Positions 1 to 64,000 of a stretch of DNA of 64,000 nucleotides are shown here, one piece after another. The notes below the pieces were generated by a model, which was given only the letters and a program-made list of their open reading frames with translations, made no database searches and had not been told where the DNA came from. The stretch lies in the IMG/VR virus record IMGVR_UViG_3300025316_001101, one strand, 5' to 3'. Origin of the DNA: a virus. Its lineage: Duplodnaviria; Caudoviricetes. How positions within the stretch are numbered: position 1 is the stretch's first letter; each line of letters opens with the position of its first letter. Made by a program: the position numbers and the translations under genes.

Positions 1-1
1 T

Positions 2-334
2 ACAAAAAGCACATGTAATTGTCTTAGGATACATCTTTCTGTTTAACACCATCCGCTCTGATCGTAGTTCTTGATCTAATTCCCAATGCAATTCTTGATG
101 ACACGTAGCACACAACAATAAACACTTATCCACTTCTGCTTTTTGTTTTTCAAAGGACAATGATTGACTGCTAATCCCAAAGTCTTTTTGTTCTGGGTCT
201 TTGTGGTGGAAATGATATGCGGGCGGAATTCTTTTGTTATACCCACATGTCTCACACTTGCCGCCTTTGTAATCCACTAGTTTTAACTTTGTCCTATTTC
301 TCCAATTCATTACTGCCATAGATCTTTTATTCAT
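2..334 (-). CDS. HNH endonuclease (partial, runs off left edge)
   Basis: Manual translation MNKRSMAVMNWRNRTKLKLVDYKGGKCETCGY...HFHHKDP...LCATCHQELH; CxxC and HNH-like motifs; not in ORF track because truncated. Confidence 0.75.
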   Translation of the reverse strand, partial: MNKRSMAVMNWRNRTKLKLVDYKGGKCETCGYNKRIPPAYHFHHKDPEQKDFGISSQSLSFEKQKAEVDKCLLLCATCHQELHWELDQELRSERMVLNRKMYPKTITCAFC

Positions 335-390
335 ACCCACACTCCTTATATTAACAACCATTGTAATATATAGGAGTGTAGGTTCAAAAT

Positions 391-422
391 AAAAAGCCCA
401 CGGAATAAATTCCGTGGGCTTT
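391..422 (-). terminator. Rho-independent terminator closing tRNA cluster 1
   Basis: Stem AAAGCCCACGGAA/TTCCGTGGGCTTT followed by U-tract on minus strand. Confidence 0.8.
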
Positions 423-424
423 AG

Positions 425-495
425 CTAGTCCCGGAGGATTTGAACCTCCACTAAGACAGTCAAAGTGTCTTGTGCTACCGTTACACTAGGGACTA
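425..495 (-). tRNA. tRNA-Gln(TTG)
   Basis: Cloverleaf; anticodon arm AGACA-CTTTGAC-TGTCT; T-loop TTCAAAT. Confidence 0.9.
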
Positions 496-499
496 AAAG

Positions 500-584
500 C
501 TGTAGGGGTCAGAATCGAACTGACGTAGGCTTCCGCCACACGTGATTAACAGTCACGCCGAAGTACCAACACTTCATCCCTACA
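500..584 (-). tRNA. tRNA-Asn(GTT) with long variable arm
   Basis: Acceptor TGTAGGG/CCCTACA, G73; CGTGA-CTGTTAA-TCACG; 16-nt variable arm TGTGGCGGAAGCCTAC. Confidence 0.85.
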
Positions 585-589
585 ATAAG

Positions 590-664
590 CGCCCTCGGTG
601 GGATTCGAACCCACGACCTTTAGCTTCGGAGGCTAACGCTCTCATTCCACTGAGCTACAAGGGC
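590..664 (-). tRNA. tRNA-Arg(CCG)
   Basis: TTAGC-CTCCGAA-GCTAA anticodon arm; canonical D and T arms. Confidence 0.95.
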
Positions 665-749
665 CAGCCGGATGCTCTACCATTGAGCCACACTGGAATG
701 AATAAAAAAGCTCCAGCGGAAGGACTCGAACCTTCAACTGTCCGGTTAA
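665..749 (-). tRNA. Circularly permuted tRNA-Asn(GTT): 3' half (749-711) precedes 5' half (697-665)
   Basis: Halves complement each other: acceptor TCCAGTG/CGCTGGA+G73, anticodon stem TCCGG/CCGGA, loop CTG|TTAA; 13-nt spacer CTTTTTTATTCAT. Confidence 0.7.
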
Positions 750-750
750 G

Positions 751-823
751 TACGCCCTCGGGGAGTCGAACCCCGAACCTCGACATTAAGAGTGTCTTGC
801 TCTGCCAATTGAGCTAAGGACGC
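751..823 (-). tRNA. tRNA-Lys(CTT)
   Basis: GACA-CTCTTAA-TGTC; acceptor GCGTCCT/AGGGCGT, A73. Confidence 0.9.
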
Positions 824-839
824 ATATAAATTTTTCAAG

Positions 840-912
840 CTATCCCGCAAGGTAACGCTCCTTGTCCCTCAGATTCAAATTCTGATGTGCAAAACTTCTA
901 CACCACGGGATA
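840..912 (-). tRNA. tRNA-Gln(TTG), atypical T-loop
   Basis: TCAGA-ATTTGAA-TCTGA; acceptor TATCCCG/CGGGATA; T-loop AGCGTTA. Confidence 0.8.
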
Positions 913-921
913 TCATTCAAG

Positions 922-994
922 CTGGGCAACTACGATTTGCACGTAGCACTCTAAGTTCAGAGCTTAGTGTGATTGCTGAATTCACCATTGCCCA
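922..994 (-). tRNA. tRNA-Gln(CTG)
   Basis: CTAAG-CTCTGAA-CTTAG; acceptor TGGGCAA/TTGCCCA. Confidence 0.85.
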
Positions 995-1009
995 ATATAT
1001 TTTTTCAAG

Positions 1010-1136
1010 CTGCCGAGAGTCGATTCGAACGACTTCCTTTTGATTAACAGTCAATTGATGTAGTTCCAACTGCATGCGTTGCCGCCAAGGGTCGCTGAAA
1101 CTTTCATTTTTTATGCTACCATTACACCACTCGGCA
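1010..1136 (-). tRNA. tRNA-Asn(GTT)-like RNA with ~55-nt Y-RNA (Ro-binding)-type module between D arm and anticodon arm
   Basis: Acceptor TGCCGAG/CTCGGCA G73, D arm, TTGA-CTGTTAA-TCAA and T arm all present; insert shares GTTTCAGCG..CCTTG and ATGYAGTTGGAACTACATC with the YrlA-like unit at 33937-34065. Confidence 0.7.
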
Positions 1137-1154
1137 ATGTTTATTTCAATCCTT

Positions 1155-1352
1155 TCATGGTCCCACCTCGATTACCAAAGCAGTTCCATTGTGCTTAACA
1201 GATTCAACACAAAGTTCTTCGGGATGACCCCACACATCAAGTTCACCTTCGTGAACTTGATGTGTGCCGATTACTTCGGTGCCATCGGGCACATCGGCAA
1301 TCAAAGCTCGTAATTCTTCAACCTTCATTTCTTCACCTTCTTCTTGTACCAT
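1155..1352 (-). CDS. Hypothetical protein (65 aa)
   Basis: ORF track; acidic, coupled to upstream ORF. Confidence 0.6.
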   Translation of the reverse strand: MVQEEGEEMKVEELRALIADVPDGTEVIGTHQVHEGELDVWGHPEELCVESVKHNGTALVIEVGP

Positions 1353-1519
1353 TCTTTAGGTTTATGGGGCGGGAGCATAAAAACTCTCTCGCCCGTTGGC
1401 TGCACTACAACACGTACTACAAACCTACGACCGCATGTGGGGCAACGCACTCTTGTAGGGCGTTTAGCCGCACCGGCCGGAATTAGCGGTTTGTTGTCGA
1501 AACTACATGTGGCGTTCAT
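1325..1519 (-). CDS. Small zinc-ribbon-like protein
   Basis: CPTCGRRF motif; start at MNATC. Confidence 0.55.
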   Translation of the reverse strand: MNATCSFDNKPLIPAGAAKRPTRVRCPTCGRRFVVRVVVQPTGERVFMLPPHKPKEWYKKKVKK

Positions 1520-1533
1520 GTTTTTAACTCCAA

Positions 1534-1609
1534 GTGAGACCACGGGGATTTGAACCCACGACCTACCTCGTTAAGAGCGAGGAATGCTGCCAGTAACACC
1601 TTGATCCCA
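1534..1609 (-). tRNA. tRNA-Lys(CTT)
   Basis: CCTCG-CTCTTAA-CGAGG; acceptor TGGGATC/GGTCTCA. Confidence 0.85.
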
Positions 1610-1617
1610 TTAATGTT

Positions 1618-1752
1618 TTATGCATCCCAACCATGTTCTGTCCAGCGAAACGTACCAGATCCAAAAGCGATGTGTGGAAAACACATTATTTCTTCAACCT
1701 CCTCAATTACTTCTTCAACTTCCTCAATTAGCTCATCATAATCATCTTTCAT
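1618..1752 (-). CDS. Small acidic protein (44 aa, MKDDYDELIEEVEEVIEEVEEIMCFPHIAFG...)
   Basis: Manual translation; GGAG RBS; below ORF-track cutoff. Confidence 0.5.
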   Translation of the reverse strand: MKDDYDELIEEVEEVIEEVEEIMCFPHIAFGSGTFRWTEHGWDA

Positions 1753-1765
1753 CTTTATCTCCCAA

Positions 1766-1802
1766 TAAAAAAGCCTCCCCCAGGCGTTGCCTGGGGGAGG
1801 CT
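1766..1802 (-). terminator. Intrinsic terminator (attenuator 1)
   Basis: 14-bp stem AGCCTCCCCCAGGC/GCCTGGGGGAGGCT plus U6. Confidence 0.9.
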
Positions 1803-1863
1803 CAATCTTTGTACGGAATAGACCATACCCCAGGCTGCGCCCTGGAGTTGATTTCCAGAGCGG

Positions 1864-1899
1864 TTAAGGCTTCTGATTATTCCGTTGCTTACGAGTCAT
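1864..1899 (-). CDS. Leader peptide 1 (MTRKQRNNQKP)
   Basis: GAGGA RBS 8 nt upstream; codons match downstream tRNA anticodons; lies between promoter and terminator. Confidence 0.8.
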   Translation of the reverse strand: MTRKQRNNQKP

Positions 1900-1922
1900 T
1901 GTTTTAATCCTCACTGTATCTA

Positions 1923-1954
1923 TATTATACGCTGAAATTTTCGTTTGTCAAGTC
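1923..1954 (-). promoter_or_regulatory. sigma70-type promoter (TTGACA-16-TATAAT), exact 32-bp copy at 23695-23726
   Basis: Direct sequence match to consensus and duplication. Confidence 0.85.
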
Positions 1955-2004
1955 AGAATCTTTCGAATCTACCGTATAGACGCATTGGTTCAGGAAAAGG
2001 TTCA

Positions 2005-2457
2005 CTAACTGCTCCAAATTTCGTCTGGGGCCTCGAAAAGCTTTTCAACCTCTTCCCGGCTGTTGTGCTGGGGGCAAAGGTTCCAGCATCGCATCTGAAT
2101 TTCGGCATATAACTCTGTCCATTCCCCGCAGACTTCACATTTGTGCTGAACATTCTCCCAGGCACCATTCAGGTGGAGTGCATGATCGAGGAGGTATGCC
2201 CGGTAGCAGGCTTGGGCTTCTTGGGCCGTATCGTGGCCGTCACCGTGGTGCTTGTCTTTGGTGGCCTCATTTGCTGCTCGGTAGCTTTCACTGATCCAAT
2301 TATCGTTGGGCAACTCATGATAAACCGAACAATATCCCACTGGCCATATCTGGCCATCATTCATGCAAGTATAATCGAATTTTCCATCTTTTCTTTGTCT
2401 GGCTTTGAAGTAGTTCATATTTTTCTCCCTAAATGATAAATAGTAATATGAAGACAT
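2005..2457 (-). CDS. Hypothetical protein with C-terminal CxxC..C
   Basis: ORF track; probable start at MNYFK. Confidence 0.65.
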   Translation of the reverse strand: MSSYYYLSFREKNMNYFKARQRKDGKFDYTCMNDGQIWPVGYCSVYHELPNDNWISESYRAANEATKDKHHGDGHDTAQEAQACYRAYLLDHALHLNGAWENVQHKCEVCGEWTELYAEIQMRCWNLCPQHNSREEVEKLFEAPDEIWSS

Positions 2458-3017
2458 TTCAAGAATGGTTAATCGAAGTTCATCCCGAATCCGTAGATGA
2501 AGGATTTCTTAGTAAAACTCTAGGCGGATTAGGCATGGCTGCGGCATTAGCCACTGGAAGTGGGATGTCTGCACAGGGAGCCGAACCTGTAGCCAAGCCA
2601 GCTATTGCGGCTGAGGCAGGAGCTTCATTCCATGATCCATTTACTAATCAATGGGTCACAGTCAAAGACAGTGAAACATTTTCTTGGAAAGATGGAGTGA
2701 TGGCTAAAGTGATTCCAGAAAAAGGAAATCCAAACATCATTCATGTGAAATTTTTGGTAATGGACGGTTCTCCCATAGCTCAAATTTTAGAAGACAATCC
2801 TAGCAATATGGCTCAGGTGTTTGGCGGTAGAATTAAAGCTTCTCACATGTTAGTATTACAACCGCCTCCTGGTTATATGGGCATGGTGAAGTCTGTGCAA
2901 TTTGAAGGTCGCACAGAAAAAGAAGTGAATGGCAAGCCGGGCAAGATTTATAAATTCACCAGCACATCGCAAAAAATGACGCCAAAGCAAGCGATGATGA
3001 TGCAAAGACAAAACTAA
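2448..3017 (+). CDS. Putative virion-packaged protein (N-terminus MKTFQEWLIE)
   Basis: TAAATA 5 nt upstream of ATG; resembles T4 internal-protein capsid-targeting sequence. Confidence 0.6.
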   Translation: MKTFQEWLIEVHPESVDEGFLSKTLGGLGMAAALATGSGMSAQGAEPVAKPAIAAEAGASFHDPFTNQWVTVKDSETFSWKDGVMAKVIPEKGNPNIIHVKFLVMDGSPIAQILEDNPSNMAQVFGGRIKASHMLVLQPPPGYMGMVKSVQFEGRTEKEVNGKPGKIYKFTSTSQKMTPKQAMMMQRQN

Positions 3018-3244
3018 GTTCCGGCTACTTTTTCCATATCTGCTTTGCGATCACTACTAATATCTGAGTGTGATCGTGGCGTCCAACCAGACCCCTTAAA
3101 GATAAGACCGACACCACCGCTTATAAGCCTTTGCAATTTATCCTTGCCGCATTTTGGACAAGTCTTTTCCGGTTCGGCTTTAATACTATGAAAAAATTCA
3201 TGTATTGATTTGCAATCGCTGCATTGATAATCATATGTTGGCAT
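3014..3244 (-). CDS. FmdB-family zinc-ribbon protein
   Basis: MPTYDYQCSDC...CPKCG...LIS...FKGSGW. Confidence 0.85.
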   Translation of the reverse strand: MPTYDYQCSDCKSIHEFFHSIKAEPEKTCPKCGKDKLQRLISGGVGLIFKGSGWTPRSHSDISSDRKADMEKVAGT

Positions 3245-3258
3245 GAATTAAGATAGTA

Positions 3259-3426
3259 TTATTTTGGCTTTTCAATTCCCAAGGAGGCCAAATAATCTTT
3301 AAGTTCTTTAGCCTCTTTGGGAGCCAATGCGACAATACGATCACCCAGATCTTGGATGTAATCATCAAATCCTGTAACTATTCTTGGATTTTTAGGCGGC
3401 GGAGCCTGAATCACTTGAGTTTCCAT
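3259..3426 (-). CDS. 55-aa protein resembling the N-terminal dimerisation domain of ribosomal protein bL12
   Basis: Manual translation ...IQDLGDRIVALAPKEAKELKDYLASLGIEKPK; AGGA RBS; similarity is from recall of bL12 N-termini, not from a search. Confidence 0.5.
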   Translation of the reverse strand: METQVIQAPPPKNPRIVTGFDDYIQDLGDRIVALAPKEAKELKDYLASLGIEKPK

Positions 3427-3670
3427 ATTGTTCCTTCCAATTTAGATCGGCCAGATCCTCTTGACGGGTCTGATCCTTCCAACATCTTCTTGGATTACCG
3501 CACATATAGCAAGAGCAAGATTTTAGATGATCTGCTCGTTTGGCGGCTGCGTCTTCAAATTCTTGATTTCTCGGTTCACCCAATCGCCAACTATTGTTAA
3601 GGCGATACACTCTTCGAGCCTTGGCCTTCATTCGTTGCGAATCTAATCGTCGTTCTGCTCGTTTTGACAT
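3392..3670 (-). CDS. Basic hypothetical protein with CSCxxCGNPR motif
   Basis: ORF track. Confidence 0.65.
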   Translation of the reverse strand: MSKRAERRLDSQRMKAKARRVYRLNNSWRLGEPRNQEFEDAAAKRADHLKSCSCYMCGNPRRCWKDQTRQEDLADLNWKEQYGNSSDSGSAA

Positions 3671-3750
3671 TCAATTCTCCTTCTTCTATATTTATGCATA
3701 TGATCATATTTTTTGGGGGATAATTTGGGGGCAGCATACTATATAACTAC

Positions 3751-4155
3751 ATGAAAAGAAAATGCTCTACTTGCGGAAAAGAAAAAGAACTCAATGCTGA
3801 TAATTTTAGGCCAAAACTAGATCGTCCTGGAAAATCAAGACTATCTTACTCCTGTCGCCCATGCCAACAAAAACGACAAAGAAACATGCGGCAAATAAAA
3901 AAATCTATAGTGTTTACAAAACTCTCCGAACAACTTGGTTCACTCTGCCCCATTTGTGGGTCGCCAGCGACCGCCATAGATCACAATCACCAAACAAATA
4001 AAATAAGAGGATTGTTATGCATGTCATGCAATACGGGATTGGGATGTTTTGCGGATAATATTGACAACCTACGACGTGCGATTGTTTATCTAAAAAACAA
4101 TTGTGAGTTAGGTGAATGGGAAGAAAAAACAGGCGGTAAACTGTTTTCTACCTGA
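3751..4155 (+). CDS. Endonuclease VII-family (His-Me finger) nuclease
   Basis: CPICG...IDHNH...RGLLCMSCNTGLG...AIVYL. Confidence 0.85.
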   Translation: MKRKCSTCGKEKELNADNFRPKLDRPGKSRLSYSCRPCQQKRQRNMRQIKKSIVFTKLSEQLGSLCPICGSPATAIDHNHQTNKIRGLLCMSCNTGLGCFADNIDNLRRAIVYLKNNCELGEWEEKTGGKLFST

Positions 4156-4196
4156 TCACGATTTTCTATTGTACTCCAAACCTCTCTGATTGTAAA

Positions 4197-4616
4197 CTAG
4201 TAATCGCTTCTCATAGTAAATCTGGGGGTAATGACCAATGTGCTACCATTCTGCATGTGCCTCACTTCGGAAAATGCCTCCACCCACAAAAGCTTACCGG
4301 ACGTACTTCCTACTACAAAATAACCATAAAGGTCATCTCCAGTTTCTCCCGCTAACCAATCCAATGTAGACGAATAAGTAGATTGTGCTACCCCATTTGA
4401 ATTCAAAGCTGCGTCCCCCCAACCTGATCGCAACAATGTTTTTCGCTCATACCCGGTAAAATCAGCTTCCGAATAATCATCTACTGTATCCGTCAGCATC
4501 GGGATGTTATTGTTATTGTAAAGTCGTACCGATAAAGTCTCATCATCCACCAATGCTATTTTAAGACATGTGTTTAATAAAACCAGTTGACCCTCGGTTG
4601 GAATAATTAAAGTCAT
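4197..4616 (-). CDS. Putative virion structural protein
   Basis: Beta-rich; LYNNN..DYSEADFTGY pattern typical of tail-associated proteins. Confidence 0.55.
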   Translation of the reverse strand: MTLIIPTEGQLVLLNTCLKIALVDDETLSVRLYNNNNIPMLTDTVDDYSEADFTGYERKTLLRSGWGDAALNSNGVAQSTYSSTLDWLAGETGDDLYGYFVVGSTSGKLLWVEAFSEVRHMQNGSTLVITPRFTMRSDY

Positions 4617-4669
4617 AACAACTCCTGAAAAAATCTACTAGTATCTAGTATATATCGATAGGAGAAATT

Positions 4670-4819
4670 ATGGAAACCAAAGAAGTAAAAGCCGAAACCA
4701 CAGTGCATCCCGATGGACGCATCGATGTTAACATATTGGTGCCCGGACTTACAATGCAACCAAAATTTAACTTTGGTAACCAAGAACCCTCAGAAGAGCA
4801 AAATCCCAAACAGGAATAA
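4670..4819 (+). CDS. Small hypothetical protein (49 aa)
   Basis: Manual translation METKEVKAETTVHPDGRIDVNILVPG...; GGAG RBS. Confidence 0.5.
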   Translation: METKEVKAETTVHPDGRIDVNILVPGLTMQPKFNFGNQEPSEEQNPKQE

Positions 4820-4831
4820 TAGGAGCGTATT

Positions 4832-5254
4832 ATGGCTAGTGGCGTTTATAATATTTTCAAAGCTGAAATAATGAAAGGCACTTTTGCTTTACTGACTGAT
4901 GAGATTCGAGTCGCTTTAATGACTTCTTCACACAGCTTCAATGCAACACATACTACATGGTCCAATGTTTCTACTAATGAAATAACAGGTGCCACGGCCG
5001 TAGGATATGACACCCCTGGTTTTGTACTAGCATCCGCTGCCGTTACTGTGGATGGTGGAACCAGAGGTAAATTTACCGGTGCTGGCATTACTTGGTCTAC
5101 ATCTACCATTACCGCACGACATATAGTTCTACATGATGTGACGGCTGGAAACAGACTTATTTGCAGCATAGATCTAAGTACAGACTACATTTCATCGGCT
5201 GGCAATTTCCAAATTACTTGGGATGCTTCTAATGGTATTTTAACTATTACTTAA
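4832..5254 (+). CDS. Putative tail-associated structural protein
   Basis: Thr/Gly-rich beta protein ending FQITWDASNGILTIT. Confidence 0.6.
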   Translation: MASGVYNIFKAEIMKGTFALLTDEIRVALMTSSHSFNATHTTWSNVSTNEITGATAVGYDTPGFVLASAAVTVDGGTRGKFTGAGITWSTSTITARHIVLHDVTAGNRLICSIDLSTDYISSAGNFQITWDASNGILTIT

Positions 5255-8127
5255 TTATCAAGTTGTTTCCAAGCAGTGCCATTATAGCCATAAAAGTGTT
5301 TATCGCCAGTATTGAAATATAAATCGCCAGCAACTCCTGATGGGTCTCCGCTATAACTACCTATTGTTAATAGATTATTGATTTTCATGTCTCCGCTTAC
5401 CAAAAGCTTTCCGGTATTATAATCTTGCGACATAATCTGCAATGTAGAAGCTGGATCTATATAAATTTTACTCAAATCGGATGTAAGCGACATTGACCCC
5501 ACCGCTCCAGCCGTTAAAATGTTTACATCTTTATTGCCACATCGTAGCATAGTTGCTGTTGCATTAATCATGGGAGTAGACAATGGACTAGCATCAGTCT
5601 GTATTCCAAATTCATAAGTAGTAACCATATTCCCCATGAAAAATACTGTTGGACTACCATTTAACTGCCAACATGTCTGACTTGGAGCACCCATTCTTGC
5701 TAACACATTATTTGTAAATATGCCCACCACTCCATTACCAGATAGTATCGAAAATCCGCCTAAGCTTACGCTCATTAACTTAGCATTATTCACAGTAGTG
5801 GTTACAAAATGAATCCCATCCGTTGATAAATTCAAAAATAATGGTATGTTTGCTGTAACATCACAAGAGGCATCATTGACAGTTAACGTGTTTGAAGCTC
5901 CAGACACATCATAAGCATCAATTGCTACGCCACCTACGCAAGAGCCCCAATCGATTCCAATTAGTCTTAACAAACCACCTGTGTATCGCACCAATCCCTT
6001 AGCTGCTCCTAAAATAGAAGCGCCTATTAACGCACAATTCTGTATTGCCGTTATGGCTGATGTAGTAAACAAATATTCATTTAACACATTGCTTGTATTT
6101 AATTGAATTCTAACTGACGTTTTATATGAAGCCCCAACAATATACACGTAATCCTTTAATATCATAGAATCTTCTACAAATACACCTGGACCAATGGATA
6201 TTGTATATCTGTGTGTTGGTCCAGCGTCATTAATGCTATCTAAAGCACTTTTAACCGAACTATAATCTCCGCCTACCTTTGCCACTATTATGATGTGATC
6301 ATCTTTTCCAGTAATGATAAAATAATCCGACTCAACGAGATGTTTACCAGCCTCCGAATATCCTGTAAATGTTCCGACTGCTGTGCTGTTTTCTATATGA
6401 AAATCCATTGTGTTATCATCGAAATCTACAGCCTCCATTCTAGCATATGGACTTACACCCGTGGTATCCACATAAACACCCTTACTCCAATTATTGATTT
6501 TCATGCTACTGCCAGCAAAATAACCACCTTCTCGAACCCATACTCCATATGATTGTGGAGCACCCGATGAATTGCCACTTATTGTAGCTCCTTGCATTGT
6601 CAAGACAGCTTTGGGACCATCCACCACTAGTCCAGATTCCGGCACCACAGACTGATACTGTATAAAAGTGTTTTCTGCATCTATTACTGACTCGTAATCA
6701 ACACCCTCCACTCGTATAGCATGCTCTTCACAGTCTACAAAATCTACATATTCTAAATACAAATATGAATCTACACTCGGAGAATTCATCTCAATTCCAA
6801 TGGCACAAGTGTCGAAACTACATTTGTGTATGGTAATCCAATCGCCTATATCCTCCAAATATACACCAGATTGATTTGCACCAGCATTTGCAATAGTTAT
6901 AAACATCAAACCACTACGATTACTAAGCTGAAACACATGATGAGTATCCGCATCCGGTTGAATCACAGTCATATCTTGTTGCCAACCCACAATATAAACA
7001 AACGAAGGCACCTGTAACAAAGGCTCAACAAAAGTTCCTGGACCTACATTGATTAAATATTTGTTGTCTTCGGCTGCATCTCCTAATGTGACAATATATG
7101 CAATGGCATCTGCTAGCGTCTTAAAATCGCCACCTTTTTTAGCCACCACTACAATGTTGGTATCTCTGTTAGCAACGAAAAAATCACAAGGTTTACACAC
7201 AGAATATTTCAACCGATCAGCACTTCCCACAAATTGACCGGTGGCTGTTAAATTATCTACCAAAAAATCCATTGTGTTGTCATCGAAATCTACAGATTGA
7301 AGCTTTAAGTATGGAGTGGTGCCAACATTGTCAACATACGCACCTATAGCCCAATCTTCTATTCTGGCAGACGATACATTAATATAACCACCATTTGTCA
7401 CCCTAATGGCATTACCCACCATGTCTTCTGAACCATATAGTCCCAATCCTTGAAAATTGGCTTCTGTTTTATTGCCACTTATTAAAATCACATCTACTGG
7501 GGGATCTCCGTCCGTATAGTCCACATACACATTTTCAGCGTTAAAAAAACATTCGTCCAATCCCAAATTTGTACATTTAATAGCGTGTTGTGTGCAGTTG
7601 GAAAAATCCACATACTCCAAATACATTGATGATGTAAAGCTTTGCGTTTCATGCAAAACTCCAATATAACAATCTTGAATAGTGACCTTGTGCATAACAG
7701 TGAAATAGCCACAGTCATGAGAATAAATAGCAGCATATCCTGATCCCGCTCCCTGTAGTGTCAAATCTACCATTCCTGCCCTATTAGACAGTTTTACAAT
7801 ATGATGATTCACATCATCCGGCTCGATTATTACAGCATCAATATGCGTACCTTTTAAGTATACAAATGGCGGCAAAACCAATTCTGGTTCTGTATATGTT
7901 CCAGGACTAATCCTTATTACGTATCGCCTAGCAGAGGAGCTATCTGTAATGTGGGCTATGGCCGCTGCAATTGTGATAAATTCTCCTCCATCTTTCTGCA
8001 CATAAAGAACATTCGGCCCCTCTCCCGTTTCGGAAATGGATAAATCTTCCCGCAGTGCCTCAAGGATTCTTGGATACCATTGTTGCGGATTAAAACAACC
8101 AAGTTCTGCTTCGGTCGGTGTTGACAT
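5251..8127 (-). CDS. Beta-helix (pectin-lyase-like) tailspike or depolymerase-like protein with three repeated modules
   Basis: Three copies of V(Q/A)K.GG.F.TI..A(I/L)...Y.I.I.PG.(Y/F).E; start refined to MSTPTE by RBS. Confidence 0.65.
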   Translation of the reverse strand: MSTPTEAELGCFNPQQWYPRILEALREDLSISETGEGPNVLYVQKDGGEFITIAAAIAHITDSSSARRYVIRISPGTYTEPELVLPPFVYLKGTHIDAVIIEPDDVNHHIVKLSNRAGMVDLTLQGAGSGYAAIYSHDCGYFTVMHKVTIQDCYIGVLHETQSFTSSMYLEYVDFSNCTQHAIKCTNLGLDECFFNAENVYVDYTDGDPPVDVILISGNKTEANFQGLGLYGSEDMVGNAIRVTNGGYINVSSARIEDWAIGAYVDNVGTTPYLKLQSVDFDDNTMDFLVDNLTATGQFVGSADRLKYSVCKPCDFFVANRDTNIVVVAKKGGDFKTLADAIAYIVTLGDAAEDNKYLINVGPGTFVEPLLQVPSFVYIVGWQQDMTVIQPDADTHHVFQLSNRSGLMFITIANAGANQSGVYLEDIGDWITIHKCSFDTCAIGIEMNSPSVDSYLYLEYVDFVDCEEHAIRVEGVDYESVIDAENTFIQYQSVVPESGLVVDGPKAVLTMQGATISGNSSGAPQSYGVWVREGGYFAGSSMKINNWSKGVYVDTTGVSPYARMEAVDFDDNTMDFHIENSTAVGTFTGYSEAGKHLVESDYFIITGKDDHIIIVAKVGGDYSSVKSALDSINDAGPTHRYTISIGPGVFVEDSMILKDYVYIVGASYKTSVRIQLNTSNVLNEYLFTTSAITAIQNCALIGASILGAAKGLVRYTGGLLRLIGIDWGSCVGGVAIDAYDVSGASNTLTVNDASCDVTANIPLFLNLSTDGIHFVTTTVNNAKLMSVSLGGFSILSGNGVVGIFTNNVLARMGAPSQTCWQLNGSPTVFFMGNMVTTYEFGIQTDASPLSTPMINATATMLRCGNKDVNILTAGAVGSMSLTSDLSKIYIDPASTLQIMSQDYNTGKLLVSGDMKINNLLTIGSYSGDPSGVAGDLYFNTGDKHFYGYNGTAWKQLDN

Positions 8128-8218
8128 ACGATTCCCCTTTGCTGTATTTAGATTAACCAAATTGCATTTTCTGAACGATATATAACCTTGAATCATATTC
8201 TAAGGTCGAGGATGCACA

Positions 8219-10390
8219 ATGAAAGTAGCTGTAGAAAACTTATTGCAAGGAACCACGGCAGCATATCCTGGCTCCTACAGCCAAACTGCCGTCAATTTAG
8301 GCTCTCTTATTCAACAAAAAACTGGCGCAACTGCCCTGGATAAATTTATCGGCCCTGTACCTATTGCTCTTGCTAGGCCGATGGAAGAAAGCACTGCGAT
8401 TCCAGTGTTTTATCCTCACATCATTGCTTGGAGCAGCAATATTTATTGGATATTTTTAGCAGAGGCCACAACTACTGGAGCCGCCACCAGACGTGTTATA
8501 GCTTACACTTATACCAAATCTACCTCTACGTTTGCTTATAAAGGATATGTGACTCTTACCTACCCCACAGGAAGCACTCACACTATTCAAGGACATAGAG
8601 TAGCATATCGTACCTTTAGTACAGGCACCATCTCCTCTGTTACCAATGCTGCTCAATCTGTTGTGACTGGATCAGGCACGGCATGGGTTACCAATAAAAT
8701 TTGCGGTGGTGCCAGAATAGGCTTTGGCAGCACAGATCCTACACAAATATCAACATGGTATTACATTGGTTCTGCCGTGGGTACTTCTGGAGTTAGTGGA
8801 GAAACTACCATTACTCTCACTGGCACCGCCCCTTCTTTTTCTGGAAGCTATGTAATAGAAGAATTAACTATTATTCACGCTAATAGAAATGGTACAGCTA
8901 CTTCTGCTGGGTTATTTGTCATAAAAGGAATAAATTGGGATGATTTCCAACCAGCGGGCCTTACCATTTTATCGGCCACTACCGTTGATTTAGTTAAAGC
9001 CTGTTATTGGTTGAAAGATGCCGCTTCACCAGCCATGACAGCATCATGTGGCATTGGATTAACCACACCTACAGATGCTAACACACATTGGATTTATGTA
9101 ATCAATGCTGACGGTGCCGCATCAATGCGTGTGTATAAATACAATATTAGACAAGCATTGACATTAACCTCTGGTGCTATGTTGCTTCCTGTAACCGCTG
9201 GTTATCAATACACTTCTTGGTTCAAAACTGGAGCACAAGCAACCACTGGTAACATTAGTACAACCAACTGCTGTCGATTAATGACTTTGAATCATGGTCC
9301 AGGGGCGGGAGTTTCCTGTATTTATGGGGCTACTGCCTCTAGAGTATTTCGTATACCAGAGTCCGCAGTAATTGATTCCGGCACACAATTTATAGCAGAT
9401 AATATGGTAGAACTACCTCCTGGCTCTGTCAACACATTTGCCGCAACTGGTGGTTTAACATCAGTAGAGGATTCCTCTGTGTTGGATAGACTCTATATTA
9501 CGGCTGGTAGCGGGCAACGGCACTATTGTACACGATATAATCCTACCGCAGCTACATGGGATATTGTCTGGTCTAGTGATAACAAACAAATCGATCAAAG
9601 CACAGCCAGTACAGAACTTCAACCCTATCCTTCCACTGTTGCTGGTGGTTTTTCTATTTGGGCACAAGCTGGCTTATTGTTTGCAGTAAGAAATGGTCAA
9701 AATGCTCAAACCAACATTATGTACGCCTTCCCTGCGGGTGCCCATTGGGACTTTGCTTCAACTACCGGACAGAGACTTATATGCCCTGTGATGAGCACGG
9801 TAGGAGCCACTAGATTTTATCGTCTTTATATAAATGCCGAAGAAATACTAGGAGGAGACAATTTAGGAATTGCACCCGAGCCCTATAGAGCTTATATTCG
9901 CACAAGCGGAATTTCTGACGATAGCGGTACTTGGCAGTTAATCAATGATACTGGTGACCTTACTAGCATTATACCCGGATCACAGATTCAAGTAATGATC
10001 GAATTCAAAACTCTTGGCATGACCTGCGTTCCCGCTCGTATTTTTGGAGTTTGCATTACCTACGAAGATAACTCAACGGATAGTCATTATCAACCATCTG
10101 TCAAATGGTCAGATAGACTCAACAAGAAATTTGCATGGAGATTTGCAACAGCCTGGGGTGGAACCGTACCAACTCTTACTGTAAAACTATACGATGCCGT
10201 CACTGGAAATTTATTATTAACAGATACCACTGCCGCACAAGCCGCTGGTACTTTTGATAAAACTACCGATGATAGCAATTGGGTAACACCATATAACACA
10301 ACAGACAAAGGCAACGAAACAACGTACATTCGTTACACGCCTTCGTCGTTAGCCGACAATGTTAAGGTAAGAGCAATTATCACACAATAA
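8219..10390 (+). CDS. Large virion structural protein (paralog of 10393-12606)
   Basis: Thr/Gly/Ala-rich; shared motifs RPMEEST, GGARIGFGS, HGPG.G, NETTYIRYTP. Confidence 0.7.
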   Translation: MKVAVENLLQGTTAAYPGSYSQTAVNLGSLIQQKTGATALDKFIGPVPIALARPMEESTAIPVFYPHIIAWSSNIYWIFLAEATTTGAATRRVIAYTYTKSTSTFAYKGYVTLTYPTGSTHTIQGHRVAYRTFSTGTISSVTNAAQSVVTGSGTAWVTNKICGGARIGFGSTDPTQISTWYYIGSAVGTSGVSGETTITLTGTAPSFSGSYVIEELTIIHANRNGTATSAGLFVIKGINWDDFQPAGLTILSATTVDLVKACYWLKDAASPAMTASCGIGLTTPTDANTHWIYVINADGAASMRVYKYNIRQALTLTSGAMLLPVTAGYQYTSWFKTGAQATTGNISTTNCCRLMTLNHGPGAGVSCIYGATASRVFRIPESAVIDSGTQFIADNMVELPPGSVNTFAATGGLTSVEDSSVLDRLYITAGSGQRHYCTRYNPTAATWDIVWSSDNKQIDQSTASTELQPYPSTVAGGFSIWAQAGLLFAVRNGQNAQTNIMYAFPAGAHWDFASTTGQRLICPVMSTVGATRFYRLYINAEEILGGDNLGIAPEPYRAYIRTSGISDDSGTWQLINDTGDLTSIIPGSQIQVMIEFKTLGMTCVPARIFGVCITYEDNSTDSHYQPSVKWSDRLNKKFAWRFATAWGGTVPTLTVKLYDAVTGNLLLTDTTAAQAAGTFDKTTDDSNWVTPYNTTDKGNETTYIRYTPSSLADNVKVRAIITQ

Positions 10391-10392
10391 TT

Positions 10393-12606
10393 ATGGCATT
10401 ACAAGCAATAGAAACATTGATGTCAGGGGCAACCTCTGTTTATCCACTATATGATCAAACAAAGATTAATATAGGACAATGGATAAAAAGCACATACGCA
10501 TCTACCGCATTAGGACCACAACAAATATGCGTTGGTCGTCCTATGGAAGAATCGACAGCTAATCAATGTTTCGTGCCTTGGATTGTACAATGGACAAGTG
10601 ATGTTTATTACGTATTTTTGGCAGACGCTACAGGTGGTGCAGCTACCAGAAAAATATATTGTTATAAATATGTCATCTCTAACAACACCCTTAGCTTTCA
10701 AGGATTTGTCACTCTTACATTTCCAACGGGTGGAACCCATACCATTCGTGGTTTCGCAGTAGAATATAGAACCTATAATACAGGTACTATTTCATCAGTA
10801 TCAAACGCTTCTCCCTCTATAGTTGCAGGTTCTAGCACCGCTTGGACCACTGCGGGCCTTGCAGGTGGTGCTAGAATTGGATTTGGTTCAGCATTAGACC
10901 CTTCTGCTATACCCAAATGGTATTACATTGCACAAACCATTACCACCTCGGGAATTGCTTCTGACACAAGTATTACTTTATCTGGGAATGCCCCTTCTTT
11001 TTCTGGGGTTTACATGATAGAGGAATTGCGAATTATCGTAGCCACTACTAATGGTACAGTTGCTCAAAGTGGACTATTTGTAGCAAAAGGCTTAACATTT
11101 GATGATTTCGCTTTAGCAGGCACCACTATTGCCGCTGGCACCACATTTGATAATACTAAAGCTGTTTATTGGCTACAAGACAACGCCACAATGACTAATA
11201 CAGCCGCATGTGGAATAGGATATCAAACAGCAGCAAGTGCGACATCTCAAACAATTTATGTTGCAAACGCTGATACCACTACCTCCTTAAAAATATTTCA
11301 ATACAATGTACGAATCGCACTTGGAGTAATGACTACCGGCACTTCTGCTTTAGCTTTTGTCCAAAAAACTGGCGCACAAGCCGTTACAGGAACCCTAGCA
11401 CAAATTCAATCTTGGACTCTAGCCAATCTAAGTCATGGTCCTGGAAACGGCGTCTTATCCATGTATGGACTAACAGCTTCTAGAGTGTTGCGTTGCCCAA
11501 CTACCGGCAGTGGATCAGCCTATATTACTAGCGGAAGCACAACATTTATTGTAGACACTAGCACAGAATGGGCACCGGGAAAAATACTACAAGGCGATAC
11601 ATTTGCAACCACTGGGGGTATGTCTTCCATTGCTTATGCCGACACCATTGATCGATTGGCTATTTTCAATGGATCTGGTCAACGATCTTATGTCACACAG
11701 TACAGTCCCACTGGCGGCAATCCACCGTCCACTGGTTTCGATCATGTCATGTTTCTAGATTCTAAACAATTAGACAAAACAACAAGTTTTGCTATGAATT
11801 ACCATCCAAGCAATACTGGATTTGCTTATACTGGCAATATAAAAAACGGCATGGCCTTTGTGTGCCGTAGCGGAACCGCTGTAGATTCTAATATCTTATA
11901 TGGATGGCCACTAGGAGCCCATTGGACATATGCTTATGGAGTTGTCGCCTTAGGTCAAAACAGACTTGTGACCCCAGTAATGAACACTACGGGAGCTAAA
12001 AAATTCTATCGTGTCTATGTAAATTTTGACAGAGATAATTGGATACAGACTGGAGATTTTGGAGCATTTCCTGAACCCTATAGAATATTCTATAGAACAT
12101 CGGGAATATCAGACAATACAGGAACTTGGCTTCCCGCTGGTCCAACTCGCATTCGTGCTGGAAATCTCACTTCTGTGACTGCGGCATCGACCATTCAATT
12201 TATGATTGAATTTAGAACTATTGGTATGACTTGCATTCCAAATAGCATTTTTAATGTATGTGTATTATATGAAGATGGAAACACAGATAGTCATTTCGAG
12301 CCATCTGTTTATCGATCCTCTATAAGCGAACGCAGATTTGCTTGGAGATTTGAAAATCCATTTGAAACCGCAGTTCCCACACTTAATATATCTATAGTCA
12401 ATGCAGATAGCGGCAGCGTGCTATTAACTGATAGTACCGTCGCTAGTGCTAATGGAACATGGGGAAAATCCACAGATGACGGAGCAAACTTTATCGCTTA
12501 TGGTACATTAAGTGACAAAGCCAATGAAACAACCTATATACGATATACTCCAACCTCACCTACATTTGGTGATAACACAAGAGTAAAAGCAATATTGACA
12601 CAATAA
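10393..12606 (+). CDS. Large virion structural protein (paralog of 8219-10390)
   Basis: Collinear similarity to preceding ORF over full length. Confidence 0.7.
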   Translation: MALQAIETLMSGATSVYPLYDQTKINIGQWIKSTYASTALGPQQICVGRPMEESTANQCFVPWIVQWTSDVYYVFLADATGGAATRKIYCYKYVISNNTLSFQGFVTLTFPTGGTHTIRGFAVEYRTYNTGTISSVSNASPSIVAGSSTAWTTAGLAGGARIGFGSALDPSAIPKWYYIAQTITTSGIASDTSITLSGNAPSFSGVYMIEELRIIVATTNGTVAQSGLFVAKGLTFDDFALAGTTIAAGTTFDNTKAVYWLQDNATMTNTAACGIGYQTAASATSQTIYVANADTTTSLKIFQYNVRIALGVMTTGTSALAFVQKTGAQAVTGTLAQIQSWTLANLSHGPGNGVLSMYGLTASRVLRCPTTGSGSAYITSGSTTFIVDTSTEWAPGKILQGDTFATTGGMSSIAYADTIDRLAIFNGSGQRSYVTQYSPTGGNPPSTGFDHVMFLDSKQLDKTTSFAMNYHPSNTGFAYTGNIKNGMAFVCRSGTAVDSNILYGWPLGAHWTYAYGVVALGQNRLVTPVMNTTGAKKFYRVYVNFDRDNWIQTGDFGAFPEPYRIFYRTSGISDNTGTWLPAGPTRIRAGNLTSVTAASTIQFMIEFRTIGMTCIPNSIFNVCVLYEDGNTDSHFEPSVYRSSISERRFAWRFENPFETAVPTLNISIVNADSGSVLLTDSTVASANGTWGKSTDDGANFIAYGTLSDKANETTYIRYTPTSPTFGDNTRVKAILTQ

Positions 12607-12607
12607 A

Positions 12608-12790
12608 ATGGCCATTACAGATATTTGTTTTTGCGAAAATGATAATCAAAAATTTATTCTAGAAATCCCTCAAGGAAGTCTAGGAACGCCAACAGATATT
12701 GTATCAGAAGCCGGTAGTGACACTGGTCCATTAGTAGAAGAGTTAGTGCAAGTCATCACCATTATCAATCAAAGAAAATTAGTGAGGTAA
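12608..12790 (+). CDS. Small hypothetical protein
   Basis: ORF track, coupled in operon. Confidence 0.55.
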   Translation: MAITDICFCENDNQKFILEIPQGSLGTPTDIVSEAGSDTGPLVEELVQVITIINQRKLVR

Positions 12791-12792
12791 TC

Positions 12793-13263
12793 ATGCGTGG
12801 AGTTTATACAGCACAGATAACTATAACCGGTGCTCAAGCAGCCAAAACCTTGGTCTATATTCAATCTCCAAGCACGTGCGTTGTAGAAATATTAAGTGCT
12901 AGCTTGGGCAATGCCAATCTAGGCACGGCCGAACAATGGAACATAGGATTATTTCGTGTAACAACCATTGGATCACCCACTGGAACCACAATTACACCAG
13001 AAAAGCATGAAGTCGGAGATGCAGTATCAGCAGCAGGAGCCGCTACAGGCGTTCTAGGCAATTTAACCGCTGAACCCACAACCTACTCATCTGTTGCCAT
13101 TGATAGACAGGGAGCATCAGATCTCGCTGGATACCGATATGATCCCATTCCCGAAGAAAGACCCATTGTTCCTCCTGGCGGTGCCATTGGACTAAGATTA
13201 TTGACTGCCACTAACGGTCAATTTACGGCTAATGCTCAAATTATCTTTAGAGAAATAGGATAA
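12793..13263 (+). CDS. Putative structural protein
   Basis: Beta-sandwich-like composition within structural cluster. Confidence 0.55.
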   Translation: MRGVYTAQITITGAQAAKTLVYIQSPSTCVVEILSASLGNANLGTAEQWNIGLFRVTTIGSPTGTTITPEKHEVGDAVSAAGAATGVLGNLTAEPTTYSSVAIDRQGASDLAGYRYDPIPEERPIVPPGGAIGLRLLTATNGQFTANAQIIFREIG

Positions 13264-13285
13264 CGTCCTTATCCTCCTAAATACA

Positions 13286-15379
13286 GTGGGAGGAAACGGA
13301 ATCGTGTCAATCAACTATTATCGCATAGGAACAGTCTATCCAAGAACTGGATTACGAGTACCGTATCCTCGCCATAAGCGACCGGCAATTGCTGCATATT
13401 TGCCCGGACCCACGAATGCTGGTGTATCTCCCAGTGCAATTAATAGTTCTATTGCCACAGCCAATCCCACCATTGACACCGTTAGAAATGTAGATGTTAC
13501 AGTTGATACAACCGCATCTATTGCTGAAACCTATGTGGCAACCATATCTGCTATTAGAAACGTATCTATAACCGTTAACACCACCACTGCCGCATCTGCC
13601 ACTAGCGACCCACAGATATCCACTATTAGAAACGCATCAATTGCATCTGATACCACCAACATCACCACTGTTAGTTATGCTCCAACTATATTGGCAGTAA
13701 GAAATGTAGACATAAATACAAATAGTGTTTCTGCCGCTTCCACCGATCACTCCGTCACCGTTACCGCTATTAGAAACGTAACACGCCAAGCATTAACAAG
13801 TCAACTTGATGCCTTAGCAAATGATGTTGCTGTCACTACCACAAGAAGCATAAATGTAACAACTAATTCCGTCACTTCTGAGACTGCCGTTGGCACTGTA
13901 ATCATATCAGCCATTCAGAACGTCTCGCAAACCGTCTCTGCAACCACGGCTGCCACTAATACATGGTCACCCGGCATATCAATTACTAGAAACGTATCTA
14001 TCTCTTCAGATACCGCAAATGCAATAACGGCAACTACATCTCCAACAATTGCTACAGGATATGGCACTATTGCAACTGCTGATTCTGTTAATGCCGCCGC
14101 ATTAGCCACAACACCAACAATCTATACTACAAGAAGCGTAGATCAAACCCCAATCGCAGTTGACGCCACAACAGTCGCAAATAATCCATCCATAATTACC
14201 ACAAGCAGCACCAGTGCGACAGCTAACAACGTTAATGTCTCGGCTACTATTACCGTTCCTACAATTACCGCTACCAGAAATCCTGTTGTTACGCCAACAG
14301 GGCCATCCGCCACCGCTTCTACATTTGATGCCACCATATCTGTTACCGTAAGCGTTACTGCCTATGCAACGGCTTCATCTGCTACGACATCGACTCATAC
14401 GCCAACAACAATCGCCCAAAAAAATATTACCGCTACACCCGCCACCGTTTCCACAACGACCAATACGCATGCTCCAACCATTAACATCTCCCTAACTGTT
14501 TCTCCAACAGCTTCATCTGCTACGACAGATCCTTGGGCAGCCACTATAACCACTACAAAAAATGTAAACACTGATCCCAACACTATTAATTTAACATCAC
14601 ACCCTGGCACGCCTCTCATTACTGTCACTACCAATGCATTTGTATTTGCACTGTGGACTGAATCCTATGCAGAACCACAACTGCCAATGATTTCTTCTAG
14701 CCAAACAGCTTTCCCCGCACATGTTGAATCATATGGTGAAACATATACTCCAACTATATTGGCACAAAGAAATGTTAGTGTAACGACAAATTACACAACC
14801 TGTGATGCAGCCGCTTACTCCCCGACGATAACGGCCATACGAAATGTAAATGTTATACCAACAAGCGTATCCACTATTACAGATACAACAGTGCCCTATG
14901 TGTACGTAGAAGCCATTCCTCCTAGCGTATCGAGCACAACAACAGCCCACAACCCTCAAGTAACAGCAATTAGAAATGTTGACATAATTCTCGAATACGT
15001 CACGGCAGAATCAACTGCGTATCGTGCTGACTTCTCTACATCAAACATATATTATGACAAAGGAAGAAATGTTGCCTGTAAAACATATCTGCCAATAATA
15101 AAAGCTTCATTTACAAATCCAGATGGATATTATGTCACACGTACTACCACCACCGCACACGAAGAACAGCCTTATGCAATTCCAACATTGGTACTACAGT
15201 TATTAGAAGCAGAGTCCGAACACATAGAAGACCCAACCCCCAAAATTATTGCAATAGAAGAACAAAATCCCGATGATGATTCTACGACATCATCTACACA
15301 GACAATCAATCGCAATATCAATAAGCTCAAAAAGTCAACTGTATTCCCCGATCCTGAACCCTATATAATTCAGAGGTAA
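13286..15379 (+). CDS. Thr/Ser/Val-rich repetitive fibre-like protein
   Basis: ~23-aa period repeat with PTI.A.RNV core. Confidence 0.65.
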   Translation: MGGNGIVSINYYRIGTVYPRTGLRVPYPRHKRPAIAAYLPGPTNAGVSPSAINSSIATANPTIDTVRNVDVTVDTTASIAETYVATISAIRNVSITVNTTTAASATSDPQISTIRNASIASDTTNITTVSYAPTILAVRNVDINTNSVSAASTDHSVTVTAIRNVTRQALTSQLDALANDVAVTTTRSINVTTNSVTSETAVGTVIISAIQNVSQTVSATTAATNTWSPGISITRNVSISSDTANAITATTSPTIATGYGTIATADSVNAAALATTPTIYTTRSVDQTPIAVDATTVANNPSIITTSSTSATANNVNVSATITVPTITATRNPVVTPTGPSATASTFDATISVTVSVTAYATASSATTSTHTPTTIAQKNITATPATVSTTTNTHAPTINISLTVSPTASSATTDPWAATITTTKNVNTDPNTINLTSHPGTPLITVTTNAFVFALWTESYAEPQLPMISSSQTAFPAHVESYGETYTPTILAQRNVSVTTNYTTCDAAAYSPTITAIRNVNVIPTSVSTITDTTVPYVYVEAIPPSVSSTTTAHNPQVTAIRNVDIILEYVTAESTAYRADFSTSNIYYDKGRNVACKTYLPIIKASFTNPDGYYVTRTTTTAHEEQPYAIPTLVLQLLEAESEHIEDPTPKIIAIEEQNPDDDSTTSSTQTINRNINKLKKSTVFPDPEPYIIQR

Positions 15380-15381
15380 AC

Positions 15382-15720
15382 ATGAGCGATTATACGGCAA
15401 TATCATATGGTGGTTGTGTGTGCGGCGGATGCGCAATCGTTACTTTCACTGATTCCATTACGCTATTATTTGGCGTTGGAGATACCTTATTTGTGAAAAG
15501 AACCGCCCAACTTAAAGGGCAATTAGAAAAGGTATGGATCAAACGAGTCGATGTGTATAAAGATGCAATTACCCACAATCAAACAATAGTGAGATTTATA
15601 GACAGCACCAATAGAATATGGCGGTGTGAAGAATTAATCCCCTATAGTACCGCAATTTCTACGGCCTCTATCGCTCTAGAAAGACAGTTAAGATCTAAAA
15701 GCATGTTGAAATGCTCATAA
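15382..15720 (+). CDS. Hypothetical protein
   Basis: ORF track. Confidence 0.6.
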   Translation: MSDYTAISYGGCVCGGCAIVTFTDSITLLFGVGDTLFVKRTAQLKGQLEKVWIKRVDVYKDAITHNQTIVRFIDSTNRIWRCEELIPYSTAISTASIALERQLRSKSMLKCS

Positions 15721-17196
15721 ATAACTGGCCAAACTGATCCCAGCCTGTTGTGCCCAACGAGCCATAATGTTAGTCGGTTTTTGCTCAGCCTTAGCGTTAT
15801 AATTGCCTCTCGCTTGAGAAATGACATTGGACTTATTAACTTCAATTGTTAATACTTTATGTTTGCCAGAATAATCTTCCAATTCCATAGTCCACATAGA
15901 ACAACGACCAGAAGAGCAAGAATGTGCATAGCTTCCTCCACAATGATGCAACGCCCGACCGTCAGCCACCAATTCCTTGTGGGATAGCATCTCACGAATC
16001 GTCCAAATCTTGCAGTTCTTATTATTGGATTCGCCTTCCTGCATTTCAAATCCAGGTAAACCACACGACTGCCAAACCGAGTTCTCACCCTTCTTCTCTT
16101 TACCCAATTTACGGTGCCACGCAGCGACCGCTTTCAACAAAGCCTCCGGGTCTCGATTCTTCATGCTCAGGTTCGGTTGTTCCGGCCCACGCTCTTCAAC
16201 AACACCAGGACCAACAAAAATACGCCGTCCAGCAAACCGTTGATTCTGCAAATAATCAATGATCGGACCCACATGTTCCGTGTCCAACATCGGATTAGCA
16301 ATAAACCAGCGAAGCACGCTCATCCAGAAATCTTCATTGACGAAATTATTTTCCAACAAAGTACCACGAATAGCATTTGCCAATCTAGCATCCCCACCCA
16401 ATGCATAGATTTGCCCCCAACGAATCGCCGCCCGAATATTATAATCATCCGGGGCTTTCATGAAGTGATGGGCCTCCATCTTGGTTATAGGGGTTGGCAG
16501 ATCAATTGCCTTACGAATATTATACCCCAAACCAATATGAATAAACCAAAGCTGATGTAGCAGGTTTTCTTCAAAGAATACCACATCCATGAACTTCGGA
16601 ACAAAATACTTCGCCAATAAATGGCGAGCCAAAGATGTAAACTGACGCCGGGTGTTGTGACTAGTCGGCTCCCAATCCTCCAAAGGCCGAATCCAATCCT
16701 TCTTCAAATTTGCCAGAGTAATCAATCCGGTCAATACAGCCTTCTTGCCAACAGCAAAATGAATGTCCTCGCCCACACAAGATTGAAGTTTAAGAGCCAA
16801 TTGAGAAATGGTCTCCCGCAAGGCGGGAGACCATTTCTCTTCTCGGTGTTCCCAATTTCCCAAAGCACGAAGACCAATTGGCAAATCCTTCCATTCGATC
16901 TTCCCATCGAAATACATTTTAATTGTCGTAGCCGGATCTCGAAACTTTCTTTTGGCGAGCATGGCGTCAGCCGCCATGCGAGTAATGATCAAGGTTTCAT
17001 CACGGAATTGTTTACCAGTCTTATTAACATTCCGACTAAAACCGTGTCTACGGCACCATTCTTTATACTCTTGTACAGACCCCAAGCCCAAGCGTTTAAT
17101 GTGACAATTCAACGCAGGATCATCTTCTGATCGAATTCTGGCCTTCTTGGTAGACATTCTATTATTATAGCCCAACGAAGTCCAATTGTGAATCAA
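15715..17196 (-). CDS. PcfJ-domain protein
   Basis: C-terminal WTIREML...L..DG..LHHC.GSY...C..G.CS.W...LTIEV pattern. Confidence 0.75.
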   Translation of the reverse strand: MIHNWTSLGYNNRMSTKKARIRSEDDPALNCHIKRLGLGSVQEYKEWCRRHGFSRNVNKTGKQFRDETLIITRMAADAMLAKRKFRDPATTIKMYFDGKIEWKDLPIGLRALGNWEHREEKWSPALRETISQLALKLQSCVGEDIHFAVGKKAVLTGLITLANLKKDWIRPLEDWEPTSHNTRRQFTSLARHLLAKYFVPKFMDVVFFEENLLHQLWFIHIGLGYNIRKAIDLPTPITKMEAHHFMKAPDDYNIRAAIRWGQIYALGGDARLANAIRGTLLENNFVNEDFWMSVLRWFIANPMLDTEHVGPIIDYLQNQRFAGRRIFVGPGVVEERGPEQPNLSMKNRDPEALLKAVAAWHRKLGKEKKGENSVWQSCGLPGFEMQEGESNNKNCKIWTIREMLSHKELVADGRALHHCGGSYAHSCSSGRCSMWTMELEDYSGKHKVLTIEVNKSNVISQARGNYNAKAEQKPTNIMARWAQQAGISLASYL

Positions 17197-17945
17197 GAAT
17201 ATTGTTTGGCTAAAGCCAACGCTTTTTCCTTAGTGAGAGCTAGGGCCTCTTGTTTAGACAGTTTATCTGGTCGCATGCTGAATTCTACCTTGGCCGCTAT
17301 TTTATGAGCCGCATCGTACTTCGTTTTCTTGTATTTCATCAGTATTCGCTCAACATACTCATGAATTAAAATAAACGGCCCCTCTTTGTTAGTATGTGGT
17401 CCTAGTTCTAACCATATCTCATCGTTGGGCACCCAGGAATATACATAGCCATGCCCACCCTCTATGAAATCGGTTTTACAGCGGTTCCTTACTTCTTCTC
17501 CATCTACCAGCCAAACATCGATGTTTTCATCTTTAATATGACCGTATTTACGAACATAAACTTTAACAGATGCTTTCTTATCAGTTCCCTCTGGATGTTT
17601 TTGAGAAAGACATTTTGAATCTCGATAATCTTTTTCTTTAATTACTCCTCGTTCATAAACCTTTTTTGCATTATCTCCATGTTCTGTATGCTTAACCTGA
17701 TACAAAGCTGTAGCAATAAGTATTTTTTGTTCTTCTGGCTTAACATCATCTTCGATCCATATTTCATTCTTGGGGATCAAGGAAGGTATAAAACAATATG
17801 TAGAAGAACCCCCGAACTCCTCGGCTGCTGGAGATGAGTTCCTCACGGCTTCACCATTAACTAAAAAGACCTTATATTTACCATACTGGTCTAACAGCTT
17901 CTTTTGAAAATTCTTCTTGTTGACATGTTCTAAGAATGTAAGCAT
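17193..17945 (-). CDS. Hypothetical protein with internal duplication, possible metallopeptidase (IHEYVE)
   Basis: Two V(F/W)LV(N/D)GE.VRN..F.(G/E)G...Y.(F/W).P..EIW(I/L)E modules; TAAATA 4 nt upstream. Confidence 0.6.
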   Translation of the reverse strand: MLTFLEHVNKKNFQKKLLDQYGKYKVFLVNGEAVRNSSPAAEEFGGSSTYCFIPSLIPKNEIWIEDDVKPEEQKILIATALYQVKHTEHGDNAKKVYERGVIKEKDYRDSKCLSQKHPEGTDKKASVKVYVRKYGHIKDENIDVWLVDGEEVRNRCKTDFIEGGHGYVYSWVPNDEIWLELGPHTNKEGPFILIHEYVERILMKYKKTKYDAAHKIAAKVEFSMRPDKLSKQEALALTKEKALALAKQYS

Positions 17946-17999
17946 ATCTTATTTAGGCAAAATCTTACAATTCATGCCTAAATATAGAAAGGGGGATTT

Positions 18000-18170
18000 A
18001 TGAAAACATTTCACGAATGGCTAGAAGAAAAAGGGGTATTAGAAGAGTCAATATTCACTTGTCAGAAATGCAACAGCCAAATCAACATCAGCGGCGTAAG
18101 TGAACCAGAAAAGATACACTGCAAAAAATGCGGTGGTGAGATGTCTAAGGTTTCTGCAAAAGCTGCATAA
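18000..18170 (+). CDS. Small zinc-finger protein (MKTFHEWLEE...)
   Basis: Manual translation, 56 aa, CQKC...CKKC. Confidence 0.6.
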   Translation: MKTFHEWLEEKGVLEESIFTCQKCNSQINISGVSEPEKIHCKKCGGEMSKVSAKAA

Positions 18171-18438
18171 CTTCAATCAAACTCCACACTGGCCGGAAGT
18201 CCTCATACAGACATTCTCCGCACACGCACTCTCCCAACTTCAGCGTATGGAAATCGAGATACCAACAACAACTACGAATGTTTGGCCCCCAATGATTGCT
18301 CCATCTTCTCACCCGATCACCAAGATCCCAATATGTTGATCCAGACCACGAATAAAAATCAGGAGATCTCTCGGGCACTTCGCATAAGGACCAATTGGCT
18401 ACAGTCCCTACAAAAAAATTACTAAAATCACACCTCAT
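18145..18438 (-). CDS. Hypothetical phage protein (SGSTYW...RRWSNHWG)
   Basis: ORF track, start trimmed to avoid overlap. Confidence 0.5.
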   Translation of the reverse strand: MRCDFSNFFVGTVANWSLCEVPERSPDFYSWSGSTYWDLGDRVRRWSNHWGPNIRSCCWYLDFHTLKLGECVCGECLYEDFRPVWSLIEVMQLLQKP

Positions 18439-18457
18439 CCTTGAACTAACTTTTCTC

Positions 18458-18883
18458 CTATTTTGTTGCCATGTTATACATTTGAATGGGAGATATCTTT
18501 CTAGGAAACCACATAATACTTTGTTCTCGTAGTGCTGCTGCGCATATCTCCGAACAATACCACTTGTTGTTATTCTGAATATCCCCTGGAAAGAAGAAAC
18601 ACAATATCCCCTTCCAGTCATAAAGCTTTCCTACTTGTGTCTGACACCATGCTCGTATTACGGCTTCTTCTTGAACTGGCAAAACCGATAAGTGTACAAT
18701 GTCCCAATTGGCAGGAGCGATATTGATTTGCTTAAACCTAACGCCTCCGTCTCGACCAGATGACGAAAAGCACATGCCATCACTGAATCTAATCTCTACA
18801 TGGCTATAGCGGCCCCAAGTGGCCCAAGCTATCGCCTTGTCGGCATAATCGCCCTGAGAAGCAATATAAAACATTAGGTCCAT
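18458..18883 (-). CDS. Permuted papain-like NlpC/P60 (YiiX/YebB-like) protein
   Basis: YSHVEI early and WYCSEIC late (His-before-Cys permutation). Confidence 0.75.
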   Translation of the reverse strand: MDLMFYIASQGDYADKAIAWATWGRYSHVEIRFSDGMCFSSSGRDGGVRFKQINIAPANWDIVHLSVLPVQEEAVIRAWCQTQVGKLYDWKGILCFFFPGDIQNNNKWYCSEICAAALREQSIMWFPRKISPIQMYNMATK

Positions 18884-18901
18884 ATGTTATTTACCGCTGA
18901 A

Positions 18902-19636
18902 TCATTTATTTATTACAAACACCGCTACGCCATTCCACCAATTTTCTTGATCTTGATTTCCGGTTGCGGGTAATTCCCATTGTTTGCTTATTGTCCAATT
19001 TAACTTCTTAAAAGCCGCTGCTGTGCCATTCTTAGTCGTTGCCCAATTCCAATCATCTACAACTATAATCACCGTACTGGATAACACGTTGGCAAAATGC
19101 GTTATCCCCTTCTCTTGTGCCGCTTCATCATGGTCTCCGTCATAAAAATAAATATCAAAAGGATTATTAGATTGATATGTGCGATAACCCTCGGCACCAC
19201 ATCCAGACCCTACAATAGTTGGTCCAGGCCCCTCTACTAGATCTACGGTGAAACAATCCTGATCAATAAACTTATATTTTCTGTGCTTCAAATGAATATT
19301 ACAATATAATGATCTTCTTAATTTTACATCCAAGTCTAGTGTGCCATATGAAAAATCATCAATCCCGACAGGCAACCTATGCATTTCATTGTCATAAACC
19401 GCCGAAATGAAAGTAGATCCTTGCCAAACTCCAACCTCTAAATACCTATTATCAGGAATTGAACACAGATTATTCAAAAAATGTCGCATCTTTACACTAG
19501 AAAGACCACGCATCATTAAGATTTCCTCAGTCAGCTTCGACTGACCATTATTGGCCATGTGAATTGACCAATCGGTCAATCTAATAGCTATATCTGTATT
19601 CATATCCACCCTCCCTATATTAAGAGAGTTTGTCAT
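18902..19636 (-). CDS. Class I SAM-dependent methyltransferase
   Basis: YLEVGVWQGST, FDIYFYDGDH, IVVDDWNW. Confidence 0.85.
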   Translation of the reverse strand: MTNSLNIGRVDMNTDIAIRLTDWSIHMANNGQSKLTEEILMMRGLSSVKMRHFLNNLCSIPDNRYLEVGVWQGSTFISAVYDNEMHRLPVGIDDFSYGTLDLDVKLRRSLYCNIHLKHRKYKFIDQDCFTVDLVEGPGPTIVGSGCGAEGYRTYQSNNPFDIYFYDGDHDEAAQEKGITHFANVLSSTVIIVVDDWNWATTKNGTAAAFKKLNWTISKQWELPATGNQDQENWWNGVAVFVINK

Positions 19637-19928
19637 ATGAATAATCTAACAAGACCACCCGTTTTTCTAAATCAGCAATTTTACCGAACCGTTGTCGGCC
19701 TCTATCTGATTGTATAAGGATATAGTCCTTTAAGTCTACTTGTAACAACCAATGAGCCATTACTCTATGGTGCCCATCTTGTATTTCAATACTTCCATCT
19801 TCCAACTCAGCTAAAATCACTGATGGCAATGGATCACCCGCAACAATCGCTTCCATCATGGATGGAAGTTGGTCAGGATTACGCAGCTTTCGCTGGGTAA
19901 CATAAATTATTTCTGTATTCATCGACAA
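19620..19928 (-). CDS. ParB/sulfiredoxin-like domain protein
   Basis: IQDGHHRVMA motif. Confidence 0.7.
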   Translation of the reverse strand: MSMNTEIIYVTQRKLRNPDQLPSMMEAIVAGDPLPSVILAELEDGSIEIQDGHHRVMAHWLLQVDLKDYILIQSDRGRQRFGKIADLEKRVVLLDYSYDKLS

Positions 19929-19964
19929 AGATGAATACAGGAGGACCAGTTATATGTTTCATAG

Positions 19965-20039
19965 TACCCCCGGCAGGAATCGAACCTGCTATTGCCAATT
20001 TAGAAGATTGGTGCCTTATTCCAGTCGAGCCTCGGGGGC
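19965..20039 (-). tRNA. tRNA-Arg(TCT)
   Basis: CCAAT-CTTCTAA-ATTGG; canonical T arm. Confidence 0.9.
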
Positions 20040-20087
20040 GTTTGTTTTTGCGATCATAACTATAAATACTGTTTTAGAGGCAAGCCT

Positions 20088-20528
20088 ATGAAGGTAATTG
20101 CGCCAAGATATAGTAATTGTTTATTAATCTTGTTTTACTTGCTTCTAAGAGGCAAAATACATTTCATTGTTGGCGTAAATTCTGATAGTTCTTGGTGGCC
20201 TTGGCACTTCTTAACACTCAATAAAAAAGGTCACGCTCTCCATTTTAGTCACATTTTGAAACATGAATGGAATCACTTAGCCCCCTGGTGGTTCTTAGGC
20301 CGAATACAAGGCATAGCTAAATGCAAACAAAAAGAAATTATAGCACAACACCATAAAGAAATACGCTTCGTGACTAACAGAATATACCTGTCTCTAACAA
20401 TCTGTTTTATATTCTGTGCCTTTGCTATCATTCCTTACCTTATAGTATTTGCTCTTTACCCCTATTGCTTTGTAATCTATTGGCCAATACATGCCATTGT
20501 TCGCAAATTACAACAGAGTCTTAAATAA
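20088..20528 (+). CDS. Membrane protein with HExxH (HEWNH)
   Basis: ORF track; exact TATAAATA upstream at 20061-20068. Confidence 0.55.
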   Translation: MKVIAPRYSNCLLILFYLLLRGKIHFIVGVNSDSSWWPWHFLTLNKKGHALHFSHILKHEWNHLAPWWFLGRIQGIAKCKQKEIIAQHHKEIRFVTNRIYLSLTICFIFCAFAIIPYLIVFALYPYCFVIYWPIHAIVRKLQQSLK

Positions 20529-20537
20529 AATTTCAAG

Positions 20538-20608
20538 CAGGATCGCTCGGTTCCGCCCCGAGACCGTTGGTTTTGGAGACCAAAATGCTGCTGTTACACC
20601 ACGATCCT
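20538..20608 (-). tRNA. tRNA-Trp(CCA)
   Basis: TTGGT-CTCCAAA-ACCAA; acceptor AGGATCG/CGATCCT, G73. Confidence 0.85.
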
Positions 20609-20613
20609 ATAAG

Positions 20614-20696
20614 CAAGGACGGAGAGAATCGAACTCTCATTTCGGCTTACGCCAAACGGTTTTGGAGACCGCTGCATTCCAGTCTGCCACGCCCTT
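20614..20696 (-). tRNA. tRNA-Trp(CCA) with long variable arm
   Basis: GCGGT-CTCCAAA-ACCGT; variable arm TTGGCGTAAGCCGAA. Confidence 0.8.
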
Positions 20697-20700
20697 ATAA

Positions 20701-20778
20701 AGCCCCGTTGCCTGGGCTTGAACCAATACCTTGGGCTCCAATTGCAAATGCGAGTGCCCACGTGCTACCACGGCTAGG
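20701..20778 (-). pseudogene. Degenerate tRNA-like element (possible GCA or TGC loop)
   Basis: T-arm-like TTGG-TTCAAGC-CCAG; poor anticodon and acceptor pairing. Confidence 0.3.
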
Positions 20779-20952
20779 ATTTCATCCTGTTACTAATGAT
20801 TGATGATTGTGTATCTAGTCTCAAGAACCTGTCCAGGCTCTTCCCCCGGCTCACAGTTTTTTACGCTTTTGCAATTGTTATTCTTGAGCATTCAAAACTT
20901 TTGTCTCACGTTTTCGCAATCTTACTCTCTTTCACCTTTACACCACAACGGG

Positions 20953-21363
20953 TTAATACATTTTTTGGTTCGCAATCGTACAATGAAAGCATTTCCTAAA
21001 TCCTTCAGGCGGTAGCGTGAATTCACTTCTTACCGGCAAACCCAACTCAAGTCTGATATCTTCCAGTCGTACACAAAATATGTTCAACCAGTAGTAAACC
21101 TTTCCCTGTTGGACTATCGGACTATAAAAGAATTCAACTTCTTCGCCCTGATACTTCTTCCAATGTTCTTTGTGAACCGGCTCCTCTTTTTCTTGTCTTA
21201 CAACCGTAATATGTGGATCATATCGAGTGGGCATTACGGGCAACCATTTCGGAATCAATGCCCTATAATACTCTGCGATACCTTTATCCACCTCCACAAT
21301 TAATTTCCATCCTTCATCAGAATACCTTAGTTTTCCGATTGAAGGACATAACACTTCGTCCAT
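20953..21363 (-). CDS. 2H phosphoesterase family protein
   Basis: Two HxT motifs (PHITV, FHCTI); paralog of 39730-40152. Confidence 0.7.
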   Translation of the reverse strand: MDEVLCPSIGKLRYSDEGWKLIVEVDKGIAEYYRALIPKWLPVMPTRYDPHITVVRQEKEEPVHKEHWKKYQGEEVEFFYSPIVQQGKVYYWLNIFCVRLEDIRLELGLPVRSEFTLPPEGFRKCFHCTIANQKMY

Positions 21364-21364
21364 A

Positions 21365-21497
21365 GGGTCGTTGACGAGACTCGAACTCGCATCTTCTCCT
21401 TATGAGAGCTATTTTGCCCACTGGAATTTTTAATCGTTCTACGTTGTTACTCAGCGCTTTTCACAACGCTTCCCGTCCAGATCAAACTACAACGACC
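21365..21497 (-). tRNA. tRNA(CAT)-like RNA with ~60-nt D-loop insertion
   Basis: Acceptor GTCGTTG/CAACGAC, T arm GCGAG-TTCGAGT-CTCGT, CTCATAA loop with weak stem; insert closed by CTGGA/TCCAG. Confidence 0.5.
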
Positions 21498-21502
21498 ATA
21501 AA

Positions 21503-21682
21503 GTTGATTGATCCTGCCTTACCATTATGGATGCTAGCATCGGCTAAGTGACTAACGATCTGTGCCATTTATGCCTTTCAGCACCCCATTCAAGGGCCAC
21601 ACCCATCCCATCCACACACCAACTGCCGCCAGTGCTGACTTTAGGGATTCAGGAGTCTCACCTGCCTTCTCGTTCAATCAAC
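21503..21682 (-). ncRNA. Candidate 180-nt structured ncRNA inside tRNA cluster 2
   Basis: 9-bp terminal stem GTTGATTGA/TCAATCAAC; internal CAGG-TGAGACT-CCTG and TCAGCAC/GTGCTGA. Confidence 0.5.
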
Positions 21683-21684
21683 AG

Positions 21685-21758
21685 GGTGTACGAGCGGACC
21701 TGCCCCGCCTTACTCTTGCTTCACAGGCAAGACCCTCGACTACTTCGGGATCGTACAC
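21685..21758 (-). tRNA. tRNA-His(GTG), atypical D/T loops
   Basis: 8-bp acceptor GTGTACGA/TCGTACAC (G-1), C73; TCTTGC-CTGTGAA-GCAAGA. Confidence 0.75.
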
Positions 21759-21760
21759 AG

Positions 21761-21834
21761 AGCGGTATGAGGGAGTCGAACCCTCACCTAAACGTTGGCA
21801 ACGTTTCGTGCAGCTACCGCTACACCAATACCGC
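21761..21834 (-). tRNA. tRNA-Gly(GCC)
   Basis: AAACG-TTGCCAA-CGTTT; U73. Confidence 0.9.
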
Positions 21835-21840
21835 ATACAG

Positions 21841-21912
21841 TGTGGCATCAAGGAATTGAACCTTGGACCTGCGCCTTATCAGAGCGCCGCTCTACTACTG
21901 AGCTAATACCAC
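21841..21912 (-). tRNA. tRNA-Ile(GAT)
   Basis: GCGCT-CTGATAA-GGCGC; A73. Confidence 0.9.
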
Positions 21913-21922
21913 ATTATTTCAG

Positions 21923-21995
21923 GGTGATTGAGGGTAATCGAAACCCCTCCTACAGATCCACAATCTGCCGTGCTAACCTTTACACCACAACCACC
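21923..21995 (-). tRNA. tRNA-His(GTG)
   Basis: GCAGA-TTGTGGA-TCTGT; G-1 and C73. Confidence 0.9.
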
Positions 21996-21999
21996 ATAA

Positions 22000-22221
22000 T
22001 TAACCTATTACTCCCCACAAAAAATCACACACTCTTTCCCACCAAGTTACTCGCCAAAATTGTCTGCCATGACAACTCACATTGTAATGACGCCATTGAG
22101 ATTTCTCTCCCTGGCGATCTAAATTCCACATTTTACTTTCGGAGTGCAACCATCCTCTCGCCCACGCCTGTGCAAAATGACTTATCGGTTCATGTCTGGT
22201 TAAGGTTTTGAAATGCTTCAT
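22000..22221 (-). CDS. Hypothetical protein
   Basis: ORF track. Confidence 0.5.
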   Translation of the reverse strand: MKHFKTLTRHEPISHFAQAWARGWLHSESKMWNLDRQGEKSQWRHYNVSCHGRQFWRVTWWERVCDFLWGVIG

Positions 22222-22466
22222 TTCTTATCAAACTGACTTTCGGCCCGCTTACCAACCAAAAACGCCTGATAAAGAGTTTCAATCATTTCGTCCTGATTTT
22301 CCTTCGGATTCAATCGTGTTCCACAATGCGAACAAAAGCGTGCGCTGCTAAAGCAAGACTTCTTGCACTCATCGCACATGATCCGCATTTCAAACACGTT
22401 CCAATCCTTGGATTCCAGGTACTTACCCATCTTTCTTGCAACTGTTTCTTTCTTAGTCATTTTCAT
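22218..22466 (-). CDS. Small double-CxxC protein
   Basis: CDEC...FCSHCG. Confidence 0.6.
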   Translation of the reverse strand: MKMTKKETVARKMGKYLESKDWNVFEMRIMCDECKKSCFSSARFCSHCGTRLNPKENQDEMIETLYQAFLVGKRAESQFDKK

Positions 22467-22473
22467 TCTCCAA

Positions 22474-22547
22474 GTGGGACCACTGGGAATCGAACCCAGG
22501 TTGTCGGATTAAAAGTCCGATGTTCTGCCGACTGAACTATAATCCCA
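22474..22547 (-). tRNA. tRNA-Lys(TTT)
   Basis: TCGGA-CTTTTAA-TCCGA. Confidence 0.92.
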
Positions 22548-22550
22548 AAG

Positions 22551-22623
22551 TCGGGCTACCAGGAATCGAACCTGGATTCCGAAGTTATCAGCTTCGTTTC
22601 TTAAACCATTGGAACATAGCCCG
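22551..22623 (-). tRNA. tRNA-Ile(GAT)
   Basis: CGAAG-CTGATAA-CTTCG. Confidence 0.92.
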
Positions 22624-22783
22624 CATGCAACGGAACCACACGCAAAACCTCACTGGCTAACGTCGCCTTGAGAAATAAAGCCGCTTGCACTTTGCTATCG
22701 GCCGAAATTTGCGTCTTCCGCTGCTTTCCATCTTTCTTTGACTTATAAGTCACCTCAAATCTTGTATAATTTCTCTTCATCAT
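22601..22783 (-). CDS. Small basic hypothetical protein
   Basis: GGAG RBS; 3' end overlaps tRNA-Ile. Confidence 0.45.
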   Translation of the reverse strand: MMKRNYTRFEVTYKSKKDGKQRKTQISADSKVQAALFLKATLASEVLRVVPLHAGYVPMV

Positions 22784-22790
22784 TCTCCTA

Positions 22791-22873
22791 GTAGGACCGA
22801 AGGGAATCGAACCCTTATTGCCCTTTCGAGCCCAGATTAAAAGTCTGGAGCATTCCAGTCTGCCACGATCCCA
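22791..22873 (-). tRNA. tRNA-Lys(TTT) with long variable arm
   Basis: CCAGA-CTTTTAA-TCTGG; variable arm GCTCGAAAGGGC; D arm identical to Trp 20614-20696. Confidence 0.82.
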
Positions 22874-22902
22874 TATTGGTGATCGTTGCACGTTTAAGCC
22901 TG

Positions 22903-23178
22903 TTAAAATCCATCTTCCATTTCCTTAATCATTTGTTCAAGAGCAACTTCTTGCTCTGTAATTTTTTGATATTCTTCCGGCGTCATATCTGCCGCACAGT
23001 TGTTGTTACACAACTTCACCAACTTTTCATGTGTCGGTGACTTCCATTTCTCGGCTAACATTTCCTCACCACCGCCGATCAAGTCAACCCATCCCATTCC
23101 CATCGCATTTTCAAATGCGTCTTCTGCGCCACATCGGGTGCAATATGCTCCCGGCCAACCACTCCAATTATGTGCCAT
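22903..23178 (-). CDS. Hypothetical protein (MAHNWSGWPGAYCTRC...)
   Basis: AGGAG RBS; start trimmed from ORF track. Confidence 0.65.
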   Translation of the reverse strand: MAHNWSGWPGAYCTRCGAEDAFENAMGMGWVDLIGGGEEMLAEKWKSPTHEKLVKLCNNNCAADMTPEEYQKITEQEVALEQMIKEMEDGF

Positions 23179-23199
23179 GTTAGTTCTCCTTTGGTGTCT

Positions 23200-23228
23200 A
23201 TTATACCGTAACTGATCCAACTTGTGAA
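23200..23228 (-). promoter_or_regulatory. sigma70-type promoter (TTCACA-17-TATAAT)
   Basis: Consensus match just downstream of attenuator-2 terminator. Confidence 0.6.
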
Positions 23229-23235
23229 CACCAAA

Positions 23236-23268
23236 CAAAAAACCCCGGTTCTTCGAACCGGGGTTTTT
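23236..23268 (-). terminator. Intrinsic terminator (attenuator 2)
   Basis: Stem AAAAACCCCGGTTC/GAACCGGGGTTTTT with U-tract. Confidence 0.9.
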
Positions 23269-23317
23269 CCTAAAACTTATACCGGTTCGGGCTGTCCCGA
23301 CCGGCGTATGCCTTGGT

Positions 23318-23395
23318 TCAGGACGTAGTGTGGCTAATATGACCGTGTTTCGGCCAGCATTTACCACTACGTCTTGTAATCAAAGCAAATAACAT
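23318..23395 (-). CDS. Leader peptide 2 (MLFALITRRSGKCWPKHGHISHTTS)
   Basis: AAAGGA RBS; enriched in codons read by cluster-2 tRNAs; followed by competing hairpins and terminator. Confidence 0.75.
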   Translation of the reverse strand: MLFALITRRSGKCWPKHGHISHTTS

Positions 23396-23413
23396 TTTCG
23401 TTTCCTTTACACC

Positions 23414-23441
23414 TTAGACGCACCAAGCGTCCAAAAGGTTC
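23414..23441 (-). promoter_or_regulatory. ECF-sigma-like promoter (GAACCT-16-GTCTAA)
   Basis: Matches GAACTT-N16-GTCTAA ECF consensus, ~19 nt upstream of leader 2. Confidence 0.4.
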
Positions 23442-23504
23442 ACTAAAAAATGGGCCGGTCATATAGACACGGCCAACCTCTCACCAAGAGAGGGGAGTCG
23501 TAAG

Positions 23505-23577
23505 TGGCAGACCCAGGTTCCGACCCTGGAAGCCTCGGCTTATGAGACCGAGAAGGCGACCACGCCTACCATCTGCT
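23505..23577 (-). tRNA. tRNA-Met(CAT), initiator-like (1:72 mismatch)
   Basis: CTCGGT-CTCATAA-GCCGAG; A1/C72 mismatch. Confidence 0.75.
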
Positions 23578-23582
23578 ATAAG

Positions 23583-23675
23583 TGGTGGGGGCTGGGATCG
23601 AACCAGCGATCTTCAGGTTATTCTAGGGCTTGTCTGAGCCAAGAGCCTGACGAGATGCCTCTTCTCCACCCCACG
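23583..23675 (-). tRNA. tRNA-fMet(CAT) with 21-nt insertion in the anticodon (34/35)
   Basis: fMet-like body CGTGGGG/CCCCACC (C1-C72 mismatch), TCAGG/CCTGA; loop CTC[21 nt]ATAA. Confidence 0.7.
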
Positions 23676-23694
23676 TCATGTATTCTTATATATC

Positions 23695-23726
23695 TATTAT
23701 ACGCTGAAATTTTCGTTTGTCAAGTC
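23695..23726 (-). promoter_or_regulatory. sigma70-type promoter, identical 32-bp copy of 1923-1954
   Basis: TTGACA-16-TATAAT. Confidence 0.85.
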
Positions 23727-23803
23727 GGAATTTTTCAGAAGCTCATCGGAATTTCTCTGCCATCCAATTTCAACGAAGAAATCAACGGTAATATATAATT
23801 TCA

Positions 23804-24523
23804 ATGAAACAATCAGATTTGATCATCCTTAGCTCTACTCGGAACAAAACCATAGAGAATTTTGAAATTAAGATGCTTGATTCCTTTTGCAGGACGACTC
23901 CTCAAGAATGCAAAATGTTAGTCATAGAAAATAATTCCAATGCAGTGGATCATGCTCAATGGAAAGAATGTGTCGAATCAAAAGGCCAAACATTTATGTT
24001 TTTTGATGGAGAATTCAACATAAACAAAATGTACAATTTGGGGACCAAATTAACCACCAGTGAATATGTGATGTATGCTAATTCAGATATTGTATTTCAC
24101 ACGAACTGGTATCGTAATCTTTTGAATTGGTTTGATGTCACGCCCAATCTATTTGTCGTATCGCCTTTTTCTAAAGCCCTAGTTCCTGACGTAAATAGAC
24201 ATGGAGTATACAGAACCGATGTGATGCCCGTCAGATATATTCACGATACCGTTTACATACCTGGATGGTTTTATTGTTTGAAGCGATCAAGTCATTTCGT
24301 GTGGGATGAAAACTTCCGGGCACATTTTCAAGATGTGGATTTTGTTTATACGCTTGAAAGAATGAGAAAGAAAGACAATAGCATTAAAAGCGGAATAGCC
24401 TACAACAGCAGAGTTGATCACTTGTGTGGCGGCACGGCTCACAATGCATCTCAATACTATTACACCACACAAGGCGAATATGCTTGTTTCGCCAAGTGGG
24501 GAGTGGGCAAGAAGTGGAATTAG
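23804..24523 (+). CDS. Glycosyltransferase family 2-like protein
   Basis: VIENNS, FNINKMYNLG, YANSDIVF, QDVDF. Confidence 0.75.
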   Translation: MKQSDLIILSSTRNKTIENFEIKMLDSFCRTTPQECKMLVIENNSNAVDHAQWKECVESKGQTFMFFDGEFNINKMYNLGTKLTTSEYVMYANSDIVFHTNWYRNLLNWFDVTPNLFVVSPFSKALVPDVNRHGVYRTDVMPVRYIHDTVYIPGWFYCLKRSSHFVWDENFRAHFQDVDFVYTLERMRKKDNSIKSGIAYNSRVDHLCGGTAHNASQYYYTTQGEYACFAKWGVGKKWN

Positions 24524-25122
24524 TTGTGCAGTACCACTTTTATATTCCTGCTTTCCAACTGCTTGATCAATTCTTTAACTGATTCATCAGACTCAGTTGA
24601 CACAAATCTCTGGTGAAATTCGACGTGTAATTCGTCGATCCAATCGGCTATATTTCTTTCTAGCAAACTACGCAATACACGGAACTCAGATCCTTCAATA
24701 TCCATTTTAATCAAAATATAATCATCTTGATTAAAATTAGCCGTAATGAATCTTCCTAAATCTATTTTTGGCACCATAAAGGTGGCAATCAAAACATCAC
24801 TGATTGCGGTTGACTCGTTCTTAAATTTGCGCATAGCTTGACCGGCTTGCACTGCAAAGTCCTGATAAATAGAAGATCCGCCGTCATCATCTTTAGAAAC
24901 ATGAAACGCTGCGTTTCCATCTTCTATACCGATCACTGCATTCAACAAAGAAACCGTTACGCCTTTGAACGTAACTTTACCCGTACTACATACTAAAGGA
25001 TTGGCTTCAAATCCATAAACCTCCCAAGTAGAATCAATTTTATTTTGATCTATCATCACACCCATACCGTGTCCACGATGAGTGCCACAATCTAAGAAAA
25101 CTTTTTTATTCATTTGAAACAC
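24520..25122 (-). CDS. FkbM-family methyltransferase
   Basis: FLDCGTHRG, GFEANP, IKMDIEGSEF. Confidence 0.85.
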   Translation of the reverse strand: MFQMNKKVFLDCGTHRGHGMGVMIDQNKIDSTWEVYGFEANPLVCSTGKVTFKGVTVSLLNAVIGIEDGNAAFHVSKDDDGGSSIYQDFAVQAGQAMRKFKNESTAISDVLIATFMVPKIDLGRFITANFNQDDYILIKMDIEGSEFRVLRSLLERNIADWIDELHVEFHQRFVSTESDESVKELIKQLESRNIKVVLHN

Positions 25123-25313
25123 ATTAAAAGGTTGCCTACTAAAATGAACGTGCCAATTATGGATATTACAGCGACGATGCCATATCCTATTTTAGCATCA
25201 GCACTTTGATGCCTACTTGAAGTCCACAATCCATAAGTAGCGATGGAGCCGCCGAAAATCATAATGAATACGGCGGCTACCAATCGCATTAAATCTATCG
25301 AGTTGTTTTCCAT
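25110..25313 (-). CDS. Two-TM membrane protein
   Basis: Hydrophobic segments. Confidence 0.6.
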   Translation of the reverse strand: MENNSIDLMRLVAAVFIMIFGGSIATYGLWTSSRHQSADAKIGYGIVAVISIIGTFILVGNLLMCFK

Positions 25314-25326
25314 CAGTCAATTCTAC

Positions 25327-25791
25327 TTATTTTGACGGCTCAACTTTTTTCTCTTCGAGTTTAATGTCAGCTTTAGGCTGTTCGGCTTTCAATTCCTTTT
25401 CCAGCTTTTCCAGCTTGTTCTCAACCTGCGGCTGATCTTTAATTTCCGGCTTGGGGAGTTCCGTCTTCGGTGCTGGATTCTTGGGTTGAGTTTCAGGATG
25501 CAGTGGAACATATCTCCAACCGGCAATTTGTCCTGGGCCGTGATAGATGTCGATCTCTTTGCCCCACTGCTTGTCAATTGGAACGACCGCTACTGACCAA
25601 TTTTTGCCACTATGAACGGCTTTTTCCACATCAATCTTCGCCGGTTCAGTCTTATCAGATGTTGCGGCTGAAGCTGTTTTTGGTTGTGAAAGCCCAGAAA
25701 TATCGGATTCCCACTTGCCAAGATACTTTCCAATCACCATGCCTAACACCAACGATCCTAAACATCCCCATGCTACATAACGCTTATTCAT
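25327..25791 (-). CDS. Membrane-anchored hypothetical protein
   Basis: N-terminal TM; start trimmed to MNKRY. Confidence 0.6.
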   Translation of the reverse strand: MNKRYVAWGCLGSLVLGMVIGKYLGKWESDISGLSQPKTASAATSDKTEPAKIDVEKAVHSGKNWSVAVVPIDKQWGKEIDIYHGPGQIAGWRYVPLHPETQPKNPAPKTELPKPEIKDQPQVENKLEKLEKELKAEQPKADIKLEEKKVEPSK

Positions 25792-25874
25792 TGTACTACT
25801 CCTAACAGAAAAACTACTCTCTTGGGGAACACTCCCAAGAACATTGCCATAGTATAACATTTTCACAAGGCTTG

Positions 25875-26393
25875 TCAATCCCTTGGTCTGATGTATTCTT
25901 TAAGGGGGTCTTCCCAATTGACCCTTTCCCCTGCTTCGCTACGTTTTTGCGCATCCTTGAACCGCCAACTATTGACGAACTGATAACCATTCATGCACAT
26001 CTCCGTATGGCCATCGTCGCCGTGGTTATACCATGCTTCGCAAAGCCATACATCAGGATGATGAGCCGTACCCTTGAATTGTCCTTCTGACAATTTGTGA
26101 AATTCTTCGTAGTTGCCAATATAAAACAACTCATTATCATCCTCCGGTGGCAAGGCAAGCATTTCAGCCGGTGCCTCCCACACTTCTGGGCCTATCAACT
26201 CTACCCCCGGCTTGTTGAACAAGAAAAGCTCGCACTCGTACACCCGACCAAAATCTGGAATACAGAATTCTGGTTTGCAAAGCACTCTCTCGGTAGGCAG
26301 CCAGAACCGACCGCATGGAAATTGTAAAAATTTAGCCCACTCTGGTTTGAGTTCCCGATAGAGTTTCATCAACCTAATGTCTGTATAAGTCAT
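25875..26393 (-). CDS. Hypothetical protein
   Basis: ORF track. Confidence 0.65.
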   Translation of the reverse strand: MTYTDIRLMKLYRELKPEWAKFLQFPCGRFWLPTERVLCKPEFCIPDFGRVYECELFLFNKPGVELIGPEVWEAPAEMLALPPEDDNELFYIGNYEEFHKLSEGQFKGTAHHPDVWLCEAWYNHGDDGHTEMCMNGYQFVNSWRFKDAQKRSEAGERVNWEDPLKEYIRPRD

Positions 26394-26629
26394 TCGTCAT
26401 CATCCGCTAATGTTTTTTCTTCAAAGTGATTCAATTCCCGCATAGACCAAATAAACCCGCCGTCGCCGCTTCCAGAAAAGATTCTATGATCCCATGTACA
26501 CCACCCTTGTCTCGGATTCCACTTGCTCATAGCAATCAAAGTTCCAGGTCGTGTTTCAGAATAAAGCATTCCCGTGCGCCAACTCCCTTCGGCAAAAGGC
26601 AAGAATCCAATTCGTCGGATGAGCTTCAT
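26390..26629 (-). CDS. Small hypothetical protein (paralogous N-terminus to 26626-26838)
   Basis: MKLIRRIGFLPF. Confidence 0.6.
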   Translation of the reverse strand: MKLIRRIGFLPFAEGSWRTGMLYSETRPGTLIAMSKWNPRQGWCTWDHRIFSGSGDGGFIWSMRELNHFEEKTLADDDE

Positions 26630-26838
26630 CGCCTATACTTTCTCGACCAAGCAGCAGCACGCTCATCAGCAAACCCAAGTGAAAATACCCCTCTAGAGCC
26701 TACACTGCGGGCTCTATTAATGGCGTTTGCAGAATTCAATGATGCATTTCCCATATTACAAGAGAACCCGCTAACCGGCCTATGATCTCGATGGCTCTCA
26801 CAAAATGGGAAAAATCCAATTTGACGTATGAGTTTCAT
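26626..26838 (-). CDS. Small hypothetical protein
   Basis: MKLIRQIGFFPF. Confidence 0.6.
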   Translation of the reverse strand: MKLIRQIGFFPFCESHRDHRPVSGFSCNMGNASLNSANAINRARSVGSRGVFSLGFADERAAAWSRKYRR

Positions 26839-28085
26839 TCGTAATCACTTAATTTGAATACATTGGATTCTTTAGGAATGTAATGTCGGCAATCATAGCT
26901 CAAAAACCAATACCAACGTTCGGGCTTCTCAGGTCGAACCGAATTACCCATGCCATCCGTAATCAAAAATACGGCTTCTGGATATTTGCAACCTTCGTTC
27001 AGCATCGTCTTTTGAATAAATGCTTCCAGAATACCGAATGATGTTCCACCACCGCCGTATATCTTACCCTTGGCAAGCTCCACTTCTTTCACCGCTGTAT
27101 CGAAGCAGAACAGTCTTACATCGAACCGCTTTGGATCAAGACTACGAGCCGCTTTGAAAAATCGATCTTTGAGATTCCAGCACGATCCACTGGTATCTTG
27201 AAACAAAAATACCATAATCTTGCCTTCGGTTTCGTGCTCGATTTCCATCTCCGTGGGCAGCATAAGCTTCTTATCCAAAGTGACGAATCTTCGATTCACT
27301 CTAGCCCACTGTTCAATGTCCTTCATTTCCGGCCGGTCGTATTTTCTGGACCACTCTTTTATTACAGTCTCCCACTTCTTCTTCTTTTTAACCGGCTTCA
27401 CATCAATGAAAGTCCAACCACCCGTGCCTACGCCCGCCTGTGACTCTTGCACTTCCGCTTCATAATGCTTTTCAATCGTGTCCTTGAGAGCATCTTTCTC
27501 TTCCTTGGACAACACCCCATCTAATTTACCGACTACCTCATCCCAATTAGATGTTCCCAATCCAGCATGATCATCCAACGTGCGAATCACCAACTTGAGT
27601 TTTTCTAAATTTTTGGGCATACGGTTGAAGTAATACTCAAACGATTTATCGTCAGGCATATCTTCGCCAACAAACACCGTATCGACCCAACAGCCCTTCT
27701 TGTTGAGATCGCCAAGAAGGGCTCGATCAAATCCAAATCCTCGCACCAAGGCATGATTCACAATAACATCTAGCAAATAATTTGCAACCTCATGATCCTG
27801 AGACCCCAAGGTTCTAATGCCATGATTCAAAATGATGTGCAAACATTCATGGCAGATTACAAATAGCCGTTGATACTCATTTAACGAATTCCAATACTTG
27901 GGATTGAACACGAATTCTACCCAATCGCCTTGAGAATCAAAACTAACCGCTGCCGTTTCAATCTCATTGGTGAAAACAGGACGACCCATTTTCCACAACT
28001 GATAAAAAACAGCATGGTATTCCTCTAGCTTCAAGCTCAAAGCCAGAAACTCATCGGCGCTAAGCGTCGGTGTTGGGATACTCAC
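26835..28085 (-). CDS. Metallopeptidase-like/VWA domain protein (DUF2201-like)
   Basis: HECLH plus C-terminal DTSGS...GGGT...TDG MIDAS; start moved to GTG 28085 coupled to upstream TAG. Confidence 0.8.
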   Translation of the reverse strand: MSIPTPTLSADEFLALSLKLEEYHAVFYQLWKMGRPVFTNEIETAAVSFDSQGDWVEFVFNPKYWNSLNEYQRLFVICHECLHIILNHGIRTLGSQDHEVANYLLDVIVNHALVRGFGFDRALLGDLNKKGCWVDTVFVGEDMPDDKSFEYYFNRMPKNLEKLKLVIRTLDDHAGLGTSNWDEVVGKLDGVLSKEEKDALKDTIEKHYEAEVQESQAGVGTGGWTFIDVKPVKKKKKWETVIKEWSRKYDRPEMKDIEQWARVNRRFVTLDKKLMLPTEMEIEHETEGKIMVFLFQDTSGSCWNLKDRFFKAARSLDPKRFDVRLFCFDTAVKEVELAKGKIYGGGGTSFGILEAFIQKTMLNEGCKYPEAVFLITDGMGNSVRPEKPERWYWFLSYDCRHYIPKESNVFKLSDYE

Positions 28086-28223
28086 TACTTGCCCACTCCC
28101 ATTACGGCCACAGCCGCTATGATTGAAACGATTACACACTCTACGATCAAAAGCGTCAATCCAGCATTAAACGACCGATGTTGACACATCATCACCACCG
28201 CAATAATTGCCGCTGGCAAGCAA

Positions 28224-29737
28224 GTCAATTACCCCTCCCACAAGGGGAGGGGCTTGGGATTTGTCAAACTAATGTTTTAACTAATCGCTTAGAAGAAGTT
28301 TGACGAATTGCTTCAATCCTTATTCTTCTCGGTGTATTGACGACACCACTATTGAGTTGAGTAATTAAACTCTTCCCTTTACCTTCTTTTAACATTATAC
28401 CCAATGCTCCATTTACATCTGCATTAAGCACTATTCCTGTTGATGACTTAAATAATCCTCTTGGGTATCTTTTTCCCATATATTCATCATGATGACACAT
28501 TACTTCACCAGCAAGATGATCGCATTTACTTGTGTATGCTTCTTCCCTTGCTTTGAAACTAATACCATTTAACATTAGTTTTGATTTTAGTTTTTGAACA
28601 AACTTAGCAAAAGGAAGATTTACGAAGTTTTGGTTGTTCTTATCGCCGTGATTAACACCATTTTGTGCCATCCATCCTTCGCCAATTACCACATTACCAA
28701 CATCATTATTCAAACAATATTGAAGAATGAAATTAGAATAATTATTTAAGTAATCATTGATTTGTCGCCCTCGTCTTGCTCCAAGCCAACGAATACGCTT
28801 ACTGCTTTTCTTTCCTTGCTTTTCAAGTATTGATTGTAATTCTGCTTTTGTTTTGTTATATAATCTGTTTAGTGATTTAAGTTCCCGACCATCCATAATG
28901 AATGAGCGTCCAGATTTTTCATCAAGACAAGTAGCAAAATTATTTACACCAATGTCAATACTTAGACAATTCTTTCCTTCACTTGCTTTCGGTTCTTCTA
29001 CTTCATACACATATTCAATCTCAAAGTATTCAGCATCTAATTTGGGAATAATGCGTATTTCTTTAATTTTATGTTTTTTAATACATTCGGGTATTAGATA
29101 TTTGAATTCTTTGAGTCTGTATTTGCTTTTGAGAGTTGGTGTAATCCTAACTTTGATTTCAGTTTTCCATAATCCTTTATTGTTTGGAAGAATGAATGGA
29201 AAATATCCATCCTTGTCCAAGTATCCAGGTATTTTAACTTCTCCTACATAATGACCCAATCTCTTACTTCGTAATAATCCAAAGAATGAAGCGTATGCTC
29301 TATCAACCATCATCATTGACTGCTGACTTGCTAATGTTGGCATTGATTTGTATGAATGATGGTTTTTAACTGAATGATATGCTGTTGCGTAAGTCAGGCG
29401 TTCTCCACACTTAAAAAAATGTTGTCGCATTGCGTAAAGAGTGCTGTTGTAAACATCCTTACTTTTACGGCACATTGACTTCAAGAAGTAATGTTCTTTT
29501 TGCGTTAGACCTTTGAGTTTGTTTTTCAATACAAGTAGCATACTAAATTATATAGTATGCTAAGTTTATTTTTTCATAACTTTTTCAAAATAATTTTCAT
29601 TATGCGGGCTTACATCCCCCACCACAAGGGTTTGACCTAGTTCGCATTTTCGTTCGCTACGCTCACTCAACGCTCACAGGTCAAACATTCCTGCGGAATG
29701 TGGAGGTTTTCGCCCGCTTTCTATAAACCAATAGCGT
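28224..29737 (-). mobile_element. Non-autonomous IS200/IS605-family (tnpB-only) element
   Basis: Subterminal hairpins (TTTGACC..GGTCAAA left; CCCCTCCCC-TTGT-GGGAGGGG right); TTGAC at both junctions; no tnpA. Confidence 0.8.
28264..29541 (-). CDS. tnpB: TnpB RNA-guided endonuclease
   Basis: RuvC motifs SIDIGVNN, VIGE, NADVNGA; IS-like ends. Confidence 0.9.
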   Translation of the reverse strand: MLLVLKNKLKGLTQKEHYFLKSMCRKSKDVYNSTLYAMRQHFFKCGERLTYATAYHSVKNHHSYKSMPTLASQQSMMMVDRAYASFFGLLRSKRLGHYVGEVKIPGYLDKDGYFPFILPNNKGLWKTEIKVRITPTLKSKYRLKEFKYLIPECIKKHKIKEIRIIPKLDAEYFEIEYVYEVEEPKASEGKNCLSIDIGVNNFATCLDEKSGRSFIMDGRELKSLNRLYNKTKAELQSILEKQGKKSSKRIRWLGARRGRQINDYLNNYSNFILQYCLNNDVGNVVIGEGWMAQNGVNHGDKNNQNFVNLPFAKFVQKLKSKLMLNGISFKAREEAYTSKCDHLAGEVMCHHDEYMGKRYPRGLFKSSTGIVLNADVNGALGIMLKEGKGKSLITQLNSGVVNTPRRIRIEAIRQTSSKRLVKTLV

Positions 29738-29798
29738 GTCAATATACTCCACACGCACAGAAAGAACAAAATAATTGCAAATTCCACTTCATTATCTC

Positions 29799-31433
29799 CT
29801 ATTTACGAGTCCAACTTTTACCACCAAGCCCTCTGTATGTAGAGGGAGCAGGCACAGGTGTGGCTACCGGCACTTTCGGCGGTCTGCCACGACCACGCTT
29901 GGTTGGCAAAGCAATAGCACTTCCATTAGACGTAGATACGCCTGTAGCCCTGGGACAAAGGATTTTGCCGCCATGACCCGCCGCACACAACTTGTTCAAC
30001 AGATCGGGGAAAGCCCCACCGTACTTTTTATAAATTTCCGGCCAATGAATATTTTCATTCTTGGCAATTTGATCAATAGCGTGATTTGCCATTCCCACCA
30101 TACCATTCAACCGAATTGAATTTTTCAACGTGGTTAAATGTGACTTCTTACAAATTAACGCCAATATCTTCAACACTTCTACGGCTTCTGCACTTGTCAT
30201 GGTCGGCGGCAATCGACGAGCCATATCCTCCAAAACCTTCTTACGGTCGTAGGTCTGCTGTCTCTTGCCAAGCTGATTCTTCCAAAGATCGGTCGCAGCC
30301 CTAAACGGATTGCTCGGTGTATAAATTGCACCTGCGTGCGTATTAAACTTCGGCTTATCTGGCATGCTATGCCCGATCATCTCTCCACCACTGGTAATAA
30401 ATCCTACATTTAGAGCATTCAAAGCATCGGGATGACTCGCCAATGCCTTCTTCAGCTTCTTGGTCAATGCTTTGTTTTGATCGGCTGTCAAAATTTCCGC
30501 CACTATTGCACGTAACGACTCATTCGTATCTACATGCTTCATTGTCCAATCAAACACTGCATCTTCGGCAACGATCAGCGAACTAATCTTTTCATCAGAC
30601 ATCAGCGGAAGAAAGTAATCCCTAAACACTTCCTCATTCACAATATAATTAACGGCCGCTGCATAGGTATTTTCAGTCGTTACAAATTTCCTAGCTTCGT
30701 CCTTGTTGTTGGTAGACATCAATTCCCGCAAACGATCCATCACAGGACCAGTCTTAATGATCGTTAGCAACTTCGATACATTGGCCTTAGGTGGCAACAC
30801 ATCTCGTACATCCCCTTGCTTGGTCAAAATATCCAGGGCATAATCCAATCGCCGGGGCGAACAAGCATCCTTCATTTCAACTGGCAATTCATTCCACCAA
30901 GAAATTGCCGCTCTGGATGTATCGGCACCATAGACCTTGGTAAAATAATCTAGATCCGGCTTATAAGGAATGTCCAATGAAACGTGGAATCGGTCCTTTT
31001 GCGCCGGGTCCAATCGTTCAACATCGTATTCATCTTCATCGTCTGGGTTGATCGCCGCCCACACGATACGCAAATTCTTAAATTTCTTGCCGTTAATGCT
31101 CTTGAACTGCATCAACTCCATTACAGCATTACGCACCTTCTTATGAGCACGATTGAACTCATCGAAAAATAACGCCTCGATCTGGTCCAACTGAAATTCC
31201 AATGGTCGCACCAAATCAATATAAGGCACACCCTCGGCAGTCACTTGCTCTTTAGGAATTCCAATAAAATCTACCCACGGGTCCATCGTAGCAGCAGAGA
31301 AATACTTCCACCGCAAATTGGCCTTATCAAATGCCTGGGTGATTATAGCTGTCTTACCGACACCGTGACGACCAACAAACAATACGTTATAACCGTGCTT
31401 GATCCAAAACTCTAACTTCGCTTGACTAATCAT
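29799..31433 (-). CDS. MoxR-like AAA+ ATPase
   Basis: GRHGVGKT Walker A, FFDEFNR Walker B, AAINP, LDPAQKDRF; paired with VWA gene. Confidence 0.85.
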   Translation of the reverse strand: MISQAKLEFWIKHGYNVLFVGRHGVGKTAIITQAFDKANLRWKYFSAATMDPWVDFIGIPKEQVTAEGVPYIDLVRPLEFQLDQIEALFFDEFNRAHKKVRNAVMELMQFKSINGKKFKNLRIVWAAINPDDEDEYDVERLDPAQKDRFHVSLDIPYKPDLDYFTKVYGADTSRAAISWWNELPVEMKDACSPRRLDYALDILTKQGDVRDVLPPKANVSKLLTIIKTGPVMDRLRELMSTNNKDEARKFVTTENTYAAAVNYIVNEEVFRDYFLPLMSDEKISSLIVAEDAVFDWTMKHVDTNESLRAIVAEILTADQNKALTKKLKKALASHPDALNALNVGFITSGGEMIGHSMPDKPKFNTHAGAIYTPSNPFRAATDLWKNQLGKRQQTYDRKKVLEDMARRLPPTMTSAEAVEVLKILALICKKSHLTTLKNSIRLNGMVGMANHAIDQIAKNENIHWPEIYKKYGGAFPDLLNKLCAAGHGGKILCPRATGVSTSNGSAIALPTKRGRGRPPKVPVATPVPAPSTYRGLGGKSWTRK

Positions 31434-31445
31434 TATCGCCCCTTG

Positions 31446-32057
31446 TTATTCTGCTTCTGTTGGTTTGCCATCTGCCATTTCGTCTTTAACTAGCTGCTCG
31501 AATCTGCTTTGCAATAGTTGTTCTCCATGCAGTTTCAATTGACGCACTCGCTCTTTTGTAACCTTTATTTTGCTACCAATGGCTTCGAGCGTCATTTCTT
31601 TAACATAATAGTCAAACACTATTTGCTTGCAACGAGCATCCTTTTCAGTATCCTCAGGATGTGATTCAAAGAATCTCTCAATCAACCATGTGGGCATTGC
31701 ATGATCATTACCACGATAATCAGGAATGTCTACCGTATCCCGACGATTCATTCGTTCCAATGATTCAGTCGGCAACCGTTCAGAACGCTTGCGACTACGA
31801 CCAGAATGAATAATGGAATTTTTCATACACATAAATGCCCAAGTGCTGAATTCTCCCCACTTAGGGTTATATGTCCTAATGGCCTGTGCAAGACCAAGAA
31901 GGGCATCAGAAAACTCCTCTGTGTCCATAAGCTCTTGCCCACGCCGACGACGAGCAAATTTCTTCGTCACTTCGATTGCCAAGCCGAAATGATCCTCAGC
32001 CCGAATTTCCACTCGGGGAGTATCTTCTAACATTGGCAATACCTGGGCTACACACAC
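31446..32057 (-). CDS. RNA polymerase sigma70-family factor
   Basis: Region 2 (LGLAQAIRTYNP..FSTWA) and region 4 (TLEAIG...TKERVRQ). Confidence 0.85.
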   Translation of the reverse strand: MCVAQVLPMLEDTPRVEIRAEDHFGLAIEVTKKFARRRRGQELMDTEEFSDALLGLAQAIRTYNPKWGEFSTWAFMCMKNSIIHSGRSRKRSERLPTESLERMNRRDTVDIPDYRGNDHAMPTWLIERFFESHPEDTEKDARCKQIVFDYYVKEMTLEAIGSKIKVTKERVRQLKLHGEQLLQSRFEQLVKDEMADGKPTEAE

Positions 32058-32121
32058 ATTAATGCTCCTGAATCCATCCTACAGATACATTATTGTAGTA
32101 CAAACCCCGATCCATGTAAAC

Positions 32122-32156
32122 AAAAAAAGCCCACCCGGCTCTGCCGGGTGGGCTTC
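32122..32156 (-). terminator. Intrinsic terminator
   Basis: AAGCCCACCCGGC/GCCGGGTGGGCTT plus U7. Confidence 0.85.
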
Positions 32157-32166
32157 GTGTATTAAA

Positions 32167-32338
32167 GGTAGAGTCACAACTAGGAACTTGCTACTCAGTC
32201 TCGGTTGCCCTTTGTTTTTGTTTTTTTCCCAAGCTATTGAACTTAATAATTTGAAGCTGGGATGAACATGTAACTTTCGGGGCCTATGAACTGAAGGCCG
32301 ACATTAAAGTAATTGGTCAAATTGACCGGACTCTACCC
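32167..32338 (-). ncRNA. Candidate ~170-nt structured RNA
   Basis: 9-bp closing stem GGTAGAGTC/GACTCTACC with internal hairpins, followed by terminator. Confidence 0.4.
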
Positions 32339-32355
32339 CCCCCCATCCCTGTTGG

Positions 32356-32883
32356 CTAAGCCAACAGTTCAGGATCGACCGGAAAACCGGTCTTGTTACC
32401 TACTAGGACGCCCTTCAAATTGGCTTGGGCAATAGCGTTTTTGATGGCAGTTGTATAACTGCTGCTCGTCACCGCCCGCTTCATCGCCTCATTGATAGTA
32501 ATCGTCCGTCGAGCATACTCTTGTTCTTTGCTTCGAGCCATCTCTCGTCTGGAATAACCGAATGGATCGTGCGTGTCGTTGGTCGCTTGTCGCCACATGT
32601 TTTCGACTCGGCTCGCTCCGTCCTTCAACTTGATAGCCAAGGCCAACGTCATTTGCTTGCCCATGATAATAACCGGCACTTGCTGGTTGTACCATTCCTG
32701 CAATGCTTGCAGGGTGCAAACTTTTTCATTCGCCTTCTCGTAGTTCTTCACCACTTCGTCTGGAGGCGATTTTTCTTCGCCCTCAAAAGCCGTCAAGCAA
32801 TTGGTAAACTGTTGCTCTGCAACATGACGTTCGAGATTTGCCCGTGTCAGAGCATCTCTAAGTTGGTAACCATTTACTTCCAT
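32356..32883 (-). CDS. Helical hypothetical protein
   Basis: ORF track; TTGACT/TATAAT promoter at ~32918-32945. Confidence 0.7.
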   Translation of the reverse strand: MEVNGYQLRDALTRANLERHVAEQQFTNCLTAFEGEEKSPPDEVVKNYEKANEKVCTLQALQEWYNQQVPVIIMGKQMTLALAIKLKDGASRVENMWRQATNDTHDPFGYSRREMARSKEQEYARRTITINEAMKRAVTSSSYTTAIKNAIAQANLKGVLVGNKTGFPVDPELLA

Positions 32884-32966
32884 AACTTCACTCCTGTGTG
32901 TTTGGTAGCCATTAGGATTATACGGAGAAAATCCGAAAAGTCAATGGCCATGATGATCAAAAAAAA

Positions 32967-33037
32967 TGCGGCCGACAAGGATATGGGGTAGTCTTTACGT
33001 CTTTACTTGATGTAGACCACTCCTGCATTCGGCCGCA
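32967..33037 (-). ncRNA. Y-RNA-like unit A (stem-closed)
   Basis: GCGGCC-GAATGCAGGAGTGGTCTACATC...CTTGTC-GGCCGC. Confidence 0.7.
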
Positions 33038-33132
33038 ATACTGCTGCGTGGTAGACCTTTGATGGACCTTGCATCTATCCCATTGGATACGCCATCAGAG
33101 GTGGCCACTCCCACCCTATGGTGGTTATATTT

Positions 33133-33192
33133 TGGCTCGACAAAGAGTGACAAGTCTTTGTTATTGATGTAGACCAGTCGGCATTCGAGCCA
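33133..33192 (-). ncRNA. Y-RNA-like unit B
   Basis: TGGCTC-GAATGCCGACTGGTCTACATC...TTTGTC-GAGCCA. Confidence 0.7.
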
Positions 33193-33205
33193 TTTGTATT
33201 TACTG

Positions 33206-33333
33206 TTTTGGATTTTAATCTTACCAGACAAAAATCGTAAAGTCTATTGTACTGGGAACATTTAACCCAGTATCTCCGATTGATGGTGGGGATGTAAACC
33301 TTACAAGCATTCTGGTAAGATTGAAATCCAAAA
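33206..33333 (-). ncRNA. Y-RNA-like unit C (long stem)
   Basis: ~22-bp closing stem, GAATGCTTGTAAGGTTTACATC...TTTGTC. Confidence 0.65.
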
Positions 33334-33340
33334 TAAAAAG

Positions 33341-33500
33341 TGTGGGTGCCGGGAATTTCACCCAGACCAACGATTTGAAAATGTAGTCCCATCCTGCATT
33401 CGATCTAAACATTCTTTTGCAAGAACATTTGGATTGACAAGGGACGGCGAGACGAACAGCCTTTCGGCATTCGCTGTGCTGATGTTACACTACACCCACA
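33341..33500 (-). ncRNA. YrlA-like tRNA-mimic Y RNA (unit D)
   Basis: Acceptor GTGGGTG/CACCCAC, D and T arms; anticodon arm replaced by CCTTGTC...GAATGCAGGATGGGACTACAT. Confidence 0.75.
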
Positions 33501-33522
33501 TAAATTTTCAAAAAACAAAAAA

Positions 33523-33597
33523 TAGAAACCTGACAAGAAAACGGCGTAGTCATTTTCATTAATAGTGATGTAGACCACTCCTGCATTCAGGTTTCTA
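33523..33597 (-). ncRNA. Y-RNA-like unit E
   Basis: TAGAAACCT-GAATGCAGGAGTGGTCTACATC...CTTGTC-AGGTTTCTA. Confidence 0.7.
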
Positions 33598-33599
33598 AG

Positions 33600-33768
33600 T
33601 GTCGAGGCCAGGAGTCGCACCTGGACTGGTACTTCCAAAAAGTAAATGTAGTCCCATCCTGCATTCAATCTAAACATTCTTTTGCAAGAATATTTAGATA
33701 GACAAGGGGCGGCGAGACGAACAGCCACCTTGCGGTGGCAAACCGTGCTTCTAAACACTCCCTCGACA
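33600..33768 (-). ncRNA. YrlA-like tRNA-mimic Y RNA (unit F)
   Basis: Acceptor TGTCGAGG/CCTCGACA, T arm CCAGG-TGCGACT-CCTGG; core nearly identical to unit D. Confidence 0.75.
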
Positions 33769-33790
33769 ATAAAATTTCAAAGATCAAAAA

Positions 33791-33870
33791 TCAAAATTAA
33801 AACCAGACAAGGGTTCGATAGTCGTCATTTTTCCGATGTAGACCATCTGGCATTCTGGTTTTAATTTTGA
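33791..33870 (-). ncRNA. Y-RNA-like unit G
   Basis: TCAAAATTAAAACCA-GAATGCCAGATGGTCTACATC...CCCTTGTC-TGGTTTTAATTTTGA. Confidence 0.7.
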
Positions 33871-33935
33871 GTCCGACAAGGGTTCGATAGTCGTCACGTT
33901 TTTGATAATGTAGACCATCTGGCATTCGGACTCAA
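33867..33935 (-). ncRNA. Y-RNA-like unit H
   Basis: TTGAGTCC-GAATGCCAGATGGTCTACAT...CCCTTGTC-GGACTCAA; core duplicated from unit G. Confidence 0.7.
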
Positions 33936-33936
33936 G

Positions 33937-34065
33937 AGTTGAAGATGGGATTTGCACCCATAACCTACTGGTTGGATGTAGTTCCAACTACATTTGGGTT
34001 TTAAGGCCCAACAAGGAACGCTGAAACGTTTTGCCGGTCGCTCTATCTAATTGAGCTACTTCAAC
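33937..34065 (-). ncRNA. YrlA-like tRNA-mimic Y RNA (unit I)
   Basis: Acceptor GTTGAAG/CTTCAAC, D arm, T arm ATGGG-TGCAAAT-CCCAT; insert CCTTGTTGGG..CCCAAATGTAGTTGGAACTACAT. Confidence 0.75.
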
Positions 34066-34224
34066 TTATTGTGTAGACCCGCTTCTAATTCCTTTCGGAA
34101 CTAGCCTACCCTATAGGCCGTCCACACACAGGTTGCCAAGTTATCCCCAGTTCTTGGCTGTAAATTGCTGGGGCAATGTACTCTTGATCGCCCGGCCCTG
34201 CGGCCGGGCGATCCCACACTTTAT

Positions 34225-35934
34225 TTACTCGGCTGCCGATTCCTCGACAACTTCTTCTACAACCGGAGCCGCCGAAGCGTCGTCCAGGCTGACATTTTCA
34301 ATCACCTTGACCCAGTGATCCGCATCGTCGCCGCCTTCCATGAATCCGGCAATAACCTGGAACACTTGATCACTGAAGCCACCCACCTGGAGGATGTCCT
34401 GGTGCTGCTTCACTTGGCTGCTTCCCCTCGGGGTGAGGTCGATACAAACCAACTTTGCCCGTGGATTACGCTTCTTGAACGTCTGCCACTCGGTCATCAA
34501 GCCAGTTGCATTACCATAGGCATAACTGTAACCGCTGTCAACCCAACTTTCGTTGTCGCTGATGAAGACTACAAGGTCGCCCTTTGCCTTCTTTGCATTC
34601 AGTTCTGCCAATGGCAAGCTGCAATTCGTTCCACCACCACCATAACGAGCCAACTTTTGCGCATTCGTCATGATGCTGTCCCTCGAATTCAAGTCGTGCT
34701 TGTAGGTTCGAGTGTCGAACGGAATTACATTTGCCTGCTCGTTAGTACGCAACATGGTCACAGCGAACAGGGCCGCTACGTCCACGCACGAAACCGCCGA
34801 AGATGCACCCATTCGGTATCCCGTTGCCGGGCTACTCATTGAGCCTGAAGTATCGACGCAGACATACATTTCGCCGGAAATCTTCGGCACATTTTGTACC
34901 GCAATTTCCATTGCGTCCTGCAACGCCAAACTAATCTGAGTCGGTACGCCAGTCGCCGCCTTGAAAGCCATCAGCAGTTGGTACGGGAATACCCGTGCCC
35001 GCTCAATTTGCTTCTTGTCACGGAGACGTTCAGCAATAATCTGAACCAATTCCGGGTCACTCAATACGTCGTGTCGCTGGAAGGTGTTCAAATTCATTCT
35101 CGTCATCTGCCACGGGGCAGTACGAGCAATTTGCTTCCACTCGGCTGGGCCGATGCCCAACGAGTCCAACATACGGAAATCAACCCTCGGCACAGTGCCT
35201 TCCTTGGTCCGCTTGTAATTTTCGTAATCCTGCACCAACTGCGGAAGCAGGCTATAATCATGTTCGTAGCAAACGCCTTGAGCGTTTACATATACTTCGC
35301 CATTCTTAGCCAAAGTTACGAGCTTACCGTTGCGAACTTCCGCACCCTTGAGGTATGCGAACATCGCAGCCTTAGCTTCACTGGACGGACGTGGCCGTGC
35401 CATACGAAGAATGTCACGCATGGTCGGATCGTTACCGATAGACGCCTTGAACAAAGCTTCGCCGTTCATACGGTCGAACCAATCACGGATTGCGTGCTTG
35501 ATCGCCCACGAAGTCATATTGATCGGCTTACCGGTGATGGCACCACTACGGCCCATCTGAATAAAGTTTCGCAGCATCTTACCATTGTCGATTACTCGAC
35601 GGAAGACCTTACGGAACAACTTCGGATCGATCTGCGACAATACAACCGTCAAGAACGCTGGCATGTCCTTCATGTATGCCTTGTCACGGCAATAGACCGC
35701 AGTCTTCGCCAGGAACAACGGATCGTCAATCAATGCTTGCGCAGCATCCTTGGCAATCTTTAGATTGTCTTCGGCAGATACGTAGTAAGTGCCGTTGAAG
35801 CAGTTAGTCGCTGCAATTTGAGCCAGCGCATGCTTCGAGGAAAATGAATACGCCTTGCCACCAGCCGCATTAACGGTATCCGCTACCGGTGCAATCGGGG
35901 TACGCTGAGACGCAAAAAGGTTCTTGTTAGCCAT
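34225..35934 (-). CDS. rsr: Ro60 / TROVE-domain RNA-binding protein with VWA domain
   Basis: VNAAGGKAY, MKDMPAFL, MTRMNLNTF, ARVFPYQL, VCVDTSGSM, GGGTNCS, FISDNESW. Confidence 0.92.
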   Translation of the reverse strand: MANKNLFASQRTPIAPVADTVNAAGGKAYSFSSKHALAQIAATNCFNGTYYVSAEDNLKIAKDAAQALIDDPLFLAKTAVYCRDKAYMKDMPAFLTVVLSQIDPKLFRKVFRRVIDNGKMLRNFIQMGRSGAITGKPINMTSWAIKHAIRDWFDRMNGEALFKASIGNDPTMRDILRMARPRPSSEAKAAMFAYLKGAEVRNGKLVTLAKNGEVYVNAQGVCYEHDYSLLPQLVQDYENYKRTKEGTVPRVDFRMLDSLGIGPAEWKQIARTAPWQMTRMNLNTFQRHDVLSDPELVQIIAERLRDKKQIERARVFPYQLLMAFKAATGVPTQISLALQDAMEIAVQNVPKISGEMYVCVDTSGSMSSPATGYRMGASSAVSCVDVAALFAVTMLRTNEQANVIPFDTRTYKHDLNSRDSIMTNAQKLARYGGGGTNCSLPLAELNAKKAKGDLVVFISDNESWVDSGYSYAYGNATGLMTEWQTFKKRNPRAKLVCIDLTPRGSSQVKQHQDILQVGGFSDQVFQVIAGFMEGGDDADHWVKVIENVSLDDASAAPVVEEVVEESAAE

Positions 35935-36021
35935 AATATAGCTCCTTTCATCACTTCGTTGTTATTTAAGGCTTCGTTGCCACGCTTGGACAAACGTGAC
36001 ATTTATTCCTTGGACTTAGGT

Positions 36022-36049
36022 ATTATACGTAGCCTTTTTAGAAAGTCAA
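36022..36049 (-). promoter_or_regulatory. sigma70-type promoter for Ro60/Y-RNA locus (TTGACT-16-TATAAT)
   Basis: Consensus match upstream of rsr. Confidence 0.7.
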
Positions 36050-36261
36050 CACCCTAAACATTATTTTTCCGAAACTCATTCCTGATGACGTAATTATACT
36101 CTGGCCTAAACCACTTGTAAACTACTCACTGAAATATTCCCTACAACGCTGCAAACTAGACCATGACCAACTATGCTGCCAAGCAATTTCCCAACATAGA
36201 CCAATAGAAAAATCCTTGGACATCATCGTGCTATTCATCAAAAAAGACCGTCTGACTATTT

Positions 36262-36453
36262 TCATTCAGTCGGCTTCGGCGGCTGTGTATCGTTCCGATG
36301 AATTGCATCGAAAACTTCACGACGATGGACAGGAACTTCCTTGGGGGCCTCAATGGCAAGACGCACCTTATCACCCCTGATATCTACAACCGTAACCATA
36401 ATGTCGTCATTGATAACAATACTTTCATTCATCTTTCTGCTCAATACCAACAT
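36262..36453 (-). CDS. csrA: Carbon storage regulator CsrA
   Basis: MLVLSRK.NESIVINDDI.VTVVDIRGDKVRLAIEAPKEVPVHRREV. Confidence 0.95.
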   Translation of the reverse strand: MLVLSRKMNESIVINDDIMVTVVDIRGDKVRLAIEAPKEVPVHRREVFDAIHRNDTQPPKPTE

Positions 36454-36532
36454 GTCATTCTCCTCCTGATTAAGCTTGCCCATTTCCATACTTTTACCAT
36501 AAATGCATGGTTTTGGCAAGCGTGATTTTCGT

Positions 36533-36748
36533 CTACTCTATGGGCACAAAAATAACTGGTGGGGATTTCCGTGTAGATTCTGGAGCGTCCCCTTTGATAG
36601 AATTCCACAAAGCTGCTTCCAAATCGGGGACCGCCCGTACAGACGAACATCCAGGGCAGTCACAAATCCAAGGAGTGCCAGCATTGTAGGCATCCATCAT
36701 ATGCATAGCCGCTACAAGATGCATTGCTGCATTCATTTCAATATCCAT
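36533..36748 (-). CDS. Hypothetical protein
   Basis: ORF track. Confidence 0.55.
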   Translation of the reverse strand: MDIEMNAAMHLVAAMHMMDAYNAGTPWICDCPGCSSVRAVPDLEAALWNSIKGDAPESTRKSPPVIFVPIE

Positions 36749-37247
36749 AATATGGGGTGTAGCAATTATTGAAAAATACGTTATACGCTCGATTGATAGC
36801 TGTTGCTTGAGCGTATCCTATCCAATCAGGATTTTGATTATAATAAGTAGGTCTACGACTCATACTCATTCGCTTTTGTCGGATCAAAATGTTTTGAAAA
36901 TCATCAATCCTCTTCCTGATTGTTCGGATCTCTTTCAAAATTTCCTTCTTTTGATCTGGATCTTCTGTTTCCGCCAATTCAATCAACTTGTCTTGAATCT
37001 GATCTCTCAAAGCAAAAACCATGTCCACTGTTACCGAACCCTGTTCGGCATTAAATTGCGGTGTAGTTGCCGTAGTGCCTGTTGATGATCCATCAACATA
37101 TCGCATATCCCCAACGCCACAACGACCAGTGGTACATTTGCCATTTGCACACTGAGAATTTTTAGGAGTCATCGGGGCATCTACATATTTCATATCATCG
37201 TCAACAGTTGCACCAAGCAAAACCAATGCTAGAAACATCGTATTCAT
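36738..37247 (-). CDS. Exported hypothetical protein
   Basis: Signal peptide-like N-terminus. Confidence 0.6.
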   Translation of the reverse strand: MNTMFLALVLLGATVDDDMKYVDAPMTPKNSQCANGKCTTGRCGVGDMRYVDGSSTGTTATTPQFNAEQGSVTVDMVFALRDQIQDKLIELAETEDPDQKKEILKEIRTIRKRIDDFQNILIRQKRMSMSRRPTYYNQNPDWIGYAQATAINRAYNVFFNNCYTPYYGY

Positions 37248-37429
37248 TTTCGTCTTTCTGCATACTTGTTTGTCAACTCTATAATTTTTTCTTTTCGCCG
37301 TTTTCCGTTCAATTCTTCAAGCAACTCTTCGGGATACATAGAAAAATAATTACCCCACCATCTCTGCATTTTGGATTCAAAGATCCGCCATCCCTTTCCT
37401 GGTTCTGCTTTGGCTACGTATCTTCGCAT
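37244..37429 (-). CDS. Small hypothetical protein
   Basis: ORF track, coupled to ligase. Confidence 0.55.
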   Translation of the reverse strand: MRRYVAKAEPGKGWRIFESKMQRWWGNYFSMYPEELLEELNGKRRKEKIIELTNKYAERRK

Positions 37430-39675
37430 TACAACATTTTCTTGAGGGCATCAACGTCGATAATCGGGATATTCAATTCCTTGGCCTTATCACTCTTAGC
37501 ACCGGAGCCATCGCCTGCTACCAAGAAACTAATCTTCTTACTCACACTGCTATGGCATTTGCCACCAAGAGCTTCGATCTGCTCCTCCCAGTGTCGCTTG
37601 CCTTCATCAAATCCACCCGACACACAGAAATTCTTGCCAGTCAACTTGCCAACCTTGGGAGACTCCAATTCCACATGTTCCAACAGAGCATCCAATTCCT
37701 TGTGGTGATCACCCAAATAATCGTAGACAATATGTGCTGTTTTCGCACCAACACCCTCCACGGCTTCCAACTCGGCTTCGGTCGCACTACGAATTTTATC
37801 AAAATTTCCGAAATGGTCAACCAAAGCCTTGCCTGCCGACTTTCCAGCAGTCTCAATCCCAAGTGCCGCAAAGAACAGAGCGGCAGAGATCTTCTTCTTG
37901 TGTTTACAAGCCGCAGCAATCTTGTCGGCCAATTCACCATCATCTTCGATCTTTTCCGGGTGATCAATTCCATGAATTGTGCCCACGATCAATAAAGCCT
38001 GCCGCAAACTAAGATCGGAACGATTTACAATCTCAGATTGACTAAGATTATAAAAATCAGCACGATTCTTTACACCTACCGCAATCAACTGTTCCATCTT
38101 GGATTCGCCAATACCAAGCACGCCAAGAGTAGCAAAATAGTGACAGAATCCAGTGATCTGTTTGGCCGGGCAATAATCACTGTAACAAAACAATTCCCAC
38201 ATTTCTTCTCGACCACCACTCGCTGGAGTGTGTTCAAGTGTAGTGATACCACCACAACTTGGACACGTCTTTGGATATTCCGGCGTGCCCTTACATTGAT
38301 CACTGACAACTCCAACCACCTTGGGAATAATATTTCCCGCCTTCAAAACTCTGATGGTTGTTCCAACATCAATTTTATTGCGGATCATATAACCCGCATT
38401 ATGCAATGTTGCACGACCAACATCTGTATCTGCCAACCGTACCTTGTCTTTGAAAATAGCAACAGGCTTAATCACCCCAGTGCGGCCAGTATTCCACTCC
38501 ACTGATTTGATAATCGGCTGCGCCTCTTCCTCGGCAAATTTCCAAGCAATTTTACCTTTGGGGTTTGCTGTGACTGCACTGCCATGCTTACCCAATTGTT
38601 CTTGAGCATCCAAATCGTTTACACAAATAACAATCCCATCAACCCGATAATCCAATTCAGAAACATGCTGTTCAAGCGTATCAAGCAGATAGAAGTTAAA
38701 AAGCGAAACACGAACGAATGGCACACCAAGCATTTGATTTACATACTTAGCCCGTTCAATCTCCGTTTTATACGAAGGCTGAGCAATACCTTCAATACCG
38801 TGGCCCATGAATGACAACCGATGATGTTCGGTCTTGGACGGATCAGTGATCTGTTTAATACCGCCCATCGCAGCAGCACGCTCATTAGCAAATTCTGGTT
38901 CGCCACATTTCTTCTTCCACGCCTGCACCTTCGGAAGATCGGCCCTTCTGATAATCAACTCGCCAGTAATACGACAAGTAATGGGCTCTTTTAATTGCTG
39001 AGGAATTGACTTAATGTATTTAACGTTCTCGGTCACGTCTTCCCCTTCAATGCCACGTCTCGGCCGCAGACCAGCCTTGACCAAAATCCCCTTCTCATAA
39101 TACAAACCAATTGCCACACCGTCCCATTTGTAAGACATGCAGAAATACTCACGGGGATATGTAAAAACTTTGCCGTTATATTTGCGCTCGGCAACATCCA
39201 CCTTCTTATCTTCTACTGGCTTAACCGTCACGGGATCAACCAAAACAATTTTCTTGGCAGACAAATCATAGACCGGACCCTTCTTGACGGCATCACTGGC
39301 CTCGGCTACACAGTCCTCCATCCATTTGAAAAGCATACCTTCCTTAACATCCAACTTTTCATGACTAGCCTTCTCAATAGAAGTCATGGGAGGATGATGC
39401 TTGACTTTCTTACCAACCGCATCGTCCTTACCGGCAGTAATATTGTCAAATACAGTAGAATTGGGCCGGTCGTCCTTCAACGCCTGCCGCATGAAATCAT
39501 AGCGAGGATCAGGAACAGGATGGACACGATCAAGCTTGAATTCTGTGACCAACCAATCCGGCGTACTGACAGGCAACATACAATCCTGCCCATCGTTGTA
39601 AAGTGAATCCAGGCAACCAATTACGGATTCCAATTCATCCAACTGATCGTTCGTATATTTCGTCTGTTTTGACAT
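37429..39675 (-). CDS. ligA: NAD-dependent DNA ligase
   Basis: KWDG adenylation motif, RITGEL, VDGIV, TGRTG, C4 zinc finger, HhH, BRCT. Confidence 0.92.
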   Translation of the reverse strand: MSKQTKYTNDQLDELESVIGCLDSLYNDGQDCMLPVSTPDWLVTEFKLDRVHPVPDPRYDFMRQALKDDRPNSTVFDNITAGKDDAVGKKVKHHPPMTSIEKASHEKLDVKEGMLFKWMEDCVAEASDAVKKGPVYDLSAKKIVLVDPVTVKPVEDKKVDVAERKYNGKVFTYPREYFCMSYKWDGVAIGLYYEKGILVKAGLRPRRGIEGEDVTENVKYIKSIPQQLKEPITCRITGELIIRRADLPKVQAWKKKCGEPEFANERAAAMGGIKQITDPSKTEHHRLSFMGHGIEGIAQPSYKTEIERAKYVNQMLGVPFVRVSLFNFYLLDTLEQHVSELDYRVDGIVICVNDLDAQEQLGKHGSAVTANPKGKIAWKFAEEEAQPIIKSVEWNTGRTGVIKPVAIFKDKVRLADTDVGRATLHNAGYMIRNKIDVGTTIRVLKAGNIIPKVVGVVSDQCKGTPEYPKTCPSCGGITTLEHTPASGGREEMWELFCYSDYCPAKQITGFCHYFATLGVLGIGESKMEQLIAVGVKNRADFYNLSQSEIVNRSDLSLRQALLIVGTIHGIDHPEKIEDDGELADKIAAACKHKKKISAALFFAALGIETAGKSAGKALVDHFGNFDKIRSATEAELEAVEGVGAKTAHIVYDYLGDHHKELDALLEHVELESPKVGKLTGKNFCVSGGFDEGKRHWEEQIEALGGKCHSSVSKKISFLVAGDGSGAKSDKAKELNIPIIDVDALKKML

Positions 39676-39729
39676 AGTTTCTCCCTTTCTGATAACATTA
39701 TACTATGATGATCGGCAGTTGTAAACAAC

Positions 39730-40152
39730 CTATACGGGCGCATTCCCAATCGTAAGATGCAGATAATATTCAGGATGTCTTGAAAGACCCAATTCCATCC
39801 GAATGTCTAAGGCTCGTTCACATTGAACCGGTAACCAAAAATGTTTTCCGTTATCTTTTACTATTGGTTCATATGCAAATTCAATAGACTCACCATCATA
39901 TTTTTTCCATAAATTCTTTTTATGATCTAGCGGCTCTTCATTTCGTATGACCGAAACATGCTCTGCCCACGCTGGTCGAAGCAATTGATCACAATTAAAT
40001 GCCTGTAATTTATAAAGAGCACGATACAATTGACCAATACCGGGATCGGCATCTATTACCAACCACCAATTAACAGAACAGCCCTCACCTAAAAGCTGAG
40101 GGCTGTATCGAAAAATTCCAGATGACTTAATTATCGCCATGATGATAACCAC
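39730..40152 (-). CDS. 2H phosphoesterase family protein
   Basis: EHVSV and LHLTI motifs; paralog of 20953-21363. Confidence 0.7.
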   Translation of the reverse strand: MVIIMAIIKSSGIFRYSPQLLGEGCSVNWWLVIDADPGIGQLYRALYKLQAFNCDQLLRPAWAEHVSVIRNEEPLDHKKNLWKKYDGESIEFAYEPIVKDNGKHFWLPVQCERALDIRMELGLSRHPEYYLHLTIGNAPV

Positions 40153-40828
40153 GTTGACTCAATAAACCAAACCCTGTACGCTTAGCCATCATTGCTTTAA
40201 TCTCAGCAAATGTAAATGGCCGATAATCCCCAAGCAACTTGAACGCATTATCTACTCCCACGTCCAACGACCAGCGACCGGGCATAATCTCATCTAGCCA
40301 CTTTTCTGCATTTGAATGTGAGTGCCCATAAAGATTCCAGGCACCATGATGTCGCTTATCCCAAATGGCAAGAGCCTCATGATTCATTTGAATCTTTTGA
40401 CCTTGCACAACAGCCGTCGTCTTGTCCCAACATTTGCTGAACAAAACTCGTATTAAATTCCTAGCTGTTGAATCTTGCAATGGATCATGATTTCCCCAAA
40501 GCATCATCACATTCTTGCAATTGATCCTACGGCGATAGAAGGAATAGACTTTGAAAACATCATCATCCGTATCCCTCCTGCTACACATGTACCAATCACC
40601 CAGGAACCACAAGCGATCTTCTGGTTTTACTTGAGCGTTGATTTTGTCGATAAAATAGTCATTCATCCTATCTGAGGATTCACGACTAATTCGCAAATTT
40701 TGAATGTCTCGGTCTACCCCAGACTCCATTACTTTTCGTTCTTCCGGCGACATGAACATAAGCCGATGGCTATGCTTCAGAATATTTCCATGTCTGAAAT
40801 GCAAATCGCCAGTGAAATGATCTTCCAT
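40127..40828 (-). CDS. Calcineurin-like metallophosphoesterase
   Basis: GDLH, GDW, GNHD, GHSH. Confidence 0.88.
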   Translation of the reverse strand: MEDHFTGDLHFRHGNILKHSHRLMFMSPEERKVMESGVDRDIQNLRISRESSDRMNDYFIDKINAQVKPEDRLWFLGDWYMCSRRDTDDDVFKVYSFYRRRINCKNVMMLWGNHDPLQDSTARNLIRVLFSKCWDKTTAVVQGQKIQMNHEALAIWDKRHHGAWNLYGHSHSNAEKWLDEIMPGRWSLDVGVDNAFKLLGDYRPFTFAEIKAMMAKRTGFGLLSQRGYHHGDN

Positions 40829-40867
40829 AATTACACCTATTGTACCCCAGCAAACCAGGGTTGTAAA

Positions 40868-41164
40868 CTACGCCCCCCTAATGGCGTCTTCTAATACTGC
40901 CTTCTTTTGAATACCTACAAATCGTTTCGTCTCACTTCCATTTTTGAAAACTATAAATGTGGGGATTGCACTGATGTTATGTTTGGCGGCAAGCTCGCTG
41001 TTTTCATCAATGTTTATTTTCGCCACATCAAATTCCTGAGATAGTTCTGCCATGACCGGAGACATGGCGTGACAAGGGCCACACCAAGGTGCCCACCAGT
41101 CTATCAGTACCGTTTTATTTGCTGTTTCGGCCGCAAAATTACCTTCATTTAATGACAATATCAT
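40868..41164 (-). CDS. trxA: Thioredoxin
   Basis: WAPWCGPC, SAIPT. Confidence 0.92.
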   Translation of the reverse strand: MILSLNEGNFAAETANKTVLIDWWAPWCGPCHAMSPVMAELSQEFDVAKINIDENSELAAKHNISAIPTFIVFKNGSETKRFVGIQKKAVLEDAIRGA

Positions 41165-41185
41165 AAATTTCTCCTTTTCATAAAA

Positions 41186-41758
41186 TTAGTAATGCACAAC
41201 TAAATCCGCTAGCCAATAGCAATAATCTCTTAAATATGGTCCCATTTCACAAATCCAAACTTCATACAAAGTAACAAAGTTTTTAGAAATGAAAACCAAA
41301 GATTCTTGCAATGCCATAAATCGCTCATCTACATTGAATGTAACATCTGTTGTATGGTTAAATTGGTTTTGGTATCCCTGTTGCTTTATTGCATCATCGC
41401 AACAATAAAGCAACATATCCCAAGCAGCAAGATGTGCCTTTTTTACACTAGAGGCTATCTGATTACCACTTAAACTTGCCGCCCATTTCATTATAAACGA
41501 TTCATATTCATCCCAATGAATAAACAAATCCTTAGATGTTGATTCAAACAAAGCCCGTCCACGATATCCATCGTGGACGGGCTTGACTGTCTTTATATGA
41601 TACGTCCCAGGATGAACCGATGGCAATTCCCAACGAATACTTAAAATTCTCCATGTAAAATCGTAGTCGGTTTTGAAAAATATCGCCCCACGATCTACAT
41701 GTCTGGCATATTGAACATTGATTCCATGCCTGTGAAAATACTCTTCACACAAATACAT
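41186..41758 (-). CDS. Hypothetical protein
   Basis: ORF track. Confidence 0.65.
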   Translation of the reverse strand: MYLCEEYFHRHGINVQYARHVDRGAIFFKTDYDFTWRILSIRWELPSVHPGTYHIKTVKPVHDGYRGRALFESTSKDLFIHWDEYESFIMKWAASLSGNQIASSVKKAHLAAWDMLLYCCDDAIKQQGYQNQFNHTTDVTFNVDERFMALQESLVFISKNFVTLYEVWICEMGPYLRDYCYWLADLVVHY

Positions 41759-42462
41759 CAGTTGTCAGATCCCTTGACTTCTGAAGGATGCTTTAGATCT
41801 AAATCCGGCGTAGGCACTACAATTGCTGGAGCCGAAAGCGTCTTCGCTGGAATTCGTTCTTCCAAAGCCTGCATTCTCGCCTGCAATTGATCAATTACTT
41901 GCATCTTCTTATCTACCATCTGTATCTTACTGTCTAATTCTTTGATCGCTTTCAGCAATTCATTATTATCAGACTGAATAACCTTAACATCAGTGGTTTT
42001 AATAGAAGCCGGTGACGTAGGCGTAGGAGGAACAAACACAGGCGTATTTGCAGTTTTTGTTGTAACAATTGTTTGCCTTGTAACCGCTACCATTCCGGCT
42101 TGATATTCAGCCATCTCTGCTTTGGTACGATATTTAATCGAACCATCAGATTCTAAAGCACATTCATTAAACGCAAACCCTTTTCCATAATCTAAAATGA
42201 TATGTGACACACGATTTTTATGGTCACGATAAATGGTGGGTCTCGGCAAAATGCCGTTAAGTACAGGGGTCTTAACCTTATAATCACTAGCAAACTGACA
42301 TGCCACGTATTCTTTAGACGTAACACCTGCGCAACTTTTGTATTCTACAGTCACAGTTGGAGGTTGATTATCTGCAACATAATTCCAACCAGAATCGTCA
42401 ACACAATAGTTACCATTACATTGCCCCACAAGGGCAAAAACAACCAATAATTGTCCTAACAT
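41758..42462 (-). CDS. Exported hypothetical protein with coiled coil
   Basis: Signal peptide-like N-terminus. Confidence 0.6.
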   Translation of the reverse strand: MLGQLLVVFALVGQCNGNYCVDDSGWNYVADNQPPTVTVEYKSCAGVTSKEYVACQFASDYKVKTPVLNGILPRPTIYRDHKNRVSHIILDYGKGFAFNECALESDGSIKYRTKAEMAEYQAGMVAVTRQTIVTTKTANTPVFVPPTPTSPASIKTTDVKVIQSDNNELLKAIKELDSKIQMVDKKMQVIDQLQARMQALEERIPAKTLSAPAIVVPTPDLDLKHPSEVKGSDN

Positions 42463-42770
42463 TACAGTTCTCTCCCTTTGTAAAAGTTAAAACGGTCAGA
42501 CAACGACAAGTCATCACTTCCTTTCCAGCGATGTGAAGCTTCATCCCATGCAACAGGGTACTCCGCTGGAAATGTTTCTAAAATGGTAAACAAGGCAGCC
42601 ACGCTTTCTGCTCGCTCCACAGATCTATGAAACGCTAACGGGTGCATTGTCGGAAATAAAACACGTAATTTTTCTATGTTTTCTTGATCAATCATTATAT
42701 TCGGGCGGCAGTTTTTTCTGATTTTCTGCCAGTTGCCGCATCTTCTTGCTAACAATGCGACCCGCTTCAA
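42462..42770 (-). CDS. Hypothetical protein
   Basis: ORF track; probable start MIDQE. Confidence 0.55.
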   Translation of the reverse strand: MKRVALLARRCGNWQKIRKNCRPNIMIDQENIEKLRVLFPTMHPLAFHRSVERAESVAALFTILETFPAEYPVAWDEASHRWKGSDDLSLSDRFNFYKGREL

Positions 42771-43005
42771 ATCTATTGTACAGCCAACACACTAAAACGC
42801 TTCCCAAGATTCCCATCACCAATCCTGATCGTGCAAGGAACTCGCCTCGACCCAACAGGAATTGTATGAATCCTCCAACATAGAATCCCGCTATGCCAAT
42901 CAAAATGGTTGGCAAACAACCTTGTGCTTCAGGCACCTTTATTACTGCCTTGGCAACTAATCCCACTATCATCGCACATGCTACAAAAAAAATCAACCAC
43001 AACAT
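42688..43005 (-). CDS. GlsB/YeaQ/YmgE (transglycosylase-associated) membrane protein
   Basis: IVGLVAKAV...TILIGIAG..VGG...ILGSVLV. Confidence 0.75.
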   Translation of the reverse strand: MLWLIFFVACAMIVGLVAKAVIKVPEAQGCLPTILIGIAGFYVGGFIQFLLGRGEFLARSGLVMGILGSVLVCWLYNRFEAGRIVSKKMRQLAENQKKLPPEYND

Positions 43006-43895
43006 TATTTTCTCCTTGCTTCTACAGGTTGGTAAGCCGGTACTATCTCTAAATAATGATCCGGCGTCTTATTGGTAATAACATCATTCGACAAATTAGT
43101 CATATATCGCTTGAACACAATATCGAAACTTGCATAATTTTCAAAACCCAAAACATCACGTAATGCCCCATCGGAACCTCCAGCCATCAACAATTTATGA
43201 AAATTTTTCTGGCCAAACTCCTTGCGAAGCATCAAACAAACAATGGCTGCCTCTGTATCAAATAACTCCTTGGTAGCAGCGTCATACTTTTCGAACTTCA
43301 CTCGATCCATCGTAAAAATTGTTTTACTAAAAAACATCTTGTTGTCTTTAGCAATCCTGCTGGATAATGTAGAAAAACGGGCTCTTATTTGTGGCAAAGT
43401 CATGTTTAACACTGCCATTCCACGATATGCCCACAATCCAAATTTCACATTGTTCATTCGTTCAAAATCTGCCAAAGAAAATCGCAACAATGCTGCCGGT
43501 AACGACTCGGCAGCATTGCCATCTAACAGCAACCACACAACCCTATTCTTTTCTCTACCTGCTTGATCTAACTGTATTTCAATATGCGTATCATTTAATT
43601 GAAAGAGCTTCTGCATTAACTCTTTGTCAGGAACAACTTGAATACGACATTCTGTTTGATAAGAGTAATCAGGCAGCCCCCAACGACTAATGGACCACTG
43701 CTTGATTCTTGGAAGATCCCTTCGTAGAAATTCTCCTTGACGACGATCAAGGCTTAAAATCACAAAATTGTCTACCGTATATCGATTCCAAGTTTTCCCT
43801 GCGATTGCGGGATCAATAGAAGATTGTTGTGCTTCTAGCGGCATCGCCGCTAGAAGCACAACCACGAATACAAACTTTTTCAATAAATTTGCCAT
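43005..43895 (-). CDS. Exported hypothetical protein
   Basis: Signal peptide; ORF track. Confidence 0.65.
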   Translation of the reverse strand: MANLLKKFVFVVVLLAAMPLEAQQSSIDPAIAGKTWNRYTVDNFVILSLDRRQGEFLRRDLPRIKQWSISRWGLPDYSYQTECRIQVVPDKELMQKLFQLNDTHIEIQLDQAGREKNRVVWLLLDGNAAESLPAALLRFSLADFERMNNVKFGLWAYRGMAVLNMTLPQIRARFSTLSSRIAKDNKMFFSKTIFTMDRVKFEKYDAATKELFDTEAAIVCLMLRKEFGQKNFHKLLMAGGSDGALRDVLGFENYASFDIVFKRYMTNLSNDVITNKTPDHYLEIVPAYQPVEARRK

Positions 43896-43905
43896 CAGCC
43901 AAACC

Positions 43906-44334
43906 TTACGCTGCTAAATCGCATAGCGAGGCAGTATTCTCCTCTTTCGTTATCTTATCAGAAGAACAGTCGATTTGAAACCCCAAATATTCGCCCTGTT
44001 TTTCAACCGTATCTGCAAGACAGAAACCACTATCATTTAACGGTCTGTCTAACGATATGGGTGTAAAATAGTGATCACGTGCCCCCCAACTTGCCTCTCG
44101 GAGGTAGTCGATAATGGCACCATTGATTTTAATGATTGCATAAGCCTTAAAGCTTTCTAGACAGCCATTAAATTTATTGGCTGCATCTACTAAGCCCAAA
44201 TACGCCGCTGAAATCAATTCATCAGGCTGCACACTTCGGGGAACGCTTCTGCTCTTATGCAGAGCAATTCGTTCAGCTAATTTCATGTGTTCGTAAATCA
44301 GTTCGTCTCGTTCTTCAAGTAATGAAGTTCCCAT
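43906..44334 (-). CDS. Short sigma factor (FliA/WhiG-like region 2)
   Basis: DELISAAYLGLVDAANKF...FKAYA..KI.GAIIDYLR; region 4 absent. Confidence 0.75.
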   Translation of the reverse strand: MGTSLLEERDELIYEHMKLAERIALHKSRSVPRSVQPDELISAAYLGLVDAANKFNGCLESFKAYAIIKINGAIIDYLREASWGARDHYFTPISLDRPLNDSGFCLADTVEKQGEYLGFQIDCSSDKITKEENTASLCDLAA

Positions 44335-44470
44335 AGTAAATCTCCTTTTGTAATAGTGATTATGGTAAACATTATTCGTATATTTCGTTAAGTACATATC
44401 GTCAGACTATCGTTAAAATAGTTATACTATTTACACATTCTAACACACATTTTAGACGTTGCCAATGCCG

Positions 44471-44677
44471 TTATCTTTCTGCATTAGGATCAATTAAACC
44501 AGATGTCGGTCGCATAGCCACTTGCCTCATAAGAGCCGACATACTATCTTTAAGAACCTCAACGTCAAGTTGTGTTTCTTTTGACAAATTTGCCTGTTTT
44601 ACCAAGAAATTAGACATGGTGATGCAAAATGCCAAATTGATTAGCCCTACTATTAATATCACAATCTCAATAACCAT
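44471..44677 (-). CDS. Small membrane protein
   Basis: N-terminal TM. Confidence 0.55.
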   Translation of the reverse strand: MVIEIVILIVGLINLAFCITMSNFLVKQANLSKETQLDVEVLKDSMSALMRQVAMRPTSGLIDPNAER

Positions 44678-44689
44678 ATACCATCCTTT

Positions 44690-45928
44690 CTAATACGATG
44701 CTGGAAAAATTGAATTAAATTCTACGCTTTTACTTGTTGTGTTTATCTTCACCTCTGCAATGTTCAATCTCAGCATGGGATTTGCTCTCCAAGCGGAATT
44801 AAACAGTCCTATTTCATCATAAATGATACTATAATCTACCACTAACTCACCAGCATTCATAGTGGCAAATCCTGTCAAGGTATTTACGCTAAAAGCCACA
44901 TCTGGTGTGACGCCCGCACAAACGGTGCCTTGCGGTGTAGCCAATATGATCTTAGAATGCTTGGATTCACCAGAAGTAACGCTTTTTTTCATAATTTGTA
45001 TGGTTAATTTCCATATCTTCTGACCCAATAACGCTCCTTCTAATTCATTAGTGTTTTGAAATTGGAATGTCCAAGTCCAAGTTTCTCTACCTCCTGTAGA
45101 AGATAGCCCATCCATATGAACCGTACTCTGCCATTGATTGGTAGAGGTTGTGTACAACATGTTTATTGGTTCGGTAAAGTTTATAGAGTTCTTCAACGCA
45201 AACTGCCTAAATATGTTTGTGCTATCGAAATTATGATCCATAGCCAACCTCAAAGGCCAATTATAATTATTGCAGTCACTTACGCCTCGCACCGTTTCTG
45301 TATTAATACTAAGAGGTGGAATTGTGCTATCGTCCCAGGTATCAATATCGGTAATATACTTCCAATCCCATGTTGGCAATGTAAGCCATGAGATGTCTGT
45401 AGCCTCTACGTCTGTAGTAATAGACTGTACATCAAATGATTGCGATTCAACATATGGATTGTTGATCGCTTGAAATGCACGATCTGTTAATCGCAATGCC
45501 ATTGAAGGAGCAGAAGGAACAAACTGCGCACATTCTGGAATGGATTCAAAATCCTGTTCTTCCAACTGCGTACAGCCAGACATTTTGCCACCCATATCTG
45601 ACAGTCTTTCTGTCAAATTATATTTCCTAATAGATTTAATCGCCCAAGTACCTAATGCGGGCACATAAAATGGTGGTTGTGGAGATTGCAGTAATTCACA
45701 TAAATGTGCCACACTTTTAGCTGGAATGACTTGCACATACTTTGCTCCGCAATTCAATGGCTGCCCTTGGATGGTTCCCTTACAACCACTGCACGACGGA
45801 TCTCCGGTGTCCAATCCTGTAGCGCACGATGGTGGCGTACATATACCTTCGATACGATACCAAGATCGCTTTTCACTTTCGATCTCCCAATCTAAATCAA
45901 CAGTTTGTTCTACCGAATAATCTGCCAT
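44690..45928 (-). CDS. Hypothetical protein (412 aa)
   Basis: ORF track. Confidence 0.65.
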   Translation of the reverse strand: MADYSVEQTVDLDWEIESEKRSWYRIEGICTPPSCATGLDTGDPSCSGCKGTIQGQPLNCGAKYVQVIPAKSVAHLCELLQSPQPPFYVPALGTWAIKSIRKYNLTERLSDMGGKMSGCTQLEEQDFESIPECAQFVPSAPSMALRLTDRAFQAINNPYVESQSFDVQSITTDVEATDISWLTLPTWDWKYITDIDTWDDSTIPPLSINTETVRGVSDCNNYNWPLRLAMDHNFDSTNIFRQFALKNSINFTEPINMLYTTSTNQWQSTVHMDGLSSTGGRETWTWTFQFQNTNELEGALLGQKIWKLTIQIMKKSVTSGESKHSKIILATPQGTVCAGVTPDVAFSVNTLTGFATMNAGELVVDYSIIYDEIGLFNSAWRANPMLRLNIAEVKINTTSKSVEFNSIFPASY

Positions 45929-45933
45929 CAGTG

Positions 45934-46605
45934 TTATTCCTCTAATCGCTCCAAAATAGCTGCTACCATAGGATGCCTAACGATAGAATCGCTACCAAAT
46001 TTAACTACTGCTAAACCCTGCACGCTTTCTAGACGAGCAATAACATCAATCAATTCTACATCTCGCAAATCGCTTTGTTTAATGTCTCCATTAACGATCA
46101 TCTTAGTGTTCTTGCCCATACGAGTCAAAAACAGCTTAATTTGCTTTTTAGAAGCATTTTGAGCCTCATCTAAAATACACACAGCATCGTTGAATGTTCT
46201 ACCTCTCATATAAGCAAGAGGAGCAATTTCAATTACACGATTAATAATTTCACGCTGCGGTGTGCCTTCTCCTATCATTCTCCCCATACAATCTACCAAT
46301 GGCATCAAGTATGGATTCACCTTTGCCTCCAAGTCTCCTGGCAAATAACCCAAACTCTCTCCCGCCTCTACTACAGGTCTAGTGAGAACAATTTTCTTCT
46401 TAGTCCGCTGCAATATCTCATAAATGGCAAATGCCATCGACAAGTGGGTTTTTGCTGTCCCAGCCGGTCCTGTCAAAAACAACACATCATGTTGTTGATA
46501 GGCCGCATACGCCAATTGTTGAGACGTATTCATAAATTCAATATGGAACTTATTGGGGGGTGGGGCAGTGGATGTAGAACTCTTAACTCGTTTGGTTTTA
46601 TTCAT
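45934..46605 (-). CDS. phoH: PhoH-family ATPase
   Basis: GPAGTAKT, RPVVEAGESLGYLPG, AYMRGRTF, LDEAQN, RHP; start at MNKTK. Confidence 0.92.
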   Translation of the reverse strand: MNKTKRVKSSTSTAPPPNKFHIEFMNTSQQLAYAAYQQHDVLFLTGPAGTAKTHLSMAFAIYEILQRTKKKIVLTRPVVEAGESLGYLPGDLEAKVNPYLMPLVDCMGRMIGEGTPQREIINRVIEIAPLAYMRGRTFNDAVCILDEAQNASKKQIKLFLTRMGKNTKMIVNGDIKQSDLRDVELIDVIARLESVQGLAVVKFGSDSIVRHPMVAAILERLEE

Positions 46606-46663
46606 AATGGTATTTATCCTCCTCAATATAAAAGAAACTAACTTCAGAAATGCTAAATAAAGC

Positions 46664-47152
46664 ATGCGATTTACAGAGTGGCTAATATTGGAGAAATATA
46701 TGACGGATGAATCGGCCTTTTGCGGATATTGCAAAAAGCCACTCGTAGCCAATGTTATTAGCATAAACCCCAATGAAAAATCACCAGGGCAATTAATGCA
46801 ATGTAGTTGCAAAAAATCTAAAATATGGACCAATAGAATTCGTAATGTAGATAACCTTTTAAGATTTGCATCTGGACAAATGCCTAAATACACTAATGGC
46901 TTTTGCAATGATAAATGGTGTGCGTACTGCTTTACATGGCCCGCATCTATAGATTGTGTAAAGACTGGCATACCCAAGGCTGTTCTTAAACATCGACGAG
47001 ATTTAGATCAATACGCATGTAGAAACTGCGACCAAAACAACTTACTGTACATGGATACGTCATTAGAGGGTAGTGAGTTAGACACTAAACCGATACTTGA
47101 TTGGTATAAAAATCACCTAATAGAACTAAAACGAGTGCTTGGTCAAACCTGA
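46664..47152 (+). CDS. Cys-rich protein with capsid-targeting-like N-terminus (MRFTEWLILE)
   Basis: TAAATA 4 nt upstream; multiple CxxC. Confidence 0.6.
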   Translation: MRFTEWLILEKYMTDESAFCGYCKKPLVANVISINPNEKSPGQLMQCSCKKSKIWTNRIRNVDNLLRFASGQMPKYTNGFCNDKWCAYCFTWPASIDCVKTGIPKAVLKHRRDLDQYACRNCDQNNLLYMDTSLEGSELDTKPILDWYKNHLIELKRVLGQT

Positions 47153-47160
47153 GGTATAAC

Positions 47161-47595
47161 ATGGATTTCAAAAATTTCTTATTAACTGAAGGTTATGAAC
47201 AAGACCTCAAGAAAACATTGGCAAAAATTCCTAAAAAACATAAGGCTCTCATCCGAGGTTATAAATTCAAATTCCAACCTGGGAATGAACTCAAAGGTGA
47301 ACACGACAGTATTGGTCTAATCAATCGAAATACAAAAGTAGTAACCGTAGCAGCCCCGTGGAACTATGGTCGTGAATATACCGTTCTACATGAAATTGCA
47401 CATCTAATTTGGGAAACCCTGAATGAAAAACAGCAAACAAGGTGGCGAGAAATTGTAAAGAAACATCCTAGTGAAGATAAGCCAAGACAATCGAACGAAG
47501 AATATTTTGCTATGGCATATGCCTCAGCCTATGCCCATAATCAAATTAAGAAGTTCTGTATACCTGCGTGGCACAAGTTTATTCAAGGCTTGTAA
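47161..47595 (+). CDS. Zincin-like metallopeptidase (LHEIAH)
   Basis: HExxH plus NEEYFA; N-terminus MDFKNFLLTE. Confidence 0.65.
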   Translation: MDFKNFLLTEGYEQDLKKTLAKIPKKHKALIRGYKFKFQPGNELKGEHDSIGLINRNTKVVTVAAPWNYGREYTVLHEIAHLIWETLNEKQQTRWREIVKKHPSEDKPRQSNEEYFAMAYASAYAHNQIKKFCIPAWHKFIQGL

Positions 47596-48632
47596 TAGTA
47601 TAAATACCCCAGCCAGCTTTCGTCCGCATCTGAGTTCCATTCTTTTAGATGCTTTTTACAAGTATATCTCATCAACCGACCCATCCAACTAGTGGTAAAA
47701 TGCAATGCTTTAGCAATCTCTTCAGATGAGTTGGCACCAACTTGATATAATTGAGGCAACCAATCAATATCTTGCCCTCCAATAAAGGGTACATCATTAT
47801 CCACAAAATCAGCAGCTACAATATTGAATGATTCGCTATAACTGACTTGCATGCCTATATCCATTGTCCTCACAAGATGTACAAAATCATGATGTGGCAT
47901 CCAAGGATGTAGGATAAGTTCATGCTTATCTTGTCCTTCAAAAAACGCATCAACATTCTTAAATACCTGTTGTCCATTTTGTTCACATCGATTGCCATTC
48001 ATGTGAAACATTAAATTCTTTCCAAGGCTATTGGCATATTTAACAGCAGCAATTGCTTGTATCAATTGATTTTTCATTGGTCTAATAGCCCCAAAACACC
48101 CTATATCAATTGAATTATCTCCATGTTTCTTCTGAGTGTAATATCGATGATAAACAGGTGGACAGTACACGTTTGGAAGATAAACCGTTCGAACACCCAA
48201 AGTATCAGCAAGATCCACTGTTATTTCTTCTGCGTTGGGAGCAATAATCAAATTGTTAAACACTTCTTGCAACTCTTTGTATTGTAACAACCACTTGAAA
48301 GCAATACCCTCGTTAGCAAGAAATGGAACTTTACTGTGAAGTCTAATAGCCCACTGTCTATTCTGATGCCTCTTGAGATTCATTAATTCATATATCTTAG
48401 CTGGCGTTACCCATATTGCCTCTATGAATACATGCGTAGGATCATACTCAGTCACAAGTTTATCAATACAATTACCATCAACAGCCCTAGCAACACTAGC
48501 AGTGATATGATTTTTGCGTAACGCATTAGCCATAAATTCTGCCGAATTCATTAGACCGTATGATGGATTATAACAATCGTAAAAATCATTACGTAGCTTG
48601 CATATAAATAATACCTTTAATTTAGGAGACAT
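47583..48632 (-). CDS. Glycosyltransferase (GT-B, family 4-like)
   Basis: GCFGAIRPMKN, ESFNIVAAD. Confidence 0.75.
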   Translation of the reverse strand: MSPKLKVLFICKLRNDFYDCYNPSYGLMNSAEFMANALRKNHITASVARAVDGNCIDKLVTEYDPTHVFIEAIWVTPAKIYELMNLKRHQNRQWAIRLHSKVPFLANEGIAFKWLLQYKELQEVFNNLIIAPNAEEITVDLADTLGVRTVYLPNVYCPPVYHRYYTQKKHGDNSIDIGCFGAIRPMKNQLIQAIAAVKYANSLGKNLMFHMNGNRCEQNGQQVFKNVDAFFEGQDKHELILHPWMPHHDFVHLVRTMDIGMQVSYSESFNIVAADFVDNDVPFIGGQDIDWLPQLYQVGANSSEEIAKALHFTTSWMGRLMRYTCKKHLKEWNSDADESWLGYLYYYKP

Positions 48633-48738
48633 GATATCCTCGCATGTGTTGACGTGGAAGGCCCAACAAACTAACGAACCTTACCCTATATATTCATGTC
48701 TAAGAAATAACTATCCAAACTAGGAGTTCTATAGTACA

Positions 48739-50055
48739 ATGAGTTGTAATATATCTGCCAAATTGCACTTCAGGAGATTCCTAATGGAAATGGAAACGAC
48801 CCCAGATCAGAAGGACCGCATTCGAACCATCATACAAAAGCTTATGGCTGATGATAAAAATTGGTTCAATCAGCAAGAAATCGCAGTCGGAAACAAAGGT
48901 CCGTACTGGGTGCTGAACTATATGCAGGGCTCCCGCAATGAATATAATCAACTTGTCCGTGGTATGATTATTCGTAAGCCAAATGGACAAACTATTAATG
49001 ATCCACTCGACCTGATTGTTAGCTTCCCATTTATGCGGTTCTACAATAAAGGCGAAAAAGAAGCTGCCCCTGTTGATTTTTCAAAAGCAGACATGCTAGA
49101 AAAACTAGATGGGTCAATGGTGGGAGTGTTTTTCCCAGATGGCGATCCCTCTAAGCCACAATACCATACTAGAAAAATGGTATCTGCCCATAAACCCGAC
49201 ATGGATATGATGATTGGCGGCTTTGAAACAGCCAAATCCGGCCCACAGCCATTCATGAAAATCATCGGAGAATACGTGAATAAACTACACTTCACTAAAG
49301 AAGATGTAGCTATGACCTATGTTTTTGAATTTATCCATGAAATTAGCAAGGTTCTAACCAGCTACTCGCCAGAAAAATATGGATTACACCTATTAGGTGC
49401 AAGAAACATACGCACTCACCGTGAATTAACAGAAGATCAATTAGATGTAATAGCTCGTAGAATAGGTGCCCCACGTCCACGTCGTTGGAATACTACTGGC
49501 GACGAGGCAGAAATCCGTCAAATGATGGATGAAATTGGCAAAGATACCGAAAACTTTGAAGGGGCTGTGTTCCGAGACCCGGAAGGCAACCGAGTGAAAC
49601 TAAAACGTGATGATTATGTCAAGCTACACCATTTGCTTGACAAACTATCCTTCAAACATTTAATCCCCAAGGTCTTGGAAGGGGAATCCGAGGAAATCAC
49701 TGCTTACTTCCCATCAGCCAAAAAAACCATTGAAACTTTCCAAAAAGCATTTGACGATTATATCGACAAAGCAGTAGTGGCTGTACGTAAATATCATGAT
49801 CAGAAATTAGATCGTAAAACCCTAGCCATGAAGATATTTCATGGAACTGGGGAAGATCTAGACCAGTACATGCGATCCCTGGTGATGAAACATTACGAAA
49901 ATGGTGATGAAGATTCCGTCCGACAAATAATCACAAGAGATCTTAAAACGGTTGCCCTCGGTCGAAATGGCGTTGGCGGCAGTCCACAAAGATTAATGGA
50001 AATTATTGGTATCCATGATGACGAATCGGACGAGAAACAAGACAAAGAGCCTTAA
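48739..50055 (+). CDS. T4 Rnl1-like ATP-dependent RNA ligase
   Basis: PFMRFYN, EKLDGS (motif I), FEF, EGAV, KLK; start ambiguous (TTG ~48762 or ATG 48784). Confidence 0.8.
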   Translation: MSCNISAKLHFRRFLMEMETTPDQKDRIRTIIQKLMADDKNWFNQQEIAVGNKGPYWVLNYMQGSRNEYNQLVRGMIIRKPNGQTINDPLDLIVSFPFMRFYNKGEKEAAPVDFSKADMLEKLDGSMVGVFFPDGDPSKPQYHTRKMVSAHKPDMDMMIGGFETAKSGPQPFMKIIGEYVNKLHFTKEDVAMTYVFEFIHEISKVLTSYSPEKYGLHLLGARNIRTHRELTEDQLDVIARRIGAPRPRRWNTTGDEAEIRQMMDEIGKDTENFEGAVFRDPEGNRVKLKRDDYVKLHHLLDKLSFKHLIPKVLEGESEEITAYFPSAKKTIETFQKAFDDYIDKAVVAVRKYHDQKLDRKTLAMKIFHGTGEDLDQYMRSLVMKHYENGDEDSVRQIITRDLKTVALGRNGVGGSPQRLMEIIGIHDDESDEKQDKEP

Positions 50056-50258
50056 TCTCCAGTCAATCGTTGTTCTAGAATTTTTTGAAGCTCAAGAAGA
50101 ATATCTTTACAATCCTCTAATTCGGGTGGTTCCATGTTATAAATCATAACAATGGCATCTTCCAAACGCTCTCTAGCGTTTTCGGGATTGCGAATTACAT
50201 CCTGCTCTTTTAGATAATCTTGAAAACTCTTCACAAAATATATAGTCCCTTTCGGCAC
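50052..50258 (-). CDS. Small protein with KSFQDYLKE N-terminal motif
   Basis: ORF track. Confidence 0.5.
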   Translation of the reverse strand: MPKGTIYFVKSFQDYLKEQDVIRNPENARERLEDAIVMIYNMEPPELEDCKDILLELQKILEQRLTGD

Positions 50259-50297
50259 AAATGTGCCGAAAGGGACTGTTTTATTATTACAAACGCT

Positions 50298-51050
50298 TTA
50301 TACGCTTGCACTAACTGCTTGTGCTTGAATTCCTCTAAGAATCTTAGGAATAGTAACCATAGCTTGTTCTGTTAGTCTTTCGTAATCATTAATATCTAAG
50401 GCAAAGATCCGATAGTGATGACAAATAGGATTTCTCATCACCTGAGGCTTATACCCTGCTTGCTGTGCTTTAAGCGTCATCATAAAGGCATGCCCCACTT
50501 GTGGCAATTCTTCTAGCCACGGACCACAATCTCTCCAACAATCTTTAGTCATCATCATGCAATATTCTTCTACGAAATCTACTTTTTGCTGTTGCATGTA
50601 ATAAGATTGCAAGCTAACCCCAACAAATCCCGTACCTTGTGCCTCAGACACATTCACCAACAAATCAATCCATGCTGGATTAGTAATGACTATATCATGA
50701 TGCAAGAAAATAAAATACTTCGAATTCTTGTCTGCTGCTTCCATTCCTTTATTACAAGCGGCCGACCAAAATATATTCTTCTCACATCTTACAACCTTTA
50801 CTTCCTTATCAATTTCATTTAAGAATTCTTGACTGTCTGGACCTGATCCGTTATCAACAACAATGATCTCATAATTGTTGTTGAAACTAGTAACAGCTAT
50901 AGACTGAAGACAAATATTAAGATATTCTGGCCTATCCTTATGCACCACAATAATAGACACTTGTTCTTCACTTCCGTCATGAAGATTGATGGTTAACTCT
51001 GGCTTTTCCCCCTCCAGAGGATTGTGGGGAGTGATAATTTTCTCTGCCAT
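50298..51050 (-). CDS. Glycosyltransferase family 2
   Basis: SIIVVH, IIVVDNGS, LHHDIV. Confidence 0.85.
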   Translation of the reverse strand: MAEKIITPHNPLEGEKPELTINLHDGSEEQVSIIVVHKDRPEYLNICLQSIAVTSFNNNYEIIVVDNGSGPDSQEFLNEIDKEVKVVRCEKNIFWSAACNKGMEAADKNSKYFIFLHHDIVITNPAWIDLLVNVSEAQGTGFVGVSLQSYYMQQQKVDFVEEYCMMMTKDCWRDCGPWLEELPQVGHAFMMTLKAQQAGYKPQVMRNPICHHYRIFALDINDYERLTEQAMVTIPKILRGIQAQAVSASV

Positions 51051-51058
51051 ATTTCTCC

Positions 51059-51337
51059 TTATTCTAAATCTAATGGTACTGGTACTGATACTATAATTTT
51101 GATTAAGCCCAGCCACTTAACCAATCCTTCTATATCGTTCTCTTCACTAAATTGAGGACAGCACGTAAGCACTTTGTTCAAAGCAGCAATAGGCGTGTCT
51201 GCCTCTACTATTTGTACTTCTGCAATCATAGTTTCCGTAGGAGTGTTGATTCCAAAATATGACATGTCATCTCCGAATCCAACGGAATACCCATGTGGCA
51301 CTTCACGAATTCTATTTACGGATACTGCATATTTCAT
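51059..51337 (-). CDS. Hypothetical protein
   Basis: ORF track. Confidence 0.55.
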   Translation of the reverse strand: MKYAVSVNRIREVPHGYSVGFGDDMSYFGINTPTETMIAEVQIVEADTPIAALNKVLTCCPQFSEENDIEGLVKWLGLIKIIVSVPVPLDLE

Positions 51338-51603
51338 TCCACGATCTCCAACTCAAAAGCTCCAACTTCACAAAAACACTCTAAATCTCCTTGCGGAGTA
51401 GACACCTTAATAGGTCGTATCTTACCTTCCGGTGTTACGTATGTCGCCTTTAACTCCTTCAATAAAGCATCAGCTTGTGAAGCTTGAGAAAAAGCTTTTT
51501 CGGTTTTTATAGCAACATACTCACCAGCAATTTGACGAGCCACTGTAATGACGCAAAAAATCTTTTGATGGTGAATGCCCTCGTTTTTATCGTTTTCTGC
51601 CAT
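51334..51603 (-). CDS. Hypothetical protein
   Basis: ORF track; GAGG RBS. Confidence 0.6.
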   Translation of the reverse strand: MAENDKNEGIHHQKIFCVITVARQIAGEYVAIKTEKAFSQASQADALLKELKATYVTPEGKIRPIKVSTPQGDLECFCEVGAFELEIVE

Positions 51604-51639
51604 AATTTACCTCTACTTTAAGATAGTTATTTACCAATA

Positions 51640-52216
51640 TTATTTCGTGCGTTCGTACATCGAAATAGGTTTTGTCGAAATAACTGTCTTTTTCGCTGTC
51701 GCTATTTCTTCTACCGACCGTTTCTCGATATAAAAAATTACATAGACAATGCCATTTTCATCACAAAAAGTACGAGCATTGTCTTCCAGATTCATTTCGT
51801 GGTGTTTGAAGAAAGGATTGCTTGCTTCGGGTCCGTGATTCATGCAACCATTGACTGTTTTCCCTACAATTTTTCCAATAGCTGTTAGCATTTCTTGCGA
51901 TCTGCTTGGATAACAATTTTGTAATTCCTGCCACGCATCAAGATTATCAGATGAAACTACAGAATGGCTTTGATTGTTTACTTTGGCAATATGATGTTTT
52001 GAAGCATTTTTGGGAATAAATGCTGTCATTTTTAGATCAGGGTTTGTGCCTTCCTTAACCCGAACACTACTTATACGTTCGGCTAATTTCCCTTTATATT
52101 CGTCATATTGAATATCTTGGGCGGCGAGTTGAAATTCTGCCTTACCAGCATATACTCTTATTTTATGTCCAACAATTTTTTTTATCCGTTTCCGTAATCA
52201 CTGCGAATACTTTCAT
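51640..52216 (-). CDS. Hypothetical protein, apparently frameshifted at an A8 tract (52176-52183)
   Basis: ATG at 52216 overlaps upstream stop; with A7 the frame is continuous into 51640-52029. Confidence 0.45.
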
Positions 52217-52764
52217 GGATTAATCCCTAGCATCTTTCCAAACTCAGTCAATGTGATCCACTCAAACGCATAAGATGGTTCTACCCACATCTGTGCAATC
52301 TTATCGCCATCATTAATGACTACAATTTCTTTGCCCACATTAGTTACTGTCACTTTAACTCTAGTGGTATTGTTAGGACCAATCATACTGGGACCATCTG
52401 TGATGATCAATCCTTTAGATGCCCAATCGGGTTGAGCTTTTACCAAAGCACGATAGCTAATGGGTAACTTGATACTAAATCCGCAATCTATTACTACGGT
52501 TGCTCTATGGCTTAATGCCAGTCTTTTACCGCCTGTGTGATCAGGTTCTAAATTAGCAATTAAATCCACCACTGATACATTTTTATCATTACTTACAGGG
52601 ATGTATTTAGGATCATCCGCAACGATCTCTGTTGCTACCTTTTTTAACTGTGGCATCTCTAGATCTTTTAACGGAGATCTTGGCATTACACTTCGTATGG
52701 TCCCTTTTTTCTTTGGTTCATCAGATTTGTTCTTAGGCATAATATTTCCAATCGTTGCGGCCAC
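52213..52764 (-). CDS. Degenerate dUTPase-fold protein
   Basis: dUTPase-like layout (VIDCGFSIKLP..KGL...GDKIAQ) but RSG, GxID and motif V not conserved. Confidence 0.65.
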   Translation of the reverse strand: MAATIGNIMPKNKSDEPKKKGTIRSVMPRSPLKDLEMPQLKKVATEIVADDPKYIPVSNDKNVSVVDLIANLEPDHTGGKRLALSHRATVVIDCGFSIKLPISYRALVKAQPDWASKGLIITDGPSMIGPNNTTRVKVTVTNVGKEIVVINDGDKIAQMWVEPSYAFEWITLTEFGKMLGINP

Positions 52765-52803
52765 TGGCCGTCAGCACCATAACATAGTATGATTGAAAAT
52801 AAA

Positions 52804-53046
52804 TTAGTCTTTAACACTTACTGTGTTTTGTGCCTCTGCGATATGCCTTGTGATGTCTGCTAAAAATCTTGGTAGGGCTACTGTGGGATAAGACGAAGCT
52901 CTTCGAATAACCTCCGATTCCAGCCTTGGATGCAAACCATATGCATGTATGGCAGCCACAATACTTTTCATAGATGGGGAGCGTGGTCCCAATCTACTCA
53001 CGTCTCGACCGGGTACGTCTATCTTGAAATTAATTTGTTCTGGCAT
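52804..53046 (-). CDS. Hypothetical protein
   Basis: ORF track. Confidence 0.55.
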   Translation of the reverse strand: MPEQINFKIDVPGRDVSRLGPRSPSMKSIVAAIHAYGLHPRLESEVIRRASSYPTVALPRFLADITRHIAEAQNTVSVKD

Positions 53047-53093
53047 TTTATTCCTTTGTTACGTAAATACAAGTATACTAATATAGCCTCCCT

Positions 53094-53504
53094 ATGATAA
53101 CTTTTAAGCAATTCATACAACTTTCGGAAGATAATACCATTGGGTATCATAACGACGGTCCAGGCAGTGGACTAGCGTATGGTAGCGGTGCGTTGCTTGG
53201 CAGCGATTTTACAGGAAGCGAAACTGCTGGCAAATTCTTGGGAAATCCCCTTCATTTACCAAGTTTAGACATGACGATTCCTCAGGTAGTTCGCTCTGGA
53301 GTAGTGCGACTCTTAGAAAAAAACAAAAATCCCATTCACATCTTGCTATCAGACGGAACAAGACTTCATTTAACCTGGGATCAATATAAAAGAATAGAAG
53401 GTACTGAACCGGCTATAGGCAAACTAATGCATGTGACATTTCAAAGAAACGTCAATAACGGCCCAGATGAAACATCTCAAATCACACAATGTCGTTGTGA
53501 TTAA
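53094..53504 (+). CDS. Protein with capsid-targeting-like N-terminus (MITFKQFIQLSE)
   Basis: ORF track; late-promoter-like upstream. Confidence 0.6.
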   Translation: MITFKQFIQLSEDNTIGYHNDGPGSGLAYGSGALLGSDFTGSETAGKFLGNPLHLPSLDMTIPQVVRSGVVRLLEKNKNPIHILLSDGTRLHLTWDQYKRIEGTEPAIGKLMHVTFQRNVNNGPDETSQITQCRCD

Positions 53505-53806
53505 TGTCTCTGTGATTCCCACACCTGTTCCCAAGTACGAGGCTGTTGAGGCTGTTCACCCGATTTCTTGATATATGGTAAATATGCTGCTGGTGGTCTT
53601 CTGGGATCGACCCGATCTGGATCAAATCCTGGATTGTACGGTCCTGGAGCATAATCCCTTTGCAATCTTTGCATAACCTTGTCGGCAGCCTTGTCGGCCG
53701 CTTTGTTGATCATTAAGGCCCCCACTCCAAACAAGAGAAAAATAGCCACGCTAACCGCCACCAACAAAACAGTAATCTTCTTTCCATCTATATTCATGAT
53801 TGGCAC
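53501..53806 (-). CDS. Membrane-anchored hypothetical protein
   Basis: N-terminal TM. Confidence 0.6.
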   Translation of the reverse strand: MPIMNIDGKKITVLLVAVSVAIFLLFGVGALMINKAADKAADKVMQRLQRDYAPGPYNPGFDPDRVDPRRPPAAYLPYIKKSGEQPQQPRTWEQVWESQRH

Positions 53807-53814
53807 CCTTTTTA

Positions 53815-54855
53815 CTACAATAGTTGATTGAAGTTTTTTCTTTTAGACCCATAACATGTTTTTTCTAAAGCCGCTAATTCTGACACCTTATTAGTATAAT
53901 CGTGTCCACCATTATCTGGCATATCTAAGTCTACTACTACCAATAAGTTGCCACGATTGTTCTCTCCCAAAAAAGGGAGACCCTGTTTAACCAATCTTAG
54001 CTTAGATCCCGGTGCCGTTTTAGATGGAATCCTTAGTTTAATTTTTCCACCATCAAGCGTTGGAATATCTAATTCTGTTCCAAACACAAGCTCAGAGAAT
54101 GTTAGAGGAATCGAACATAACAAATCTGTATTGCCTTGTCGTATAAAAAATTGATGAGGCTTTACGGTGACCATTACATAAAGATCTCCACGATCTCCAT
54201 TTTCCTCATCTCCTTGACCCTCTAATCTTAAATGCATGCCATCTACCACTCCAGGCGGAATATGAACAGATAAGGTTTCTTTTCTATTGGTTTTCCATCC
54301 CGCACCATTACAATCCGTACATTGTTTTCCTGGAAACTTTCCGCCGCCACGACATGTTGGACATGTAACCTCAAATCGCAATGGATTAACACTTAAAACC
54401 TTTCTTCCCGTCCCGCCACAAGCGTCACATGTTTTCCAATCAACTGCCCCTTGACCCATGCACATAACACATTTAGAGTGTCGATCTACAGATATGTCTT
54501 TTTTACATCCAGTAAGCACTTCTTGTAAATCAATAGCCACATCTACTTTAATGTCTCGTCCTTGTTTACGACGTACATTGTGGCCAAACCCAAACATATG
54601 GGCCATCATATCGTCGTATGCATAACGACCAACAGATGGCCCATGTCCCCCAACCTTACCATGAAGATCATATTCAGACCTTTTGGCAGGATTGTTCAAA
54701 ACTTCGAAAGCTTCATTTACCTTTTTGAACTGCTCTGTGGCGTCTTCACTAGGATTTACATCTGGATGGCATTCTCTGGCTCGCTTACGATATGCCTGTT
54801 GTATCTCTTCCAATGAAGCATCTTTTTTAACGCCTAAGGTCTCGTAATAATTCAT
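53815..54855 (-). CDS. dnaJ: Chaperone DnaJ
   Basis: J domain with HPD, four CxxCxGxG repeats, C-terminal domain. Confidence 0.95.
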   Translation of the reverse strand: MNYYETLGVKKDASLEEIQQAYRKRARECHPDVNPSEDATEQFKKVNEAFEVLNNPAKRSEYDLHGKVGGHGPSVGRYAYDDMMAHMFGFGHNVRRKQGRDIKVDVAIDLQEVLTGCKKDISVDRHSKCVMCMGQGAVDWKTCDACGGTGRKVLSVNPLRFEVTCPTCRGGGKFPGKQCTDCNGAGWKTNRKETLSVHIPPGVVDGMHLRLEGQGDEENGDRGDLYVMVTVKPHQFFIRQGNTDLLCSIPLTFSELVFGTELDIPTLDGGKIKLRIPSKTAPGSKLRLVKQGLPFLGENNRGNLLVVVDLDMPDNGGHDYTNKVSELAALEKTCYGSKRKNFNQLL

Positions 54856-54888
54856 AGCTTGTTACAATACAAAGCCTTTATAATGGCA

Positions 54889-55209
54889 TTAAAGTTCTAG
54901 AGACGATTGTTCAAACAGAATAGCTTTCACAGCATGCAGTTCAACCAAACCTAATAATCGTTCGTTATCCCGTGGATAGTCTGGTACTGGCGTGTAATTT
55001 CCAGATAACAGTATTCGCTGCCCTACTTTAACCTGTCCCTCTTTACCTTCTCCGTATACATGTGGACCAATCTTCAACACATATGCCTGAGGAGCCCCCA
55101 CATTGCTTTTACCCTCTACATGCAGCCTTGTGCCCAAAGCCTCCTGTGAAGAAAGCATTTCTACCAAAATCTGCGAACCTACCGGTTCGACGCCTGCTAC
55201 CTTATTCAT
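54889..55209 (-). CDS. groES: GroES-like co-chaperonin
   Basis: VEPVGSQILVE...VLKIGP...VKVGQRIL. Confidence 0.7.
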   Translation of the reverse strand: MNKVAGVEPVGSQILVEMLSSQEALGTRLHVEGKSNVGAPQAYVLKIGPHVYGEGKEGQVKVGQRILLSGNYTPVPDYPRDNERLLGLVELHAVKAILFEQSSLEL

Positions 55210-55262
55210 TATTATCTCCTTGTGATGATATAACGTCTATACAGAGATAATAGTGTGCTGTT

Positions 55263-55802
55263 TTATTTTTTACTTTTTCCAGGCTCTAAATGACACATCA
55301 TCATACGACCTTCTAATCTTGGTTTCTGAGTTGCTATACCTACGTCTTGTAAAGCCTCTAAGGCTTTATTAATCACTTCCAAACCTAGATTTTGATGCGC
55401 CATTTCTGCACCTGTAAACTTTAATTTTAAGCATACTTTATGCCCGTCCTCTAAGAACCCACGCATTAATCTAACCTTAGTTTCTAGATCATGCTCAGCA
55501 ATCTTAGGACTTAATCTCATCTCTTTAAGTTGAGACTGTTTAGTGTGTTGCTTCTTCTCCCGTACACTTTTTTCATACTTGAACTTTCCATAGTCCATAA
55601 TCTTACAAACTGGTGGACGAGCGTGGGCCACCACTTCTACCAAATCTAACCCCGCATCTTTTGCTCTCTGCAAAGCGTCCTTGGTTAGCATAACTCCCAA
55701 ATTATCATCTCCCTCTATCACTAAAATCGGAGACAGCTTAATCTGGTGATTTACCCTAGTAAAATCAGACTGGCCACTAGGTTTAGCATATTTATTTGCC
55801 AT
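55263..55802 (-). CDS. infC: Translation initiation factor IF-3
   Basis: RVNHQI...LDLVEV...PPVCKIMDYGKFKYE...KEMRLSPKIAEHDLETK. Confidence 0.95.
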   Translation of the reverse strand: MANKYAKPSGQSDFTRVNHQIKLSPILVIEGDDNLGVMLTKDALQRAKDAGLDLVEVVAHARPPVCKIMDYGKFKYEKSVREKKQHTKQSQLKEMRLSPKIAEHDLETKVRLMRGFLEDGHKVCLKLKFTGAEMAHQNLGLEVINKALEALQDVGIATQKPRLEGRMMMCHLEPGKSKK

Positions 55803-57384
55803 GTGCCTCTATCATTCTCCTCAAAACCGGTGAAATATCGTCCTTCGGAACGACTACGTTAATTACAAATAGTTTACTACTTTTACACGCCTTTGTAAAT
55901 GCCTCTTCCAACTCCACTTCTGTCTCTACCTTTACTCCTTCACTGTGCGGAATCATCTGAACGATCTGCTCATAATTCCATTCTGCTGTTTGACAAAAAT
56001 CCACACCGGTCTGCTTTTTAACAGCAGATCCATGATTATTTAAGACCACTACTATTGGGTTTAATCCCATAGCGGCAATTGTCCCCAACTCTACACAAGA
56101 AAATTGAAATGCTCCATCTCCCACAATCACTATAGGCCGAACTTCTGGCTTAGCTAATTGCACCCCCAAAGCTGCCGGAATAGCAAATCCCTTGCTGCCG
56201 TGGTATAACGGTGAAAGAAAGTGGTTGTGTCGGTGAGTCACTAAATTTATAGACCCGAATAAACTATCCCCCGCATCAGCTATGATTGCCATTTGCGGAT
56301 CTAAAATGGAATTGATCTTGTCAAATAGTCTCTTCACAGTAATCTTAACATTGTCCTGTGGAAAATAATCTTCATGTTCATAAGACTTTGCCCAAGTAGA
56401 ATCATACTTCTTATGAGAAACTTCAAGCTTAGAAAGTCCTTTGATTACATCACTAAATGCAATGTATTTATACCAATGATGATTCACTCTAGCGTTATTT
56501 ACAGAAACCGATACTTCAGGGTGTGCTCCCTCAAATTCTACTGGCACCCTTCCCTCTGTGTCTGACATAGCATGTCCTAGAACCAGTACGCAATCAGAAT
56601 CCTCTACCATCTTTCGCATGAATTCAGAACTACCCTTGCCAGCATATACTCCCAAAGAGAGCGGATGGGTTTCACTAATAACCGATTTGCTCAATGGAGT
56701 TGTAGCGATTGGAATGTTTGCCTTCATGGCAAATTTCAATAATTCATTACCCAACCCAAATCTAGAAATCTGCACACCCGCAATGATCACAGGCCGCTGT
56801 GACTTTTCTAACAAGCATTTTATTTCACCAAGTAATTCGACCAACGGCCCTTCTTTTGTTTTAGGAGCCTCTGGCGTTCCCTGTTTGTACACATCGTATG
56901 TGACTGGTTTCTTGAGCAAGTCCCGTGGAACTTCGATATAAACAGGCAATTTATAAAAATTCAATTTTTCAAATGCATAGTCAATCATGTATCCTACTTC
57001 TGATTGATTCAACACAACATGACTACAAGTAATTTCCTCGATACTTTTCCAAGCATCGAAATCTAAAGCGTCTTCTTTTTCTCCAGGTGCTCCACCAATT
57101 ACTATCAATGGAGATCGTTCAGTGTATGCACACGCCACAGCATCGGCTAACTTCCATAGTCCAGTATTGAAGTCTATACAGACACAACCCGAACCAACCA
57201 CTCTGGCATAAGCATCTGCTGCAAATCCCGCATGTAATTCGCTAGTAGTACAAATAAAATTTATGTCGTTAGCAGCCGCAATTGCTCTACATAAATCTAC
57301 ATTATATCTACCAACAACTCCAAACACATGTTTGATGCCAGCGCCTCTAATTCTCTCGATGAGGAAGTCGGTAACTGTTGCCAT
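55792..57384 (-). CDS. ThDP-dependent enzyme of the pyruvate/indolepyruvate decarboxylase family
   Basis: SELHAGFAADAYAR, GDGAFQ...NNHG ThDP motif, IADAGDS. Confidence 0.85.
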   Translation of the reverse strand: MATVTDFLIERIRGAGIKHVFGVVGRYNVDLCRAIAAANDINFICTTSELHAGFAADAYARVVGSGCVCIDFNTGLWKLADAVACAYTERSPLIVIGGAPGEKEDALDFDAWKSIEEITCSHVVLNQSEVGYMIDYAFEKLNFYKLPVYIEVPRDLLKKPVTYDVYKQGTPEAPKTKEGPLVELLGEIKCLLEKSQRPVIIAGVQISRFGLGNELLKFAMKANIPIATTPLSKSVISETHPLSLGVYAGKGSSEFMRKMVEDSDCVLVLGHAMSDTEGRVPVEFEGAHPEVSVSVNNARVNHHWYKYIAFSDVIKGLSKLEVSHKKYDSTWAKSYEHEDYFPQDNVKITVKRLFDKINSILDPQMAIIADAGDSLFGSINLVTHRHNHFLSPLYHGSKGFAIPAALGVQLAKPEVRPIVIVGDGAFQFSCVELGTIAAMGLNPIVVVLNNHGSAVKKQTGVDFCQTAEWNYEQIVQMIPHSEGVKVETEVELEEAFTKACKSSKLFVINVVVPKDDISPVLRRMIEAHGK

Positions 57385-57389
57385 TTATC

Positions 57390-58178
57390 TTATCCCGCCG
57401 TTGGTGAATCGATTACTTTAATTAGGAATCCTTCGCCATCAACAGGGAACCGTCTTACCCACTCCGCTCCTAAAGTCACACATCCAAAATCAGCAGTGCT
57501 TGGAGTAAAACTGGGTATAACACTTATATCAGAGCCAAGGGCTGTTAATGCCTGAAGCGATACCTTCAACACCTTAAATTCTAACATAAAACAACCAGCT
57601 AAGCAAGTGTCACTTGGCATCCAATTGTACACTAAGAATGTGTTCATTAATTGATCGGCTGTAGTGGTGCCATCTACATTTAGAATGTCTTCTTTTTGAA
57701 ATTCAATAGTGCCCGTAGAATTCCCTTCCCCCTTCAAGATTTTTAATGATGAACCTTTAGAATAACTACCAATTGGCGTACCGTGATATCCACGTTCCAC
57801 CTGAATGAAATAATTGTTTTCATCAAACCCTATAACCCGCATATGTTCTGGCAAGCGGGCACGATCCATAACAATTACATCACCAGCAAGAATTTGATTA
57901 AAGCCAATGTTATCAGCTAAAGCAAAATAATTGTCATCTATAGAAGCAGTTAAAGCTTTTTTCAGTTTGCCTTTAGCCCACATGTTGACTTCAACCACAA
58001 TATCTGGATCTGTCAAATCTAATGGTCCATCGCAATCCTCAACCGACACCTTAAAAGCAGGTACAGTGTCGTGTCGTTTAATAGTAAAATCTGGACAATT
58101 TGATCCGCATGGATCTAGACAATCAGAAGTTGTAATAGAACCACATGCTGCCCCGGTTTGTGCGCCATAAATAGTCAT
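57390..58178 (-). CDS. Putative virion structural protein
   Basis: FTIKRHDT.P.F...C.LEFKV, baseplate-upper-protein-like layout. Confidence 0.5.
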   Translation of the reverse strand: MTIYGAQTGAACGSITTSDCLDPCGSNCPDFTIKRHDTVPAFKVSVEDCDGPLDLTDPDIVVEVNMWAKGKLKKALTASIDDNYFALADNIGFNQILAGDVIVMDRARLPEHMRVIGFDENNYFIQVERGYHGTPIGSYSKGSSLKILKGEGNSTGTIEFQKEDILNVDGTTTADQLMNTFLVYNWMPSDTCLAGCFMLEFKVLKVSLQALTALGSDISVIPSFTPSTADFGCVTLGAEWVRRFPVDGEGFLIKVIDSPTAG

Positions 58179-58220
58179 GTAATTATATATCTTACCTACA
58201 ATGTATTCCCGCTTGCAACG

Positions 58221-59144
58221 TCATAAATTTGTAAACACATCTGATGTCGAGCCATCTGAATACACTCTCCACCATATACAATGCAACTTCCGGTCCTTGT
58301 GTTCCCCGTATGTTACTTCCACATGATGTGTAGGACATAACGATGCAATGTCTTGAACCCTATTCAATGTTCGATCAGCACATATATGATGCAATTCAAT
58401 ATATCTATCATAATTACATAGGCAACACCTTCCTTTTGCTGATCCGCACGCTATAGCTCGCTTCAAAGATAAATAAAAATTATTACTATTGCGAAAATCA
58501 CTAAATAAAAGACAATCATTCCTAAACATTCTAAACTTGTTGGCCCTTAATCTAATTGCATTAGCACTTCTGTTCATTTTTTTTGCAATATCTTCCACCG
58601 ATAGTGCTTCAGCGTATAACAACCTCAATTCATTATCATCCTCTTCTTTCCAAAAATGTTGCGTCTTACGTTTCGATGGCAAACCAATTTGTTTAATTCT
58701 GTGCCGCACCGATTTTAGCGACCTGCCCAAATTATCAGCCAATTTAGTTAAACTCATATCTCTATTATCTTCTAGCCATTTGATTTCGTCAACAGTCCAT
58801 GATTTTGGATTAAATTTTCTCTTTGGATCAGATAATTCCAAGTTCTCAATACGATTATTTTTTTTATCACCATCTTTATGAGAAACTTCTTTGCCAGTAT
58901 TTACAAAACCATATTGCGACAACCATATGGCTCGACATACGTAAAAATGTCGTTGTGCTTTATCGCCAATTTTAATGCCAAACAAAAGATTGCCGTTCAA
59001 TTCCCATCCCCGAGCAATATGATTACCAATGGCGTCCTTTTTCCCAGAAAAAACCACTCCATTTTTAGCATCAACTATTATTTCTTTAGATCTGATTTTT
59101 AGTAAAACAACTTGATCATATTTTCCATTTTGAACCGATTCCAT
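58221..59144 (-). CDS. HNH endonuclease with HTH repeats
   Basis: SHKDGDKKNNRIENL; WT.DE/W..E.D repeats; second HH...LCPTHH. Confidence 0.8.
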   Translation of the reverse strand: MESVQNGKYDQVVLLKIRSKEIIVDAKNGVVFSGKKDAIGNHIARGWELNGNLLFGIKIGDKAQRHFYVCRAIWLSQYGFVNTGKEVSHKDGDKKNNRIENLELSDPKRKFNPKSWTVDEIKWLEDNRDMSLTKLADNLGRSLKSVRHRIKQIGLPSKRKTQHFWKEEDDNELRLLYAEALSVEDIAKKMNRSANAIRLRANKFRMFRNDCLLFSDFRNSNNFYLSLKRAIACGSAKGRCCLCNYDRYIELHHICADRTLNRVQDIASLCPTHHVEVTYGEHKDRKLHCIWWRVYSDGSTSDVFTNL

Positions 59145-59197
59145 AAAATTACCTCCACTATTATATAGTTATGATAATTTTGTTTTTCCAGTAAAAA

Positions 59198-59758
59198 TTA
59201 TACTTGCTTGGAATTTGATCTAAACACACCCATATTTTCCAATTGTTTTATTCTATTTGACAACCAATCCAGATTTCCACTAAACGCCTCAACTATGACC
59301 CCACCCTTCTCAGCAATTTCATCTGCGTCCTCGAATATTTTTTTATCAAGCATCATAGATCCACCATCATAAACACGACCGCTAAAATACACTACTTTTG
59401 CGATTCCTGCTGCGACTATCTTCAGCATACATGCCGCACATGGTTTCCCAGTCACATAAATTATGGCTCCTGTCAATCTATTCCTATCCGAATGATCAAT
59501 AGCATTTATTTCACTGTGAATAATATTCTTATATTTATAAGGTCGAGACCAATCCATTTCTACATCATCATATTGCGCAGGAGGTCCATTATACCCCGAT
59601 CCTAATGGATAATTATCGCATGTCACTATTTGTGATCCATGTTGTGTATTAGGATCTTTAGAAAAAGAAGCATGAATGAACGCTAATCCCATATACTTCT
59701 CATCTCTTGTTGGCACCTGTCTAGGCGCTATTTCACTAGTATTTCCGCTAACTTGCAT
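59198..59758 (-). CDS. dCMP deaminase
   Basis: SKDP, GYNG, HSEINAI, PCAAC. Confidence 0.9.
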   Translation of the reverse strand: MQVSGNTSEIAPRQVPTRDEKYMGLAFIHASFSKDPNTQHGSQIVTCDNYPLGSGYNGPPAQYDDVEMDWSRPYKYKNIIHSEINAIDHSDRNRLTGAIIYVTGKPCAACMLKIVAAGIAKVVYFSGRVYDGGSMMLDKKIFEDADEIAEKGGVIVEAFSGNLDWLSNRIKQLENMGVFRSNSKQV

Positions 59759-60255
59759 TTGTCTTCAACCTCTCTTGCTATTACTATTAAACGATTAGAT
59801 TCCAACCACGATTTGGCCGATTTGTCTGGACTAGCTATTAAGTGTGGCAAATGGAATTGAACCAATTTGTCGTCATATTGCGTTCTAGAAATATCAAAAA
59901 TATCCTTGCCCTTAAACCAAACTCCAAATCTCCTCATGCATCTTCGAAGCGCTATATCATTATAATGCTCTCCTGGCTGCGTTTGCTTCCTGTAATCCAG
60001 TCCAGAATCCAGATCATGCCTATTATAAACAAAAACGTCTAATTTTGCAACTAGCTCTTTTACCCGATTGATATCCTGGCGAAGGAATAGCCAATAAGCG
60101 TCCTCGTACAATTGCATTCCAAGCTCATATGCAAACAATTGTTTGCCAACCTTGAAAACCCAAAACCAATTACCTTTTCCGGCTTTTCTGTTTACCGAAC
60201 GTAAAAAGTCTTCACGATCTCTGTCTATGCCAAATGGGTTTATAAAATTTAACAT
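59728..60255 (-). CDS. Hypothetical protein
   Basis: ORF track. Confidence 0.6.
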   Translation of the reverse strand: MLNFINPFGIDRDREDFLRSVNRKAGKGNWFWVFKVGKQLFAYELGMQLYEDAYWLFLRQDINRVKELVAKLDVFVYNRHDLDSGLDYRKQTQPGEHYNDIALRRCMRRFGVWFKGKDIFDISRTQYDDKLVQFHLPHLIASPDKSAKSWLESNRLIVIAREVEDKCKLAEILVK

Positions 60256-60659
60256 TAATCCACCGATTGTAAATATTCTATTCTATAGCAATCGGCTTTA
60301 TATGCTGATTTGAAACGATTTAGATCCGCCAATTGATCTGTAGATAAATACCCCTTAATAACTACTTCTGGAAGTGGAATGTTGGCCGACCATCCCTCGG
60401 AGCTTTCCATATTTGCTTTACAAGTTATGGGGATAAAACCCAAACAAATATAATCTATACACCGTACTCCGAAGAAATCGCCAACCGTATCATAGATGTA
60501 TCCACCTATTGGCATTCCTTTCCCAACTGCAATCCGAAAGACTTTATTGCGATCCACATGTTGTGCATCTATGGCCATTGCTATCACATAGGTGCGAGCA
60601 GATAAAACATGTACTTGAAGATGGTGTTTGATATCTGCTACGTCGGTATTTGGCGTCAA
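60255..60659 (-). CDS. Hypothetical protein
   Basis: ORF track. Confidence 0.55.
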   Translation of the reverse strand: MTPNTDVADIKHHLQVHVLSARTYVIAMAIDAQHVDRNKVFRIAVGKGMPIGGYIYDTVGDFFGVRCIDYICLGFIPITCKANMESSEGWSANIPLPEVVIKGYLSTDQLADLNRFKSAYKADCYRIEYLQSVD

Positions 60660-60664
60660 ATCAA

Positions 60665-60895
60665 TTACTCACTCTTCTTGTGTTTCTTTTTTCGATGTGT
60701 TTTATGCTTTTTGTGCTTCTTGGGCTTGTCATCACCAGCTAGTTTATCTACTTGCCAAAACACTGCCGTACTATGTGCATTAACCCCAGCGGCCGGAATT
60801 GGTGGCATTAACCCCAAAGCTGCATTCCATCGTAATCTAGTAAATGGACTAGATTCTTGTGTTTGTAACCAATCTCTAAAACCTAATAGACTCAT
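60665..60895 (-). CDS. Small protein with FRDWLQTQE N-terminus and Lys/His-rich tail
   Basis: ORF track. Confidence 0.6.
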   Translation of the reverse strand: MSLLGFRDWLQTQESSPFTRLRWNAALGLMPPIPAAGVNAHSTAVFWQVDKLAGDDKPKKHKKHKTHRKKKHKKSE

Positions 60896-60984
60896 ATTAA
60901 TATATATTACAATATATCAAATAAAAAACCCAACATGGACTTTGTAAAAAGTCTATGTTGGGTGCCAACTACAATCTAATCGCA

Positions 60985-61314
60985 TTACCGAACTTTATAC
61001 TTGCCAGACTTGATAATCGCCAAAGGTTGAAAATCACCTTGTAAGGCTGCCTCCTGGGCTGCCTCATGGGCTTTTTCAAGTCGCTGCAATTTTACTTTCA
61101 GCGTCCTAATCCATCGGTTACTGCAATAGTATCCAGTATGATCCGTAAAGTGTAAATAGCTTCGATAGGTAAGGTAATACTTGATAAATTGCCGCTGTAA
61201 TATACCTCGGAAATACTTCCAGAGGTATTCTTGATCTTTTGGCAATTCTAAATCAAATATTCGACCCGAAATGAATTCCAGTTCTGGGTCCAATTCAGGT
61301 TCTACCGATGACAT
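60985..61314 (-). CDS. Hypothetical protein
   Basis: ORF track. Confidence 0.6.
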   Translation of the reverse strand: MSSVEPELDPELEFISGRIFDLELPKDQEYLWKYFRGILQRQFIKYYLTYRSYLHFTDHTGYYCSNRWIRTLKVKLQRLEKAHEAAQEAALQGDFQPLAIIKSGKYKVR

Positions 61315-61810
61315 TCACGCCCTCACAAATCTCAAGATACATCAACATCAATCCCGGTGCAAACACTTTGGGAATATCCAAAGTCTTGCAATGATTCAAA
61401 ATTGAAATTACGAATTTCACTTCACGGGGCACGGTCACCGCATCATCTGTTTCCCAAGTGACTTGGTGTTCTGCCCGCTGTAACGCAGCGTAGGCCGTCT
61501 TGGCACCATACTCTACATCAGTATTGAGTACCAATGTCATATAGTCTTCGGACTGTAGAAGCCGCTTGGGCACCGGCCCTCCACAATACATTGCCTTATC
61601 CTTAAAGAATACGCCAATGCATATGTGAACATAAGATTTTGCATCCCACATGCATTGCTTGTAATATTCCTCTTTCTTATGGCTTTCGCCAGTTTCCTCC
61701 GTTTCACAAAAGGCTTCAGAATCAAATTCTGAAACTTCAGGTTGAACTTCATCTTCCAAGTCGAAATCTTCCTGATACGACACGTCCTGCGCATTCAAAA
61801 CACTAGGCAT
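61295..61810 (-). CDS. Hypothetical acidic protein
   Basis: ORF track; GGAG RBS. Confidence 0.6.
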   Translation of the reverse strand: MPSVLNAQDVSYQEDFDLEDEVQPEVSEFDSEAFCETEETGESHKKEEYYKQCMWDAKSYVHICIGVFFKDKAMYCGGPVPKRLLQSEDYMTLVLNTDVEYGAKTAYAALQRAEHQVTWETDDAVTVPREVKFVISILNHCKTLDIPKVFAPGLMLMYLEICEGVNVIGRT

Positions 61811-61914
61811 GTAAATCTCCTACGATTTAGTTGTGGCATCCTGCGATAAATTATTAAGCAAATTCATTACCAACGTCAATACATATATCAGACACACTAT
61901 ATGGGAGGACTTTT

Positions 61915-62445
61915 ATGAAAAAATTCATCGCTCCGTTATTAATCGCTCTATTATTCCTTTCTGGTTGCAGTGGCAATCTTTCGCCACTTAGTCCAAATTC
62001 CAAGAAAAAAATTCAAAATCAAAATGGCAAAATCGAAGAACTAAAAGACAACCAAAACAGCGTAGCTGCTGAAATTGGAAAGTTGCGAAATGAAACCCAA
62101 GTTACTGCGGAAAAAATTAATAGTTTCCAGCAACAACAGGGCATGCTCAACAAAGAGAATTCAGGCATACAAATCCTCCAGGGCGATGGAGCCCTCATTG
62201 CCCTAATCGTTTTAACGACTCTTGGCATGGTATTGGTCTACTACTATCGAACGGAAGCATTAAAGGCTAAAAAGGTAAACGATATACTCGCTCACCAGAT
62301 CGTCCAAGCCAATAATCTTGACCTGGAGGACCAAGTTTTTCTAGCAGGCATGCATAGTGACGTAGAACCTGATCTGTATCATCTGATGGTGCAAAAGCAA
62401 ACCCAGTTGGGCGTAATACGACACCGTGGCCTAACAAGTCTCTAA
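61915..62445 (+). CDS. Lipoprotein with coiled coil and TM segment
   Basis: Lipobox LSGC. Confidence 0.65.
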   Translation: MKKFIAPLLIALLFLSGCSGNLSPLSPNSKKKIQNQNGKIEELKDNQNSVAAEIGKLRNETQVTAEKINSFQQQQGMLNKENSGIQILQGDGALIALIVLTTLGMVLVYYYRTEALKAKKVNDILAHQIVQANNLDLEDQVFLAGMHSDVEPDLYHLMVQKQTQLGVIRHRGLTSL

Positions 62446-62494
62446 CTCTGAATTTTCAAATTATACGACTTCTAACGGTTGTGTCAAGGTGACC

Positions 62495-62803
62495 TCATGG
62501 AGAATCCTTGTCGTACCCTTGCTCAACGTGTCTCAGCAGGGGATATCCGCTACAATTGTCTCCAATTGGCGAACCTTGAGAGAACGGATCGGTCCCTGCT
62601 TTTCTGCATTCTTCTCTATACTTTTCCACCGTAACATCAATTTTGTCTTTCTTGGACCGGATTAATTTCTGACAATACCACTTCTTCCAATCCACCTCAT
62701 CTTGTGCTAAATACCTGCACTGAGCAGATCCCCCAGAGTAACACAGACACACATCTTGCAACTGCTTGTTTGATAACATATCACATCCCCTTGCTAACAA
62801 CAA
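62495..62803 (-). CDS. Cys-rich hypothetical protein
   Basis: ORF track. Confidence 0.6.
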   Translation of the reverse strand: MLLARGCDMLSNKQLQDVCLCYSGGSAQCRYLAQDEVDWKKWYCQKLIRSKKDKIDVTVEKYREECRKAGTDPFSQGSPIGDNCSGYPLLRHVEQGYDKDSP

Positions 62804-63293
62804 TCTCTTCGCCTATATCTGAAATCAAAATGCCTTTTGCGTGATCAATTTCATGCTGATAAACGACGGCCATATAGCCGTCAATGATTTTATCAATAGG
62901 TTCTAAATGTAACCTATCATCCGCCAATAATTCCTGTCCAACCACTCTGATTTTTTCGTGCCTTTCCACCTTAAAGTGTCGTAATTTACCCATCGAAGTT
63001 CTTAATGACAAACACCCTTCTACCGACTGCCGCTTCACATCATCTACTGGTTCGTACTCGCAATCGATCATGAAGTGTAAATCCGTAGGCATCCGACAAA
63101 TTATGAAAAGTTTCCACGGAATACCAATTTGTACGGCAGCTAAACCAACGCCATCATTTTCACAGCATAGCTTAGACATTTCCACGCACAAATTATACAA
63201 TTTTACAAGATTGTCTTTAGGCGGAGCGACAACCTCTTCTTTTTTTGAAATTTTATCCACTAAGACAATGGAATATTCTGACATGGATTTCAT
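62781..63293 (-). CDS. def: Peptide deformylase
   Basis: GVGLAAVQIG, EGCLS, QHEIDH. Confidence 0.93.
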   Translation of the reverse strand: MKSMSEYSIVLVDKISKKEEVVAPPKDNLVKLYNLCVEMSKLCCENDGVGLAAVQIGIPWKLFIICRMPTDLHFMIDCEYEPVDDVKRQSVEGCLSLRTSMGKLRHFKVERHEKIRVVGQELLADDRLHLEPIDKIIDGYMAVVYQHEIDHAKGILISDIGEEIVVSKGM

Positions 63294-63580
63294 TGCTTCT
63301 CTGGGCAGGTAGATAAAGCTTTAGTAATGCCGTCAACCTTGTGCGACAACCATTCTTGAAGACCATCCGTATTACCCTTCAAGTTGCCGGGCACCCTCAA
63401 AATTACTGGAATGTCGTCCCCGTCATTAACTAATAAAGTCAGATGCTTAGTGATTAGTCTACGCAACAACTCTGAAACCGACCAGCCCATTTTCTTGGCG
63501 GCATTTTCCAGCATATCCTTCATCTCTGGCTCGACCGAAATGCTCATTACTTTATATTTTACATTTGACATATGATTCAT
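63290..63580 (-). CDS. Ribbon-helix-helix (CopG-like) regulator
   Basis: VMSISVEPEM...LENAAKKMGWSVSELLR. Confidence 0.7.
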   Translation of the reverse strand: MNHMSNVKYKVMSISVEPEMKDMLENAAKKMGWSVSELLRRLITKHLTLLVNDGDDIPVILRVPGNLKGNTDGLQEWLSHKVDGITKALSTCPEKQ

Positions 63581-63582
63581 CC

Positions 63583-63831
63583 TTACTCTTTGTTATAGGG
63601 TTTGCTGTACATCTCTTTCCGCTTTTTAATCCCGGCTTCTTTCTGCTTGCGACGACGCTTTTCACTATTGCTCTCATGGCGAGACTTAACCTTGTATTCC
63701 GTTAAAATACCGTAATCGTCTACCTTTCTTTTGAAAATACTCTTCAACACCTTGAAGCGATCATCCTCAGTTCGAAAATACTTTCCACCAAGATCTTTTT
63801 CATCTACTCTGGCACGCACTTTATGAGCCAT
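63583..63831 (-). CDS. rpsU: Ribosomal protein bS21
   Basis: LKSIFKRKV...GILTEYK...HESNSEKRRRK. Confidence 0.75.
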   Translation of the reverse strand: MAHKVRARVDEKDLGGKYFRTEDDRFKVLKSIFKRKVDDYGILTEYKVKSRHESNSEKRRRKQKEAGIKKRKEMYSKPYNKE

Positions 63832-63842
63832 TACATATTCTC

Positions 63843-64000
63843 CTAATCCCGTTCTATTTTTATGAATTTTGTGCCAATGCGTTGTACTTTTCTTTTTTTA
63901 ACATCGGCATAAGGCATTATTTTATTAAATTCTACTGTGGACGGCAAGCGATCCCGATCTGTGTCCCTTACCAACGCACGGCACTTTGCTATTATATTAT
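63843..64000 (-). CDS. Partial ORF (C-terminus only)
   Basis: Open frame from window edge ending ...KFIKIERD*. Confidence 0.4.
   Translation of the reverse strand, partial: NIIAKCRALVRDTDRDRLPSTVEFNKIMPYADVKKRKVQRIGTKFIKIERD

What the first reader, a model, noticed from the sequence alone, without database searches (positions are those of the whole stretch)
665..750. Circularly permuted tRNA-Asn wedged between two intact tRNAs
Seen: the 3' half TTAACCGGACAGTTGAAGGTTCGAGTCCTTCCGCTGGAG (749-711) comes first, then a 13-nt spacer, then the 5' half TCCAGTGTGGCTCAATGGTAGAGCATCCGGCTG (697-665). Together they make a complete cloverleaf with U1-A72, G73 and loop CUG|UUAA (GUU, break at 34/35). The 5' half abuts the 5' end of tRNA-Arg and the 3' half starts 1 nt after the discriminator of tRNA-Lys. 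Inference: ordinary RNase P and 3' processing of the neighbours would leave a 3'-OH and a 5'-phosphate at the break, which are the ends an Rnl1-type ligase joins, and one is encoded at 48739-50055. Established: permuted tRNA genes are known from some algae and archaea, where BHB splicing is used; no BHB is evident here. The C at 750 could alternatively give CUU (Lys) or an 8-nt loop.
Basis: partly seen in the sequence, partly recalled or inferred. Interest (0 to 1): 0.85.

Follow-up and report, generated by a model that had tools for sequence, protein, structure and literature searches.

The report
Back-to-front asparagine tRNA gene in phage
A large freshwater phage carries an asparagine tRNA gene whose two halves are encoded in swapped order between two ordinary tRNA genes; related phages keep this layout with matching base-pair changes, so the halves are probably cut free by normal tRNA trimming and joined by an RNA ligase, a route not described for bacteria or their viruses.

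Summary
On the minus strand, 749-711 (U35 to G73), a 13-nt linker and 697-665 (U1 to G34) form a flawless permuted tRNA-Asn(GUU). It lies between tRNA-Lys(CUU), plus its encoded C74, and tRNA-Arg(CCG).

It is neither debris nor an assembly error. Contigs from four independent lake metagenomes bridge it. Two diverged relatives (L321, L322) hold the same element between the same neighbours. All 63 base-pair cells pair, 9 of 21 pairs show compensatory double changes, and all seven anticodon-loop letters are unchanged.

L321 also holds a second permuted tRNA, Gln(UUG), split at the same 34/35 position. In L322 the break sits at 33/34 and G34 has moved to the other end. That makes sense only if the ends are joined.

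My early rival, a YrlA-type Y RNA for the phage's Ro60, fails. The element has no Ro handle, its flanks are not conserved, and its Rfam score is far below threshold.

A full-length T4 Rnl1 homologue is encoded at 48739-50055. Joining itself is inferred, because no RNA data exist. This scan has often found permuted tRNA mimics (Y-like RNAs) and tRNA mini-introns in other phages, but not this element.

Confidence in a true permuted tRNA gene is about 0.6. Interest is high.

The parts
751..823 (-). Upstream tRNA-Lys(CUU). Its 3' processing would define the 5' end of the permuted tRNA.
   Evidence: Rfam tRNA 60.9 bits; ARAGORN.
750..750 (-). C after the tRNA-Lys discriminator, read as encoded C74 of tRNA-Lys and not as part of the Asn loop.
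   Evidence: 43 of 48 tRNA genes of the genome have C at this position, followed by U in 47 of 48.
711..749 (-). 3' half of tRNA-Asn: U35 U36 A37 A38, anticodon-stem 3' strand, variable loop, T arm, acceptor 3' strand, G73.
698..710 (-). 13-nt AU-rich linker closing the acceptor stem. It starts CUU like every tRNA trailer here and ends with U at -1 like most leaders.
   Evidence: diverged in relatives (12 and 15 nt).
665..697 (-). 5' half of tRNA-Asn: U1 to G34 (acceptor 5' strand, D arm, anticodon-stem 5' strand, C32 U33 G34).
590..664 (-). Downstream tRNA-Arg(CCG). RNase P cleavage at its 5' end would leave G34 with a 3'-OH.
   Evidence: Rfam tRNA 71.1 bits; the cleavage chemistry is established knowledge, not tested here.
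1924..1951 (-). Consensus sigma-70-type promoter of the tRNA cluster. It is followed by an 11-codon leader ORF (1899-1864) and an attenuator-like terminator (1803-1771).
   Evidence: 12 of 12 hexamer matches; leader peptide MTRKQRNNQKP read, conserved in L321.
393..422 (-). Intrinsic terminator ending the cluster. The permuted gene lies inside one transcription unit.
48739..50055 (+). T4 Rnl1 (gp63)-type RNA ligase, the candidate sealing enzyme.
   Evidence: PDB 2C5U E 1.7e-10 with KxDG; Pfam T4_Rnl1_C; phrog_562 E 1.2e-41 over the full length.

Best explanation
This is a functional, circularly permuted tRNA-Asn(GUU) gene inside a phage tRNA operon. The operon is transcribed as one RNA (promoter 1951-1924, terminator 422-393). 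RNase P cutting at the 5' end of tRNA-Arg leaves G34 with a 3'-OH. The 3'-end endonuclease of tRNA-Lys, cutting after its encoded C74 as for the phage's other tRNAs, leaves U35 with a 5'-phosphate. The 85-nt piece folds as a cloverleaf whose only gap is between G34 and U35. An RNA ligase that joins 3'-OH to 5'-phosphate seals it; the most likely enzyme is the phage's T4 Rnl1 homologue. The AU-rich linker across the acceptor end carries the same leader and trailer signals as ordinary spacers. It is removed by RNase P and 3' trimming, and CCA is then completed. The order of sealing and linker removal is open. Shown: the gene anatomy, selection on the fold made by the two halves, conservation of the split anticodon loop, and presence of the ligase gene. 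Inferred: every RNA step.
For: (1) Perfect permuted cloverleaf with all tertiary-pair positions and the Asn identity set (GUU, G73, U1-A72), colinear with real tRNA-Asn genes.
(2) Homologues in L321 (neighbouring protein 75% identical) and L322 sit between the same Lys and Arg tRNAs. 63 of 63 cells pair. 9 of 21 pairs have double changes, including 4 of 5 anticodon-stem and 4 of 7 acceptor pairs, the two helices that join the halves. 0 of 500 shuffles reach this, and slid registers give at most 3.
(3) All seven loop letters (CUG/UUAA) are identical in the three lineages, while the linker and both neighbours' acceptor stems changed. Under this phage's own leader and trailer composition, CUG plus UUAA is expected at about 1e-4 (my arithmetic from the counts).
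(4) In L322 the break is 33/34: CU on the 3' end and GUUAA on the 5' side. G34 switched ends but was kept.
(5) L321 has an unrelated second permuted tRNA, Gln(UUG), also split 34/35 and also wedged between tRNA-N73-C74 and the next tRNA.
(6) Both permuted tRNAs have U35, which fits the near-universal N73-C-U trailer rule.
(7) The element's own G73 is followed by CUU and its U1 is preceded by U, as for ordinary tRNAs here.
(8) A full-length Rnl1 homologue is present. The 259-kb record has no conventional tRNA-Asn.
(9) Several tRNAs of this phage and of L321 carry 21-23-nt inserts in the anticodon loop, too short to match any known self-splicing intron class (group I introns run to hundreds of bases; general knowledge, not a test made here). 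These also call for cutting and rejoining there.
Against: There are no RNA data of any kind, so no junction read, circular intermediate or mature tRNA has been seen. The exact 3' cut of tRNA-Lys is inferred: a cut right after A73 would give an 8-nt loop. In L322 a 10-nt spacer precedes G34, and nothing known would trim it precisely. Similar permuted tRNA-like modules wedged in tRNA arrays of unrelated phages (L087 A and B) have tails that cannot make a 7-nt loop. Records holding such modules show no Ro60 or Rnl1 hit, two of them complete genomes, although the control for the Rnl1 family search rang nowhere, so that blank is weak. This shows that not all such modules are decoders. No Rnl1 link could be tested in L321 or L322 because the contigs are only 7-9 kb. 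The record is about 50% complete, so a normal tRNA-Asn may lie elsewhere.
Confidence: 0.6

Rival explanations
1. It is a tRNA-shaped non-coding RNA that is released by the neighbours' processing but never joined. It would be a nicked or open tRNA-Asn mimic acting as decoy, sensor or inhibitor for something that recognises tRNA-Asn, such as an anticodon nuclease or AsnRS. The acceptor loop might be cut and CCA added, as in M. smegmatis YrlA.
For: Permuted tRNA-like modules are common in phages and are mostly not decoders (earlier notes). M. smegmatis YrlA has a 7-bp acceptor stem, is cut by RNase P and receives CCA (PMC4201824). Wedge modules in L087 lack an anticodon-sized loop. The 10-nt spacer in L322 is easier to tolerate if nothing is joined.
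Against: This does not explain why all seven loop letters stay identical while stems covary, nor why G34 is retained when the break shifts by one position. It does not explain why a second tRNA (Gln) is split at the same place with an intact loop. The Asn and Gln identity sets are complete.
Confidence: 0.27
2. It is a YrlA-type Y RNA: the tRNA-like domain of a Ro60-bound RNA whose Ro-binding stem is formed by the flanking tRNA-Lys 3' end and tRNA-Arg 5' end.
For: Rfam YrlA (RF02553) hit at 643-772, 32.8 bits, E 7.8e-5. The phage encodes Ro60 (34228-35934; vWA_Ro60 and TROVE) and an array of Y-like RNAs. The flanks CGAGGGC and GCCCUUG could pair over 7 bp in this genome.
Against: The score is far below the gathering threshold of 69. 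The phage's own handle motif (GAAUGC ... GGNCUACAU ... CUUGUC), present in about 11 RNAs, is absent here. The flanking helix and the CCCUUGU resemblance are not conserved: tRNA-Arg starts GAGAUCG in L321 and CAAGUCG in L322. The element is 33 kb from rsr. Both flanks are high-scoring genuine tRNAs.
Confidence: 0.04
3. It is non-functional debris of a tandem tRNA-Asn duplication followed by deletions or recombination in a rearrangement-prone tRNA array.
For: The linker looks like an ordinary inter-tRNA spacer, which fits an origin by tandem duplication. Homing endonuclease genes lie next to the cluster.
Against: The element is kept in three diverged lineages with 9 compensatory pairs and no broken pair. 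The L322 form is identical in four assemblies. Loop letters are conserved, and a second permuted tRNA has the same design.
Confidence: 0.03

Closest known systems
Circularly permuted tRNA genes of the red alga Cyanidioschyzon merolae, other algae and the archaeon Thermofilum pendens (Soma et al. 2007; Chan et al. 2011; recalled from my own knowledge, reviewed in PMC3400036 and PMC4090602, which were found but not read in detail)
   Same: The 3' half is encoded upstream of the 5' half in one transcript. A short intervening sequence joins the acceptor ends and must be removed by RNase P and a 3' nuclease. The termini must be ligated, probably through a circular intermediate, to give a normal cloverleaf.
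   Different: Those genes use a bulge-helix-bulge motif, the splicing endonuclease and an RtcB-type ligase, and the break sits at varied positions. Here there is no BHB and bacteria have no such endonuclease. The termini would be made by processing of the abutting tRNAs, giving 3'-OH and 5'-phosphate ends that suit an ATP-dependent Rnl1-type ligase. The system is viral and bacterial.
YrlA / bacterial and phage Y RNAs with a tRNA-like domain (Rfam RF02553; Chen et al. 2014, PMC4201824)
   Same: Same permuted order (T arm, loop-closed acceptor stem, D arm). The phage encodes Ro60 and Y RNAs. [quoted passage not shown]
   Different: There is no Ro-binding handle. The element opens in the anticodon loop with all seven loop letters kept. 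It has a full tRNA-Asn identity set, is bounded by tRNAs rather than by its own stem, and scores below threshold.
T4 Rnl1 with Pnkp: tRNA-Lys anticodon-loop repair after PrrC cleavage (own knowledge; structures 2C5U, 5TT6)
   Same: A phage Rnl1-family ligase seals a break next to the wobble base of a folded tRNA. The C-terminal tRNA-specificity domain is present here.
   Different: In T4 the ligase repairs damage and needs end healing. Here it would be a biosynthetic step on ends that need no healing. No full Pnkp was found, only two kinase-only proteins.
'Enigmatic' tRNA introns of Lak megaphages (Devoto et al. 2019, PMC6784885)
   Same: Large-phage tRNA genes interrupted in the anticodon region by elements that fit no known self-splicing class. 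This phage also has 21-23-nt inserts of that kind.
   Different: Those are insertions within colinear genes. No permuted gene is reported there.
Split tRNA genes of Nanoarchaeum equitans (own knowledge)
   Same: tRNA halves are separated at or near the anticodon loop and joined after transcription.
   Different: There the halves are separate genes brought together by complementary leaders and a BHB. Here there is one transcript, a permuted order and no leader pairing.

Membership tests
Circularly permuted tRNA gene | 3' half encoded upstream of the 5' half on the same strand and in the same transcription unit | tested here: met
   both halves lie on the minus strand, 13 nt apart, between the promoter at 1951-1924 and the terminator at 422-393.
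Circularly permuted tRNA gene | Re-joined halves give a canonical cloverleaf with a 7-nt anticodon loop and a coherent identity set | tested here: met
   ARAGORN calls tRNA-Asn(gtt) after in-silico joining. Colinear with bacterial tRNA-Asn genes.
Circularly permuted tRNA gene | Inter-half helices (acceptor and anticodon stems) maintained by selection | tested here: met
   8 of 12 inter-half pairs covary and none is broken in three lineages.
Circularly permuted tRNA gene | Bulge-helix-bulge motif at the termini (algal and archaeal type) | tested here: not met
   The flanks give an 8 x 3 internal loop at best, and the flanking helix is not conserved in L321 or L322.
Circularly permuted tRNA gene | Joined mature tRNA and circular intermediate detected as RNA | not testable with these tools
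   No RNA run holds the locus.
YrlA Y RNA (RF02553) | Score at or above the Rfam gathering threshold | tested here: not met
   32.8 bits against 69.
YrlA Y RNA (RF02553) | Ro60-binding stem or handle formed by the RNA's 5' and 3' ends | tested here: not met
   The phage's handle motif is absent. Flank complementarity is lost in relatives.
YrlA Y RNA (RF02553) | T arm, loop-closed acceptor stem, D arm in that order | tested here: met
YrlA Y RNA (RF02553) | Encoded beside rsr (Ro60) | tested here: not met
   rsr is at 34228-35934, about 33 kb away.
T4 Rnl1-type RNA ligase (ORF 48739-50055) | Nucleotidyltransferase domain with the motif I lysine (KxDG), plus the Rnl1 C-terminal tRNA-specificity domain | tested here: met
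   Alignment to 2C5U residues 68-351 shows KLDGS aligned to KEDGS. Pfam T4_Rnl1_C. phrog_562 positions 5-359 of 377.
T4 Rnl1-type RNA ligase (ORF 48739-50055) | Seals 3'-OH/5'-phosphate nicks in tRNA anticodon loops | not testable with these tools
   Biochemistry is needed.

The most novel reading that the evidence does not exclude
These freshwater jumbo phages make some of their tRNAs from rearranged genes by a bacterial-world splicing route. Permuted genes (Asn, Gln) have ends set by RNase P and by the 3' nuclease of abutting tRNAs. Colinear genes carry 21-23-nt hairpin inserts beside the wobble base. Both types are completed by the phage's Rnl1-type ligase. Rnl1 would then be a biosynthetic tRNA ligase, and maturation of these tRNAs (Lys, Gln, Arg and Asn, typical anticodon-nuclease targets) would depend on the phage. 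The operon's leader peptide, built from exactly these codons, would tune supply.
Probability: 0.4. Interest if true: 0.92.

Novelty: new variant of a known kind. Interest (0 to 1): 0.86.

Why it matters
Permuted tRNA genes are known only from a few algae and one archaeon, where they depend on the BHB splicing machinery that bacteria lack. I found no report of one in a bacterium or phage in three full-text searches.

If these halves are joined, a bacterial virus has reached the same gene architecture by other means. Neighbouring tRNAs would act as the scissors' guides, and a T4 Rnl1-type enzyme as the sealing step. That would give this long-studied "repair" ligase a constitutive substrate.

It would also give a concrete, clonable test system of about 250 nt of operon plus one ligase gene. 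That system could address how phages build non-standard tRNAs and whether doing so protects them from host anticodon nucleases.

tRNA finders miss such genes, so phage tRNA inventories are undercounted.

Tried and rejected
- **Y RNA reading.** After the sub-threshold YrlA hit and the Ro60 gene I held this as the leading idea. I rejected it because the element has no handle motif and its flanks are not conserved.
- **DNA similarity to INPHARED phages**: only generic tRNA matches, no relative.
- **Pattern scans for the same T loop and D loop.** IMG/VR, JGI metagenomes and a scan for closely spaced D arms gave no homologue. They returned tandem tRNAs and many Y-like modules.
- **Neighbour-protein route with the 723-aa protein**: relatives carry no tRNAs nearby.
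- **150-aa upstream protein**: homologues lie in non-syntenic contexts. L317 has a Leu/Ser array only.
- **57-aa ORF**: gave only the L322 lineage again.
- **RNA evidence.** No RNA holder is listed. This says nothing about expression.
- **Population variation.** The four lake runs are essentially identical over the locus, so they give no covariation. Their many partial hits are ordinary bacterial tRNA-Asn genes.
- **Ro60 and Rnl1 in records holding other permuted tRNA-like modules** (wedged between tRNAs or directly downstream of one): none found. Three of the six records are incomplete. The Rnl1-family control rang nowhere, so that blank is uninformative.
- **Pnkp, RtcB and CCA-adding enzyme in the 259-kb record**: none found, apart from two kinase-only proteins. 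The record is about 50% complete.
- **Folding z-score of the element alone:** -1.62, not significant by itself.

Full report
**What is there.**

The window is the minus strand of G000:C1:99025-163024. G000 is a 259-kb virus record from freshwater and lake metagenomes, estimated at about 50% complete. It carries 48 tRNA genes and a tmRNA.

Read on the minus strand, the locus is:
- tRNA-Lys(CUU) 823-751;
- C750;
- UUAA + CCGGA + CAGUU + GAAGG-UUCGAGU-CCUUC + CGCUGGA + G (749-711);
- CUUUUUUAUUCAU (710-698);
- UCCAGUG + UG + GCUC-AAUGGUA-GAGC + A + UCCGG + CUG (697-665);
- tRNA-Arg(CCG) 664-590.

Both neighbours are strong Rfam tRNAs, at 60.9 and 71.1 bits. The middle 85 nt fold on their own into a cloverleaf with a loop-closed acceptor stem and an open anticodon end.

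The positions expected for tertiary pairs are in order on my own reading of the sequence: U8-A14, A15-U48, G18/G19 with U55/C56, C13-G22-G46, U54-A58 and G53-C61.

A strict descriptor of this topology finds only this element, plus one AT-rich false hit, in both strands of the genome.

Joined in silico, the halves are called tRNA-Asn(gtt) by ARAGORN. They align without gaps to genuine tRNA-Asn genes of several phyla, sharing UCC...GGA-G, the D arm, the loop CUGUUAA and the T loop.

Contigs from four independent runs in three studies span the whole arrangement with 0-1 differences.

**First rival: a Y RNA.**

An E-value Rfam scan gave a sub-threshold YrlA hit over 643-772, at 32.8 bits against a gathering score of 69. 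The window also encodes a Ro60/TROVE protein at 34228-35934. That gene is followed by an array of Y-like RNAs sharing the handle GAAUGC ... GGNCUACAU ...

YrlA RNAs are by nature permuted tRNA mimics. M. smegmatis YrlA is even cut by RNase P and receives CCA (PMC4201824). The scan's earlier notes describe many such phage RNAs. I therefore first favoured this reading.

It fails on three counts:
- The element lacks the handle that about 11 RNAs of this genome carry.
- Its flanks are two bona fide tRNAs.
- The 7-bp pairing I noticed between the tRNA-Lys 3' strand and the tRNA-Arg 5' strand is absent from relatives.

**Relatives.**

DNA and pattern searches found no homologue. The 64-aa ORF inside the cluster did:
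- P0021, 75% identical, on ENA contig L321.
- P0020, 98% identical, on L322. The L322 cluster sequence recurs identically in four assemblies.

Both contigs carry the same operon. In L321 the promoter and the leader peptide MT(R/S)KQRNNQKP are visible.

Between tRNA-Lys and tRNA-Arg, L321 reads:
C|UUAA-CCGCU-CGGUU-GCAGG-UUCAAAU-CCUGC-GGGGAGA-G-CAUUAUAAUCAA-UCUCCUC-UA-GCUC-AACGGUA-GAGC-A-AGCGG-CUG|.

L322 reads:
C-UUUUAAGAAA-GUUAA-UCAAG-UGGUU-GCAGG-UUCAAGU-CCUGC-GGGGUGA-G-(15 nt)-UCACCUC-UA-GCUC-AAUGGUA-GAGC-G-CUUGA-CU|.

On the three-way alignment A1, the cloverleaf gives these counts:
- 63 of 63 cells are paired.
- 9 of 21 pairs have changes on both sides: 4 of 5 in the anticodon stem, 4 of 7 in the acceptor stem and 1 in the T stem.
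- There are no one-sided changes and no mismatches.
- 0 of 500 shuffles reach these values.
- Slid registers give at most 3 such pairs.

The two helices that covary most are exactly those formed between the two halves. This removes the debris reading.

**Why I think the ends are joined.**

1. C32 U33 G34 / U35 U36 A37 A38 are identical in all three lineages. Meanwhile the linker, the stems and the neighbours' acceptor stems have changed.
2. In L322 the break has moved by one position. The 3' end is now ...CU and the 5' part reads GUUAA. G34 was therefore kept while changing ends. I see no reason for this unless the seven letters end up contiguous.
3. L321 holds a second, unrelated permuted tRNA at 2654-2739:
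   [tRNA-Asn ...G73-C74]|UGAA-UCCGU-...-UCGACCA-G-(15 nt)-UGGUCGA-UG-GUGU-AAUGGUA-GCAC-A-ACGGA-CUU|[tRNA-Gln(CUG)].
   Re-joined, it is tRNA-Gln(UUG) with U1-A72, G2-C71, G3-C70 and G73. It is split at the same 34/35 position.
4. In this genome 43 of 48 tRNA genes have C after the discriminator, and 47 of 48 then have U. C750 is thus the encoded C74 of tRNA-Lys. The universal C|U step coincides with C74|U35. Both permuted tRNAs have U35. In L322, where G34 would follow, a spacer starting UUUU is present instead.
5. The permuted tRNA's own acceptor end carries the ordinary signals, G73-CUU... and ...U(-1)|U1. Its linker should therefore be processed like any spacer.
6. From the phage's own leader and trailer base counts, I estimate the chance of CUG before tRNA-Arg at about 0.002 and of UUAA after C74 at about 0.06.

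**The ligase and the context.**

ORF 48739-50055 is a full-length T4 Rnl1 (gp63) homologue. It has the KxDG lysine motif and the C-terminal tRNA-specificity domain.

RNase P leaves a 3'-OH on the upstream fragment. RNase E or RNase Z leaves a 5'-phosphate on the downstream one (established enzymology, not tested here). These are the ends Rnl1 joins without healing.

The record shows no RtcB, no CCA-adding enzyme and no Pnkp phosphatase. It has only two kinase-only proteins, and it is incomplete.

Several other tRNAs of this phage carry 21-23-nt hairpin inserts in the anticodon loop, with loop sequences CAGUCA, AAGUCA or CAGACA. Comparing the L321 tRNA-Lys with its intact L322 twin places one such insert exactly between U33 and C34. 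At this length they match no known self-splicing intron class, which is my general knowledge rather than a test. They too imply cutting and rejoining beside the wobble base. Lak megaphage tRNAs have comparable "enigmatic introns" (PMC6784885).

The operon's leader peptide uses AAG, CAA, CGG, AAU, AAU, CAG and AAG. The 259-kb record has no conventional tRNA-Asn.

**What weakens the case.**

- Nothing is known at the RNA level.
- The upstream cut site is inferred.
- The L322 spacer needs an unexplained trimming step.
- Other permuted tRNA-like modules wedged in tRNA arrays of unrelated phages either cannot form a 7-nt loop (L087 A and B) or give odd anticodons after joining (the L241/L260/L315 family gives AGG and AUG). 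Records holding wedged or tRNA-adjacent modules of this kind show no Ro60 or Rnl1 hit, though three of the six are incomplete and the Rnl1 family control rang nowhere.

An unjoined tRNA-Asn mimic therefore remains a serious rival, at about 0.27.

**Comparison and novelty.**

The architecture matches the permuted tRNA genes of C. merolae and Thermofilum pendens: 3' half, linker, 5' half, with ligation needed. It lacks their defining BHB motif and their enzymes. Full-text searches found no report of permuted tRNA genes in phages or bacteria. I class it as a new variant of a known kind, with a new proposed way of making the ends and a new role for Rnl1.

**Verdict.**

- Observation confirmed.
- A selected, permuted tRNA-Asn fold: about 0.95.
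- Matured by joining into a real tRNA-Asn: about 0.6.
- The phage Rnl1 as the joining enzyme: about 0.5.

Noticed in passing
L321:2654-2739 (+): A second permuted tRNA in the relative: Gln(UUG), split 34/35 and wedged between tRNA-Asn (G73-C74) and tRNA-Gln(CUG). The descriptor score is perfect, and ARAGORN calls tRNA-Gln(ttg) after in-silico joining.
   Followed up: yes
L322:1676-1772 (+); identical in L324, L325, L326: Variant of the permuted tRNA-Asn with the break at 33/34 and a 10-nt spacer (UUUUAAGAAA) between the tRNA-Lys C74 and G34. How G34 would be exposed is unexplained. C74 to G34 could form a 4-bp mini-hairpin.
   Followed up: partly
window 23582-23675 (-); genome C1:5204-5312, 209999-210094, 226755-226850; L321:2319-2414: tRNA genes with 21-23-nt inserts in the anticodon loop. 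Most insert a 4-5-bp hairpin with loop CAGUCA, AAGUCA or CAGACA followed by an A/U-rich tail. L321 tRNA-Lys against the otherwise identical L322:1602-1675 pins one insert between U33 and C34. The one at 226755 would give anticodon CUA (amber suppressor).
   Followed up: partly
window 1009-1136 (-): A tRNA-Asn-like gene (U1-A72, G73, intact loop CUGUUAA) whose D-arm region carries an insert of about 55 nt. The insert holds a miniature version of the phage's Ro-handle (CCCUUGGCG-GCAA-CGCAUGCAG...GGAACUACAU). It is conserved in L321 (2167-2295) and L322 (1213-1340).
   Followed up: partly
window 499-584 (-): An 86-nt tRNA with anticodon GUU, U1-A72 and G73, but a 6-bp D stem with a 4-nt loop and a long variable arm (Rfam tRNA-Sec 31.9 bits, below threshold). 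It is a selenocysteine- or allo-tRNA-like body with Asn identity marks.
   Followed up: no
window 32960-35934 (-): A Ro60 (TROVE plus vWA) gene followed by about nine Y-like RNAs with a shared handle. Two of them (for example 33937-34065) are normal-order tRNA-like RNAs carrying the handle as an insert. Two more handle-bearing RNAs lie at genome positions 206822 and 217041.
   Followed up: partly
whole genome (48 tRNA genes): Nearly every tRNA gene is followed by C then U after the discriminator (43 of 48 and 47 of 48). C74 is encoded but the rest of CCA is not. Phage arrays in L241, L260 and L315 show N73-C followed by A-rich sequence.
   Followed up: partly
window 1864-1951 (-); L321:121-209: A perfect sigma-70-type promoter, then an 11-codon leader ORF (MTRKQRNNQKP) whose codons 4-10 are exactly those read by the cluster's anticodons, then a strong terminator. 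It looks like a leader-peptide attenuator for a tRNA operon and is conserved in L321.
   Followed up: partly
L087 reverse strand 2291-2372 and 2458-2525; L241:2902-2983; L260:9401-9481; L315: Permuted tRNA-like modules exactly filling gaps between ordinary tRNAs in unrelated phage tRNA arrays. The L241 and L260 modules give 7-nt loops after joining (anticodons AGG and AUG). The L087 modules do not.
   Followed up: partly
L283-L295 (IMG/VR, including giant-virus bins): A lone tRNA 5' half (acceptor strand, D arm, anticodon-stem strand, UCUUAUG) lies directly upstream of a related full-length or insert-bearing tRNA.
   Followed up: no
window 28267-29541 (-): A TnpB-like protein (OrfB_IS605 plus Cas12f1-like TNB domain) inside the phage genome.
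   Followed up: no

Follow-up and report, generated by a model that had tools for sequence, protein, structure and literature searches.

In pheMST-like attenuators, a leader peptide senses the supply of charged tRNA and thereby regulates part of the decoding machinery. In phage lambda, the pR'-6S-tR' region consists of a strong promoter, a short terminated 6S RNA, and genes past the terminator. Large phages carry tens of tRNA genes, for which the main ideas are compensation for codon usage and escape from tRNA-cleaving defences. The locus described here, termed leader 1, precedes a cluster of phage tRNA genes and resembles the leaders of amino-acid operons (trpL, hisL, leuL, thrL, ilvL, and pheL) in having a promoter-proximal short ORF with regulatory codons and a stop codon beside the first helix segment. 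The likeness to these attenuators extends to mutually exclusive helices, a terminator before the first gene and, in the mechanism proposed below, stalling that would lead to read-through.

The window (the whole stretch of DNA analysed, 64,000 nucleotides) is the minus strand of positions 99025-163024 in a virus record of 259 kb in IMG/VR, which derives from freshwater metagenomes, belongs to a giant phage, and is ~50% complete; tRNA clusters for Leu, Ser, Phe, Tyr, and Cys are missing from it. The record holds 48 tRNA genes plus a tmRNA, and a single strand bears every one of these tRNA genes, between 139 and 230 kb. The parts of leader 1, in window coordinates, are:

1924-1951, minus strand: consensus sigma-70 promoter, with TTGACA at 1951-1946, a 16-nt spacer, and TATAAT at 1929-1924
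1908-1912, minus strand: Shine-Dalgarno site GAGGA, 8 nt 5' of the ATG
1864-1899, minus strand: leader 1 ORF of 11 codons, MTRKQRNNQKP (ATG ACT CGT AAG CAA CGG AAT AAT CAG AAG CCT TAA)
1854-1862, minus strand: segment A, CGCUCUGGA, with core CTCTGGA at 1860-1854, beginning 2 nt past the stop codon; its partner is B
1838-1847, minus strand: segment B, CUCCAGGGCG, with core CTCCAGG at 1847-1841; its partner is A or C
1828-1835, minus strand: segment C, GCCUGGGG (= GCCTGGGG), which pairs with B or, as antiterminator, with the 5' arm of the terminator
1813-1825, minus strand: 3' strand of an outer stem, pairing with ORF codons 5-9 (1885-1874) in the MFE fold of the untranslated full-length RNA
1766-1803, minus strand: intrinsic terminator, with 5' arm 1803-1789, loop AAC, 3' arm 1785-1771, and T6

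An earlier note, made from the letters of this DNA, had described the promoter, the GAGGA ribosome-binding site, and the 11-codon ORF, and all three were recovered on the minus strand where it had placed them. The same holds for the helices A:B, B:C, and C with the terminator 5' arm. The terminator is likewise present, with a stem that measured 15 bp (11 of them G-C pairs), not the 14 bp given there. We therefore consider the observation of leader 1 confirmed as described. With a 5' UTR of 18 nt, a stop codon at ~+54, and a T-tract at ~+150, its dimensions are similar to those of trpL. Leader 1 has a short ORF with a Shine-Dalgarno site and start codon near the promoter, an arrangement conserved in relatives. 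The promoter matches the consensus at 12/12 positions and ranked first among 24 promoter-like sites in 1-6000, and a 37-nt block around it (1923-1959) recurs at 23695-23731 on the minus strand with a 97% match. This second copy directly drives an odd tRNA, in which ARAGORN reads a 4-nt anticodon (cttg); next comes another tRNA-like RNA, whose anticodon loop has CAT, followed by leader 2, an element described below.

Past the terminator of leader 1, the following features are found:

1618-1752, minus strand: first downstream ORF, 44 aa, with a Shine-Dalgarno site and an ATG start ~10 nt past the T-tract
393-1608, minus strand: the putatively controlled unit, ending at a strong terminator (422-393)
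1608-1534, minus strand: tRNA-Lys(CTT), first copy (ARAGORN)
1519-1325 and 1352-1155, minus strand: two small ORFs within the tRNA unit
~1137-1010, minus strand: interrupted Asn(GTT)-like RNA, seen by eye
994-921, minus strand: tRNA-Gln(CTG) (ARAGORN)
912-839, minus strand: tRNA-Gln(TTG), first copy (ARAGORN)
823-750, minus strand: tRNA-Lys(CTT), second copy (ARAGORN)
749-665, minus strand: circularly permuted Asn(GTT), seen by eye
664-589, minus strand: tRNA-Arg(CCG) (ARAGORN)
584-499, minus strand: tRNA-Asn(GTT) (ARAGORN)
495-424, minus strand: tRNA-Gln(TTG), second copy (ARAGORN)

The ARAGORN set behind leader 1 thus comprises Lys(CTT) x2, Gln(TTG) x2, Gln(CTG), Arg(CCG), and Asn(GTT). Three Asn(GTT) genes had been claimed previously along with the other members; the two Lys, two Gln(TTG), Gln(CTG), and Arg genes and one Asn(GTT) were called by ARAGORN, while the other two Asn(GTT) are non-canonical. 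These two, the interrupted and the permuted one, were called by no tRNA finder, and decoding by the several non-canonical tRNAs of the cluster is predicted from sequence. As the 44-aa ORF has its Shine-Dalgarno site and ATG starting ~10 nt after the T-tract, there is no space for a promoter between it and the terminator, and a promoter scan of 1-6000 found no strong promoter between the terminator and the tRNAs. With no promoter of its own past the terminator, the tRNA unit requires read-through for its expression. Leader 1 therefore has an intrinsic terminator between its ORF and the first gene, with no promoter behind it.

The strongest feature of the leader 1 ORF is its codon content. The tRNAs of the cluster comprise five anticodon species, which together read codons 4-10 (AAG CAA CGG AAT AAT CAG AAG); each of the five is represented. 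That seven of the ten post-Met codons match the downstream tRNAs had been noted before; the seven are indeed consecutive, and their number is above chance by codon-usage, shuffle, and frame controls. Genome codon usage predicts 1.2 matches, compared with 7/10 observed (p = 3e-5), and dinucleotide shuffles of the ORF gave a mean of 1.8 (p = 1.5e-4 for the observed 7). The other five frames of the ORF, two forward and three reverse, yielded 0-1/10 matches, and coverage of 5/5 anticodon species had p = 0.006. Across the six frames of the 259-kb record, seven-codon runs of the leader 1 set were detected at 3 loci in 518,046 codon windows. One of these, at genome position 218181, was rejected as an off-frame reading of a membrane-protein gene, and the remaining non-leader run was rejected as a short open frame without leader context. 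Leader 1 is thus enriched in codons cognate to what its operon supplies, in a frame-specific manner, and the match exceeds chance.

Inspection of the few strong terminators inside the tRNA zone located two further units composed of a short ORF and a terminator. These elements, and a motif shared by all three leader loci, are:

23239-23395, minus strand: leader 2, with a 25-codon ORF, MLFALITRRSGKCWPKHGHISHTTS, at 23395-23318 and a terminator at 23267-23239
genome position 198298: leader 3, 37 codons, of which 24/36 match its cluster
window 1995-2008 and 23433-23446, minus strand, and genome position 198249: motif TTAGTGAACCTTTT

Behind leader 2 lie Lys(TTT) x2, Ile(GAT) x2, His(GTG), Gly(GCC), Trp(CCA) x2, and Arg(TCT), and the matching codons in its ORF are ATT x2, AGA, GGT x2, AAA x2, TGG, CAC x2, and CAT. 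This amounts to 11/24 codons and 6/6 anticodon species (p ~1e-4 to 3e-4 against dinucleotide shuffles), compared with 1-5 matches in the other frames. The codon sets of leaders 1 and 2 are disjoint, with AAG as opposed to AAA for Lys and CGG as opposed to AGA for Arg, and cross-matches were at or below expectation (0/24 for leader 2 against cluster 1, and 2/10 for leader 1 against cluster 2). A promoter-like site is located past the leader 2 terminator in the phage genome. The match of leader 3 was discounted because both its ORF and the codons read by its cluster are rich in G+C. With composition controlled for, p was 0.14 (0.06 with Watson-Crick pairs only), and anticodon coverage was 14/17 (p = 0.025). 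Leader 3, being non-significant under composition controls, was accordingly downgraded as a third independent line of support and lends weak support to codon-matching leaders.

The 14-nt motif TTAGTGAACCTTTT has exactly 3 copies in 259 kb, one per leader locus. It is placed in the 5' UTR in leaders 2 and 3 and upstream of the promoter in leader 1, and in the 5' UTRs of leaders 2 and 3 it lies within a longer common block (~35 nt) whose last letters are GTGCGTCTAAGG. The leader ORFs of the phage record all end in stop codons other than TAG (0/3 with TAG). Elsewhere in the record, two amber-suppressor tRNAs (anticodon CTA) are located at genome positions 183724 and 210663 (L005 and L006) and the tmRNA at 84822 (L009); the two CTA tRNAs and the tmRNA possibly reflect TAG recoding late in infection. 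Within the large tRNA zone, single tRNA genes with sigma-70-like promoters directly 5' occur at genome positions 183685, 204373, and 209276, so some tRNAs of the genome are leader-independent.

Relatives of leader 1 were reached via metagenome-contig homologs of the upstream 150-aa gene. Contigs L137, L138, L140, and L142 showed 68% identity in this flanking gene, compared with 82-88% in the leader region, and L162 and L190 represent a close strain in which the terminator differs and a gene on the opposite strand has been inserted. The promoter, the reading frame, the stop codon, and a Shine-Dalgarno site (AAGGA or GAGGA) are retained in the relatives, with start, stop, and frame of the ORF conserved in L162, L190, L137, L138, and L142. 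Codons 4-9 are invariant. The only changes in the ORF are CGT>AGT at codon 3, CCT>CCA at codon 11, and AAG>CAG at codon 10 (L137); they affect non-sensing codons or, in the case of AAG>CAG, exchange one sensing codon for another. All four helices are kept. A U>C change in segment B turns a U-G pair of B:C into C-G, and the 3' strand of the outer stem carries two one-sided changes (G>A and A>G) with pairing kept. Counting that of the window, which two other sequences replace in relatives, the terminator comes in three versions unrelated in sequence, each with 7-8 bp of complementarity to an invariant segment C. The same five anticodon species lie behind the leader in L142 and L190, and all leader 1 relatives represent one tRNA set.

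Leader 2 also has a distant relative, on contig L150, where a 25-codon ORF, MFVTVIISAAGKRWPHKGRITSAP, occupies the same place and the neighbouring protein is 60% identical. The two peptides agree at 7/24 residues. L150 retains ATT/ATC, two AAA, TGG, CAT, and GGT, along with an AGA that sits elsewhere in the ORF; the L150 terminator directly borders the following ORF, behind which lie Lys(TTT) and Ile(GAT). Judged from this pair of sequences, it is codon content and not the peptide that appears to be conserved, as a sensing leader predicts.

Wider searches added little to this set. A blastn comparison of the leader region with 50,697 phage records returned zero matches, and an IMG/VR scan with the flanking protein returned zero relatives. 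The 14-mer of the shared motif had 118 matches in IMG/VR, which were dismissed as chance, none of them having the second half of the motif, while the longer motif had 0 matches there, as did the leader core. A scan of JGI metagenomes with the 18-nt leader core gave 39 matches, among which L162 was the only true leader. Homologs more distantly related to the upstream 150-aa gene (L128, L129, and L132) were set aside for showing no synteny and no leader, as were homologs of the ORF behind leader 2 (P0023 and P0024) for showing no synteny. DNA contigs from four lake metagenomes carried the ORF without a new variant and confirmed the terminator variant of the L162 type. A search of public sequencing runs for the region turned up none of RNA.

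The relatives also bear on the genes surrounding the leader. Between the leader terminator and the tRNAs lies a hot spot for gene insertion, occupied by the 44-aa ORF in the window (1618-1752), by two HNH endonuclease genes in L142 (377-1827), and in L162/L190 by an opposite-strand ORF (L190 157-675) that came with a new terminator. The permuted tRNA-Asn(GTT) consists of a 3' half, a 13-nt linker, and a 5' half, and is wedged between tRNA-Lys and tRNA-Arg. Its order is kept in L142 (2415-2498) and L190 (1676-1772), with compensating changes in the stems, and a permuted tRNA-Gln(TTG) seems to be present at L142 ~2654-2739. In Rfam, the region of the permuted Asn(GTT) had a weak YrlA match only, over 643-772 (E = 0.0012). 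The interrupted Asn(GTT)-like gene has a ~55-nt insert between the D arm and the anticodon arm, and both gene and insert are conserved in L142 (2166-2296) and L190 (1211-1340). The L142 counterpart of tRNA-Lys(CTT), at 2319-2414, has a ~22-nt insertion in the anticodon loop and is reported by ARAGORN as Ala(agc) with an intron. Three of the genes called by ARAGORN, Gln(TTG) at 839-912, Gln(CTG) at 921-994, and Asn(GTT) at 499-584 (all minus strand), went undetected by the Rfam tRNA model at a threshold as loose as E<=1; these genes have unusual T-loops, e.g., TGCAAAT and AGCGTTA. A spacer, AGCTTGAAAAA(A/T)TTATAT, is repeated directly 5' of several tRNA genes (826-841 and 995-1009, minus strand; L142 ~2296-2318) and may be a processing signal.

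The untranslated full-length RNA of leader 1 folds into a rod plus the terminator (MFE fold, z = -5.5). Duplex energies were -16.0 kcal/mol for A:B and -14.1 kcal/mol for B:C, and the terminator duplex reached -34.1 kcal/mol compared with -18 kcal/mol for the antiterminator. Since the terminator is far more stable than the antiterminator, read-through hinges on kinetics; the function of the trp attenuator likewise rests on kinetics, with the terminator outweighing the antiterminator. The nascent transcript, taken as far as the terminator loop, was folded while a 28-nt footprint of the ribosome was stepped through the ORF codon by codon. When the A site lay on any of codons 1-10, A:B formed and C paired with the 5' arm of the terminator (P ~1.0 under constraint folding), leaving 12/15 bases of this arm paired in the antiterminator state. 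With the A site on the stop codon, A was covered, B:C formed, and the 5' arm was free (C:arm P 0.05), and the same state was obtained with the A site on codon 11 (C:arm P 0.32). The switch was stable across footprints of +8 to +16 and was reproduced in the relative L142. The alternation of A:B, B:C, and C with the terminator arm that the earlier note had proposed, and for which it had suggested folding with a footprint at each codon, was thereby reproduced. By constraint folding, leader 1 thus has mutually exclusive helices chosen by ribosome position.

As a control, 29/300 shuffles of the spacer gave the same switch; this ~10% arises because a G-rich spacer tends to pair with a C-rich arm. 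The helix switch alone is therefore weaker evidence for an attenuator than the codon match. Leaders 2 and 3 and L150 have like helices: their first segment coincides in part with the stop codon, and pairings 2:3, 3:4, and 4:5 come after it. Folding under a ribosome mask did not give a clean two-state switch for these three, and, being far less clean, their folding was discarded as support for the switch.

Taken together, leader 1 is most likely a ribosome-mediated attenuator that exerts feedback control over the supply of phage tRNA, a reading to which we give somewhat better than even chances. In this mechanism, the consensus promoter would start a transcript of ~150 nt, and ribosomes would enter the 11-codon ORF while the polymerase is still transcribing. 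A ribosome quickly reaching the stop codon would cover A, so that B:C forms, the 5' arm is left free, the 15-bp terminator folds, and transcription stops. A ribosome lingering on codons 4-10 would instead allow A:B to form and C to sequester the 5' arm, giving read-through that would extend into the 44-aa ORF and the tRNA genes. Translation of the leader 1 ORF, stalling, and the resulting change in read-through are what we infer from the model. As the five tRNA species encoded downstream are those that read the seven sensing codons, the circuit would be one of negative feedback: more phage tRNA would be made when decoding capacity is short for the sensing codons, and the unit would be off when supply is ample.

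The suggestion of an attenuator of the trp/his type thus holds up on the codon match, leader 2, the footprint folding, conservation, and the promoterless next ORF, whereas the trigger that had been attached to it, the loss of host tRNAs, is unsupported. That host tRNA loss through anticodon nucleases sets off the switch is speculation; a shortage could come from cleavage of host tRNAs, from host shut-off, or from a mismatch in codon usage. Plain feedback on tRNA supply fits the data equally well and is the minimal reading. A broader reading may also be considered, in which the genome carries a set of codon-sampling attenuators, one per tRNA unit and each with at least one codon per controlled tRNA species, that would provide per-codon top-up of only those tRNAs in short supply and homeostasis upon host tRNA loss; we regard this as about evenly balanced between true and false.

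Among the alternatives, a factor-dependent antitermination unit similar to lambda pR'-tR', with an incidental micro-ORF and with read-through provided by a phage protein or RNA element, is unlikely, although the most probable of them. The strong promoter, ~150-nt transcript, strong terminator, and promoterless genes reproduce the pR'-6S-tR' layout, the terminator far outweighs the antiterminator in stability, and the untranslated RNA is a stable rod (z = -5.5). Such a unit nonetheless leaves unaccounted for both the frame-specific codon match in two separate leaders and the conservation of codons rather than peptide in L150. Q-type antiterminators (PF06530, PF03589, and PF06323, the last without a working control) were unmatched in the 259-kb record, and, with this record ~50% complete, the lack of a Q-type domain in it is weak negative evidence against this alternative.

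Leader 1 could also be a stand-alone small RNA gene that acts in trans, has its own terminator, and is unrelated to tRNA control. It is a self-contained unit from promoter to terminator with a well-folded RNA, the leader region is more conserved than its neighbours, and attenuator RNAs can double as small RNAs, rnTrpL (PMC6614838) providing a precedent. We consider this quite improbable, however, given that the next ORF begins ~10 nt past the T-tract without a promoter, that no strong promoter belongs to the tRNA cluster itself, that the codon match would go unexplained, and that no Rfam match was found. Held to be just as doubtful is a general sensor of translation capacity, with coupling of the pyrBI type and no specificity for these tRNAs. 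The same structural evidence speaks for it, as in the model any slowing of the ribosome would give read-through, but a general sensor would have no need of matching codons, nor of a different matching set in leader 2. Finally, a chance juxtaposition, in which a short ORF devoid of meaning happens to lie with a promoter-like site and the terminator of the unit upstream, is very unlikely, for while short ORFs and alternative helices are common and ~10% of shuffled spacers switch, the 12/12 promoter is duplicated elsewhere, the codon run is limited to 3 loci among 518,046 windows, and the whole unit is conserved at 82-88% in relatives.

Attenuators for phage or bacterial tRNA clusters, of which the earlier note knew none for phage tRNA arrays, are undescribed in the full-text literature searched, which lay outside subscription journals. 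If the codon-sampling reading is true, this would be, as far as that literature shows, the first case of tRNA genes under leader-peptide attenuation, by which a textbook mechanism would reach a new class of target genes. The phage would then monitor decoding capacity and adjust its own tRNA supply. The leader would furthermore offer a simple reporter for codons that are limiting in infected cells, and the correspondence of leader codons with downstream anticodons would provide a search rule for other tRNA-rich phages.

Compared with known systems, leader 1 differs from amino-acid attenuators in several respects. Those control biosynthetic enzymes, whereas leader 1 heads tRNA genes and small phage ORFs; their leaders have a run of codons for one amino acid, whereas the leader 1 codons comprise five codon types for four amino acids and mirror the downstream anticodons. 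Leader 1 has five segments (A, B, C, and the two terminator arms) as opposed to four, and is phage-encoded, unlike the leaders of amino-acid operons. The Rfam models Trp_leader, His_leader, Leu_leader, and Thr_leader had no match at E<=1 in 1-26000 and none at gathering score across the window; a sub-threshold hit to TeloSII ncR30 on the opposite strand (E = 0.58) was dismissed as chance. Leader 1 would work like the trp, his, leu, and thr families yet belongs to none of them in Rfam. The pheMST system controls a synthetase and responds to one amino acid, whereas leader 1 would control tRNA genes and respond to several isoacceptors at once. T-box riboswitches similarly use a terminator/antiterminator switch that answers to tRNA status, but they bind tRNA directly via a specifier codon, with no translation, whereas leader 1 has an ORF with a Shine-Dalgarno site and ATG; the Rfam T-box model (Stem I, specifier loop, and T-box sequence) had no match at E<=1 in 1-26000 or at gathering score in the whole window. 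Lambda pR'-6S-tR' shares with leader 1 the strong promoter, the short terminated transcript, and the genes past the terminator, but lacks a counterpart to its conserved ORF with matching codons. The class of mechanism, leader-peptide attenuation, is therefore a known one, and what is new is the targeting of tRNA genes and the mixed set of codons that mirrors their anticodons.

What the first reader, a model, noticed from the sequence alone, without database searches (positions are those of the whole stretch)
3259..3426. Unannotated 55-aa ORF resembling only the N-terminal domain of ribosomal bL12
Seen: an ORF below the track cutoff with an RBS, containing IQDLGDRIVALAPKEAKELKDYLASLGIE. From recall this resembles the bL12 N-terminal dimerisation/uL10-binding helices as seen in Planctomycetota (..ELGDKIA.LT..AKELSDYL..GIE). 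It lacks the hinge and the factor-binding C-terminal domain. Established: full bL12 genes occur in some phages. Inference: an NTD-only protein could occupy stalk sites and tune recruitment of translational GTPases.
Basis: inference. Interest (0 to 1): 0.6.

Follow-up and report, generated by a model that had tools for sequence, protein, structure and literature searches.

The report
Headless phage copy of stalk bL12
A giant freshwater phage of planctomycete bacteria carries a small conserved gene that copies only the anchoring end of the ribosomal stalk protein bL12 and lacks the head that recruits translation factors, so it probably tampers with the host's ribosomal stalk, although no function has been tested.

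Summary
Real gene, on the minus strand (3426→3259, 55 aa, with RBS), in a tRNA-rich jumbo phage whose host is very probably Planctomycetota. It misses Pfam L12_N itself. However, a profile of planctomycete bL12 N-terminal domains, chosen independently of the query, ranks it first of 2,584 ORFs (E 1e-4, above 5,000 shuffles), and a profile of its own family retrieves several hundred full-length bL12s. It belongs to a family of at least 86 short proteins. All 13 genes read in context lie in phage or phage-like DNA outside rplJL; none was found in 151 planctomycete genomes. The family keeps the two-helix core (pN 0.33, pS saturated), adds a Pro-Pro N-terminal extension, and lacks hinge and C-terminal head; no head is encoded elsewhere in this record. 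Best reading (0.5): it enters or poisons the host uL10–bL12 stalk and lowers the number of factor-recruiting heads. Binding is inferred. Published phage bL12s are the reverse piece (the head). I found no paper on head-less copies. This scan noted the family before in another phage (e1-5350997). The genome also carries a stalk-base rRNA mimic, but the two genes do not co-occur regularly.

The parts
3259..3426 (-). 55-aa ORF: bL12 N-terminal-domain-only protein (P0002), ATG to TAA
   Evidence: purifying selection in the family
3432..3438 (-). Shine-Dalgarno-like GGAAGGA, 5 nt before the ATG, inside the end of the upstream ORF
   Evidence: purine-rich motifs also precede relatives in L006, L008, L009
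3370..3426 (-). Residues 1-19: family-specific N-terminal extension with a Pro-Pro motif, predicted without regular structure
   Evidence: PP before the domain in 78 of 86 family members and 0 of 115 full-length bL12; pLDDT 63-65
3274..3369 (-). Residues 20-51: bL12-NTD-like helical hairpin (helices 21-32 and 36-48)
   Evidence: HMM E 1.1e-4 with the independent profile; AlphaFold2 pLDDT 83-93; structural register D22 = T. maritima L12 residue 1 (1dd3_C, Z 3.2, weak)
3392..3670 (-). Upstream neighbour, 92 aa, phrog_4499 (unknown function); overlaps the first 35 nt of the gene. Context only, not conserved next to the gene in relatives
3014..3244 (-). Downstream neighbour, FmdB-family zinc-ribbon protein, 14 nt after the stop. 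Not a bL12 head; context only
   Evidence: TIGR02605 E 4e-18, PF09723 E 6.5e-15

Best explanation
The gene is a head-less copy of planctomycete bL12 kept under selection by jumbo phages of Planctomycetota. Shown: it is a conserved coding gene homologous to the bL12 dimerisation and uL10-anchoring domain, predicted to form the same two-helix hairpin, with no hinge or head. Inferred: during infection it pairs through this hairpin with itself or with host bL12. The resulting dimers either sit on the C-terminal helix of host uL10 or draw host bL12 into pairs that dock poorly. Either way the ribosome carries fewer factor-recruiting heads. In E. coli, fewer bL12 dimers slow the IF2 and EF-G steps but not the EF-Tu step (PMC3299993), so the expected effect is a graded retuning of host translation, or shielding of the stalk from factors that dock there, rather than a shut-off.
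For: Homology: (723 hits, most of the 120 listed being full-length bL12). Core positions I24, L27, G28, D29, I31, L34, A39, L42, Y45, L46 are kept in 75-98% of 86 family members. They include residues typical of the Planctomycetia-like bL12 subset and absent from many other planctomycete bL12s (G28, A39, Y45). The acidic charge of the domain is kept (-3.6 versus -3.8). Median pN 0.33 against saturated pS 0.87; identity by codon position 0.62/0.77/0.37. The host is planctomycete by an independent gene, so the copy matches its host's stalk type. The phage has no uL10 of its own in this record. Fold: helices 21-32 and 36-48; three or more bL12 N-terminal chains are among the top 20 of 48,161 structures, though at low Z. 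The NTD alone binds uL10 in the T. maritima L10-(L12 NTD)6 crystal (cited in PMC3299993). The genome is rich in translation-related genes (49 tRNA/tmRNA calls).
Against: Two positions that are near-invariant in host bL12 have drifted. L36 (94% of hosts) is Pro in this protein and in 27% of the family. The His/Tyr before the conserved Gly (99% of hosts) is kept by only about 15%, usually lost by a one-residue deletion. If these face uL10 or the partner monomer, stalk binding could be weak or lost. The phage needs efficient ribosomes itself, so a benefit from fewer heads is not obvious. The same hairpin occurs as tandem repeats in signal-peptide lipoproteins, so it can be used away from ribosomes. 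No expression data exist.
Confidence: 0.5

Rival explanations
1. Re-purposed dimerisation module or adaptor. The hairpin dimerises, but its working partner is a phage or host protein other than the stalk, reached through the conserved Pro-Pro extension; or the extension recruits a phage factor to the stalk in place of the lost head.
For: The PP extension is family-specific (78/86 versus 0/115), and D22 is better conserved than in hosts (95% versus 50%). L36 and H/Y50 have drifted. Tandem L12_N-like repeats occur in exported lipoprotein-like proteins (P0012, P0032, P0036, P0041, P0045).
Against: The conserved residues are those of the host's own bL12 type. The PP extension is also present on a full-length, head-bearing copy (P0042), so it predates loss of the head. 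No partner gene is conserved next to it in 13 loci.
Confidence: 0.22
2. Off-ribosome partner of free uL10. It completes uL10 complexes that repress the host rplJL mRNA (autogenous control by L10(L12)4, PMC10931766), or it assembles with host uL10/uL11 on the phage's own RNA mimic of the stalk base to form a head-less decoy particle.
For: The same genome encodes an RNA matching 23S rRNA model positions 1085-1152, the uL10/uL11 site (RF02541, E 2e-7). A second carrier of the gene, the complete 527-kb G005, has the same RNA.
Against: The RNA pattern is found in only 2 of 9 records that carry the gene and not in complete G001. None of 12 viral records picked for the RNA, 3 of them complete, carries the gene. 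The two genes lie about 47 kb apart.
Confidence: 0.15
3. Decaying remnant of a captured full-length bL12 gene, truncated and without current function.
For: Full-length copies outside rplJL exist (P0042, P0047, P0057). C-terminal ends vary, 0-31 residues after L46.
Against: 86 divergent members keep the same core and a new N-terminal motif. pN is below pS in all 91 pairs, with synonymous sites saturated. No CTD remnant follows the stop in any locus. The three strain variants with a changed codon are synonymous.
Confidence: 0.06
4. Half of a split bL12 whose head is supplied in trans or by recoding (frameshift or stop read-through).
For: G001 carries a bL12 CTD elsewhere, inside an AAA-ATPase fusion; L021 has a weak CTD-like protein 2 kb downstream.
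Against: No CTD in this record or in complete G005. Stops are TAA, TAG or TGA in different members, with no CTD in any downstream frame. NTD and CTD of bL12 do not bind each other stably; the hinge tethers them (established knowledge).
Confidence: 0.04

Closest known systems
N-terminal domain of ribosomal protein bL12 (rplL; PF16320), Planctomycetia type (for example Botrimarina sp., P0051)
   Same: About 55-64% identity over the 28-residue core; same two-helix hairpin and same lineage-typical residues; same acidic charge
   Different: No hinge or CTD; added Pro-Pro N-terminal extension; L36 often Pro; His/Tyr before the Gly mostly lost; not in rplJ-rplL-rpoB; phage-borne
Phage-encoded bL12-domain proteins (Mizuno et al. 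2019, PMC6375957; L7/L12 also listed in Al-Shayeb et al. 2020, PMC7162821)
   Same: A phage-borne piece of the stalk protein, acquired from the host, in variable gene contexts, under purifying selection
   Different: Those are Ribosomal_L12 (factor-binding C-terminal) domains, alone or fused; this is the complementary anchoring domain with no head. No L12_N entry was found in the held text or supplements of that paper
Engineered L10-(L12 NTD)6 complex of T. maritima and the single-dimer E. coli strain JE105 (PMC3299993)
   Same: Show that NTD-only bL12 can occupy uL10, and what fewer heads do to translation
   Different: Laboratory constructs, not natural genes

Membership tests
Ribosomal protein bL12 (rplL) | N-terminal dimerisation domain homologous to PF16320 | tested here: met
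   Independent planctomycete profile E 1.1e-4, above 5,000 shuffles; hhalign 97.5%; 9 of 22 relatives hit PF16320. The query alone does not hit the generic Pfam model
Ribosomal protein bL12 (rplL) | NTD folds as a two-helix hairpin | tested here: met
   AlphaFold2 helices 21-32 and 36-48, pLDDT 83-93; prediction only
Ribosomal protein bL12 (rplL) | Structural match to solved bL12 NTDs | tested here: inconclusive
   1dd3_C Z 3.2 (rmsd 2.7, 32 aligned), 6gaw_CL Z 3.3, 1rqt Z 2.9, tied with unrelated hairpins; Foldseek gave no match
Ribosomal protein bL12 (rplL) | Ala/Gly-rich flexible hinge | tested here: not met
   The protein ends 9 residues after L46; a hinge-like motif occurs in only 2 of 86 members
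Ribosomal protein bL12 (rplL) | C-terminal factor-binding domain (PF00542) | tested here: not met
   None in the ORF, in downstream frames or in the record
Ribosomal protein bL12 (rplL) | Encoded after rplJ in the rif operon | tested here: not met
   Neighbours are phrog_4499 and an FmdB zinc ribbon; no uL10 in five carrier records
Ribosomal protein bL12 (rplL) | Dimerises and binds uL10 helix alpha-8 on the 50S subunit | not testable with these tools
   Needs a binding or co-sedimentation experiment
Phage bL12-domain proteins of Mizuno et al. 2019 | Carries the Ribosomal_L12 (PF00542) domain | tested here: not met
Phage bL12-domain proteins of Mizuno et al. 2019 | Virus-encoded and under purifying selection | tested here: met
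   G000 and eight IMG/VR records; pN below pS

The most novel reading that the evidence does not exclude
The protein is a purpose-built stalk adaptor. It docks on host uL10 and swaps the factor-binding head for a Pro-Pro motif that recruits a phage factor; or, together with the phage's rRNA stalk-base mimic and host uL10/uL11, it builds an off-ribosome head-less stalk that diverts translational GTPases or stalk-docking defence factors. Either would be a new route of phage control over translation.
Probability: 0.12. Interest if true: 0.85.

Novelty: new variant of a known kind. Interest (0 to 1): 0.55.

Why it matters
The number of bL12 heads per ribosome sets the rate of the IF2 and EF-G steps, and has been proposed as a natural way to tune translation (PMC3299993), but to my knowledge no natural protein that lowers it has been described. 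A widespread family of head-less bL12 copies in jumbo phages is a candidate for such a regulator and can be tested directly with purified uL10 and bL12. It reverses the known phage pattern (head without anchor). It is missed by standard annotation, being short and below the Pfam cut-off. It also marks jumbo phages of Planctomycetota, whose viruses are poorly known.

Tried and rejected
Pfam, NCBIfam, PHROGs and PDB sequence searches with the query alone gave nothing significant; the weak Dps/ferritin matches (E 0.03-0.4) were rejected as generic amphipathic helices. The ESM Atlas gave no usable hit for the query and sub-0.9 leads to L12_N clusters for relative P0030. Foldseek against the PDB found nothing. 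The complex prediction (four copies plus uL10 residues 120-176 of Botrimarina) returned 'no answer', score 0.02, with the partner poorly folded; this is neither support nor evidence against. No RNA holder was listed. No clear sigma-70 promoter or terminator lies next to the gene. No match was found among 50,697 GenBank phages. The first HMM test (E 2.5e-11) was set aside as circular, because those bL12s had been retrieved with the family profile; one search replaces it. A 28-column tree separates family and host sequences (6 label changes against 54 in shuffles), but support is weak, some host and lipoprotein sequences nest inside, and the IQ-TREE run timed out, so no donor or monophyly is claimed. 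Obligate pairing with the stalk-base RNA was rejected. Recoding and a split gene were rejected. The DUF1559 host-marker search had no working control. Wahl et al. 2000 could not be read, so the interface roles of positions 36 and 50 are not verified. Five targeted literature searches found no description of NTD-only phage bL12; most subscription papers are not searchable.

Full report
Observation. Window 3259-3426 is an open frame on the minus strand, ATG to TAA, 55 aa, holding the quoted stretch at residues 24-52. GGAAGGA lies 5 nt before the start. It overlaps by 35 nt the end of a 92-aa phrog_4499 gene and is followed after 14 nt by an FmdB-type zinc-ribbon gene. The window belongs to a 259-kb virus record, about 50% complete, with 49 tRNA/tmRNA calls; the identical protein occurs on contigs of up to 374 kb. 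The best 80 genomic matches to the phage's stand-alone ClpC N-domain are all Planctomycetota, at 78-81% identity, so the host is very probably a planctomycete.

Is it bL12-derived? A search of 1.84 billion representatives found about 20 short relatives. Nine of 22 aligned members hit PF16320, and their profile returned 723 proteins, most of the 120 listed being full-length bL12, named as planctomycete where named. To avoid circularity I took 30 Planctomycetota bL12s selected only by their C-terminal domain and built a profile of their N-terminal domains. It ranks this ORF first of 2,584 (E 1.1e-4; next 4.4) and above 5,000 shuffles. The family also aligns to Botrimarina bL12 with probability 97.5. 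AlphaFold2 gives two helices, 21-32 and 36-48, as described for the bL12 NTD (PMC3299993). The fold search lists T. maritima, E. coli and mitochondrial bL12 N-termini among the top 20 of 48,161 chains, but at Z about 3, which proves nothing alone.

The family. Three searches plus viral loci gave 86 distinct short members (45-99 aa, median 59). Many lie on short contigs whose viral origin is unverified, and a few may be cut by contig ends. All 13 genes that I could read in context sit among small phage-like ORFs with different neighbours, including complete genomes of 572 and 527 kb. In 151 Planctomycetota genomes the profile found only the normal full-length bL12 downstream of rplJ, in 28 genomes; head-less copies were not found in those searched. 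Across 14 coding sequences (13 family genes plus one truncated full-length-type gene) pN is 0.33 and pS is saturated at 0.87, with pN below pS in all 91 pairs. Selection by protein similarity biases pN downward, but the frame-specific pattern, the shared new N-terminal motif and the synonymous strain variants argue for a maintained gene.

Anatomy against host bL12. Kept: I24, L27, G28, D29, I31, L34, A39, L42, Y45, L46, and the acidic charge. Gained: a Pro-Pro extension (78 of 86 against 0 of 115) and a near-invariant D22. Changed: L36 (94% in hosts) is Pro here and variable in the family, and the His/Tyr before the conserved Gly (99% in hosts) is mostly lost. Absent: hinge and head. No head is encoded downstream in any frame, or elsewhere in this record, and stops differ between members, which excludes recoding. 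Three full-length copies outside rplJL (P0042 beside csrA, P0047, P0057) have altered hinges, and P0042 already carries the PP extension. They look like intermediates, which suggests capture of a whole gene followed by loss of the head; the tree is too weak to prove this order.

Mechanism. Established: bL12 NTDs form antiparallel four-helix dimers that bind uL10 helix alpha-8, NTDs alone suffice for this in T. maritima, and E. coli ribosomes with one dimer instead of two are 2-fold slower in IF2-driven joining and about 1.6-fold slower in EF-G steps, with EF-Tu steps unaffected (PMC3299993). Inferred: the phage protein pairs with itself or with host bL12 and either fills uL10 sites or removes host bL12 from them, lowering the number of heads per ribosome (0.5). 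The benefit to the phage is unknown; it may bias initiation or shield the stalk. Rivals: an adaptor or re-used dimer module acting through the PP motif (0.22; the hairpin also occurs in exported lipoprotein-like proteins); an off-ribosome uL10 complex (0.15); a decaying remnant (0.06); a split gene (0.04). The off-ribosome idea came from earlier notes on this genome. I confirmed an RNA matching the 23S uL10/uL11 site (E 2e-7) and found it in one more carrier, but 0 of 12 records chosen for the RNA carry the gene, so the two are not an obligate pair.

Comparison and verdict. It probably works like a bL12 anchor, but it is not a bL12: hinge, head and operon context were tested and are absent. 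Published phage bL12s are C-terminal-domain proteins (PMC6375957), and I found no paper on N-terminal-only copies. This scan reported the same family from another phage (e1-5350997), which is not independent evidence. Class: new variant of a known kind (phage-borne ribosomal protein domains). Interest 0.55: solid homology and conservation, a simple decisive experiment, function untested.

Noticed in passing
L092:320-463 (G000:C1:206919-207062, outside the window); also L093 (G005): Non-coding RNA behind tRNA-Ala that matches the 23S rRNA uL10/uL11-binding domain (RF02541 positions 1085-1152, E 2e-7) with an insertion of about 80 nt; the same RNA is present in G005 and an exact core pattern in 16 further viral contigs.
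   Followed up: partly
L027:1177-2406 (-), G001: 409-aa protein in a complete 572-kb phage: an AAA-type ATPase followed by a bL12 C-terminal domain (E 4e-25) and a tail that by eye resembles the RNA polymerase alpha C-terminal domain (not tested). The same genome carries a head-less bL12 76 kb away.
   Followed up: partly
L021:8148-8585 (+): 145-aa protein with a weak bL12-CTD-like segment (E 1.5e-4), 2 kb downstream of a head-less bL12 gene.
   Followed up: partly
P0012, P0032, P0036, P0041, P0045 (L090:3001-3426): Lipoprotein-like proteins with a signal peptide, a Cys and two tandem bL12-NTD-like repeats; apparently an exported re-use of the hairpin.
   Followed up: partly
P0068, P0219, P0223, L208:759: bL12-like paralogues with a Pro-rich, non-Ala/Gly hinge, perhaps second copies in planctomycetes; context not checked.
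   Followed up: no
L022:670-1119, L023:1274-1663, L209:717-1115: Full-length bL12 genes outside rplJL on short phage-like contigs, one overlapping csrA; likely intermediates to the head-less form.
   Followed up: partly
L112:1414-2055 (G000:C1:210710-211351): Stand-alone ClpC N-terminal (double Clp_N) protein of 213 aa, 78-81% identical to planctomycete ClpC over 130 residues; a possible adaptor decoy, used here as host evidence.
   Followed up: partly
window 3751-4155 (+): Endonuclease VII-like gene, 134 aa here and in L001/L004, but called as only 44 aa in L002/L003: a strain-level break.
   Followed up: no
window 34225-35934 (-): Ro60/TROVE protein (PF25045 E 1.7e-17, PF05731).
   Followed up: no
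window 23582-23675 (-); G000:C1:183724 and 210663; G000:C1:84822-85173: A tRNA-like gene with a 4-nt anticodon call (cttg), two tRNAs with CTA (amber-reading) anticodons, and a tmRNA gene.
   Followed up: no
L008:276-752: Ribosome recycling factor gene about 1 kb upstream of a head-less bL12 gene in another phage contig.
   Followed up: no

Follow-up and report, generated by a model that had tools for sequence, protein, structure and literature searches.

In the leader-peptide attenuators of enterobacterial amino-acid operons (ilvL of ilvGMEDA and thrL; also trpL, hisL, leuL, and pheL), a promoter is generally followed by a short translated ORF with control codons, overlapping alternative helices, and an intrinsic terminator. 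A stalled ribosome typically favours the antiterminator, while a ribosome at the stop codon, or the absence of translation, favours termination. In ilvL and thrL, several different codon types appear to act as sensors. The pheM leader of pheST in E. coli, which encodes phenylalanyl-tRNA synthetase, appears to be an attenuator of the same general type that controls a component of the decoding apparatus, with a single amino-acid specificity and a protein enzyme as its product. T-box riboswitches also appear to sense tRNA status and control terminator read-through ahead of translation-related genes, but would do so by direct binding of uncharged tRNA through a specifier codon and the T-box sequence, without translation. 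We found no description in the literature of leader-peptide attenuation controlling tRNA genes, or of leaders that list one codon per downstream anticodon.

Here, we examined a locus of a giant freshwater phage (IMG/VR record IMGVR_UViG_3300025316_001101), in which a 25-codon ORF and an intrinsic terminator precede a block of tRNA genes. The analysed stretch of 64 kb is referred to below as the window, and positions are those of the window unless stated otherwise; the phage record comprises 259 kb. As in ilvL and thrL, several codon types could serve as sensors in this ORF. In contrast to these operons, the genes proposed to be regulated are tRNA genes rather than genes for biosynthetic enzymes, and the control codons are a one-of-each checklist of the downstream anticodons rather than runs of one amino acid. 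The helix chain has one more layer, and the promoter motif is of the ECF type. As distinct from pheM, the product would be the set of tRNAs that read the sensor codons, which closes a direct feedback loop. No Rfam leader family matched at the gathering threshold; Thr_leader (RF00506) scored 23.7 bits against a cut-off of 55 (E 0.27), which we do not regard as evidence of membership. No T-box hit was found in the 64-kb window at the gathering threshold, nor in positions 19500-23800 at E up to 1; the sensing element here would be an ORF led by a Shine-Dalgarno sequence.

Organization of the locus

An earlier note, made from the sequence alone, had proposed that this ORF is an attenuator whose codons match tRNA cluster 2. 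The ORF was found exactly as described in that note; it lies 50 nt upstream of the terminator. The following features were identified, all on the minus strand:

23696..23723 (-), perfect sigma70-type promoter (TTGACA-16-TATAAT); the same 28-mer is repeated in front of leader 1 at 1951
23504..23675 (-), two tRNA(CAT) genes upstream of the leader; the first (23675-23582) carries a 21-nt insertion in the anticodon loop (23642-23622) that is absent from a 94%-identical strain
23445..23474 (-), weak hairpin plus T run that ends the two-tRNA unit; a comparable hairpin sits at the same place before leader 3
23412..23444 (-), ECF-sigma-type promoter motif AGTGAACCTTTT-N10-TGCGTCTAAGG, with -35 GAACC, a 17-nt gap, and -10 CGTCTAA; the inferred transcription start is near 23410
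23403..23407 (-), Shine-Dalgarno sequence AAGGA, 7 nt before the ATG
23318..23395 (-), leader ORF of 25 codons (ATG to TGA; leader 2), with sensor codons ATT x2, AGA, GGT x2, AAA x2, TGG, CAC x2, and CAT; codons 11-20 are 8 of 10 matched
23363..23386 (-), segment 0 (codons 4-11), predicted to pair with the A region when no ribosome is present (duplex dG -22.7)
23308..23331 (-), segment A, spanning the last codons and the TGA stop (core GUCCUGA at 23324-23318), predicted to pair with either segment 0 or B
23296..23304 (-), segment B (CCGGUCGGG), predicted to pair with A (dG -15.6) or C (dG -18.0)
23282..23291 (-), segment C (CCCGAACCGG), predicted to pair with B as an anti-antiterminator or with the terminator 5' arm as the antiterminator (dG -14.1)
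23237..23269 (-), intrinsic terminator with a 15-bp stem (7 of the 15 pairs G-C), a 3-nt loop, and a U run; our terminator scan scored its core stem at dG -15.7
23200..23228 (-), sigma70-type promoter (TTCACA-17-TATAAT, 11 of 12) located 9 nt after the terminator
22903..23178 (-), gene for a 91-aa protein, the first gene after the terminator
19964..22872 (-), tRNA cluster 2, interspersed with small ORFs: Lys(TTT) x2, Ile(GAT) x2, His(GTG) x2, Gly(GCC), Trp(CCA) x2, and Arg(TCT)
1766..2006 (-), paralogous unit 1: ECF motif (2006-1977), sigma70 promoter (1951-1924), an 11-codon leader (1899-1864), and a terminator (about 1801-1766), followed by cluster 1

A third paralogous unit, which could not be seen in the earlier note, lies outside the window at G000:C1:198251-198510 of the phage record (positions 1498-1757 of the locus L002). 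After leader 3 the first gene is a tRNA located 27 nt past the terminator, so only transcriptional control can be at stake there. No further leaders were seen upstream of the isolated tRNAs at g183724, g188112, and g195714 of the genome.

The tRNA inventory of cluster 2 was obtained with ARAGORN and Rfam. Default settings gave Lys(TTT) x2, Ile(GAT) x2, His(GTG), Gly(GCC), Trp(CCA), and Arg(TCT). The second Trp reported in the earlier note corresponds to an Rfam tRNA hit of 41.7 bits at 20608-20538, and the second His appeared with relaxed ARAGORN settings. Thus, all six anticodon species named in the note are correct.

Codon content of the leader ORFs

In leader 2, 11 of 24 codons are read by cluster 2, whose codon set makes up 22% of genome codon usage (P 0.0086). 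Jointly with the coverage of 6 of 6 anticodons, the probability is 0.0018. The match is frame-specific, since the other five frames gave 1-5 of 25. Of 875 ATG ORFs of 20-30 codons in the genome, 3 reach both values, this ORF included. Taken alone, however, leader 2 is the statistically weakest of the three leaders: 13 of its 24 codons are unmatched, and its synonymous-only signal is marginal (P 0.045-0.27).

Leader 1 showed 7 of 10 codons matched to its own cluster (P 4e-5). Leader 3 showed 25 of 36 by strict Watson-Crick matching, a value reached in 0 of 200,000 simulations (binomial P 8e-6), and its codons match 17-18 of 22 downstream anticodons. The wobble-level match of leader 3 is partly a composition effect, as one antisense frame scored 28 of 37. 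Counts against the other clusters were at or below chance in every comparison (0-2 codons except against the large cluster 3). Namely, leader 2 has 0 of 24 codons read by cluster 1, and leader 1 has 0 of 10 codons that are Watson-Crick matches to cluster 2, which confirms the reciprocity claimed in the earlier note. A synonymous-codon-only test over all three leaders gave P 2e-4 to 2e-3. The discrimination is at the level of isoacceptors and synonymous codons: AAA versus AAG, AGA versus CGG versus CGC, and GGT versus GGA.

Leaders 2 and 3 share the upstream motif and the ending ACU-NNN-UCC-UGA, while their ORF bodies differ entirely and each fits its own cluster. The possibility that the ORF is a free-standing small gene, which together with the ECF-type promoter and the terminator makes a roughly 175-nt RNA and/or a 25-aa peptide acting in trans, was also considered. 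Attenuator-derived RNAs and peptides that act in trans are documented, such as rnTrpL and peTrpL of Sinorhizobium (PMC6614838; PMC7298713), and the unit has its own promoter motif and a strong terminator. Yet, the three leader peptides share no sequence except the last residues. What they share is codon content matched to the downstream tRNAs and the helix chain, and a trans-acting role does not explain the own-cluster specificity. This alternative appears unlikely, although it does not exclude attenuation.

A similar arrangement is present in the cultured Caulobacter phage phiCbK (JX100813), which we examined for codon counts only. Here, short ORFs lie upstream of an annotated terminator directly before a tRNA block and cover, in frame, every downstream anticodon. 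The ORF gp083 gave 21 of 44 codons with 9 of 9 anticodons, and the 32-codon ORF at 51341-51439 gave 11 of 31 with 7 of 7; both matches are frame-specific. These proportions resemble those of leader 2. There is no sequence similarity between the two systems, and phiCbK uses sigma70-like promoters and a near-leaderless start, while the phage studied here has a dedicated ECF-type promoter motif and three paralogous units.

Predicted RNA secondary structures

Folding predicted a chain of overlapping helices, 0:A, A:B, B:C, and C:terminator. The helices named in the earlier note were recovered in nearly the same register: A:B as GUCCUGA with UCGGGAC, the B:C hairpin, and C CGAACCGG with the terminator 5' arm CCGGUUCG. 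Segment 0, which was missed in the note, lies inside the ORF and is predicted to pair with A and to give termination when the leader is not translated. Duplex energies ranged from -14 to -23 kcal/mol in all three leaders.

In full-length RNA at equilibrium the terminator forms in every ribosome state, so that the switch must be kinetic, and folding of truncated transcripts was used instead. For leader 2, the terminator 5' arm was sequestered with a probability of 0.80 when A is free and 0.23 with a ribosome at the stop codon. A difference of this size was reached by 2 of 300 dinucleotide shuffles. Leader 3 gave 4 of 300, but the switch score of leader 1 was not significant (51 of 300). By a second measure, the antiterminator probability for leader 2 fell only from 0.88 to about 0.4. 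Stalls at codons 4-15 and 19-20 gave the highest antiterminator probability.

The partial nature of the equilibrium switch leaves room for a reading in which the ORF does sense decoding, as supported by the codon match, but the output is Rho-dependent termination, processing or stability of the tRNA precursor, or control with the opposite sign. We consider this very unlikely, because a canonical terminator with an overlapping antiterminator is present in all three units and the predicted direction is that stalling gives the antiterminator.

Promoter elements

The motif in front of leader 2, which was not recognized in the earlier note, ends about 17 nt before the ATG. The pattern GAACC-N17-CGTCTAA agrees with what would be expected of promoters dependent on group 4 ECF sigma factors, with GAAC at -35 and CGTC at -10, 16-17 nt apart. 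Only three strict copies of the motif exist in 259 kb, one per leader. The same flanks with variable spacers occur upstream of genes in Acidobacteriota and Planctomycetota. The motif is better explained as a DNA promoter than as an RNA element, because in unit 1 it lies upstream of the sigma70 promoter and in bacteria only its two flanks are conserved. The phage encodes at least two proteins with both Sigma70_r2 and Sigma70_r4_2 domains, one of them about 0.9 kb upstream of leader 3. The use of the motif by an ECF sigma is inferred.

The earlier note had cautioned that the sigma70-like promoter right after the terminator could give basal, attenuator-independent expression. This caveat is confirmed: the promoter is strong, and its -10 box is kept in L127, a relative whose downstream protein is 79% identical. 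Part of cluster 2 expression therefore does not pass through the attenuator. Leaders 1 and 3 have no such bypass. This promoter also allows an alternative view, in which the terminator merely ends the small transcription unit that starts at 23723 and includes the two tRNA(CAT) genes (the latter not mentioned in the note), cluster 2 is transcribed only from the promoter at 23228-23200, and the 25-codon frame is untranslated or without regulatory role, its codon match being coincidence. The moderate significance of leader 2 alone and the thermodynamic dominance of the terminator agree with this view. On the other hand, the match ranks in the top 0.3% of similar ORFs, two paralogous units show the same match with other codon sets, a dedicated promoter motif and a Shine-Dalgarno sequence sit directly in front of the ORF, the spacer encodes a ribosome-dependent switch beyond shuffles, and a weak hairpin with a T run already ends the tRNA(CAT) unit upstream. 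Accordingly, we regard this alternative as improbable.

Proposed mechanism

The sequence features, the codon statistics, the alternative helices, and the paralogy are most consistent with a ribosome-mediated transcription attenuator, which measures how fast ribosomes decode the codons served by the downstream tRNA genes of the phage. Each part of the proposal in the earlier note that could be examined by sequence analysis held up. In the absence of RNA data, translation of the ORF, stalling, and regulated read-through are inferred, and we consider this explanation more likely than not rather than established.

In this model, transcription starts at the ECF-type promoter, and read-through from the sigma70 promoter at 23723 can add to it. 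The short RNA carries a ribosome-binding site and the ORF, whose central codons are those read by cluster 2: Ile ATT, Arg AGA, Gly GGT, Lys AAA, Trp TGG, and His CAC/CAT. If the ORF is not translated, segment 0 pairs with A, B pairs with C, the terminator forms, and transcription stops. If the ribosome runs quickly to the stop codon, it covers A, B:C and the terminator form, and transcription stops as well. If a ribosome stalls inside the ORF because one of those tRNAs is scarce or uncharged, segment 0 is covered and A is free; A then pairs with B, C pairs with the terminator 5' arm, and RNA polymerase reads on into the tRNA cluster. The result would be negative feedback on tRNA supply.

A broader hypothesis, which we consider about as likely as not, is that the phage runs a modular tRNA-supply homeostat, in which each tRNA cluster sits behind its own codon-checklist leader and terminator switch, driven by a dedicated ECF-sigma promoter. 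The virus would then measure decoding speed codon by codon, down to isoacceptor level, and top up only the tRNA set that is running short, possibly in response to host tRNA depletion or cleavage during infection. If real, such control bears on the question of why phages carry tRNAs and when they express them, that is, codon compensation versus replacement of degraded host tRNAs. It would also provide a sequence-level rule that can be searched across phage genomes and can help define tRNA transcription units, decoding rules, and wobble use in uncultured viruses, while the link to an ECF-type promoter and phage-encoded ECF-like sigmas suggests a dedicated transcription programme for tRNA supply.

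Conservation and relatives

BLAST of the locus against GenBank phages found no match, and exact-motif scans of IMG/VR gave 0 hits or only chance 15-mers. Searches for related loci with the neighbouring 239-aa protein and with the ECF-like sigma found none. Homologs of the 91-aa protein (52-79% identity) lie in other contexts or on contigs too short to show a leader; L127 shows only the -10 box. Homologs of the 137-aa protein upstream of leader 1 are not syntenic with tRNA leaders, although one of them (L146) sits in a Leu/Ser tRNA cluster whose upstream end was not seen. Contigs of four DNA runs gave only strain variants and no covariation. No diverged relative of this lineage with a different tRNA set was found.

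In the 94%-identical strain, the stretch 23754-23083 has 2 substitutions plus the 21-nt indel, where about 30 substitutions would be expected. One substitution is CAC to CAT, which is read by the same tRNA, and one lies in a hairpin loop. The anticodon set is kept, although the His and Ile tRNA genes are heavily diverged, with dozens of differences each.

Automatic gene callers drew a 154-aa protein gene with a GTG start at 23367 across the leader. The frame is open, and the protein database holds the 154-aa version (P0001). However, all homologs are 84-98 aa and align only to the last 91 residues, and the extension runs through the 15-bp terminator and a promoter. A good Shine-Dalgarno sequence and ATG stand at 23178, and the 154-aa ORF is an over-extension.

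Genomic context

The window corresponds to the minus strand of G000:C1:99025-163024, where G000 is a 259-kb IMG/VR virus record with a G+C content of 41% and an estimated completeness of about 50%. Positions within the window are prefixed with w, and those of G000:C1 with g. Near-identical DNA occurs in freshwater and lake metagenomes from several studies. The record carries 48 tRNA genes and a tmRNA, all on one strand. These include two tRNAs with anticodon CTA (amber suppressor type; G000:C1:183724 and 210663), while the tmRNA (84822-85173) has the tag ANTFAVAA. A tRNA hit of 129 nt (43.8 bits), reported by Rfam at w33937-34065, suggests a tRNA with a long insertion or intron.

At least two proteins with both Sigma70_r2 and Sigma70_r4_2 domains, the two-domain make-up of ECF sigmas, are also encoded (G000:C1:193323-193763 and 196922-197392). 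The second of these lies about 0.9 kb upstream of the third leader ORF considered below. Two further hits with r2 only are located at g118730 and g131061.

The leader region

The following features were identified ahead of tRNA cluster 2:

w23723-23696, a perfect sigma70 promoter, which drives two tRNA(CAT) genes
w23675-23582, the first tRNA(CAT), with a 21-nt insertion in the anticodon loop (w23642-23622)
w23577-23504, the second tRNA(CAT), with a 6-bp anticodon stem and an unusual T loop (GTCGGAA)
a weak hairpin with a T run, following the two tRNA(CAT) genes
w23395-23318, minus strand, a 25-codon ORF with AAGGA 7 nt before the ATG
w23269-23237, a 15-bp terminator
w23228-23200, a sigma70-type promoter (11 of 12)

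The ORF reads exactly as given in the earlier note. Default tools identified Lys(TTT) x2, Ile(GAT) x2, His(GTG), Gly(GCC), Trp(CCA), and Arg(TCT) downstream. The note had listed two Trp and two His genes; the second Trp is an Rfam tRNA hit of 41.7 bits, and a second His appears with relaxed ARAGORN settings. The first tRNA(CAT) is called undetermined by default ARAGORN because of its insertion, while the second is found only with relaxed settings.

A promoter motif not recognized in the earlier note, AGTGAACCTTTT-N10-TGCGTCTAAGG, is located directly before the SD. Three strict copies of this motif are present in 259 kb, and a fourth, weaker match lies at g228795. One copy sits before this ORF, one before the leader of cluster 1 (w2006), and one outside the window, at g198251, before a third small ORF. 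GAAC at -35 and CGTC at -10, 17 nt apart, appears to correspond to the shape of ECF-sigma promoters. In unit 1 the motif lies upstream of the sigma70 promoter and therefore acts as DNA rather than as part of every leader RNA. The transcript of leader 2 would then start near w23410 and end at the terminator, with a length of about 175 nt.

The same two flanks, with a variable 10-nt spacer, occur upstream of dksA-like genes in Acidobacteriota and upstream of another conserved, uncharacterised gene in Planctomycetota, as well as in other phyla. In Bryobacterales and Acidobacteriaceae, the promoter motif of the phage (AGTGAACCTTTT-N10-TGCGTCTA) is located 80-200 nt upstream of DksA/TraR-like genes, and a structured RNA-like region sits just upstream of it. 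It also occurs upstream of a 433-aa gene in Rhodopirellula and Novipirellula. This may hint at the host phylum, or at a widespread ECF regulon that the phage copies.

Codon content of the leader ORFs

Anticodons were converted into codon sets by standard wobble rules, and codon usage was taken from 205 long ORFs of the genome.

Table. Codons of each leader read by its own downstream tRNA cluster
Leader 1: 7 of 10; P 4e-5
Leader 2: 11 of 24; P 0.0086
Leader 3 (strict Watson-Crick): 25 of 36; P 8e-6 (binomial)
Leader 3 (wobble): 27 of 36; P 0.002

Against the other two clusters, the counts are at or below chance. For leader 2, all 6 anticodon species are covered, with a joint P of 0.0018, while the same DNA read in the other five frames gives 1-5 of 25. 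Of 875 ATG ORFs of 20-30 codons located anywhere in the genome, 3 reach both values, this one included. With the peptide sequences held fixed and only synonymous codons redrawn, the three leaders together give P 2e-4 (Watson-Crick) to 2e-3, but leader 2 alone gives 0.045 at best. The signal also exists at the amino-acid level: for leader 2, 12 of 24 residues are matched against an expected 30% (P 0.03). Leader 3 is G+C-rich, and one of its antisense frames scores as high under wobble rules. All three leader ORFs end in TAA or TGA, never TAG.

The third leader, which was found by similarity, served as an out-of-sample test. Leaders 2 and 3 share the promoter motif and the ending ACU-NNN-UCC-UGA, but their bodies have diverged completely (25 against 37 codons). 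Leader 3 contains GTA, GTC, and GTG; GCA, GCG, and GCC; CCC, CCA, and CCG; GAA and GAG; ACG and ACC; GGA; GAT; CGC; and ATA. The tRNAs behind it include Val TAC/GAC/CAC, Ala TGC/CGC/GGC, Pro GGG/TGG/CGG, Glu TTC/CTC, Thr CGT/GGT, Gly TCC, Asp GTC, Arg GCG, and Ile TAT. No strong terminator interrupts this cluster until g230484, just after its last tRNA. Cluster 1 is likewise bracketed by the leader 1 terminator and a terminator right after its last tRNA. Another cluster sorted by amino acid was found in a distant relative (L146, a 41-kb contig of JGI 3300045339); this cluster contains only Leu and Ser species, namely ten tRNA genes interspersed with ORFs.

Predicted RNA structure

In full-length RNA at equilibrium, the terminator forms whatever the ribosome position, as expected for a kinetic switch. 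The transcript was therefore folded only up to the terminator loop. With no ribosome, codons 4-11 (segment 0) pair with the region around the stop (A), and B pairs with C. With a ribosome at codons 6-15, A pairs with B (GUCCUGA with UCGGGAC) and C (CGAACCGG) pairs with the terminator 5' arm. With a ribosome at the stop, B:C re-forms and the 5' arm is free. Duplex energies for leader 2 are -22.7 (0:A), -15.6 (A:B), -18.0 (B:C), -14.1 (C:T5'), and -24.1 kcal/mol (terminator); equivalent chains are present in leaders 1 and 3. The unmatched codons lie mostly in the pairing segments 0 and A, while codons 11-20 are 8 of 10 matched.

The probability that the 5' arm is sequestered is 0.80 with A free and 0.23 with a ribosome at the stop. 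This difference is reached by 2 of 300 dinucleotide shuffles of the spacer; the corresponding numbers are 4 of 300 for leader 3 and 51 of 300 (not significant) for leader 1. A second measure gives a softer gradient, with 0.85-0.88 for stalls at codons 4-15 and 19-20 and about 0.4-0.6 at codons 22-26.

Sequence conservation

A 3.7-kb metagenome contig (L106) is 93.8% identical overall. Between w23754 and w23083, it has only two substitutions, plus a 21-nt deletion inside the first tRNA(CAT). One substitution is CAC to CAT in the leader, read by the same tRNA-His, and the other is in the loop of hairpin B:C. This fits constraint but is too little variation for a covariation test. In this strain (L106 and a contig of run X5), the first tRNA(CAT) lacks the insertion and reads as a normal tRNA-Met(CAT). 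Conversely, tRNA-Lys(TTT) is intact in the window (w22546-22474) but carries a 22-nt insertion in the anticodon loop in the 94%-identical strain (L106:2264-2358). Small anticodon-loop insertions therefore seem to come and go between strains. The tRNA set of L106 has the same anticodons, although the His(GTG) and Ile(GAT) genes (w21994-21841, compared with L106:2838-2990) differ at dozens of positions each, which looks like allele replacement.

The promoter downstream of the terminator

The sigma70-type promoter TTCACA-17-TATAAT follows the terminator by 9 nt, and a TATAAT box stands at the same place in a relative whose downstream protein is 79% identical. Leaders 1 and 3 have no such promoter. 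Thus, for cluster 2, the attenuator can only modulate the share of transcription that comes from upstream. One speculative possibility is that the sigma70 promoter serves early host-polymerase transcription, while the ECF-type promoter with the attenuator serves a later phage-sigma programme.

The observation made in the earlier note is confirmed, and its interpretation as an attenuator matched in codons to tRNA cluster 2 is supported by every in silico test that we could perform. Leader 2 is the weakest of three paralogous units and is partly bypassed by the downstream promoter. We consider it more likely than not, on sequence evidence alone and without demonstration of translation, stalling, or regulated read-through, that this is a functional ribosome-sensing attenuator of tRNA supply.

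Comparison with known attenuators and phage phiCbK

The anatomy and logic of this region are those of classical leader-peptide attenuators, and are closest to the multivalent ilvL and thrL leaders. Three things differ: the regulated product is a set of tRNA genes, the control codons form a one-of-each list of the downstream anticodons, and discrimination reaches synonymous codons. No Rfam leader or T-box model matches at threshold. Full-text literature searches revealed nothing on leader-peptide attenuation of tRNA operons, in phages or otherwise.

Codon-matched ORFs were also identified in the Caulobacter phage phiCbK (JX100813; 49540-49769 and 51341-51502). The gene annotated as hypothetical protein gp083 lies before an annotated terminator and the block Pro x2, Lys x2, Leu x3, Ser x2. 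In frame, it has 21 of 44 matching codons and covers 9 of 9 anticodons, against 4-12 of 45 in the other frames. An unannotated 32-codon ORF located before the next annotated terminator and the block Phe, Val, Ile x2, Val, Gln x2, Gly has 11 of 31 matching codons and covers 7 of 7 anticodons, against 3-6 of 32 in the other frames.
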